In this document: positions 1 through 32,000 of the stretch, one piece after another | Position numbering within the stretch: the first letter of the stretch is position 1 | How the letters are laid out: every line of letters starts with the position of its first letter | Assembly (NCBI GenBank): GCA_963704755.1 | Contig: OY969938.1 | Span: 2,550,001 to 2,582,000 of the forward strand | DNA: 32,000 nt | Direction: 5' to 3' | From: an uncultured Chloroflexia bacterium | GTDB taxonomy: Bacteria > Chloroflexota > Anaerolineae > Anaerolineales > Anaerolineaceae | Notes under the pieces: model-generated | The model's input: the letters and a program-made list of their open reading frames with translations, nothing else | Told to the model about the DNA's origin: nothing | The model's database searches: none | Position numbers and translations under genes: made by a program

Positions 1-8725: not shown

Positions 8726-11700
8726 ATGCCTAGACGGGCGATCTACCGGCTAAATTGGGTGGAAGGAAAACAAACTTACGTACTTACAAACGCCGGTGCG
8801 CCGATCGATGAGCAGCAGGATCCACAACCAGACAGCCCGGCCTGGTTCGCCTGGCTGGATGCCGTGTCCTCCTTCGCCTTTAGCAGTCACTCCGGAACAG
8901 CCTTTACCGCGCGCAAAGAAAAGATGCAGCGCGGTAGCGCATACTGGTATGGCTACCGTTCTCTCCAGGGCAAGACCGTCAAACGATATATAGGCCGGAC
9001 CCCTTATCTATCCCTGGCCCGTTTAGAAGAAATTGCCTTAAGCCTGAGAGGTGACCCAGAACAAAAAGAGGCTCACGATAATGCCGGGCAATGGACGATT
9101 CCTTCAACTAACCAGTACCCACCATCTGATCCAGGCAGTTTACCGGAACCAAAGCCAACCCAGATGATTCCGCTGCTCGAATCTAAACTTTACCCACCCA
9201 GGTTGCCGGTTTCACTGGTAGCGCGGCCCCAACTGAATGCCCGCCTGGAAGCCGGCACAATTCAAAAGCTCACGTTGCTATTGACTCCGGCTGGGTTCGG
9301 CAAAACAACGGCTGTCAGCCAGTGGCTGTCTGAACGCAACTCAAGTTTTAGCCCACACCCAGACAAGGAAGTTTCATCTACCCATCCATCTCCGTCCATT
9401 CCACCATTTGCCTGGCTTACGCTGGACGAAGGTGATAACGACCCGGTGCGATTCTTACGTTACATCATCGCTGCCTGCCAGACCTTTCACCCTAATCTGG
9501 GACGTTCGGCTCTGGCGCTGATTTTCCATGCCCTTCAGCCCCCGTTTGATCTACCCCCAGCGGAGACGATCCTGACATTCCTGCTCAACGACATCATCCA
9601 CTATGTGAGCCACGGGCTCTTAATCCTGGATGATTACCACGTCATTACAGAGCCAACGATCCACGGAATGATGGCTTTTTTCATCGATCATCTTCCTCCA
9701 CCCCTGCATGTAATGCTCCTGACGCGCAGCGAGCCACCGCTGCCCCTGCTCCGCTGGCGGGCACGAGGAGAAATCCAGGAGATCCATACGGCTGATTTGC
9801 GCTTCTCGGTGGAGGAAACGACAGAATTCCTGCATCAGGTAGGTTCAGCAAATTCAATGCCTACCCGGTCGCTCTCAATGGAAACGATCCAGCAGCTTAC
9901 CGGTCGCCTGGAAGGGTGGGCTGCTGGACTACGTCTATTGGTGTTGACTCTGCAAGGGCAAAATGGTCAATTTACGGTTGAGCAGTATCTGGCCCAACTT
10001 GCCGGCGATCCCATTCCTTCCAGTGATCTTCTTGCTTCTTCCCAGCAATCCATTCTGGAATATTTTGTCAGCGAGGTGCTTACCGCTCAGCCCGAACCGA
10101 TCCAATTCTTCCTGCTACAGACCAGCGTACTCGACCGCCTGACCAGCTCATTGTGCGATCAGGTGACCGGCCGGGAAGATAGCGCGACACTGCTGGTTAC
10201 ACTCGAACGAGCCGGGCTTTTTCTGGAATCGCTGAATGGACCGGGGCAGCCCGAGCCATGGTACCGTTATCATGCGCTCTTCGCGGAGGCAATGCGAAGT
10301 GAGGCGCGCAATCGCCTGGGAGAGGCACATTTACGGGAAATGTCCTTGCTAGCGAGCGAGTGGTATCAAGAACATGACCTGCCGGTGGAAGCGGTGGAAG
10401 CGACCTTACGCGCCCAGGAAATCGGGCAAGCGGTGAACCTCATCGAGGCCATCTGCGAACAGGAAAATTTATACGAACCTCATACCTTGCTGAGATGGCT
10501 GCAGCAATTACCGGAAGCGGTCTTTCCCTTGCACCCAACCCTCAGCTTCTTCAACGCGTTGGCATTGCTTTTCACACAGGTGAATACGCCTCTCACCTTG
10601 ATCAAAACGGAAAAGATGAAGGACCGCACGGAGGAGATGCTCCAGAATGCGGAAGCCGGTTGGCGCGAAAGCGGCAACTTGTCCAGACTCGGTGACCTTT
10701 TTGCTTTCCGTGCCCTGATCACCTGGCAATTGGGACAGATTGGAAGCGCCGCCGAGTATGCTCGCAGAGCCCTGGAATTGTTACCCGTTCCGCAGAATCG
10801 CCAGGAGCATACTTATCTGCAGGATATGCAGTGGCGCAGTGTCTGTTTAGCAGTTTTGGGTATGGAAGCCGCCGGCGAAAGGGGATTGGACGAAGCCCGG
10901 CAGTTCCTGCTGCAGGCCTATCAGAGCTGTTCCAGTGCACAAAATCGAGGTTTCGCCCGCGCGACGATCATGATGCTTGCTTCTGTTGACCTGGCGCGGG
11001 GAGAACTCCATCAGCCGGCCGGGGCCATTCGTCAGATACTCTCAGAGGCGAGGGAAGTCAACGATTGGGGAGATGTGACCTATTCGCTTTTTTACCTCTC
11101 AAACATCTATTATGAATGGAATGACCTTGAAATGGTAGAGGAGTTGACGAATGAGGCAGACGAGACCGGCAAGCATGGTTTAGAACCAGAAATACGCGAA
11201 CTCGCTACCTTGCAGCATGTACTCCTCCTCGACCTGCAGGGGAACGTCCCGGCTGCCCAACAGCAATTGAGCAATCTGTTTGCCCGTTTGCAAAGCAGTG
11301 CATCTACACCTGTATCGCTAACCTTCGATGCACTGGATGCTTTGATCCGTTTACAGCTTCGTCTGGGTGACCTCTCTACTGCGAAGCACTATCTAGAGGT
11401 TTTTGCACAATATGAGGACCATGCACCGACAGCTCTCATTTTCAAACGAGATATCCTTCAGGTTCGCCTTCTACTGGCACAGGGAGAAATGCAGGTTGCA
11501 CAATCGCGCCTCGAAACCTATCTCCAACTTGCATCTGCCAAACAGCAGATGCGCAATGTACTGGAAATCCTGATCCTGATGACACTTGCATACGCGAGCA
11601 ATCGACAAGAAGCACAGGCATACAAGACACTCCGGCGGGCGCTCTTACAGGCACAGGAAGAAGGGTTTATCCGCCTTTTCGTCGATGAGGGCAAGCCTTT

Positions 11701-12085
11701 GGCCGAGTTGCTGCATGCTTTGCTCCCAACGGTGCAGGATAAAAAGCTATATTCATATATTCAGCAAATCTTGAACATTTTTCAGGTTGAGCAGGGCGTT
11801 ATGGTCACAAGCACTCCTGTAACATCCCTGGAAATTTCGAATCCTGCCGATTCAAGCCAGCCCTCTCTGGAAGCGCCGGATCGTGTGCCACTGGAGCCGC
11901 TTTCAACTCAGGAGCGGCGGGTGCTCCGCCTGTTGGCGGCCGGGCTGACCAACCCAGAGATCGCCCGCGAATTGGTCATTTCTGTGAACACGGTGAAAGA
12001 TCACGTCAAGCATCTTTATGCCAAGCTTCAGGTGAACAGTCGCGTCGCGGCCAGTGAAGCAGCCCGTCGCCTGCGACTGATCTGA
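8726..12085 (+). CDS. Large ATP-binding LuxR-family (LAL/MalT-like) STAND regulator
   Basis: 1119 aa with AGGAGG before the ATG. Walker A LLLTPAGFGKTT and Walker B LLILDDYH. A long helical TPR-like middle region. C-terminal LuxR HTH LSTQERRVLRLLAAGLTNPEIARELVISVNTVKDHVKHLYAKLQV. The extra ~110-aa N-terminal domain has unknown function. Confidence 0.85.
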   Translation: MPRRAIYRLNWVEGKQTYVLTNAGAPIDEQQDPQPDSPAWFAWLDAVSSFAFSSHSGTAFTARKEKMQRGSAYWYGYRSLQGKTVKRYIGRTPYLSLARLEEIALSLRGDPEQKEAHDNAGQWTIPSTNQYPPSDPGSLPEPKPTQMIPLLESKLYPPRLPVSLVARPQLNARLEAGTIQKLTLLLTPAGFGKTTAVSQWLSERNSSFSPHPDKEVSSTHPSPSIPPFAWLTLDEGDNDPVRFLRYIIAACQTFHPNLGRSALALIFHALQPPFDLPPAETILTFLLNDIIHYVSHGLLILDDYHVITEPTIHGMMAFFIDHLPPPLHVMLLTRSEPPLPLLRWRARGEIQEIHTADLRFSVEETTEFLHQVGSANSMPTRSLSMETIQQLTGRLEGWAAGLRLLVLTLQGQNGQFTVEQYLAQLAGDPIPSSDLLASSQQSILEYFVSEVLTAQPEPIQFFLLQTSVLDRLTSSLCDQVTGREDSATLLVTLERAGLFLESLNGPGQPEPWYRYHALFAEAMRSEARNRLGEAHLREMSLLASEWYQEHDLPVEAVEATLRAQEIGQAVNLIEAICEQENLYEPHTLLRWLQQLPEAVFPLHPTLSFFNALALLFTQVNTPLTLIKTEKMKDRTEEMLQNAEAGWRESGNLSRLGDLFAFRALITWQLGQIGSAAEYARRALELLPVPQNRQEHTYLQDMQWRSVCLAVLGMEAAGERGLDEARQFLLQAYQSCSSAQNRGFARATIMMLASVDLARGELHQPAGAIRQILSEAREVNDWGDVTYSLFYLSNIYYEWNDLEMVEELTNEADETGKHGLEPEIRELATLQHVLLLDLQGNVPAAQQQLSNLFARLQSSASTPVSLTFDALDALIRLQLRLGDLSTAKHYLEVFAQYEDHAPTALIFKRDILQVRLLLAQGEMQVAQSRLETYLQLASAKQQMRNVLEILILMTLAYASNRQEAQAYKTLRRALLQAQEEGFIRLFVDEGKPLAELLHALLPTVQDKKLYSYIQQILNIFQVEQGVMVTSTPVTSLEISNPADSSQPSLEAPDRVPLEPLSTQERRVLRLLAAGLTNPEIARELVISVNTVKDHVKHLYAKLQVNSRVAASEAARRLRLI

Positions 12086-12366
12086 TCTCAGCCCCTTAGC
12101 TCGAAAATTGAACCTGGCGCCGACCCCGGATAAGAACTTTCGAATGGTATTTTTATTCGTGACGGCGAAGCAGTGACACTTCATTTAGCCATGGAATTGA
12201 AATAGCGCCTTTCAGGCGTGTAGCCCGCACATTAACGTTGGCCGCAGTTAATTGTGGCGCTTCCAGCGAAACCACCACGAATAAAAATTTGCACTCGAAG
12301 CGCATCTTTTCAGCCAAACCTGTACTGCTGTAAGAATTCTCGGAAATTTACCGAAAACTACCCAAT

Positions 12367-12407
12367 CAACCACCCGGATGGAGGTTATTACTCCACCCGG
12401 GTGGTTG
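12367..12407 (+). promoter_or_regulatory. Bulged hairpin / inverted repeat in the leader of the amidohydrolase gene
   Basis: caaccacccgg (12367-12377) pairs with ccgggtggttg (12397-12407). An inner tggag/ctcca stem follows, with symmetric 1-nt bulges. It lies ~90 nt upstream of the ATG at 12495. Function unknown: operator, attenuator or terminator. Confidence 0.3.
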
Positions 12408-12494
12408 CTATATTTATGGTCGACAAGAGAGCGCAGAAAGTTCTTGTAAAAAAGCAACGTACTCTACTTCAACGATAAAAAAGGAACTTACGGC

Positions 12495-13736
12495 ATGACT
12501 ACTACCAATAATGTTCGCCGAAAAGAAACGATTACCGCCATCACCAACGTGCGCGTCTTCGATGGAGAGCAGGTCACCACAGACCAGACCGTCATCATCG
12601 ACGGAGCCCACATCCTTGCTGTTGGCGCAAAAGTCCCGACCGGTGCAGCCGTCATCCATGCCCATGGCCAGACTCTGCTGCCAGGCCTGATCGACTCGCA
12701 TACCCATACCGACATGGATGGGCTCCGTGACGCATTGCGGTTTGGCGTGACCACAGAACTGGAAATGAATGGTCGCTGGTCGGCCAAACAGCGCAAACAA
12801 ATCGCCGAACGGACCGATATCGCAGATTTACGCTCCCCTGGGATGGGCGTGTCTCCTAAGGGGGGGCACCCGTCTCAATATATGAGTTCGAGCAGCAATT
12901 TGCTTATTCGCTTCCTTTTCCATTATCCATTTGTCTCGACCCCTGACGAAGCAGCCAAATTCGTCGCGAAACAGGTCGCCGGAGGGGCAGACTACATCAA
13001 AATCTTCATCGAGGATGGATCCTGTGTCGGTTTTCCCGGGTTGCCGGTACTCGATAGCGAGACACTCCTTGCGGCTGTGAAGGAAGCACACCGGTTTAAC
13101 AAAATGGCTATCGCGCATGTGACTACTGTCGAGGGAGGACAGCGCGCCATTGCGGCCGGGGTGGATGGGTTGGCGCACTTGTTTTTTGATCAACGGCCCA
13201 CACCCAAATTTGTGGACGCCATTGCATCCTCCGGTGCATTTGTGACCCCCACCCTGGTGACGATCTCCTCTGCCGTCGGCAATGATGCCTCCGCGCTGGC
13301 CGCCGACGAGCGAGTAAAGTCCAGGCTCGATCAGAAGTGGCTCGATTCACTCTCGCGCAGCATGAATGTTTACCCCCAGGGGAAGCTTGAGGATGCTTTT
13401 GCCAGTGTCATGGACCTCCATAATGTGGGTGTGGATATTCTGGCGGGTAGTGATGTATCGGAGCCCATCCCCAGCCTGGGCGGACTTGCCCACGGCGCCA
13501 GTTTACACCAGGAACTGCAACTGCTAGTTGAGGCCGGACTGACACCAGTCGAAGCGCTCCAGGCTGCCACATCTACCCCAGCGCGCCGGTTCGGATTGAC
13601 CGACCGTGGGCGAATAGTCCCTGGAGCCCGCGCAGACCTGTTGTTGGTCGATGGCGACCCTACCACGAACATCAGTGACACCTTGAATATTCACACGGTG
13701 TGGCGCCAGGGTATCCAACTCTCTACACAAAAGTAA
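12495..13736 (+). CDS. Metal-dependent amidohydrolase family protein
   Basis: 413 aa. HxH metal motif in LLPGLIDSHTHTDMDG. Further conserved AHV..., GLAHLF and AGSDV motifs typical of the amidohydrolase (TIM-barrel) superfamily. Confidence 0.85.
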   Translation: MTTTNNVRRKETITAITNVRVFDGEQVTTDQTVIIDGAHILAVGAKVPTGAAVIHAHGQTLLPGLIDSHTHTDMDGLRDALRFGVTTELEMNGRWSAKQRKQIAERTDIADLRSPGMGVSPKGGHPSQYMSSSSNLLIRFLFHYPFVSTPDEAAKFVAKQVAGGADYIKIFIEDGSCVGFPGLPVLDSETLLAAVKEAHRFNKMAIAHVTTVEGGQRAIAAGVDGLAHLFFDQRPTPKFVDAIASSGAFVTPTLVTISSAVGNDASALAADERVKSRLDQKWLDSLSRSMNVYPQGKLEDAFASVMDLHNVGVDILAGSDVSEPIPSLGGLAHGASLHQELQLLVEAGLTPVEALQAATSTPARRFGLTDRGRIVPGARADLLLVDGDPTTNISDTLNIHTVWRQGIQLSTQK

Positions 13737-13808
13737 GTTCGCAATGTCATGCGGGGTGAGTTGAATTGACCCATATGACAGGCAATCATTTTTCATTCGG
13801 AGGAAATC

Positions 13809-15059
13809 GTGGAACTCACGGCAAAAGCATTCAAAGGTATTTTTACCCCATTACGCAACCGCAACCTGTCGGTATATCTCAGCGGTCAGACCATATCGTT
13901 GTTGGGTACATTCATGCAAGCGACCGCCCAATCCTGGGTGGTATGGCAAATCAGCCACTCTACCTCCGCGCTCGGCATTACGGCGATGCTTGGCTCTATC
14001 CCGCTGCTCATCTTAGGACCTTTTGCCGGGACCTGGGCCGACCGGCTGGATAGACGAAAATTATTAGTAGGCACGCAAATCATCTCGATGATTTTGGCCT
14101 TTATCTTCGCCATCCTGCTGCAAACAAACCTGATCCAGGTCTGGCATATTTATATTTTGTCGGCCATCCTGGGCTGTGTGAGCGCCTTTGATATGCCGGC
14201 TCAAAGTGCTTTTATTGGCGATCTTTCCGGAAACGACCAGGTCAGAGGTGCCGTTGCTCTTACTGCCATGGTGCAGCAGGCCAGTCGTATGGTTGGGCCG
14301 GCCCTGGCCGGGTGGATCATTGGATCATTTGGAGCCGCTCCGGCTTTCTGGCTCAATGGAGCCAGTTTTATCACCGTCCTCTTTAGCCTTCTAGTGGTCC
14401 GGGCCCAGCAGGTCAGTAATTCGAAGGACAGCAAGAAGAACGGCCAGATGAAAGAGGCTTTTCAGTTCGTTTCCCAAGAGCCACGTATTCTGGATCTCCT
14501 GATTTTGTCATTCTTGATGACCTTCTTTGGCCTTTCCGCCGGCCAATTGCTGCCCGCCATCGTAACCAACTCTTTACACAGCGGGGCTGAAATCCTGGGC
14601 GTGATCACAGGCGCCAGTGGAGCTGGCGCGCTGATAAGCTCTTTCTTGATCGCCCCATTGGTCCAGCGCATCCGAAAACCAGGATGGATTATCGCCGGTG
14701 CACTCATCTGGATGGGAGCCTGGTTCGCGATCGAGGTTTCGGCCGGTTCAGTGTGGCTATGGGTCGTGGGCGTGTTTTTTGGCGGCCTGGCCAGCCCGGT
14801 GGTGAACGTCACCTGTAACGGTCTGATCCAGGTTACGACGCCGGCTAACATGAAGGCTCGTATGCTGGCTTTGTGGATGATGGTCAGCTTCGGCATGATG
14901 CCGTTTGGCTATCTTTTGGTCGGCTTTAGTGGTAGCTTGCTTGGAGCGCCGCTGGCAATTATCGTTAACGGTCTGGCATTGATATTGGGGGCAGGGGCGC
15001 TTTTACTCCTTCGCCCTGGCTTACGAAACTGGCAGCCGAATGCCCCCGAAAATGAATAA
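13809..15059 (+). CDS. MFS transporter (EntS/MFS_3-like)
   Basis: 416 aa with ~12 hydrophobic segments. GTG start with GGAGGA 5 nt upstream. N-terminal RNRNLSVYLSGQTISLLGTFMQATAQSWVVWQ and WADRLDRRKLL motifs are typical of this MFS subgroup. Confidence 0.85.
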   Translation: MELTAKAFKGIFTPLRNRNLSVYLSGQTISLLGTFMQATAQSWVVWQISHSTSALGITAMLGSIPLLILGPFAGTWADRLDRRKLLVGTQIISMILAFIFAILLQTNLIQVWHIYILSAILGCVSAFDMPAQSAFIGDLSGNDQVRGAVALTAMVQQASRMVGPALAGWIIGSFGAAPAFWLNGASFITVLFSLLVVRAQQVSNSKDSKKNGQMKEAFQFVSQEPRILDLLILSFLMTFFGLSAGQLLPAIVTNSLHSGAEILGVITGASGAGALISSFLIAPLVQRIRKPGWIIAGALIWMGAWFAIEVSAGSVWLWVVGVFFGGLASPVVNVTCNGLIQVTTPANMKARMLALWMMVSFGMMPFGYLLVGFSGSLLGAPLAIIVNGLALILGAGALLLLRPGLRNWQPNAPENE

Positions 15060-15106
15060 ACTGTAACAATAAACAACTTGAAACGAAATTCGTTCCCTTA
15101 CAACTG

Positions 15107-15153
15107 CGCATTGAACAGATCGGAGTTCCAGGAACTCCGATCTGTTCAATGCG
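15107..15153. repeat. Perfect 23-bp palindrome between the convergent MFS and HTH genes
   Basis: cgcattgaacagatcggagttcc a ggaactccgatctgttcaatgcg. There is no U-tract on either side, so it may be a bidirectional stop or a REP-like element. Confidence 0.7.
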
Positions 15154-15204
15154 TCGCCTCACCTGGTCTTGCTGGGAATGGCCGGTCTGCTCGTTGAAGG
15201 AATG

Positions 15205-15621
15205 TTATTCTTCCAAATACTTCCCCACCAGCACCAGCATCGCCTCCACCACCGCCTTCCTCACCCCAGGTTCGGGGATCTTCGCGACGGCCAGGGCAAT
15301 ATCCACCGCCTCGGGTGGCAGGTTCTCCGTATCCAAACCACGCACATCGAAAATCTTCAACGTCGGCCAGCCGGTCATGGTCAGGAACTCGTTCGGGTTG
15401 ATCCCAAAGTGGTCCGCCAACAGGATGCAGACGTGCATGCTCGGCCGCTGGCCCTCCAGCACCCGGCGTACGCCCTGGTGATCTAGTCCCGCGCGCAGGC
15501 TGGCTTCGCGGTAGCTTTCGTTGTTCTTCTCCAGAAGTTCCCGTAAACGGGTGACCATCGGTTCCGGGTCGTACTTGCTATTGATCGTTTCTCGGCGTGC
15601 TTTGGCAATTGGTTTTTCCAT
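15205..15621 (-). CDS. Xre/Cro-like HTH protein, divergent from the serine recombinase
   Basis: 138 aa. HTH region ASLRAGLDHQGVRRVLEGQRPSMHVCILLADHFGINPNEFL. An 80-nt divergent intergenic region is shared with the recombinase gene, an arrangement typical of integrase/repressor modules. Confidence 0.75.
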   Translation of the reverse strand: MEKPIAKARRETINSKYDPEPMVTRLRELLEKNNESYREASLRAGLDHQGVRRVLEGQRPSMHVCILLADHFGINPNEFLTMTGWPTLKIFDVRGLDTENLPPEAVDIALAVAKIPEPGVRKAVVEAMLVLVGKYLEE

Positions 15622-15701
15622 GTGAGTTTACCTGTCGTAAAATGAGAGAACATCTGTTTTAGTATTGTTTTCAAAAACCATTATAGCACTAGGAGGTTCA
15701 C

Positions 15702-17291
15702 ATGGAGACAGAACGACTGCGAGCGGTCGGGTACCGCAGGGTATCCATGCGCGAGCAGGTGGATGGCCATAGCCTGGACGCGCAGGCCAAGAACATTCAG
15801 GACTACGCGGCCGGGCAAGGTTGGGACTTACTGGAAATCTACACCGATGCCGGGATCTCGGCCAAGAAAGACAGCTACCGGCCGGACCTGGCCCGCCTGA
15901 TGCAGGATGCCGGGGAAGGCAAGTTCGACGTGGTCGTGGTGGATAAGATCGACCGTTTCTACCGCCACCTGGCCGGGCTGCTCTCTGCACTGGATGATCT
16001 GCGTCACATGAATGTGGCCTTTGCCTCGGTGCAGGAACGCCTGGATTTCACTTCACCCTGGGGAAAGCTCACCCTCACTGTACTGGGTATCCTGGCAGAG
16101 TTGTACCTGGATAACCTTCGCCAGGAGACGATCAAAGGCAAAAAGGAGCGTGCTCGCAAGGGCTTGTGGAACGGCCAGCCGCCCATCGGTTATTGTAAAG
16201 GGCTGTGCGCAGAGTGTGAGGACCCCAACGGCAAGGGCTACTGTCCCGACTACGGTCAAGCGGATAAGACCGATGGGAAACATTTGGTCGCCCACCCCAT
16301 CGACAGCCGGGTGGTCAGGCTGGTCTTTTCCTGGTACCTGGAAGGGACCGCGTCCGATGGCACCATTGCCGAGCGGCTCAACCAGTACAAAATGGAGCTG
16401 CCCAACGGCGAAAAAGTACAGGTACGCCAACGTGGCCACGTCGGTACAACCGGGGCTGGCCCATTCACGAAAGACGTGATCCGAGATATGCTCAACCGGG
16501 TTTTCTACACCGGTATGCTGCCCTACAAAACCTCTGCCGCTTTGGGAGCCCGGCGGACCCGCCGCAGCGAGTTGGCCACCGCCGAGTTGTTCAAAGGCCA
16601 GCACCCGGCCTTGATCAGCATGGAGGACTACAAAAAGGCTCAGGAAAAGCGCAAGATGCGCATGGTGGATCACAGCTCGCGCTGGCACACGCCGGCGCGG
16701 ATCTTCCCCTTGACCGGGCTTCTTTTCTGCGGCTACTGTGGTAGTCCGATGCGCGGTACCTCGACCATGGAGCGGCGCTATTACAGGGACGCGTCCAGCA
16801 TTGATAAGACATTGGATTGTTCGCAGCACACCTTGCGGGCCGACGTCCTGGAGGACCAGGCAGCCATCATCCTAAAAGAGATTCTGAAGAGTTGGGAAGA
16901 AAAGAACGCTTTGTCCGACCTGGAAAACGCGCAGCAAGATATGGAACAGCGTTTCGAGCGTGCCCGCGAGCTGTACCTGGAAGGCGATATTTCCCGCGAG
17001 CAGTTCCAGGCCGAAAAAGAGCAGTACGAGCATGCCAATGAGCGCTTGCACCACTCAAATGCGAATGTTATAATAACACTAGCCAGAACAATGAAGCCTA
17101 GTTTAGAGAACTGGGACAGCACCTTACCAATGGAACGGAAAAAGCTGCTACGGACGGCAATCCGAGCAGCCTTTGTCCGAGGCAACACCTTTGTGGCCCT
17201 ACAGACTACCGAGGTGTTTTGGCCTCTAACCGAAACTATTAGTTGTCAGTGCGGGGAGGGCGGGATTCGAACCCGCGGTCGAGGTTTATAG
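15702..17291 (+). CDS. Large serine recombinase (integrase type)
   Basis: 529 aa with AGGAGG before the ATG. Resolvase catalytic domain AVGYRRVSMREQVDGHSLDAQ...DAGISAKK...VVVVDKIDRFYR. Recombinase domain, zinc ribbon LLFCGYCGSPMRG, and a coiled-coil C-terminus. The last 13 codons (...CGEGGIRTRGRGL*) are read from the complement of tRNA-Ser(GCU). Confidence 0.9.
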   Translation: METERLRAVGYRRVSMREQVDGHSLDAQAKNIQDYAAGQGWDLLEIYTDAGISAKKDSYRPDLARLMQDAGEGKFDVVVVDKIDRFYRHLAGLLSALDDLRHMNVAFASVQERLDFTSPWGKLTLTVLGILAELYLDNLRQETIKGKKERARKGLWNGQPPIGYCKGLCAECEDPNGKGYCPDYGQADKTDGKHLVAHPIDSRVVRLVFSWYLEGTASDGTIAERLNQYKMELPNGEKVQVRQRGHVGTTGAGPFTKDVIRDMLNRVFYTGMLPYKTSAALGARRTRRSELATAELFKGQHPALISMEDYKKAQEKRKMRMVDHSSRWHTPARIFPLTGLLFCGYCGSPMRGTSTMERRYYRDASSIDKTLDCSQHTLRADVLEDQAAIILKEILKSWEEKNALSDLENAQQDMEQRFERARELYLEGDISREQFQAEKEQYEHANERLHHSNANVIITLARTMKPSLENWDSTLPMERKKLLRTAIRAAFVRGNTFVALQTTEVFWPLTETISCQCGEGGIRTRGRGL

Positions 17292-17343
17292 CCCCGACAA
17301 CCGCTTAGCAGGCGGCCCCATTCAACCACTCTGGCACCTCCCC
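17252..17343 (-). tRNA. tRNA-Ser (anticodon GCU), no encoded CCA
   Basis: Minus-strand sequence: GGGGAGGTGCCAGAGTGGTTGAATGGGGCCGCCTGCTAAGCGGTTGTCGGGGCTATAAACCTCGACCGCGGGTTCGAATCCCGCCCTCCCCG. It folds by hand into:
- 7-bp acceptor GGGGAGG/CCTCCCC
- anticodon loop CTGCTAA
- long variable arm
- T arm GCGGG-TTCGAAT-CCCGC. Confidence 0.85.
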
Positions 17344-17436
17344 AGGTTACTTCTAGCGATTATGCTGTAAAGATGCAAATCTACTGCGAATTTCTACTTC
17401 TTACTGGCCTTGCCCAAATATTTGTCAACATACCAG

Positions 17437-17521
17437 CGGAGGGAGAGGGATTCGAACCCACGGTGGGTTGCCCCACACCTGTTTTCAAGACAGGCGCCTT
17501 AAACCACTCGGCCATCCCTCC
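17437..17521 (-). tRNA. tRNA-Ser (anticodon UGA), no encoded CCA
   Basis: Minus-strand sequence: GGAGGGATGGCCGAGTGGTTTAAGGCGCCTGTCTTGAAAACAGGTGTGGGGCAACCCACCGTGGGTTCGAATCCCTCTCCCTCCG. Hand fold:
- acceptor GGAGGGA/TCCCTCC
- anticodon stem CCTGT/ACAGG with loop CTTGAAA
- long variable arm
- T stem with one U-U mismatch. Confidence 0.8.
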
Positions 17522-17551
17522 AATTACGGGGTTCCCATCCCGGCGTCGCTG

Positions 17552-17580
17552 ATTCTATCATAACTTAACCCCCTGGACAA
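17552..17580 (-). promoter_or_regulatory. Candidate sigma70-type promoter for tRNA-Ser(UGA)
   Basis: The minus strand reads TTGTCC (17580..17575), a 17-nt spacer, then TAGAAT (17557..17552). The -10 ends ~30 nt upstream of the tRNA 5' end. Confidence 0.4.
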
Positions 17581-17738
17581 GACGACGGTTCCTTCTTGAC
17601 AGTGGATAAATCTGCAAATTTTCCTCCCCGTTTTGGCTTTCCTTCCTGCACCGTATCGCTATAATTTAAATTGTTGTGTTCTTTACAACCAGTCGTGGGG
17701 CGAATCCGTTGACTGGAAAATATCGCATGGGAGGAACA

Positions 17739-20700
17739 ATGGTCCACCATCACCGCGCCTGGAATGCAATTTTAGCTGCATTCCTAGTCATTGCTGCCGG
17801 GAATTTCATGGCGAGTCCCCTTACAGTCCTGGCGGATACAAGTGCTCAAACCCTTCCTTTTACTCAAGATTGGTCCAATGCCGATCTGATCACCACTGAC
17901 AACGAGTGGAGCGGTGTATCAGGTATTGTCGGCTATGCGGGAAACGGGCTTGTCTCGAGTTCTAATGTTAATCCCCAAACCATCCTGGCGGATGGGACCG
18001 GAACGCATATTAATGTAAAAGCCAACCGCAGCGACCCCGATTCGTTTTCAACCTACGGCGTTACTGAATTCGACGGGATTGCGAACCCGGCCATCGGCCT
18101 GGCAGGTGCCACCGGTTCGGCCGATGCTCCCTTCATTTTAATTAGCCTGGACACCAGCGGCTTCGAGAATATTCGCGTCCAATACAATGTCCGCGACCTG
18201 GACGCCAGCAACCGTAACACCACCCAGCAGGTTGCCCTGCACTACCGCGTCGGCGCAACCGGTAATTTCACCAATATTCCTGGGGGATATATCGCTGATG
18301 CCACCAGCCAAGACTCGGCTACCCAGGTTTTCTCCATCGACGAGGTGTTACCGGCAAATGCGGATGACCAATCCCTGGTTCAGGTGCGCATCCTGACGAG
18401 CAACGCCAATGGTACCGATGAATGGGTCGGTATCGACAACATCTCTATCACCGGCGACGAAATTATCTACGACGATGCGCCATCCGTCTCGGCAACCACT
18501 CCGGACGAAGATAGCCAGAATGTCGCTACCGGCGCGCCCCTGACGGTCACCTTCAGCGAACCGGTCACGCTTGCAGCCGGTTGGTTCACGCTGACCTGCG
18601 ACAGCACGGATATAGATGCAGCTTACTCCGGCAGCGACAGCAGCTACACCATCACGCCATCGTCCAGCCTGCCAACTGGGGCAGCCTGCACCTTGACCGT
18701 CCTGGCCGAAGGGGTCACGGACGTGGACGATGACGACCCACCCGATCACCTGGCCGCCGATTTCACCCTGGATTTCACCACCACCCCCTGCGGCGCCAAT
18801 TATACTGCCATCAACCAGGTCCAGGGCTCCGGCACAGCCAGCCTGCAGACCGGCAAGTCACCCACCCTGGAAGGAATTGTGACCGCCCGGTTCGATGGCG
18901 ACGATCAACTGGGCGGCTTTTTTCTGCAAAGCCTGGCGGAGGACGAAGATACAGACGAAGCCACCTCGGAGGGCATTTTCATCTACACCGGCGCAAACCC
19001 GCCGTACACATTTTCGGTAGGAGACGAAGTGCGTATCGCTGGGCAGGTGAAAGAATATGATAGCAGCGCCAGCGCCTTTGGCCAGATGGACCACATGACC
19101 GAGCTGGTGATGACCCCCACCGATGAGCACAGCCTGCTGGTCTGCTCGAGCGGCCATTCCGTGGCGGCGAAATCGATCAGCCTGCCGCTGCCCGATGACC
19201 CGAACACTTTCCTGGAACGGTACGAAGGCATGCTGGTGACCTTCACCGGCGGCGAAGACGGCCTGTATGTCCAGCAAAATGCCTATCAGGGCCGCTTCGG
19301 CCAGTTGACCGTGGCCGTCGCCGGGCTATACGCGCGGGTATTCAACCCAAACAACGTCAGTGACTCGGCTACAGCGGCAGAGAACCTCCAGCGCATTTTT
19401 GTTCTCGATGATGGCAGCAATTTACAGAACCCAACCCTGGTCCCATATTATGATATGGCCAATCCCCTGCGGGCCGGTGACCATATCGAGCCGGTCACCG
19501 GTGTGCTGGATCAAGGCAAAGTCAGTTCGACCTCAGTCAGTTCGGCAGATTTTGTCGATGGCTACCCCGATATCTTCTACCGGCTGCACCCCACTGCTGC
19601 GCCGCTCTTCACCCCGGCCAGCGCGCGGGCGGACCTGGCCACCCCACCCGATGTGGGCGGCGAGCTAAAAGTCGCCGGCTTCAATCTGCATAACTTCTTT
19701 ACCAGCCTGGATGACGGCTCAGCGCCTACCCCGCCTTATAACTCGGGCGCTACTCCGCGTGGCGCCGATACTGCCGCCGAACGCGAGCGCCAGTTGCAAA
19801 AGCTGGTCACCGCCATCAGCGCCTTAGACGCCGATGTACTCGGGCTGGTCGAAGTCGAGGCCTGGGAGGAAGCCGCTGCGCTGCCGGCCCTGGTCGATGC
19901 GCTCAACGATCACGCCGGCGCTCTGGTCTACACCGCCATCAGCTATCCGGATGGCTTTCCCCAGCCGCCCGAAGATGGCGACTTCATTAAAGTGGCCTTG
20001 ATCTACAAACACACCAGCGTCACTGCCCTTGGCAGCGCCAGGATCGATCCGGATCCGCTCAATTCACGCGTCCCCCTGGCGCAGACCTTCCGCTCCAAGG
20101 CCGATGGCGAGATCTTCTCGGTGATCGTCAACCACTTCAAGTCCAAAAGCGACTGCCCCAACCTCACAGACGACCCGCTCAACGTTGACCTGGGCCAGGG
20201 CTGCTGGAACGCGCTGCGCACCCAGCAGGCCGCGCAATTGTCGCATTTCGTCGATGCCGTTGTGGCCGCCTCAGGCGACCCGGACGTGCTGGTCATCGGT
20301 GACCTGAATGCTTACGGCGGCGAGGATCCGCTGGCGACCCTGACAGGCTACGGCCTGGTGGACCAGCTCGCCCGTTTCGTTCCGGCCGAGAGCCGCTACA
20401 GCTACATCTTCGACGGCCAGGCCGGCTACCTGGACCATGCCCTGGCGACGGCTAACCTGAGCGACCAGGTCAGCGGCGCGGCTTTCTGGCACATCAACGC
20501 CGACGAGCCGGCTTTTATCGATTTCGATCAGGATTACAACCCGGCCGGCTACTTCGACAGTGAGAGCCCCTTCCGCGCTTCTGACCACGACCCCACCCTG
20601 GCCGGGCTGACCCTGCAAAGTACTGCCCCAAGCCTGTCGGTCCAACCGCCTACGCTATCCGCCGGCAGGCTGGAATTTGCCCTGGAGGTGAACAACCCGC

Positions 20701-21056
20701 CCGACGGCTCGGCCATTCCCGAGGCATTTTATACATTGAAGTTTACTGCCACCAGCCTGGCCGAAGTGATGGCGGTTGAATTTTACGACCCTGCCACAAG
20801 CGCCTGGACCCCGGTCGGGCTTGAGGCGAGTGAGGAAAATGTAATCGCGAGTATCGATCCGGAATGCGCCGGCTTATTCCCGGCCAACCATAATGTTACG
20901 GCAAGGTTTCGGGTAACCCTGGCGCACCCGGCCAGCTACAACATCAGCTTCTACCTGAGCAACTCTTCGCTGGCCGGCGGCCCGGTCCTGTCCGAGGTCA
21001 CGGCCTCTGCAAAGGAAGATGAATTTCTCGTGTTTTTACCCGTGGTCATATACTAA
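17739..21056 (+). CDS. Secreted ExeM/NucH-like extracellular nuclease (endonuclease/exonuclease/phosphatase fold) with N-terminal accessory domains
   Basis: The preferred start is ATG 17739 (GGGAGGA upstream), which gives the signal peptide MVHHHRAWNAILAAFLVIAAGNFMASPLTVLA. There is an Ig-like block DDAPSVSATTPDEDSQNVATGAPLTVTFSEPV. The ...YTAINQVQGSG...GIVTARF...GGFFLQ segment is typical of ExeM/NucH proteins. EEP motifs are LKVAGFNLHNFF and ...FRASDHDP. The track start at 17676 adds 21 unlikely residues. Confidence 0.8.
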   Translation: MVHHHRAWNAILAAFLVIAAGNFMASPLTVLADTSAQTLPFTQDWSNADLITTDNEWSGVSGIVGYAGNGLVSSSNVNPQTILADGTGTHINVKANRSDPDSFSTYGVTEFDGIANPAIGLAGATGSADAPFILISLDTSGFENIRVQYNVRDLDASNRNTTQQVALHYRVGATGNFTNIPGGYIADATSQDSATQVFSIDEVLPANADDQSLVQVRILTSNANGTDEWVGIDNISITGDEIIYDDAPSVSATTPDEDSQNVATGAPLTVTFSEPVTLAAGWFTLTCDSTDIDAAYSGSDSSYTITPSSSLPTGAACTLTVLAEGVTDVDDDDPPDHLAADFTLDFTTTPCGANYTAINQVQGSGTASLQTGKSPTLEGIVTARFDGDDQLGGFFLQSLAEDEDTDEATSEGIFIYTGANPPYTFSVGDEVRIAGQVKEYDSSASAFGQMDHMTELVMTPTDEHSLLVCSSGHSVAAKSISLPLPDDPNTFLERYEGMLVTFTGGEDGLYVQQNAYQGRFGQLTVAVAGLYARVFNPNNVSDSATAAENLQRIFVLDDGSNLQNPTLVPYYDMANPLRAGDHIEPVTGVLDQGKVSSTSVSSADFVDGYPDIFYRLHPTAAPLFTPASARADLATPPDVGGELKVAGFNLHNFFTSLDDGSAPTPPYNSGATPRGADTAAERERQLQKLVTAISALDADVLGLVEVEAWEEAAALPALVDALNDHAGALVYTAISYPDGFPQPPEDGDFIKVALIYKHTSVTALGSARIDPDPLNSRVPLAQTFRSKADGEIFSVIVNHFKSKSDCPNLTDDPLNVDLGQGCWNALRTQQAAQLSHFVDAVVAASGDPDVLVIGDLNAYGGEDPLATLTGYGLVDQLARFVPAESRYSYIFDGQAGYLDHALATANLSDQVSGAAFWHINADEPAFIDFDQDYNPAGYFDSESPFRASDHDPTLAGLTLQSTAPSLSVQPPTLSAGRLEFALEVNNPPDGSAIPEAFYTLKFTATSLAEVMAVEFYDPATSAWTPVGLEASEENVIASIDPECAGLFPANHNVTARFRVTLAHPASYNISFYLSNSSLAGGPVLSEVTASAKEDEFLVFLPVVIY

Positions 21057-21077
21057 TATTGTTGCGATAGTGAATTG

Positions 21078-21163
21078 TTTGTAACTTTGCAGCCTGATGG
21101 GTAAGAACCCCGAATTTGAGATGCTTGCCCGGGCGAAGCCCGGGCAAGCATCTCAAATTCGGG
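21078..21163 (+). repeat. Module-plus-hairpin unit (CCGAATTTGAG type) between the convergent nuclease and response-regulator genes
   Basis: The module is TTGTAA (21079-84), 17 nt, then TAAGAA (21102-07). It is followed by a perfect 26-bp stem, 21109-21134 pairing with 21138-21163 (cccgaatttgagatgcttgcccgggc gaa gcccgggcaagcatctcaaattcggg). Confidence 0.8.
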
Positions 21164-21184
21164 AGATCTATTCGGCTGTTTCCT

Positions 21185-21868
21185 CTACGCCCCCTCCAGG
21201 CGATAGCCGTACCCGCGCACGGTGAGGATGTACCGCGGCTCATCGGGGTGCGGCTCGATTTTTTTGCGCAGCAGCCAGACGTAACGCCGCACAGTGGTTG
21301 TATTTTCCTGGCGGTAGGCCCCCCACACTTCACGCACCAGGTCGGCTTCGGCCACGGCCTGGCCCTGGCGGCGTAAGAGCACTTCCAGCAAGCGGAATTC
21401 GGTCGGCGTGAGGGCAATCACTTCTTCGCCCCGGCGGACCTCATGGCGGGCCAAATCAACCTGGAGATCGCCCACATTAAAGAGGTTATGGTCCTCTCTT
21501 TTGGGCTGGTGGACCCGGTTGAGCACCGCCTGGATGCGGGCGATCATCTCGGCAAAGCTGAACGGCTTGGTAATGTAGTCGTCCACTCCCAGGCGGAAAC
21601 CGCGCAGTTTATCCGCTTCCGAGCTTTTGGCGGTCAGCAGAATGATCGGCAGATCCGACAGCTCGCGTAAACGGGCGGTCACTTCCCAGCCGTCCATGCC
21701 GGGCATCATCACGTCCAAAACAACCAGGTCGGGCTGCTCGCGGTAAGCCTGGCGCAGCGCTTCATTGCCGTTTTTGGCCGACACGACCTCGAAATTTTCC
21801 TGTTTCAAAAAATCGATCAAAAAACCCAACAGGGTCGGGTCGTCATCCACCACCAGGATTTTTGTCAT
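21185..21868 (-). CDS. OmpR/PhoB-family response regulator
   Basis: 227 aa. Receiver domain (ILVVDDD...DLVVLDVMMPGMDG...LTAK) plus a winged-helix output (LTPTEFRLLEVLL...TVRGYGYRL). Its ATG overlaps the kinase stop (ATGA at 21868..21865). Confidence 0.9.
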   Translation of the reverse strand: MTKILVVDDDPTLLGFLIDFLKQENFEVVSAKNGNEALRQAYREQPDLVVLDVMMPGMDGWEVTARLRELSDLPIILLTAKSSEADKLRGFRLGVDDYITKPFSFAEMIARIQAVLNRVHQPKREDHNLFNVGDLQVDLARHEVRRGEEVIALTPTEFRLLEVLLRRQGQAVAEADLVREVWGAYRQENTTTVRRYVWLLRKKIEPHPDEPRYILTVRGYGYRLEGA

Positions 21869-24126
21869 TGCGTTTCCCCTCTCTCTCCGGCCAGCGGCTG
21901 GGTAGCCTCGCTTTCATCCGCCAGGGGCAGCCAGCAGGTAAAGCAGGCGCCCCCGCTAGGGCGGTTTTCAACGCTGACCTGGCCTTGCATGGCTTCCAGC
22001 AGGCGTTTGACGATGTATAATCCCAGGCCGTGCCCATATACGGTCTGGCTGTCTTCGCTGTTGGAGCGGTAAAACCGTTCGAACAGGTAAGGCAGGGATG
22101 CAGCGCTGATGCCCGGGCCATGATCGCTGACTTTGATCCAGGCCCTGCCGTCCTGGCTGCCGCCGCTCACTTCGATCGGGCCGGAGGGCGCGTACTTGAA
22201 AGCGTTATCCAGCAGGTGAAAAAGCACGCTGGTCAAGGCCTGTTCGTCCGCCAGCAGGCTGGGGCCGTCTTCGGCCAGTTCCCAGACCACACGTTCCGCG
22301 CCGGGCAGGTGCGCGATCTGGTTTTTCAGCGAGTGGACGATCCCACCCAGACCCATCGGAGCCGGGTAAAGGGGCAAACGGCCGGCGTCCAGGGCGGAGA
22401 TGTCCAGGATAGTCTCGACGAAGCGGGTCAGGCGCTGGATCTCGGCCCGCACCAGACGCAGGACCTGGCTGGAGCGGTCACCCAATGGCCGGGTGCCATA
22501 AACCAGCAGCTCGATCCCGCTGTTGATATTGGTCAGCGGGGCGCGCAGCTCGTGCGAAACCAGCGAGACAAAGTCCGATTTCAGCCGGTCGAGCTGCTGC
22601 AAGGCCTGGTTCTGAGCCTCCAGGCGGGCATACGCCTGGCTGAGGTCGTTGGTCTTTTCCATCACCCGCTTTTCCAGCCCGGCATTCAGGATTTCCAATT
22701 CGGTGTGGTCGGCCGCGATCTGGCGGTAGGCCGTCTGCAAATCGGCCTGTTGTTGTTTTTGCAGGCTCAAGTCGTGGGCCGTCCCCGCCAGGGCCAGGCG
22801 CTCCCAGGTGGATCCGCCCGGGATGGCCGGCAGCACCGGCCGTAGGGATAGAAACGCCGGGAGAGTCGAGCCATCTTTACGGTGCAGCTCGATCTCGGCC
22901 GACCAGCCCGCCTCGCCTCCATCCAGGCCGGCCGGCCGGCGGCCCAGGCCGACCAGGGCGGCTGTGTCCTGACCGGTGGCGATGAGCAAGTCGAGGGGAT
23001 GCCCCAGCAATTCCGTTTCACGGTCGTAGCCGGTCGCGGCCAGCAGAGCCGGGTTGACCAGGCTGAAGCGCCCGCGCGCATCGCAAACGAAGGCCGGCTC
23101 GGCCACGCTGCTGACCAGGCTGGCATACTGCTGGAATTCGAGCTCGCCGGCCAGAATCCCCTGGCGGGCGATCAGCACCAGGGCCAGCAGGAAGGTGCCC
23201 CACAGGCCGATCGGGTTGATCAGGTTGTTCAGGCGCCAGTCCAGAACGGCAAACCAGCCTAACAGGATGGTCACCAACAGCGGCACGAGCGAGCGCAGCC
23301 GGCCGAGCCACTGGCGGGTGGCCATTCCAATGCGGTCACTGGCATTTACCCCCAGGCGGACCTGCACCAAAGCAGCGGCGGTCATGGCCAGGTTGCCGGC
23401 CACCCACCCCAGGTCGACCGGGCTGCCGGACTGGTAGCTCCCCTTCGATATAAATGAACCGTAAGCCAGGTCGCTCAACGAAAAGGCCAGCAGCGCCAGG
23501 TTGATCCACCAGAAGGACGCCATCCCCCGTTCCGGCATGCCGGCCAAAAACAGGTTGACCATGATCAGCAGCAAGGCCAGGTCGCAGAACGGCGAAACCA
23601 GGTTGATCCAGGCGGCCGGCGTGGATAGAGCCCCCAGTTGTGGTTTGATGAACAAAAGATAAATCATCGCCAGCAGGGCAGCGGAGGTGACCCCAATGTC
23701 GATGCCCAGGCGCAGCCGGGCCGGCTGGTAAAACGCGGACCGCCGGAAACACAGCAGCCCTACCGCCAGCAAGATGGCCCCGCACAGGTACAACGCAGCC
23801 AGCGCGTTGGAAAATTCAGCGGAATCAGGTGCAATGGCCGCCCCGCTGACTCGCAGCGAGCCACAGGCAAACCAGAGCCACAAACCGGCTGCCAGCCAGG
23901 TCCAGGCCGTGCGCAAAGGCCGCCTGGTTCGCCAGGCGGCCCAACTGGCCAGCCCCGCGCCCGACAGAGCAGTCGCAAGGATGGTCAGGCTGCCGATCCA
24001 CGTCCGTTCGGCGGGATCGCTGCGTCCCCACAACAGCCAGGCCAGGTAGAACAACATGAATACCGACCCGGCAGCGAAGAGCAGCCACCGGTCATTCCTG
24101 GCCTGGGGGCGTGGGGTTAAGGACAT
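21865..24126 (-). CDS. Sensor histidine kinase with a large multi-pass membrane N-terminal domain and a PAS-like region
   Basis: 753 aa with about nine hydrophobic helices in the first ~330 aa. H-box SHELRAPLTNI, N-box LLDNAFKYA, G-boxes DHGPGI and GHGLGL. Confidence 0.88.
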   Translation of the reverse strand: MSLTPRPQARNDRWLLFAAGSVFMLFYLAWLLWGRSDPAERTWIGSLTILATALSGAGLASWAAWRTRRPLRTAWTWLAAGLWLWFACGSLRVSGAAIAPDSAEFSNALAALYLCGAILLAVGLLCFRRSAFYQPARLRLGIDIGVTSAALLAMIYLLFIKPQLGALSTPAAWINLVSPFCDLALLLIMVNLFLAGMPERGMASFWWINLALLAFSLSDLAYGSFISKGSYQSGSPVDLGWVAGNLAMTAAALVQVRLGVNASDRIGMATRQWLGRLRSLVPLLVTILLGWFAVLDWRLNNLINPIGLWGTFLLALVLIARQGILAGELEFQQYASLVSSVAEPAFVCDARGRFSLVNPALLAATGYDRETELLGHPLDLLIATGQDTAALVGLGRRPAGLDGGEAGWSAEIELHRKDGSTLPAFLSLRPVLPAIPGGSTWERLALAGTAHDLSLQKQQQADLQTAYRQIAADHTELEILNAGLEKRVMEKTNDLSQAYARLEAQNQALQQLDRLKSDFVSLVSHELRAPLTNINSGIELLVYGTRPLGDRSSQVLRLVRAEIQRLTRFVETILDISALDAGRLPLYPAPMGLGGIVHSLKNQIAHLPGAERVVWELAEDGPSLLADEQALTSVLFHLLDNAFKYAPSGPIEVSGGSQDGRAWIKVSDHGPGISAASLPYLFERFYRSNSEDSQTVYGHGLGLYIVKRLLEAMQGQVSVENRPSGGACFTCWLPLADESEATQPLAGERGETQ

Positions 24127-24166
24127 GCCTTCATTTTACCGATCCCGGTGAGGGGATGCAAGGAGA

Positions 24167-24502
24167 GTGTCGGGTGTCGGGTGTCGGGTGTCGGAGTGTC
24201 AAGCGCGTGTTTCCGTGTTACAGTTTTACAGTGTTTCAGTGCATTCGGGACATGTGCCTGGCTAAGTAGGCGAGGCACTGAATCACAGTGAAAAGGATAG
24301 CAGTTCTCGCGCATAGCCTGGTAACCAAAGCACTGAATCACTGCGACAACGAAACACTTTATCTATGAAAGCTGGTCGCGCACTTGGCTTTGCAGGCAAG
24401 ACACCGAACCACTTTATCCATGAAAGCCGGTCACGCGCTCAACCTGGTAACCAAAGCACTGAATCACTGAGACACTGTAACACGGTATCACGCCCCCGAC
24501 AC
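24167..24502. repeat. Repeat-rich, inverted-repeat-bounded intergenic element (MITE-like or regulatory)
   Basis: - GTGTCGG x4 in tandem (24167-24194).
- Imperfect ~45-bp terminal inverted repeats (24188-24242 vs 24456-24502), each built of three 8-nt xTxCAGTx steps.
- A perfect 27-bp direct repeat cctggtaaccaaagcactgaatcactg (24317-24343 and 24443-24469).
- A 29-bp direct repeat matching at 25/29 (24355-24383 and 24410-24438).
- A 12-mer GCACTGAATCAC x3 (24275, 24330, 24456) plus an inverted near-copy at 24231-24242. Confidence 0.8.
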
Positions 24503-25252
24503 TTATCTTTTCTCCAACCGATCGCAGTAAATGCGGATCGCGCTGCGCATAAAGGTGGGTAGATCGGGGTGGATGCGGGTGAAATTGGCGTTGAAGTCGG
24601 GGTTCTCGTAGTACATTTCACCCAACCCGCGTAATCGTTGGATATCCGGCTCGTAGAAATAGCGCAGGTGGCGATGCCAGCGGGTCAAGATGGCCTGCAC
24701 GGCCGGGCTGCCCGGGCCGCCATCCATGGCGGTCACCAGGTCGCGGTAGATCGCATTGCCTTCGGCCAGGATGGCCTGTTGTTCTTCTTTGGTGTAGCTG
24801 GCCCAATCCCGCACGCCTTCGAAAGCCTTTTCGCCGTACTTCTCGCGGATTTCTTGTTCGTATTGCTTTTGTTTCTCGCTGCTAAAACCTCCAAAAAGGT
24901 TTACGTCGTCCATGGCAGTGTTTCCTTTCACATATTGGATCGTCCGGTCAACCGTCTCGATAAGCAGCCCCAGGCGGTCCACTTCATCCATTAATGCGGA
25001 CCGGTGTCTTTCAAGGGCGCCTACCAAATCGTAGCCCGGCTGGTTGACAGCCGACTTGATCTCATCCAGGCTCAACCCAACTTCCTTGTAAAACAGGATC
25101 TGCTGCAGCTTGAGCATGGCCGGTTCTTCGTAATAACGGTAACCGTTGCTGCCAACAGAGGTCGGGGAGAGCAGGCCGATCTCGTCGTAGTAGTGCAGGG
25201 TCCGTATACTGACGCCTGCCAGGTCGGCTAATTTCTTGACGGTGTACACCAT
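24503..25252 (-). CDS. MerR-family regulator with a TipAS-like C-terminal domain
   Basis: 249 aa. N-terminal MerR HTH YTVKKLADLAGVSIRTLHYYDEIGLLSP...GYRYY. The C-terminal helical domain (...YYENPDFNANFTRIHPDLPTFMRSAIRIYCD) resembles TipAS/Mta antibiotic-recognition domains. Confidence 0.85.
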   Translation of the reverse strand: MVYTVKKLADLAGVSIRTLHYYDEIGLLSPTSVGSNGYRYYEEPAMLKLQQILFYKEVGLSLDEIKSAVNQPGYDLVGALERHRSALMDEVDRLGLLIETVDRTIQYVKGNTAMDDVNLFGGFSSEKQKQYEQEIREKYGEKAFEGVRDWASYTKEEQQAILAEGNAIYRDLVTAMDGGPGSPAVQAILTRWHRHLRYFYEPDIQRLRGLGEMYYENPDFNANFTRIHPDLPTFMRSAIRIYCDRLEKR

Positions 25253-25268
25253 TGCAACCTCGCTTGAA

Positions 25269-25299
25269 AGGATAAACTATAACGTAACGTAAATGTCAA
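25269..25299 (-). promoter_or_regulatory. MerR-type promoter with a 19-bp spacer upstream of the MerR-family gene
   Basis: The minus strand reads TTGACA (25299..25294), a 19-nt spacer tttacgttacgttatagtt containing repeated ACGT dyads, then TATCCT (25274..25269). The ATG at 25252 follows ~16 nt later. An over-long 19-bp spacer is the hallmark of MerR-activated promoters. Confidence 0.4.
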
Positions 25300-25304
25300 G
25301 GGTA

Positions 25305-25367
25305 TTGTAGCAGAAAGTGGGTATTTTGGTTGTTTTTCGTATGCTTCACATGCGAAAAACAACCAAA
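25305..25367 (+). repeat. Module-plus-hairpin unit U1 (shortened module; TTTTTCG...CGAAAAA hairpin)
   Basis: The module remnant is ttgtagcagaaagtgggta. The 19-bp stem is 25325-25343 pairing with 25349-25367 (tttggttgtttttcgtatg cttca catgcgaaaaacaaccaaa), with one G-T wobble. Confidence 0.7.
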
Positions 25368-25372
25368 GAAAA

Positions 25373-25457
25373 CTGTAATTGCCCAACCAAACGGGTTAGA
25401 ACCTCGAATTTGATATGTTTGCGCGGGCTTTGACCGCGCAAACATATCAAATTCGAG
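25373..25457 (+). repeat. Module-plus-hairpin unit U2
   Basis: CTGTAA (25373-78), 17 nt, then TTAGAA (25396-401). A perfect 24-bp stem follows, 25403-25426 pairing with 25434-25457 (ctcgaatttgatatgtttgcgcgg gctttga ccgcgcaaacatatcaaattcgag). Confidence 0.8.
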
Positions 25458-25547
25458 TACTTTCTTGTATAGGGCTGAGTTGATATGAAAACGATCATTG
25501 CCATACCGTATCACATCGCTTACTTTTTGATATAATTCTTAATCATC

Positions 25548-25630
25548 TTTGTAACTGCTCAGCTTAAATGGTAAGAATTCCGAATTTGAGGTATTTGCGG
25601 TTGAATATCCTGCAAATACCTCAAATTCGG
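25548..25630 (+). repeat. Module-plus-hairpin unit U3, 60 nt upstream of dnaN
   Basis: TTGTAA (25549-54), 17 nt, then TAAGAA (25572-77). A 19-bp perfect stem follows, 25580-25598 pairing with 25612-25630 (ccgaatttgaggtatttgc ... gcaaatacctcaaattcgg). Confidence 0.8.
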
Positions 25631-25689
25631 GAACTCCCTTAACATGAGCCTGGGAAGTTAACATCTTTCATCAGGAAGGCGGCTAATTT

Positions 25690-26817
25690 ATGAAAGCAAC
25701 TGTCATGCAGCAGCAACTTGCCCATGGTTTAGGGATCGTTTCGCGCGCTGTCTCTCCCCGAAGTACGCTGCCTGTCCTGGCTAACATTCTGGTAGCGACA
25801 GACGAAGGCCGGCTGCGCCTCTCGGCGACGAACCTGGAATTGGGAACTACTTGCTGGATCCCCGCTCAAATCAACGAAGAAGGAGCCGTGACCGTTCCGG
25901 CGCGCACCTTCACCGACCTGGTCAGCGCCCTTCCGTCGGACAACGTCCAGCTCACATTGAATACCCGTACGCAAACGCTGAATGTGCGCTGCGGCTCCAA
26001 CAGTACCGATATCAAAGGCATCGACGCGCAGGAATTTCCTCCCATCCCGGTGCCGGATCTGAATGAGGGCGTCAGCCTGAACGTGTCGGACTTCAAAGAG
26101 ATGATCCAACAGGTGGTGTTCGCCTCATCCACCGACGAAGCCCGGCCTGTGCTCCAGGGCGTGTTGATGACCATCAACGAAAGCGAAGTGACCCTGGCAG
26201 CCACCGACGGCTTCCGCATTTCGGTGCGTAAAGCCAACCTGGCCAACCCGGTGAACCAGAATGTCTCGGTGATCATCCCGGCCCGGGCCTTGAGCGAGCT
26301 GGCCCGTATCGCAGCCGACGGCGACGAAACACTGACCATGAATGTGCCCGCCGGCCGCGGGCAGGTTATCTTCCACCTGCGCGACGCCGAGCTGGTTTCA
26401 CAGTTGATCGACGGCAACTTCCCGCCTTACCAGGCGATCATCCCGCGCTCGTCCAAGACCCACACGGTAATCTCCACGGCAGCCCTGTTGAAAGCCTGCA
26501 AACAGGCCGAAATCATCGCCCGTGAAGGCAACAACGTGATTCGCCTGAACGTGCTCTCCCAGGGGGACGAACCGGGTGTGGTCGAAATCTCGGCCCAATC
26601 CGAGGAAACCGGCACCAGCGATATCAAAGTGGACGCCAATGTGGACGGGCCGGCCCTGCTGATTGCCTTCAACGTCAAGTTCCTGCGCGAGGTCCTGGAC
26701 GTGGTCAAGACCCCCTCGGTGGTGCTGGAGGTCAACCAGAACAACACCCCGGCCACCCTGCGCCCCATCGGCGACGAAAATTTCGTGCACGTCATCATGC
26801 CCATGCATTTGGGTTAA
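25690..26817 (+). CDS. dnaN: DNA polymerase III beta sliding clamp
   Basis: 375 aa. MKATVMQQQLAHGLGIVSRAVSPRSTLPVLANILVATDEGRLRLSATNLELG... and a C-terminal ...RPIGDENFVHVIMPMHLG are typical of DnaN across three clamp domains. Confidence 0.92.
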   Translation: MKATVMQQQLAHGLGIVSRAVSPRSTLPVLANILVATDEGRLRLSATNLELGTTCWIPAQINEEGAVTVPARTFTDLVSALPSDNVQLTLNTRTQTLNVRCGSNSTDIKGIDAQEFPPIPVPDLNEGVSLNVSDFKEMIQQVVFASSTDEARPVLQGVLMTINESEVTLAATDGFRISVRKANLANPVNQNVSVIIPARALSELARIAADGDETLTMNVPAGRGQVIFHLRDAELVSQLIDGNFPPYQAIIPRSSKTHTVISTAALLKACKQAEIIAREGNNVIRLNVLSQGDEPGVVEISAQSEETGTSDIKVDANVDGPALLIAFNVKFLREVLDVVKTPSVVLEVNQNNTPATLRPIGDENFVHVIMPMHLG

Positions 26818-26827
26818 ATTTTTGAAA

Positions 26828-26913
26828 TTTTGTAACTACTCAGGCACGTGCAAGAATTAACCGAATTTGAGAGGTTTGCGAGGGCAAAGCCCTCGCAAAC
26901 CTCTCAAATTCGG
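26828..26913 (+). repeat. Module-plus-hairpin unit downstream of dnaN
   Basis: TTGTAA (26830-35), 16 nt, then AAGAAT (26852-57). A 25-bp stem follows, 26861-26885 pairing with 26889-26913 (ccgaatttgagaggtttgcgagggc aaa gccctcgcaaacctctcaaattcgg). Confidence 0.8.
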
Positions 26914-26954
26914 AGTTTTTACCCCTTGGGCTTGGGCAGTTACGAATTTTTTTT

Positions 26955-26998
26955 GAGGGTCAGGCGGGTGCTTCACACCCGCCTGACCCTCATTTTTT
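26955..26998 (+). terminator. Rho-independent terminator (plus strand)
   Basis: A 16-bp GC-rich stem, gagggtcaggcgggtg cttca cacccgcctgaccctc, followed by aTTTTTT (26993-26998). It would terminate dnaN and/or a transcript starting at the 26828 unit. Confidence 0.8.
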
Positions 26999-27024
26999 AT
27001 GAATTTGCAGGCATTTCTGAAAGA

Positions 27025-27087
27025 AAAGTATGTTGATGATATTTTTTCGCGGGTTTCACCCGCGAAAAAATATCATCAACATACTTT
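27025..27087. repeat. Perfect 29-bp hairpin overlapping the stop codon of the last zinc-ribbon gene
   Basis: aaagtatgttgatgatattttttcgcggg tttca cccgcgaaaaaatatcatcaacatacttt, with arms 27025-27053 and 27059-27087. The core TTTTTCGCGGG...CCCGCGAAAAA is related to the hairpins at 8616 and 25325. The TAA stop at 27088..27086 lies in the right arm. Confidence 0.8.
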
Positions 27088-27628
27088 AAGGCAGAATCCA
27101 AAGCTGGGCTTCGCCCAGGGTCAATTTGAATTGCAGTGTTTTGAGCGCGTCGCGCCGGTCGGCCTCGATGCCCAGCAGGATAAATTCGGCCAGCGGGCGC
27201 ACGTCCCCGGCCGGCACGGTGACCGGCAGAAAGGCGGCCCGGCTGCCCTCTTCCAGCGGCGTGGGCTGGGTTAAGAGCTGGGTGCCCAGGCTGACCACGT
27301 CTTGCAGCGGCAAGGCGTAAGCTGGCACGAAGAATCGCCGGGGCGCCTGCCAGAAATCCTGCATCGCGCGGGTCTGATCGCCGGTATACGTCTCTCGCTG
27401 GAGTACAGCGCTGCCTTCCGCAACCCAGAACGGCCGCCCTTGCGCTCCGGCCGGGATGTGTTTGGAAAAGAAAACGCTGATTGCCTGCAGGTCGCCGCTT
27501 TCCAGTAAAAGCTGCCCCTGCCCGCAGGTTTCGCACACCCAGGCGACTTCATCCGCCTGGGCAGGGATAGCGGCCTGGCATTGCACGCACTGCAACGGCG
27601 CCAGGTGAATAGAGACTGTCTCGCTCAA
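27086..27628 (-). CDS. Zinc-ribbon protein C of the triad (soluble, 180 aa), function unknown
   Basis: The TTG start at 27628..27626 overlaps the upstream TGA (cTTTGA) and has GGAG 7 nt upstream. N-terminal CxxC-x14-CxxC (LQCVQCQAAIPAQADEVAWVCETCGQ). The track ORF 27086..28009 is an over-extension that overlaps protein B. Confidence 0.65.
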   Translation of the reverse strand: MSETVSIHLAPLQCVQCQAAIPAQADEVAWVCETCGQGQLLLESGDLQAISVFFSKHIPAGAQGRPFWVAEGSAVLQRETYTGDQTRAMQDFWQAPRRFFVPAYALPLQDVVSLGTQLLTQPTPLEEGSRAAFLPVTVPAGDVRPLAEFILLGIEADRRDALKTLQFKLTLGEAQLWILP

Positions 27629-28668
27629 AGTTCTTTCTCCAAAGAACGCACGATTTCGATGATCTCGCCGGCCGAACCGGGCAGGTTCAGGGCAAAGTCT
27701 GATTTCTCCTTGTAGCGCAGGTATTCGTAATGTTCCCCGTAGCGATAACGCCGCCAACCCAGCAGCATCAGGGCGATCCCGGCCACAAAGGCGATGGCCG
27801 CACCGCCCAGGGCGTTGTTGCTGTTCGAATTCACCAGGATCGATCCGGCCACGGTCACCGCCAGGATCGAGCCGCCCATCATGCCCCCCACCAGCACCAG
27901 GGCGCGGAAAAAGACGTTGCCCGGCGCTTTGCCGTACAAAACTTCGCCGGTGTAGCCATCCACCACCACCTGGAAAGAGCGCCCGCGGAACAGGTAACGC
28001 ACCACCCACAGCGGATAATAAACCAGCCCCAGGTGCGGGCGGACGATGCGCACAAACGTCTGGGCGATTTTGTCGAGTTTGGACTTGGCGCGGACGTTGT
28101 CTTCGAAGGTTTGTTTGGCCGCCTCGAGCGATTGCTCGGCGGAACCGACCGGCTCGAACACCATCCCACTGTGGTGCAGCGCGGCGGCGTCGAACGGCTC
28201 CAGGGGCCGCCCGCTCAAATTGACCGTCCGCACGCCGAACTCACCTACGTCACAGGCGGCGTTGTTCCAGGTCATGTCCTCGGCCACGTGCACTTCCCGC
28301 GCTTCGTAATGGCGGTTGTCGCCGCTGCCGACCTCTTTTTGGCCGAAGACCCAGGCCAGGGCCCGGCCCCAGGCCGTCCAGAAAGGCAGGTGGACCAGCA
28401 TGACCTCATCCACTTTGGCCTGGCGGGCCACGGTCGAGCCGATGGCCATGCTGCTGTGCAGGAAGCCCTGGTAGGCCTTGACGGCCTGCTCGCGCTGGAC
28501 GCGTTGGGGCACCTGGTAGCGGCGGACGCCGCGCTCACCCGGCTTGCCTTTGACGATCGAGCGCAGGTCGCAATACGGGCAGGTCACGATGGCCTGTCCT
28601 TCAGGGATAGGGACCATACCGCCGCAGCGTGGGCAGCTCAACCCGTGCAATGCCTGTGAATCGCTCAT
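27625..28668 (-). CDS. Zinc-ribbon protein B of the triad (347 aa, two C-terminal TM helices), function unknown
   Basis: The ATG at 28668 overlaps the stop of protein A (ATGA). MSDSQALHGLSCPRCGGMVPIPEGQAIVTCPYCD zinc ribbon. The motif GLVYYPLWVVRYLFRGRSFQVVVDGYTGEVLYGKAPGN is followed by two hydrophobic helices and a charged tail. The track start at 28803 lies inside protein A. Confidence 0.75.
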   Translation of the reverse strand: MSDSQALHGLSCPRCGGMVPIPEGQAIVTCPYCDLRSIVKGKPGERGVRRYQVPQRVQREQAVKAYQGFLHSSMAIGSTVARQAKVDEVMLVHLPFWTAWGRALAWVFGQKEVGSGDNRHYEAREVHVAEDMTWNNAACDVGEFGVRTVNLSGRPLEPFDAAALHHSGMVFEPVGSAEQSLEAAKQTFEDNVRAKSKLDKIAQTFVRIVRPHLGLVYYPLWVVRYLFRGRSFQVVVDGYTGEVLYGKAPGNVFFRALVLVGGMMGGSILAVTVAGSILVNSNSNNALGGAAIAFVAGIALMLLGWRRYRYGEHYEYLRYKEKSDFALNLPGSAGEIIEIVRSLEKEL

Positions 28669-29465
28669 ACTCTGGATGCCACCCAGGCGGCTACCCCTAC
28701 CAGGATCGGGGCAGCGATAATGCCGATCAGGATCGCGATTCCGATCCAGAGCGTGTTGGTCTCCCTGCCGCTGCTGGCAATGACCGGGATGAGCGCCAGG
28801 CACAGGTATACCAGCGCGGTGATCCCGGCGGCGGCCAGGTAAGGCGCCTCCGCTTTGGCCGGGAATATATTGGCCAAGACCGTGCCCGAGGAACCCTCGA
28901 CCACGGCGGTGTAGGTGTTGGCCTTGTAGATATATTTAAAAATAAAGATTGGGACGTGCACCAGGGCGCTCTCACGCACGTCGCCGGCCGGATTGCGCTG
29001 CCCCAGCCATTCCAGGGCCGCGTCCAACGGCACGCTGGGAGCGGCCGCCTGCTGCTCGATACTGCTGTCGTACTGCTCCAGGTCCCCGGCAGGGATCGAA
29101 AGGTGTTTCAGCTCGGTCACCGAGGTGGCCGCAGCCGGTTCCATGTCGATACGCTCGGGTGCGCCTTGCACACCCGACTTGAAGAACCACAATGGAAAAT
29201 ATTGGAAAGTACAGCCGGCGATCTGTGACTTCTGGTCCAGGTCTTTAATCGTCGCCGACCCCGACATCCAGCGTGCCAGGGCAGCCTCGGCTTCGGGCTG
29301 GTCCATGGTTGGCTTCAGGTACCAGTGGAAAACGACTCTGGATTTATCCAGATAAACAGTCGCGCCGCAGAACGGACAGGTGACGAAGATCTCCCCCTCG
29401 TCAGGATGCAATTCACCGCCGCATTGGGTACAGGTCAATTGAGTAGCCGGGCTCTCCACTGCCAT
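28665..29465 (-). CDS. Zinc-ribbon protein A of the triad (266 aa, two C-terminal TM helices), function unknown
   Basis: MAVESPATQLTCTQCGGELHPDEGEIFVTCPFCG zinc ribbon. The motif ALVHVPIFIFKYIYKANTYTAVVEGSSGTVLANIFPAK is followed by two hydrophobic helices. It is clearly paralogous to protein B. Confidence 0.75.
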   Translation of the reverse strand: MAVESPATQLTCTQCGGELHPDEGEIFVTCPFCGATVYLDKSRVVFHWYLKPTMDQPEAEAALARWMSGSATIKDLDQKSQIAGCTFQYFPLWFFKSGVQGAPERIDMEPAAATSVTELKHLSIPAGDLEQYDSSIEQQAAAPSVPLDAALEWLGQRNPAGDVRESALVHVPIFIFKYIYKANTYTAVVEGSSGTVLANIFPAKAEAPYLAAAGITALVYLCLALIPVIASSGRETNTLWIGIAILIGIIAAPILVGVAAWVASRV

Positions 29466-29471
29466 GGAGAA

Positions 29472-29477
29472 ATTATA
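29472..29477 (-). promoter_or_regulatory. TATAAT box 6 nt upstream of the protein A start codon (possible leaderless mRNA)
   Basis: The minus strand reads gcTATAATttctccATGGCA. There is no SD, and the -10 hexamer is so close that transcription would start at or next to the ATG. No convincing -35 was found. Confidence 0.3.
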
Positions 29478-29716
29478 GCATGTTCGTACTTTGGATGGTA
29501 TTGCTCAGCATCCGCAAAATTTTAATTTCCGAACTGGCCTGAGTAGTAACTTCAGGAACTTATTTAATTTGGCATAATTATTGCTACCTTTAGGGCAACT
29601 GCGTTTCAGCAAGATTACCCGTTTTATTGGAGCTTTATCCCTTTCAAATCTGAATATTCACAAGCCAGAAGAATCTATTTATACTTGATCTGCGCGACTA
29701 GACAATGAAGAAAGAT

Positions 29717-29758
29717 AGAGGCGTGCATGGGGGGACCGCCTCCATGCACGCCTCTTTT
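29717..29758 (+). terminator. Terminator-like hairpin inside the leader of the 29815 gene
   Basis: agaggcgtgcatgg (29717-30) pairs with ccatgcacgcctct (29742-55), with 2-3 extra inner pairs, followed by TTTT (29755-58). It lies 57 nt upstream of the ATG at 29815, and there is no plus-strand gene upstream. Confidence 0.5.
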
Positions 29759-29814
29759 CGAAAACAATCGGTGCAACCCAATTTTTTTCCTTATCCGTAT
29801 ATTTTAGGAATTTC

Positions 29815-30981
29815 ATGAAAACTCGTAAATACTGGCTGCGATTTGCCACCCTGACCGTCACGATTTTGGCCGCGTTAGCAACTGCTGCAGGCGTTTTTGC
29901 CTCTGAAGGCGCGCCGGATGGCAACCAACAGCAGGCCACACCGGGCGCCGGTACGTCGGCCGGGCTCAATGCCAATTCTGTTTTGTATCTGCCGGTCGTA
30001 TCGAGTATGCAGGCTCCGGCGCCGTCCGCTCCGCAGAGCTATTACATCCAAAACAACGACCCTTCGGTGATGTGGAGCCTGGGCTGTTCGCTGGGCGAAC
30101 ACGACCAGCAAACCCCCGGCAAACAGGACAGCCTGGTCATCTTGAATTTTGGCCAGATGTGGACCCAGAGTGGGACGCCCGGGGTCTACTCCTATGGGGA
30201 TTGGGTCTCTATGGGCGGCCTGCAAGACGCGGTAAAAAGTTATGTAGAGGGCTATTACCAATGTTCAGGCAGCGACGACACGTCCTATCTGACCCTGGGG
30301 ATAGGCACCAATAACTATGGCACGTTTGGCACCGGCAGCAGCAGCCAATCCGTCTTGAGTGAAAATGCCTACGCCTACGGCCAGCGCTGGGCCACCCTGG
30401 TCAATGCAGTCAATACCTGGAGTGCCCAGAAAGGCTATTACCAGCAGGTCTTTGTCACCGGCGCCATCGATATCGAGTGGGGCGGTACCTATTGGAATTC
30501 GGCCAGGGTCACTCGTTCCTGGGTAGATGGGTTTAAAAACAACAGTGGATTAATCTATTTCAATTTTGGCGCCTGCGCCGGCTGCTGGACCAGCAACGCC
30601 AAGGATTGGTCGTATGACTATCCATTTACGGATGCCTGGACCACGGACGACGTCTGGTATGTTTCCTGGGGATCGGTTGCGGGGAACGCTGTTCCGGAAA
30701 TTTACAGTAATAACGGCACCCTGGCCCGCCAGTGGCAGGCGATCAGCAAGTACGCAGCCCAATACAAAGGCGGACGGATCGATTTCACCGGCCCGATGAC
30801 CCAATATCAGGCTTGCTTGCAACAATGGGATCCTGTTACAAAAAAGGGCGATTCTTCGTGTGAGACGCTGGACAACACACCCGAAGAAGGCTGGCAGCAG
30901 CTTTACGACGCATTGAATGCCGATAAGGACACGGCTCAATCGCTGGATTACGTGACCGATATCGGCTGGCAGGAGAATTAA
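29815..30981 (+). CDS. Secreted hypothetical protein (388 aa)
   Basis: Signal peptide MKTRKYWLRFATLTVTILAALATAAGVFA. The mature part is rich in W, Y and G, with no motif I can assign from memory. Confidence 0.7.
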   Translation: MKTRKYWLRFATLTVTILAALATAAGVFASEGAPDGNQQQATPGAGTSAGLNANSVLYLPVVSSMQAPAPSAPQSYYIQNNDPSVMWSLGCSLGEHDQQTPGKQDSLVILNFGQMWTQSGTPGVYSYGDWVSMGGLQDAVKSYVEGYYQCSGSDDTSYLTLGIGTNNYGTFGTGSSSQSVLSENAYAYGQRWATLVNAVNTWSAQKGYYQQVFVTGAIDIEWGGTYWNSARVTRSWVDGFKNNSGLIYFNFGACAGCWTSNAKDWSYDYPFTDAWTTDDVWYVSWGSVAGNAVPEIYSNNGTLARQWQAISKYAAQYKGGRIDFTGPMTQYQACLQQWDPVTKKGDSSCETLDNTPEEGWQQLYDALNADKDTAQSLDYVTDIGWQEN

Positions 30982-30991
30982 GGAAAAGACT

Positions 30992-31678
30992 ATGAAAAAA
31001 CGTCCTGTCTGGATCATGATCGGCGGAATTGCCCTGGTAGTGGCTTTGGTGGTGGGCTCCCGCCTGGCGATTGGGGCCAGTTTACCCTCCGGGCCGGCCT
31101 GGCTGACGAACGACATTCAGGAGTACAGCCAGACCCTGACCGCCAATCCCAATCCCACCCAGGCTGCGCTGCTTTCACAAAAATTAAACCTGCTCGAACA
31201 GGCGAACCCGAACCAGATCAAAGGGGTGGAAGGCGAGTCAGCCAAGGCAGCTAACCCGTGTGACCTGATGCCCACCGCGCGACCCCAGGTGCAGTCCGAC
31301 CGGGTGGAGGGCATCCTGGAGGGCCTGCTGGCGCCGATCAACCCTAGCAGCTTCAGCGGGACAAACCAGTGGCAGGGCTACGTCAACGACCAGTGGACGG
31401 TGGTCTATGCCGGCGCCGATGGGCAGAATTTGCAACAGGGCCTGCTGTGGGTAGATGTTGAAAGCACCGGTGAGTTTGACAGCTACCCGGCGGCCCAGCC
31501 CGGCGGTGCGCTGACCATCCTTTCGGCCGAGAATAATGTCCTGCTCCTCTCGGATGAATCCGGCGATACGCTTTACTTCGACATGGCCGCGCGCAGCTAC
31601 CTCAGCGTCCCGGACCAGTCCCTGCCGACCCTGGAGCCCCAACCTACCCTCACCCCCACTCCGTCGATCTGCGGATAG
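30992..31678 (+). CDS. Membrane-anchored or secreted hypothetical protein (228 aa)
   Basis: N-terminal anchor MKKRPVWIMIGGIALVVALVVGSRLA. It starts 10 nt after the previous stop, with AAGGA upstream, so it is probably co-transcribed. Confidence 0.7.
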   Translation: MKKRPVWIMIGGIALVVALVVGSRLAIGASLPSGPAWLTNDIQEYSQTLTANPNPTQAALLSQKLNLLEQANPNQIKGVEGESAKAANPCDLMPTARPQVQSDRVEGILEGLLAPINPSSFSGTNQWQGYVNDQWTVVYAGADGQNLQQGLLWVDVESTGEFDSYPAAQPGGALTILSAENNVLLLSDESGDTLYFDMAARSYLSVPDQSLPTLEPQPTLTPTPSICG

Positions 31679-31684
31679 TAACCC

Positions 31685-31744
31685 CGAATTAAACGAATAT
31701 GCGGAGGCTTCGCCTCCGCATATTCGTTTAATTCGTTTTTTTTT
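31685..31744 (+). terminator. Rho-independent terminator (perfect 24-bp stem plus T9)
   Basis: cgaattaaacgaatatgcggaggc ttc gcctccgcatattcgtttaattcg (31685-31735), followed by nine T (31736-31744). It starts 7 nt after the TAG at 31676-78. Confidence 0.85.
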
Positions 31745-31754
31745 GATAGGCTAA

Positions 31755-31930
31755 GCAGTTTGACAATGACCCATTCGTCACCCCACCCCCGGCCCCGCCC
31801 TTCAAGGGGCGGGGAGTCAAACGGAAATTTGAGGTTTGTTGGGCCAAATGGCCCTACAAACCTCAAATTTCCGTATCTTTCCCCCTTGCTTGGAAGGGGA
31901 GATGAAAAATGGGCTATTGTCAAAGCAGTC
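31755..31930. repeat. Composite nested palindromic (MITE-like) element
   Basis: - Outer imperfect inverted repeats: gcagtttgacaatgacccatt (31755-75) vs aatgggctattgtcaaagcagtc (31908-30).
- Inner GC hairpin: ccccgccc/gggcgggg (31793-31814).
- Central 25-bp hairpin with one mismatch: acggaaatttgaggtttgttgggcc aaat ggccctacaaacctcaaatttccgt (31821-31874).
- Small hairpin: cccctt/aagggg (~31882-31899). Confidence 0.7.
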
Positions 31931-32000
31931 ACTAAAAATTATCTGTGTCCATCTGTGACCATCAGTGGCTTTTCCCCACCTTTGCGCGGACGATGGCTTT

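Follow-up and report, generated by a model that had tools for sequence, protein, structure and literature searches.

A 32,000-nt stretch of an Anaerolineaceae contig (here called the window) carries several copies of a short promoter-like motif set before a long hairpin, and the stem of this hairpin differs between copies while its two arms stay matched. We asked what these units are and how their arms come to agree. An earlier note, made from the sequence alone, had described four units of ~85 nt in the same orientation, at 21078-21163, 25373-25457, 25548-25630 and 26828-26913. All four were found at these coordinates, each with a perfect hairpin of 19-26 bp that, folded as single-stranded DNA, gave z = -8.7 to -10.3 versus shuffles. 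The only Rfam matches at gathering thresholds were two tRNAs, and none fell on the units. The length of ~85 nt turned out to be too short: an inverted, more degraded copy of the module fills ~28 nt to the right of each hairpin, and the actual element is quasi-palindromic and 108-112 nt long. The shared orientation could be judged only weakly, as the element is near-symmetric (scores of 14 vs 9 and 18 vs 13). Modules in reverse orientation, which the note had also reported, were present at ~8690-8700, at 29539-29550 and near 31920. The module that precedes each hairpin combines the terminal inverted repeat of the left side (GTAACTGCTCAGCC) with adjoining target DNA.

Copy A1 extends from 21081 to 21188 (like the other elements below, without an assigned strand unless one is given) and starts with the left inverted repeat GTAACTTTGCAG. 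Its perfect hairpin (21109-21163) has 26-nt arms at 21109-21134 and 21138-21163 around a GAA loop. The right arm is degenerate, and its last bases overlap the stop codon of a response-regulator gene (21185-21868, minus strand); the right end is poor and no recognisable target duplication was found. Copy A2 (25375-25486, 112 nt, ends GTAATTGCCCAACC and GGGCTGAGTTGATAT) has a hairpin at 25403-25457 with 24-nt arms (25403-25426 and 25434-25457), and its flanks, AGAAAACT and GAAAACGA, share the core GAAAAC, a target duplication decayed to 6/8. Copy A3 (25551-25660, 110 nt) lies in the dnaN leader, with the left end GTAACTGCTCAGC, the right end CCTGGGAAGTTA and a hairpin at 25580-25630 made of 19-nt arms (25580-25598 and 25612-25630); it is flanked by an 8-bp target duplication matching at 7/8 positions, TCATCTTT (25543-25550) and ACATCTTT (25661-25668). 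Copy A4 (26832-26943, 112 nt, ends GTAACTACTCAGGC and GCTTGGGCAGTTAC) is located 14 nt 3' of the dnaN stop codon. The 25-nt arms of its hairpin (26861-26913) occupy 26861-26885 and 26889-26913 around an AAA loop, and its target duplication, also 7/8, reads GAAATTTT (26824-26831) and GAATTTTT (26944-26951). Two of the four copies, A1 and A4, are situated between convergent genes.

The window contains further elements of this kind. A 110-nt element of a second subfamily, B, occupies 8591-8700, has ends similar in kind to those of A (ATACTACTCACC and GGCCTGAGCAGTCAC) and is bordered by a perfect 8/8 target duplication, AATTTTCT (8583-8590 and 8701-8708). Its central hairpin (8616-8674) has 27-nt arms with one mismatch and is unrelated to the A hairpin. 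Another B-type hairpin without clear ends (25321-25376), 75-77% similar to 8611-8674, directly abuts A2; it is probably what remains of an older element that A2 entered or landed next to. The 53 nt at 29498-29550 (GTATTGCTCAGC ... GGCCTGAGTAGTAAC) form a derivative from which the central palindrome is deleted, and no target duplication is left around it. Such hairpin-less derivatives are also common in related genomes among the matches listed, as would be expected because DNA palindromes are unstable. Lastly, a possible half element lies on the plus strand at 31683-31755, where a hairpin is followed by T9 and then by the right-end-like GGCTAAGCAGTTTGAC. It begins 5 nt past the stop codon of the gene at 30992-31678, and the hairpin itself (31685-31735) is perfect and starts with CCGAATT; together with the T9 run, it looks like the intrinsic terminator of that gene. 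Right ends in the window are degraded, still recognisable in A2-A4 and B.

The suggestion that the units form a portable, multi-copy family was borne out in related genomes, where pattern matches covered at least 88 loci in four Anaerolineaceae assemblies, with as many as 4 copies within 8 kb; DAIQPZ01, JAFGLU01, CAZMMI01 and DATKLX01 are MITE-rich MAGs. No match to the hairpin pattern was obtained in viral contigs. Among the matches listed, the elements of the relatives are non-coding, multi-copy and 104-113 nt long, and 59 of them carry terminal inverted repeats on both sides (GTAACTGCTCAG... and ...CTGAGCAGTTAC). The repeat measures 12-14 bp, with the consensus GTAACT(G/A)CTCAG(C/G)C, and in many copies from related genomes the hairpin is bracketed by the module in inverted orientation. 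Of the 45 two-ended elements among the matches listed, 15 are flanked by 8-bp direct duplications that agree at 8/8 positions and 7 by duplications that agree at 7/8, a flank identity reached by at most 0.1% of mismatched-pair controls. The duplicated targets are AT-rich.

Direct evidence for insertion came from the spacer between a MerR gene and dnaN. The orthologous spacer of one relative (L176) has an empty site exactly at the position of A3, and the spacer of the window is 119 nt longer, which equals the 110-nt element, its 8-bp duplication and 1 nt. L176 and a second relative (L175) each carry a different element at another site in this same spacer, with duplications of their own: CTTCACTT, which is perfect, and GATTAGTT/GAATAGTT, which flanks the 41-nt hairpin-less derivative of L176. 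A search for further empty sites through close relatives of nine other window proteins yielded singleton clusters only. Upstream of A3 and outside it, the extended -10-like motif TGATATAAT (25529-25537, plus strand; TGaTATAAT) is part of a block, ctttttgatataattcttaa, that is conserved by eye 5' of dnaN in all three genomes (window, L175 and L176). TGATATAAT would be a likelier dnaN promoter than the A3 module. No DnaA-box cluster was found near dnaN.

The ends and the duplication length relate these elements to the ISBst12 group of insertion sequences. ISDge4 has the ends GTAACTGCTCAGCA and an 8-bp direct repeat (PMC12898284). In ISGka on pHTA426 the ends are GTAACTATTCAGCC and the duplication GACGAGTT, a Chloroflexota plasmid IS has GTAACAATTCAGCC and AATTATTT, and the ends of a Deinococcus IS and a Bacillus thuringiensis IS are GTAACTGCTCAGCA and GTAACTACTCAGCT, respectively. 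Across 49 metagenomic ISs, the end consensus was GTAACT[A/G][C/T]TCAG[G/C]C, compared with GTAACT[G/A]CTCAG[C/G]C for the MITEs, the two being identical at all 12 conserved positions. The ISs likewise showed 8-bp target duplications (GACGAGTT, AATTATTT, TAAAAATC and TCAAATT(G/A)), with 8 additional perfect cases among the metagenomic copies. Members of the group (ISBst12, ISDge4 and ISGka on pHTA426) resemble the MITEs in their GTAACTNNTCAGC repeats and 8-bp duplications. They differ in being ~1.5-1.6 kb long with a single DDE transposase of ~450-485 aa, whereas the MITEs are ~110 nt and non-coding, and in lacking the central perfect palindrome. The sequence shared by the two is limited to the first 14-17 nt, too little to establish that the MITEs derive from any one IS.

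The earlier note had recommended looking for a mobilising enzyme elsewhere in the genome, a recommendation that we share. A tblastn search of the window and of the 88 listed MITE-bearing loci (~600 kb) with the ISBst12-type transposase of pHTA426 detected no transposase of this type (best E = 0.28). A regular expression for canonical IS66 TnpC motifs, which do not fit the ISBst12 group, also returned nothing in the loci. Wherever inverted repeats were paired 0.3-6 kb apart in these loci, the genes between them were ordinary ones and the repeats belonged to adjacent MITEs rather than to an IS. Reciprocally, 80 metagenomic ISBst12-like loci contained neither the MITE hairpin nor short inverted-repeat pairs. 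Co-residence of MITE and transposase in one genome is therefore unproven.

Altogether, we consider it very likely that the units are miniature inverted-repeat transposable elements (MITEs) with ISBst12-type ends, probably mobilised in trans, whose arms appear to be homogenised by template switching. Each would be a non-coding DNA of ~110 bp whose insertion duplicates 8 bp of an AT-rich target. The supposed promoter-like module would be the left inverted repeat plus the sub-terminal region, and the centre a perfect palindrome of 19-27 bp. Since the ends are of the ISBst12-group (IS66 family) type, a DDE transposase of that type is most likely to move the elements in trans. Long-hairpin MITEs are known from other bacteria: Correia/NEMIS in Neisseria, ERIC/YPAL in enterobacteria, RUP in pneumococcus and Nezha in cyanobacteria. 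The elements described here resemble them in size (100-150 nt), terminal repeats, target duplication, high copy number, intergenic siting, a quasi-palindrome that spans the entire element and occasional effects on neighbouring transcripts. They differ in their ISBst12/IS66 repeats, in their Anaerolineaceae (Chloroflexota) hosts and in a strictly perfect centre of 19-27 bp that co-varies rapidly and flips its loop. Our literature search found no paper on MITEs in Anaerolinea or on MITEs derived from ISBst12.

The mirrored stem differences seen in the window are real and generalise to 58 family members, in which 97.2% of cells are paired and 23 of 25 pairs show changes on both sides (129 cells), with the proviso that the outermost 11 bp of both arms were specified in the pattern used for retrieval. 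The conservation and pairing of these positions are thus built in to some extent, and unbiased evidence comes solely from the inner stem and from elements located by their ends. None of 500 shuffles matched the observed covariation values. Among 11 elements found through their ends alone, 10 had perfect arms of 21-27 bp with altered outer stems. In contrast to the 97.2% in the central palindrome, pairing reached 54% in the sub-terminal arms. The earlier note had argued that such compensated divergence needs either selection on the folded structure or arm-to-arm templated copying; we agree, and the evidence favours copying. Non-Watson-Crick cells comprised 13 G·T, 12 A·C and 28 others, that is, no wobble enrichment, and transversions were frequent among the stem changes (for example, GC to CG in 16 cells). 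The orientation of the loop relative to the outer arms was random (TTCG in 13, CGAA in 14). Two elements (L001 and L038) were 100% identical outside a reverse-complemented loop, and two further flipped-loop pairs were 95-96% identical.

Template switching between the arms of inverted repeats is a documented cause of both arm homogenisation and spacer inversion (PMC8604942, PMC8794818). Template-switch mutagenesis at quasi-palindromes and inverted repeats (PMC8604942, PMC8794818, PMC7202029) predicts one-step "compensatory" changes and spacer inversions, both of which are seen here; it is a mutational mechanism and not a class of elements, and we infer it from patterns across copies. From these signatures, DNA-level template switching between the arms is the most likely source of the mirrored substitutions: a replicating polymerase would switch template from one arm to the other, copy a new mutation to the opposite arm and sometimes invert the loop. 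Arms copied in this way would evolve in concert, and no functional RNA would be required. A perfect palindrome could additionally be under selection, through transposition or an RNA effect.

That the perfect central palindrome is a selected module, either a cruciform "hinge" or a mobile bidirectional terminator repeatedly co-opted by hosts (perhaps at 31685-31755), is possible but unlikely in our estimation. Three subfamilies with unrelated centres and the same architecture and length fit either version. In the hinge version, the element would be shorter than the persistence length of DNA and a cruciform would bring the transposase-binding ends together. It is rather improbable that transposition actually needs the palindrome, whether as a cruciform hinge joining the ends of the 110-bp element or through a fold-back single-strand intermediate; under such a requirement, proliferation would be confined to lineages with perfect stems. 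In favour, A, B (8591-8700) and the element of L175 all combine unrelated centres with a long perfect palindrome and a length of ~104-112 nt, and pairing is much more complete in the palindrome (97%) than in the sub-terminal arms (54%). However, this reading is entirely inferential, the autonomous ISs have no such palindrome, and the 41-nt derivative of L176 retains its duplication (GATTAGTT/GAATAGTT), having either transposed in that form or lost its hairpin in place.

We regard as improbable a second explanation, in which selection acts on a transcribed RNA hairpin and so maintains the perfect stems. The hairpin would serve as a mobile bidirectional terminator or would stabilise or process mRNA, and the covariation would be of the classical kind. 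In the MAG consensus, the sequence after the hairpin reads GTCTTTTTCAC on one strand and CAACTTTCTT on the other, A4 scores as terminator-like, and the hairpin and T9 run at 31685-31735 resemble an exapted half element. ERIC and Correia MITEs have reported effects on termination or mRNA stability, a precedent for such a role. Against it, G·U (13) is no commoner than A·C (12) and both are rarer than other mismatches (28), many of the changes are transversions such as the 16 GC-to-CG cells, the loops flip freely and the elements show no preference for strand or orientation with respect to genes. Moreover, the T-run is absent from A1-A3, and A3 lies within the leader of an essential gene. Wherever a MITE lies within a transcribed region, as A3 does in the leader of dnaN, it would be transcribed as a long hairpin that may affect termination or mRNA stability, as a side effect and not as the family's reason for existing.

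The proposal that each unit is a sigma-70 promoter (TTGTAA, 17 nt, TAAGAA/AAGAAT) firing at the base of the hairpin, as part of a small hairpin-RNA gene or a promoter-leader cassette, is very unlikely to hold, since the module is the terminal repeat of a MITE with ISBst12-type ends. A3 and A4 do combine a 4/6 "-35" with a 17-nt spacer and AAGAAT, which has the A at position 2 and the T at position 6, and A3 is directly upstream of dnaN. Yet a consensus scan of the four modules detected no promoter in any of them. In A1 and A2 the sixth base of the "-10" is not T, and across the family this hexamer is not conserved, the consensus being GAAAGT. The initial T or TT of the "-35" TTGTAA belongs to the target sequence beside the element, with TT in only ~7 of 45 related copies. 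The module also occurs inverted on the opposite side of the hairpin, copies in tandem gene contexts favour neither orientation (9 vs 13) and the distribution of the copies over gene contexts equals the background; A1 and A4 stand between convergent genes. For dnaN itself, the conserved TGaTATAAT is found 5' of A3, and in a relative, which lacks the element, the gene is expressed from this region.

We give almost no credence to REP/REPIN-type elements spread by a RAYT (IS200-like Y1) transposase, for although REP, BIME and REPIN sequences are likewise abundant intergenic palindromes and REP doublets also total ~100 nt, the 8-bp target duplications and DDE-type ISBst12 terminal inverted repeats contradict this suggestion of the earlier note (REP/RAYT systems have no such repeats and make no such duplications), the GTAG-type head is absent and no Y1 transposase was found among the window ORFs scanned. 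IS200/IS605-type palindrome elements and integron attC sites were rejected likewise, as inverted repeats and duplications are present and the stems are perfect rather than bulged.

For genome annotation, these results mean that dozens, and probably hundreds, of 110-nt elements per Anaerolineaceae genome should be masked or labelled as MITEs and not taken for promoters, terminators or small-RNA genes. The family offers a clean natural example of "RNA-like" covariation, with 23 of 25 pairs compensated, that can come from DNA template switching without structural selection, which calls for caution in covariation-based RNA discovery. The elements are an ordinary kind of selfish DNA: MITEs are a known class, and this apparently undescribed family connects with ISBst12, a branch of IS66 that has been little studied. 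Its insertions include one in the leader and one in the 3' flank of dnaN, an essential gene.

The four units that the earlier note had placed in the window, their perfect hairpins and the mirrored changes in their stems were all confirmed on the window sequence. The hairpins of copies A1 (21109-21163), A2 (25403-25457), A3 (25580-25630) and A4 (26861-26913) are perfect palindromes with arms of 26, 24, 19 and 25 nt, respectively, and CGAATTTGA is exact at both feet of every one. The inner stems are unlike among the four copies, each difference being mirrored by the opposite arm, and single-strand folding of the elements yielded z scores of -8.7 to -10.3 relative to dinucleotide shuffles. The proposed plan of a module followed by a hairpin missed a further ~28 nt to the right of each hairpin (e.g., 25631-25660 and 26914-26943), a degraded inverted copy of the promoter-like module, which makes the complete unit a quasi-palindrome 108 to 112 nt long.

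Scanning one genome per species with the pattern CCGAATTTGAG-N14-44-CTCAAATTCGG returned at least 88 matching loci, and all matches listed belong to four metagenome-assembled genomes of Anaerolineaceae. Related copies carry the module inverted on both sides of the hairpin (GTAACTGCTCAGCC..AGAAAGTTG-[hairpin]-GTCTTTTTCAC..GGCTGAGCAGTTAC). Among the listed matches with both ends recognizable, the 8 nt beyond the two ends were identical in 15 of 45 elements and differed by one mismatch in 7 of 45, while at most 0.1% of mismatched control pairs reached 7/8. The A+T content of the duplicated targets is 71%. In the window, the element of the second subfamily, B (8591-8700), is bordered by a perfect target duplication, AATTTTCT; duplications also flank A3 (TCATCTTT/ACATCTTT) and A4 (GAAATTTT/GAATTTTT), the flanks of A2 keep a common core, GAAAAC, and none was found in the flanks of A1.

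Two relatives, L175 and L176, were reached via the dnaN protein cluster and supplied direct evidence of mobility. In L176, dnaN has 87% DNA identity to the window gene and is likewise preceded by the same MerR gene; its conserved block ctttttgatataattcttaa is followed almost directly by the dnaN ribosome-binding site. At this junction the window is 119 nt longer, corresponding to the 110-nt A3, an 8-bp duplication and 1 nt. The L176 spacer has a 41-nt hairpin-less element at another position (flanks GATTAGTT/GAATAGTT), and L175 contains a 104-nt element whose central palindrome is a different one and whose duplication, CTTCACTT, is perfect. Together, the 8-bp target duplications and the L176 spacer lacking A3 show that the hairpin units are a transposable element, in line with the mobility suspected earlier.

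Other features of the dnaN region were also observed. In L176 (1953-2062), an A-type hairpin begins 5 nt past the dnaN stop codon, with one complete arm; the element is in the opposite orientation to window A4 (26832-26943), and its dnaN-side arm is missing. The dnaN 3' flank has been either independently hit or rearranged. There is also an odd similarity, 15/21, between the A4 right arm and the dnaN 3' end, which is conserved. Upstream of dnaN in L175, 32-nt arms form a perfect hairpin (TTTTTGTTCGTTGATTTTTTTCAGGGCTGGGC ttc ...; 9680-9760) in the place that a B-type hairpin remnant has in the window (25321-25376), and a T-rich "GTTGTTTTT"-like stem is common to both.

The units belong to a well-known class, the miniature inverted-repeat transposable elements (MITEs). 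Their ends match those of the ISBst12 group of IS66-family insertion sequences (ISs). ISDge4, a member of this group from Deinococcus geothermalis, has the ends GTGACTACTCAGCA / GTAACTGCTCAGCA and an 8-bp direct repeat (PMC12898284). Comparable ends were found in an ISBst12-group element of the Geobacillus plasmid pHTA426 (GTATCTATTCAGCC / GTAACTATTCAGCC, duplication GACGAGTT), in a Chloroflexota plasmid copy from Ca. Chlorohelix (GTAACAATTCAGCC and AATTATTT, from an unbiased inverted-repeat search), in Deinococcus wulumuqiensis (GTAACTGCTCAGCA and TAAAAATC) and in Bacillus thuringiensis (GTAACTACTCAGCT and TCAAATT(G/A)). The end consensus is GTAACT[A/G][C/T]TCAG[G/C]C in 49 metagenomic IS relatives, somewhat circularly since these ends were found by motif search, versus GTAACT[G/A]CTCAG[C/G]C in the MITEs. 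The likeness is confined to the first 14 to 17 nt, and the central palindrome is a feature of the MITEs that the ISs lack. Neither the window nor the 88 listed MITE-bearing loci yielded an ISBst12-type transposase, and none of 80 metagenomic ISBst12-like IS loci contained a MITE.

Across 58 aligned elements, the 25 stem pairs were 97.2% paired, which for the outer 11 bp per arm is partly true by construction because the retrieval pattern fixed them. Double-sided changes affected 23 of the 25 pairs (129 cells), and the inner pairs, free of this constraint, hold most of them. None of 500 shuffles reached the observed covariation, and slid registers collapsed. Elements found by their ends only had perfect arms of 21 to 27 bp in 10 of 11 cases, with altered outer stems (e.g., TTTAGAG, CTGAAAATGAG and CCGAGTTTGAG). 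The earlier note had offered selection on the folded structure or arm-to-arm templated copying as the cause. Wobble is not favored among the non-Watson-Crick cells, which comprise 13 G·T, 12 A·C and 28 other mismatches; the stem changes include many transversions (GC to CG, for example), and the loop is randomly oriented with respect to the asymmetric outer arms (TTCG, 13; CGAA, 14). Furthermore, the loop is reverse-complemented between L001 and L038, two related-genome copies that are otherwise 100% identical, and between other copies of 95 to 96% identity. These observations argue for a DNA-level cause rather than RNA selection, and of the note's two alternatives the templated copying is supported.

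Template switching during replication between inverted-repeat arms is reported to cause arm homogenization and spacer inversion (PMC8604942, PMC8794818). The same process would here homogenize the hairpin stems and invert the loop. Homogenization ends at the hairpin foot, since the subterminal arms are just 54% complementary and the left and right consensus sequences stay distinct. Long DNA palindromes are unstable, which fits the frequency of hairpin-less derivatives (related copies, L176 and window positions 29498-29550). Selection for a perfect palindrome, whether for transposition or for an effect at the RNA level, may operate alongside template switching; the same plan is found in three subfamilies with unrelated centers.

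The suggestion that the module is a sigma-70 promoter driving a small-RNA gene is not supported, as a consensus scan detected no such site at the four modules, the leading T/TT of "TTGTAA" is target DNA that varies among copies, the family consensus at the "-10" position is GAAAGT, and, by crude gene calling, the distribution of copies over tandem, convergent and divergent intergenic regions matches background, with 9 oriented with versus 13 against the genes in tandem contexts. A1 and A4 sit between convergent genes, only the A4 hairpin among the window copies had a terminator-like score, and no Rfam family matched the elements. Upstream of A3 lies a block with TGaTATAAT that all three relatives have conserved; this is a likelier candidate for the dnaN promoter, in which case A3 would simply be carried along in the dnaN leader.

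The window contains further palindromes and repeats. Long perfect intergenic hairpins without MITE ends (arms of 17 to 30 bp) are present at 15107-15153, 26954-26992, 27025-27087 and 29718-29760, several with T-runs on one or both sides; unusually long perfect hairpins seem to serve as terminators in the source genome. An ~180-nt palindrome at 31745-31935, possibly a larger element of related type or a set of nested insertions, has a central hairpin (GGAAATTTGAGGTTTGTTGGGCCA/TGGCCCTACAAACCTCAAATTTCC, 31821-31870) similar to the A-type stem, nested in longer arms (31798-31897) that are 78% complementary; its outer inverted repeats (TTTGACAAT..) lie at 31752-31770 and 31912-31930. Dense repeats at 24160-24500, upstream of a histidine-kinase/response-regulator operon, comprise four tandem GTGTCGG, a 55-nt tandem pair (24345-24454), three AAGCACTGAATCACTG and inverted copies at 24195-24245 and 24453-24503; a DnaA-box cluster was considered for this region, and there is none.

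On the minus strand lie type I-C cas genes encoding Csd1/Cas8c (691-2625) and Cas5d (2627-3358), a cas3 that is apparently broken into three ORFs and may be a pseudogene (HD domain, 4940-5920; helicase, 4089-4964; C-terminal piece, 3366-3971), and a WYL-WCX regulator (5947-6933). As the G+C content of the cas genes is 44 to 50% versus 55% for the window, this cluster (691-6933) may have been acquired horizontally. Short broken ORFs on the same strand (7269-7995) are remnants of an IS3-family transposase (HTH_21, 7732-7995; rve_2/rve_3, 7269-7496). A 294-nt direct repeat (8117-8410 and 15208-15501; 92% identical), each copy within an HTH_3-type ORF, encloses a MalT/LuxR regulator, an amidohydrolase and an MFS transporter and adjoins a large serine recombinase (15702-17291) and tRNA genes (17252-17343 and 17437-17521); the arrangement may reflect integration of an element whose attachment flanks are duplicated.

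Our literature search found no paper on Anaerolinea MITEs or ISBst12-derived MITEs, and the process put forward here to explain the stems is already known. The value of the finding lies in the correct annotation of these elements and in a clear case of covariation that looks structural yet involves no structured RNA.

Follow-up and report, generated by a model that had tools for sequence, protein, structure and literature searches.

YdjG (SamG) is a genetically important and mechanistically opaque part of the membrane-stress machinery of Bacillus. The B. subtilis protein, encoded in the pspA-ydjGHI (samGHI) operon, has been described as having a pair of zinc ribbons, an NTF2-like domain related to YpeB and one TM segment (Ravi et al. 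2024, PMC11237479), and a TFIIB-type ribbon has been noted in it (Popp et al., PMC9239133). It interacts with YdjH, and the mutants have shape defects under alkaline shock; deletion of ydjG or ydjH abolishes the membrane foci of both YdjI and PspA (PMC8581546; bioRxiv 10.64898/2026.02.06.704340). Peptidoglycan synthesis is misplaced under stress when ydjG or ydjH is mutated, but not in mutants of ydjI or pspA (PMC8581546). PspA and SPFH oligomers are also tethered or regulated by small integral membrane proteins of the PspB/PspC and NfeD types (PMC8581546; bioRxiv 10.64898/2026.02.06.704340), and the resemblance of these to the proteins described here is an analogy of role only, with no relationship in sequence or fold detected. 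For the YdjG/SamG core, no model was present in Pfam or NCBIfam and no solved structure was found with PDB sequence profiles or Foldseek. The window analysed here, a stretch of DNA of 32,000 nucleotides, contains three minus-strand genes, A, B and C (Table 1), whose products are, as judged from profile comparisons, remote homologs of B. subtilis YdjG/SamG.

Gene organisation and protein architecture

The stop codon of A and the start codon of B are joined in an ATGA, and those of B and C in a TTGA at 27628-27625 (misprinted as 28628-27625 in the initial annotation). The initial annotation had described the triad as paralogous zinc-ribbon genes, translationally coupled through these overlaps. 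The overlaps were confirmed and proved to be kept in many loci: of 75 loci, A and B overlapped by 4 nt in 38, and B and C overlapped in 62. No SD was found before the ATG of A. Of 85 loci, 70 had a TGnTATAAT 4-9 nt upstream of the start of A and 2 had an SD-like motif; this recurrence supports the leaderless mRNA suggested earlier, so that the A-B-C mRNA probably starts at the extended -10 element. A simple sigma-70 scan misses the element because the -35 hexamer is poor. Co-expression of the three genes is backed by the conserved junction overlaps together with the conserved placement of the predicted leaderless promoter. Downstream, dnaN (25690-26817, + strand) is convergent with the triad, with hairpins in between. 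Its vicinity had been taken as a clue to function, and a linkage was rejected, given the convergent orientation and the lack of this adjacency in the other loci examined.

Table 1. Features of the triad locus, with positions given in the window
Feature	Position	Strand	Description
Gene A	28665..29465	-	266 aa, ATG start; zinc ribbon, short alpha/beta core of the YdjG type and, at the C-terminus, a two-helix TM hairpin
Zinc ribbon of A	29367..29432	-	C12-x2-C15 ... C30-x2-C33; cysteines invariant in 50 relatives
Gene B	27625..28668	-	347 aa, ATG start; zinc ribbon, full YdjG-like core with insertion, two TM helices and basic/acidic tail (predicted cytoplasmic)
Zinc ribbon of B	28570..28635	-	C12, C15, C30, C33; all four kept without exception even at 21-51% identity (alignment A4)
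TM hairpin of B	27751..27915	-	Residues about 252-306; loop NSNSNNALG uncharged, both flanks K/R-rich
Gene C	27086..27628	-	180 aa, TTG start; zinc ribbon and truncated YdjG-like core ending at the 'LW' strand; no TM, predicted soluble
Extended -10 TGcTATAAT	29472..29480	-	TATAAT 29477-29472, TG 29480-29479; 6 nt short of the ATG of A; read from the sequence
Perfect palindrome, 30-bp arms	27025..27087		Overlaps the stop codon of C; terminator-like, marks the operon end
GC-rich hairpin, 17-bp stem and T-run	26954..26992		Between the convergent dnaN and the triad

A CxxC-x14-CxxC pattern was present in A, B and C alike, with the cysteines of C at C14/C17/C32/C35. The N-terminal zinc ribbons reported in the initial annotation were confirmed in all three proteins, the spacing being x14 throughout, and in family alignments of 50 sequences the ribbon cysteines of A, B and C showed little or no variation. 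The resemblance extended beyond the ribbons. A and B matched each other in BLASTP (E 4e-9), and the A-family and B-family profiles aligned over their whole length (hhalign 99.1%, E 6e-19). C aligned with the B family over 168 columns (hhalign 96.7%, E 3.5e-10; diverse profiles A6 and A4), and the faint blocks pointed out earlier in C (RPFWVAEG, FFVPAY) sit in aligned columns of this comparison. By these alignments A, B and C are paralogs, C being a truncated one.

Hydropathy analysis placed hydrophobic segments at residues 207-233 and 236-266 of A and at 252-279 and 284-306 of B, and none in C. The AF2 model of B (pLDDT 82, pTM 0.70) contained helices at 252-280 and 285-310, and that of C was globular (pLDDT 94.7). 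The earlier description of two C-terminal hydrophobic helices in A and B and none in C was in agreement with hydropathy and, for B, with the AF2 model. From the positive-inside rule, given the uncharged loop and K/R-rich flanks of the hairpin, we infer an N-in/C-in topology for B.

Relationship to YdjG/SamG and to other families

The YdjG reference was encoded in a ydjG-ydjH-ydjI locus (L092) on a metagenome contig, which was found via a published ydjG primer sequence (PMC8581546). A profile of diverse B-type sequences (A4) matched this B. subtilis-type YdjG over 260 columns, corresponding to YdjG 52-335, with an hhalign probability of 98.8% (E 1.1e-16). The A1 profile matched with 96.8%, and the A-family profile (A2) with 95.9% in its N-terminal part. 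In hmmsearch, full-length YdjG scored 75.8 bits; the YdjG core (85-312), stripped of ribbons and TM, scored 40.1 bits, compared with a maximum of 3.8 in 600 shuffles. The match of C to the YdjG core was indirect, via the B family. Identity to YdjG was low, at about 17-19% in the hhalign alignments.

The triad proteins share with YdjG an N-terminal C4 zinc ribbon, the second ribbon of YdjG being the one that aligns with theirs, and the same alpha+beta core with a conserved 'PFW' strand and a 'YPxW..Y.....DG.TG.V.G..P' hairpin. A C-terminal membrane anchor is likewise common to YdjG, A and B, the bulk of the protein being probably cytoplasmic. In contrast, YdjG has two ribbons and one TM segment and is encoded by a single gene, whereas the triad consists of three paralogs with one ribbon each, of which A and B have a two-helix anchor and C is predicted to be soluble, truncated and devoid of the C-terminal anchor. 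The function may have diverged from that of YdjG.

The initial annotation had assigned the three proteins to no characterised family. This held for Pfam, NCBIfam, PADLOC, PDB profiles and Foldseek against the PDB, where nothing was matched beyond the ribbon, but not for the profile comparison with YdjG/SamG. Calling the triad an undescribed system was therefore too strong, because its members can be placed in a family that has already been studied. A confident profile match to a characterised family, which the initial annotation had named as grounds for refuting its reading, was thus obtained by half, with genetic and localisation data available for YdjG. Searches of Pfam and NCBIfam with A, B, C and 51 close and 48 diverse relatives returned only sub-threshold ribbon and PepSY matches. 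PDB sequence-profile searches with four alignments retrieved only generic zinc-ribbon proteins. Foldseek searches of the PDB gave no match with E < 0.05 for the model of B or C, and no PepSY match; the C model had a local match to a LysW-like ribbon only. Arrestin-like and pore-toxin entries in the Foldseek PDB output were discarded as noise (probability ≤ 0.11, TM < 0.2). In BFVD, Foldseek found two significant giant-virus matches (E 1e-7), both named 'DnaJ-like subfamily C member 3'. Matches in PHROGs were at the level of the ribbon only, and the family pattern, run against IMG/VR, revealed no viral relative. In JGI labels, some relatives were termed 'RNA-binding Zn-ribbon' and one was YkoI-like.

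Conservation and genomic neighbourhood

The family was found in 328 species genomes and comprises about 2,000 clusters at 50% identity, from Chloroflexota, Bacillota and methanogenic archaea. The best 80 loci all belonged to one class (Anaerolineae, Chloroflexota), had the triad once per locus, at 47-61% identity. The order A-B-C was found in 80 of 80 Anaerolineae loci on contigs long enough to show it, and remained fixed while the flanks varied. The same order, with the same three orthologous types, recurred in Methanocorpusculum, a Bacillota MAG and three further contigs, and Methanofollis had four tandem paralogs. A fixed paralog array, outside Bacillus usually of two anchored proteins and one soluble protein, was encountered in all nine individually read non-Bacillus organisms or contigs in addition to the 80 scanned Anaerolineae loci. 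The gene-neighbourhood survey proposed in the initial annotation accordingly indicated that the triad is conserved as a unit, in the Anaerolineae and in distant taxa.

In two distant loci (L088 and L091), the triad was located directly 3' of a YdjI-type gene on the same strand, encoding Band_7_1 and a C-terminal zinc ribbon, the architecture of YdjI; this SPFH-ZnR linkage is a further likeness to YdjG. The partners of YdjG, which are the TPM protein YdjH (unrelated to YdjG itself), YdjI and PspA, were found neither in the window nor beside Anaerolineae triads. Specifically, a YdjI-type SPFH gene was absent from the window and, in the 80 Anaerolineae loci, from the 6-kb vicinity of the triad, the large ORFs scanned in the window gave no Pfam match to PspA or TPM, and none of the triad loci examined showed a TPM or PspA gene. 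In the Anaerolineae lineage, the genes of the proposed clients thus do not lie close to the triad. Among the Anaerolineae neighbours, a two-HKD PLD/Nuc-like protein was the most frequent, with 46 of 79 loci. The single example read carried a lipoprotein-type signal peptide, and the protein is therefore probably extracytoplasmic and fits poorly with a simple model of cytoplasmic clients; as a cytoplasmic client it was rejected. Other recurrent envelope-gene neighbours were MurJ and LPG_synthase_TM, in 10 loci each.

Proposed function and alternatives

We hypothesize, with a confidence somewhat above even, that A, B and C form a heteromeric docking or sensing platform on the cytoplasmic side of the membrane, with a role in its maintenance and in the response to envelope stress. 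A single mRNA, probably leaderless, would encode the three proteins, and the stop/start overlaps point to coupled translation. A and B would be held in the membrane by their C-terminal two-helix hairpins, which would place ribbon and core on the cytoplasmic face. C is without the final beta-hairpin and the anchor and is therefore predicted to be soluble; binding to A, to B or to both probably keeps it at the membrane. The resulting complex would lie just beneath the membrane, docking or sensing. The model for this arrangement is B. subtilis YdjG: without it and YdjH, the SPFH protein YdjI and, through YdjI, the ESCRT-III-like PspA are not brought to the membrane. Recruitment of SPFH proteins or PspA by the triad may be expected by analogy with B. 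subtilis YdjG, and the identity of the clients in Anaerolineae is likewise something we infer. Possible, though on the improbable side, is a variant in which the triad, and not the single YdjG of B. subtilis, represents the ancestral and widespread form of the family, an ancient module of Bacteria and Archaea. Its two anchored paralogs and its soluble one would build a defined hetero-oligomer beneath the membrane that senses or remodels the membrane by itself, with no need of PspA or SPFH proteins. The triad would then be an as yet undescribed machine for membrane maintenance, and its homologs may extend to giant viruses.

Other explanations were weighed against the docking platform. The triad could be a housekeeping organiser of envelope or cell-wall synthesis that operates without SPFH or PspA, for example by positioning the machinery that makes peptidoglycan or lipids in these filamentous bacteria. 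We regard this as unlikely, although the misplaced peptidoglycan synthesis in ydjG and ydjH but not ydjI and pspA mutants (PMC8581546), the occurrence in 328 species genomes with the best 80 loci all from Anaerolineae, the recurrence of MurJ, LPG_synthase_TM and PLD-like neighbours and the lack of SPFH genes near Anaerolineae triads would all agree with it. However, the neighbours vary, and their recurrence may reflect shared ancestry inside one class. The triad is also found in Methanomicrobiales, archaea that are not known to have murein. More improbable still is that the proteins are membrane-tethered nucleic-acid-binding or signalling factors, with ribbons that bind DNA or RNA as part of a membrane-sequestered regulator. 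The ribbons resembled those of RpoP, TFIIB, aS21-type proteins and LysW at weak E-values, the JGI label of some relatives and the TFIIB-type ribbon of YdjG (PMC9239133) point in the same direction, and dnaN adjoins the operon in the window. Every one of these ribbon matches was nevertheless under the curated cut-offs and generic among C4 ribbons, neither an HTH nor any further nucleic-acid-binding domain was found, and the convergent dnaN is not a conserved neighbour. The presence of a ribbon in YdjI as well fits better with ribbon-ribbon contacts between proteins.

An anti-phage or abortive-infection system of membrane effectors is very improbable in our estimate. Small operons of unannotated membrane proteins would suit such a role, the window also contains type I-C cas genes, the Methanofollis array adjoins a ParE toxin and an N6 methylase, and beta-pore-forming toxins appeared in the Foldseek PDB lists with non-significant scores. 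However, the cas genes are 20 kb from the triad in a region of lower GC, none of A, B and C was matched in PADLOC at E ≤ 1, tblastn found no relatives in plasmids, and the search of phages yielded one doubtful, unannotated 4.9-kb record. With one copy per locus, a fixed order and the identity seen across the 80 loci, the triad also lacks the patchy distribution of defence genes. The same searches, the number of species genomes and the fixed gene order amid varying flanks make a housekeeping or envelope role, which the initial annotation had rated at least as likely as defence, the more likely of the two. The initial annotation had also recorded an impression of PepSY-like hairpins. PepSY (PF03413) matched B at residues 180-244 with 17.1 bits (E 0.007), below the cut-off of 24, and was sub-threshold in 11 of 51 relatives (best E 2.8e-4); these matches and the YpeB-related core of YdjG (PMC11237479) are consistent with the impression, while the scores remain under the Pfam cut-off. 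The likeness to PepSY and YpeB consists of a helix packed on a curved antiparallel sheet ending in a 'DG.TG.V' turn. Classical PepSY domains are generally extracytoplasmic, whereas the triad core is predicted to be cytoplasmic. That, as in YpeB, the core is itself an extracytoplasmic PepSY-type domain that regulates a germination-type enzyme or secreted protease we consider hardly credible, even with the YkoI-like relative and the frequent PLD-family neighbour, a secreted lipoprotein in the example read. Signal peptides were absent, C has no export signal of any kind, and a cytoplasmic core is indicated by the C4 ribbon at the N-terminus, by the TM hairpin at the other end and by the positive-inside pattern.

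The comparison presented here extends the YdjG/SamG family far beyond Bacillus and adds a three-gene set that is conserved in bacteria and archaea and has never been studied. The fixed paralog arrays lead to the hypothesis that the working unit is a hetero-oligomer, and the relatives provide new sequence diversity for structure prediction of the family. If the triad is indeed a self-contained scaffold beneath the membrane, it would help to explain how soluble proteins that protect the membrane, such as SPFH and ESCRT-III/PspA, are targeted, including in phyla without PspB/C and in archaea.

Gene organisation, paralogy and expression of the triad

ORF listing and translation confirmed the three consecutive minus-strand genes described in the initial annotation, with overlapping stop and start codons at the A–B (ATGA) and B–C (TTGA) junctions. 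A GGAG motif was located approximately 10 nt upstream of the C start. All three proteins carried the expected N-terminal zinc ribbon (CxxC-x14-CxxC). A simple hydropathy scan also reproduced the two C-terminal hydrophobic segments of A (207–233 and 236–266) and B (252–279 and 284–306), and found none in C. Since the inter-helix loop of B was uncharged and the flanks on both sides were K/R-rich, the positive-inside rule predicts an N-in/C-in topology for B, with the ribbon and core in the cytoplasm. The AF2 model of B was confident (pLDDT 82, pTM 0.70) and consisted of the ribbon, a helix, two very long strands, an insertion, a helix, three strands and two TM helices. The model of C was globular and also confident (pLDDT 94.7, pTM 0.88). 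The GC content of the operon (0.58–0.59) was similar to that of neighbouring genes, in agreement with the core-genome-like composition noted initially.

The suspected paralogy of A and B was substantiated by BLASTP (E 4e-9) and by hhalign with family profiles of 50 sequences each (99.1%, E 6e-19), in a full-length alignment that took in the anchors. C, noted initially for its weaker versions of the shared blocks, matched B at only 74.9% with close profiles, but at 96.7% (E 3.5e-10, 168 columns) with diverse alignments. In the latter, C aligned through the ribbon, both the 'PFW' and 'PA' strands and a helix. As judged from these profiles, A, B and C are all paralogs and C, because its alignment stops at the 'LW' strand, is a truncated paralog without an anchor.

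In the window, 6 nt separated the motif TGcTATAAT (29480–29472) from the start codon of A, and gene A lacked a Shine–Dalgarno (SD) sequence. Among 85 loci examined, 70 had an extended -10 box ending 4–9 nt before the A start and two an SD-like motif. This comparison supports leaderless expression of the triad, as had been suggested from the window.

Downstream of C, a palindrome and a GC-rich hairpin were followed by the convergent dnaN. dnaN is therefore outside the triad unit, and its adjacency, once taken as a clue to function, was discarded. Three long perfect palindromes (arms of 24–30 bp) surrounded dnaN, at 25403–25457, 26861–26913 and 27025–27087. The first two had the core CGAATTTGAnAnGTTTGCG in common and look like members of a REP/MITE-like repeat family. 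Divergent from the triad, two plus-strand genes (29815–31678; 388 and 228 aa) encoded hydrophobic signal-like N-termini, with no Pfam match for either. Elsewhere in the window, the cas region had a lower GC content (0.46–0.49) than the remainder (0.52–0.65), and Cas3 appears to be split over two overlapping ORFs. The serine recombinase and the large protein after it may mark the edge of an integrated element.

Coordinates of features in the window and in related loci (L numbers)
Feature	Locus	Position	Strand	Remarks
Gene A	window	29465..28665	minus	266 aa, ATG start
Gene B	window	28668..27625	minus	347 aa, ATG start, overlaps A stop
Gene C	window	27628..27086	minus	180 aa, TTG start, overlaps B stop
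Perfect palindrome	window	27025-27087		30-bp arms, overlaps C stop codon at downstream end of C
GC-rich hairpin	window	26954-26992		between palindrome 27025-27087 and dnaN
Type I-C CRISPR-Cas operon, part	window	691-6933	minus	
Cas8c/Csd1	window	691-2625	minus	
Cas5d	window	2627-3358	minus	
Unannotated ORF in cas operon	window	3366-3971	minus	201 aa
Cas3 helicase part	window	4089-4964	minus	
Cas3 HD part	window	4940-5920	minus	
WYL/WCX regulator	window	5947-6933	minus	
Large serine recombinase	window	15702-17291		Resolvase + Recombinase + Zn_ribbon_recom
Big_5 + endonuclease/exonuclease/phosphatase protein	window	17676-21056		1126 aa, after serine recombinase
Helical ORF	L088	4717-5226		~170 aa, precedes YdjI-like SPFH gene upstream of triad
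Helical ORF	L091	4729-5244		~170 aa, precedes YdjI-like SPFH gene upstream of triad
PLD/Nuc-like protein	L030	7568-8704		~378 aa, lipobox-like signal LTSGC
Four tandem YdjG-like paralogs, Methanofollis sp. W23	L086	6681-11430		403, 406, 366 and 285 aa

Relationship to YdjG/SamG

Pfam and NCBIfam returned only sub-threshold matches, to ribbons and to PepSY, PADLOC no match, PDB sequence profiles only generic ribbons, and Foldseek against the PDB nothing for the B and C models. To this extent the statement that no characterised family could be assigned held, as none of these resources placed the core; it did not hold with respect to YdjG. The lead to YdjG came from the gene context in two loci, L088 and L091, where the triad came directly after a co-oriented helical ORF and the gene of a Band_7_1 (SPFH) protein that ends in a zinc ribbon, the architecture of Bacillus subtilis YdjI. 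The two helical ORFs shared 34% identity, had no Pfam match and may represent a further component of the YdjI-linked operon version. A presumed motif likeness between the triad and YdjG was used as a lead only. The B. subtilis genes are ordered pspA-ydjG-ydjH-ydjI; the ydjG product is a membrane protein whose N-terminus bears a ribbon (PMC8581546, PMC9239133).

The YdjG sequence for comparison was taken from a ydjGHI locus pulled from metagenome contigs with a published ydjG primer sequence as DNA pattern. The B-type profile (A4) matched it at 98.8% (hhalign, E 1.1e-16); the 260 aligned columns began at the second ribbon and reached the TM segment. Two further triad-family profiles, A1 and the A-family profile A2, matched at 96.8% and 95.9%. 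With hmmsearch, full-length YdjG scored 75.8 bits and its core without ribbons and TM segment 40.1 bits, against a maximum of 3.8 bits for 600 shuffled controls. By these comparisons, the triad proteins are members of a family in which one protein has been partly characterised, and hence are not a categorically new system. The YdjG core has been described as YpeB-related and NTF2-like (Ravi et al., PMC11237479); the helix-plus-curved-sheet repeats predicted here fit this description, as do the weak PepSY signal and the earlier impression of a PepSY-like ending.

Foldseek of the B model against BFVD yielded two giant-virus proteins, A0A5K0UBJ7 (Yasminevirus) and A0A3G4ZSZ8 (Edafosvirus), with E 1e-7 and probability 1.0 over 250–330 columns, at TM-scores of only 0.3–0.4. 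Both are named 'DnaJ-like subfamily C member 3'. YdjG-like proteins in Klosneuvirinae are possible on these models; an IMG/VR pattern scan found no viral relative.

Conservation and distribution of the triad

Homolog searches gave >1,000 B-type, approximately 1,000 A-type and approximately 400 C-type clusters (90% identity). Almost all were of Anaerolineae/Chloroflexota origin, and almost all bore the name 'hypothetical'. A scan in which each species was represented by a single genome found the family in 328 genomes. The best 80 loci of these were Anaerolineae throughout; in all whose contig was long enough, profile HMMs placed A, B and C co-oriented and in this order. Of 75 loci, 38 had A and B overlapping by 4 nt, and 62 had an overlap of B and C. 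When 1.8 billion representatives were searched exhaustively by profile, 2,037 clusters were recovered (E ≤ 1e-3), including Methanofollis, Methanocorpusculum and Bacillota MAG proteins. The same three orthologous types (approximately 240–270, 313–335 and 158–198 aa) also occurred in the Bacillota MAG (L088), Methanocorpusculum (L089) and contigs L090, L091 and L094. The neighbourhood survey thus bore out the treatment of the three genes as a unit.

Tandem paralog arrays, such as that of Methanofollis sp. W23, are a hallmark of the family, and mainly for this reason we infer that A, B and C work as a hetero-oligomer. The Methanofollis array adjoined a ParE/antitoxin pair; its last paralog lacked the zinc ribbon, as did the third as called. 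Two Anaerolineae loci had an additional weak B-profile match (44–48 bits) upstream of the triad (L053, 3716–5140; L059, 3217–4140), which may be a fourth divergent paralog.

Proposed function and alternatives

Membrane foci of YdjI and PspA form in B. subtilis only when both ydjG and ydjH are present; the YdjG and YdjH proteins interact, and mutants of either gene misplace wall synthesis under alkaline shock (PMC8581546). In a later preprint, SamG–SamH was proposed to sense stress as a membrane module that SamI restrains (bioRxiv 10.64898/2026.02.06.704340). Based on the homology to YdjG and on two distant triad loci linked to a YdjI-type gene, we propose that A and B would pair at the cytoplasmic face of the membrane, to which both are anchored, with C as a soluble third subunit, and that the complex would dock or sense membrane-maintenance factors. 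This model is weakened by three observations. No YdjI-type gene was found within 6 kb of the triad in the 80 Anaerolineae loci or in the window, and no PspA or TPM match among the scanned window ORFs. The commonest Anaerolineae neighbour was a two-HKD PLD/Nuc-like protein, directly downstream of C on the same strand (46/79 loci). The example from L030 had a signal of lipoprotein type and was closest to Nuc endonuclease (1byr) and mitochondrial cardiolipin hydrolase; the gene was absent from the triad locus in the window. Some PspA/band-7 operons also hold HKD hydrolases (Ravi et al., PMC11237479).

In Anaerolinea thermolimosa and relatives (L001–L003), the triad was immediately preceded by two or three HSP20 genes in tandem. 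Downstream of the PLD-like gene, L001 and L002 had a PadR regulator and a MacB-type ABC transporter; L003 had the transporter, with no PadR called. In Methanocorpusculum (L089), a PspC-domain gene (2665–2922) was located approximately 3.4 kb upstream on the same strand with unrelated genes between, a proximity that may be coincidence.

The strongest alternative, which overlaps with the docking or sensing model, is that the triad organises envelope synthesis without SPFH or PspA. Nucleic acid binding by the ribbons found no support beyond generic ribbon similarity, and an extracytoplasmic PepSY role of the core conflicts with the predicted topology. A defence system is unlikely, given the lack of a PADLOC match or plasmid relative, a single dubious record as phage relative, and the wide occurrence within one class in fixed gene order; a housekeeping or envelope role is the likelier of the two.

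The literature searched contained no description of the three-paralog module as such, nor of its soluble truncated member, the two-helix anchors, the conserved leaderless expression from overlapping genes, or the distribution over Chloroflexota, Bacillota and methanogenic archaea. The main use of the finding is that it broadens a membrane-stress component of which little is understood and points to a hetero-oligomer as its working unit.
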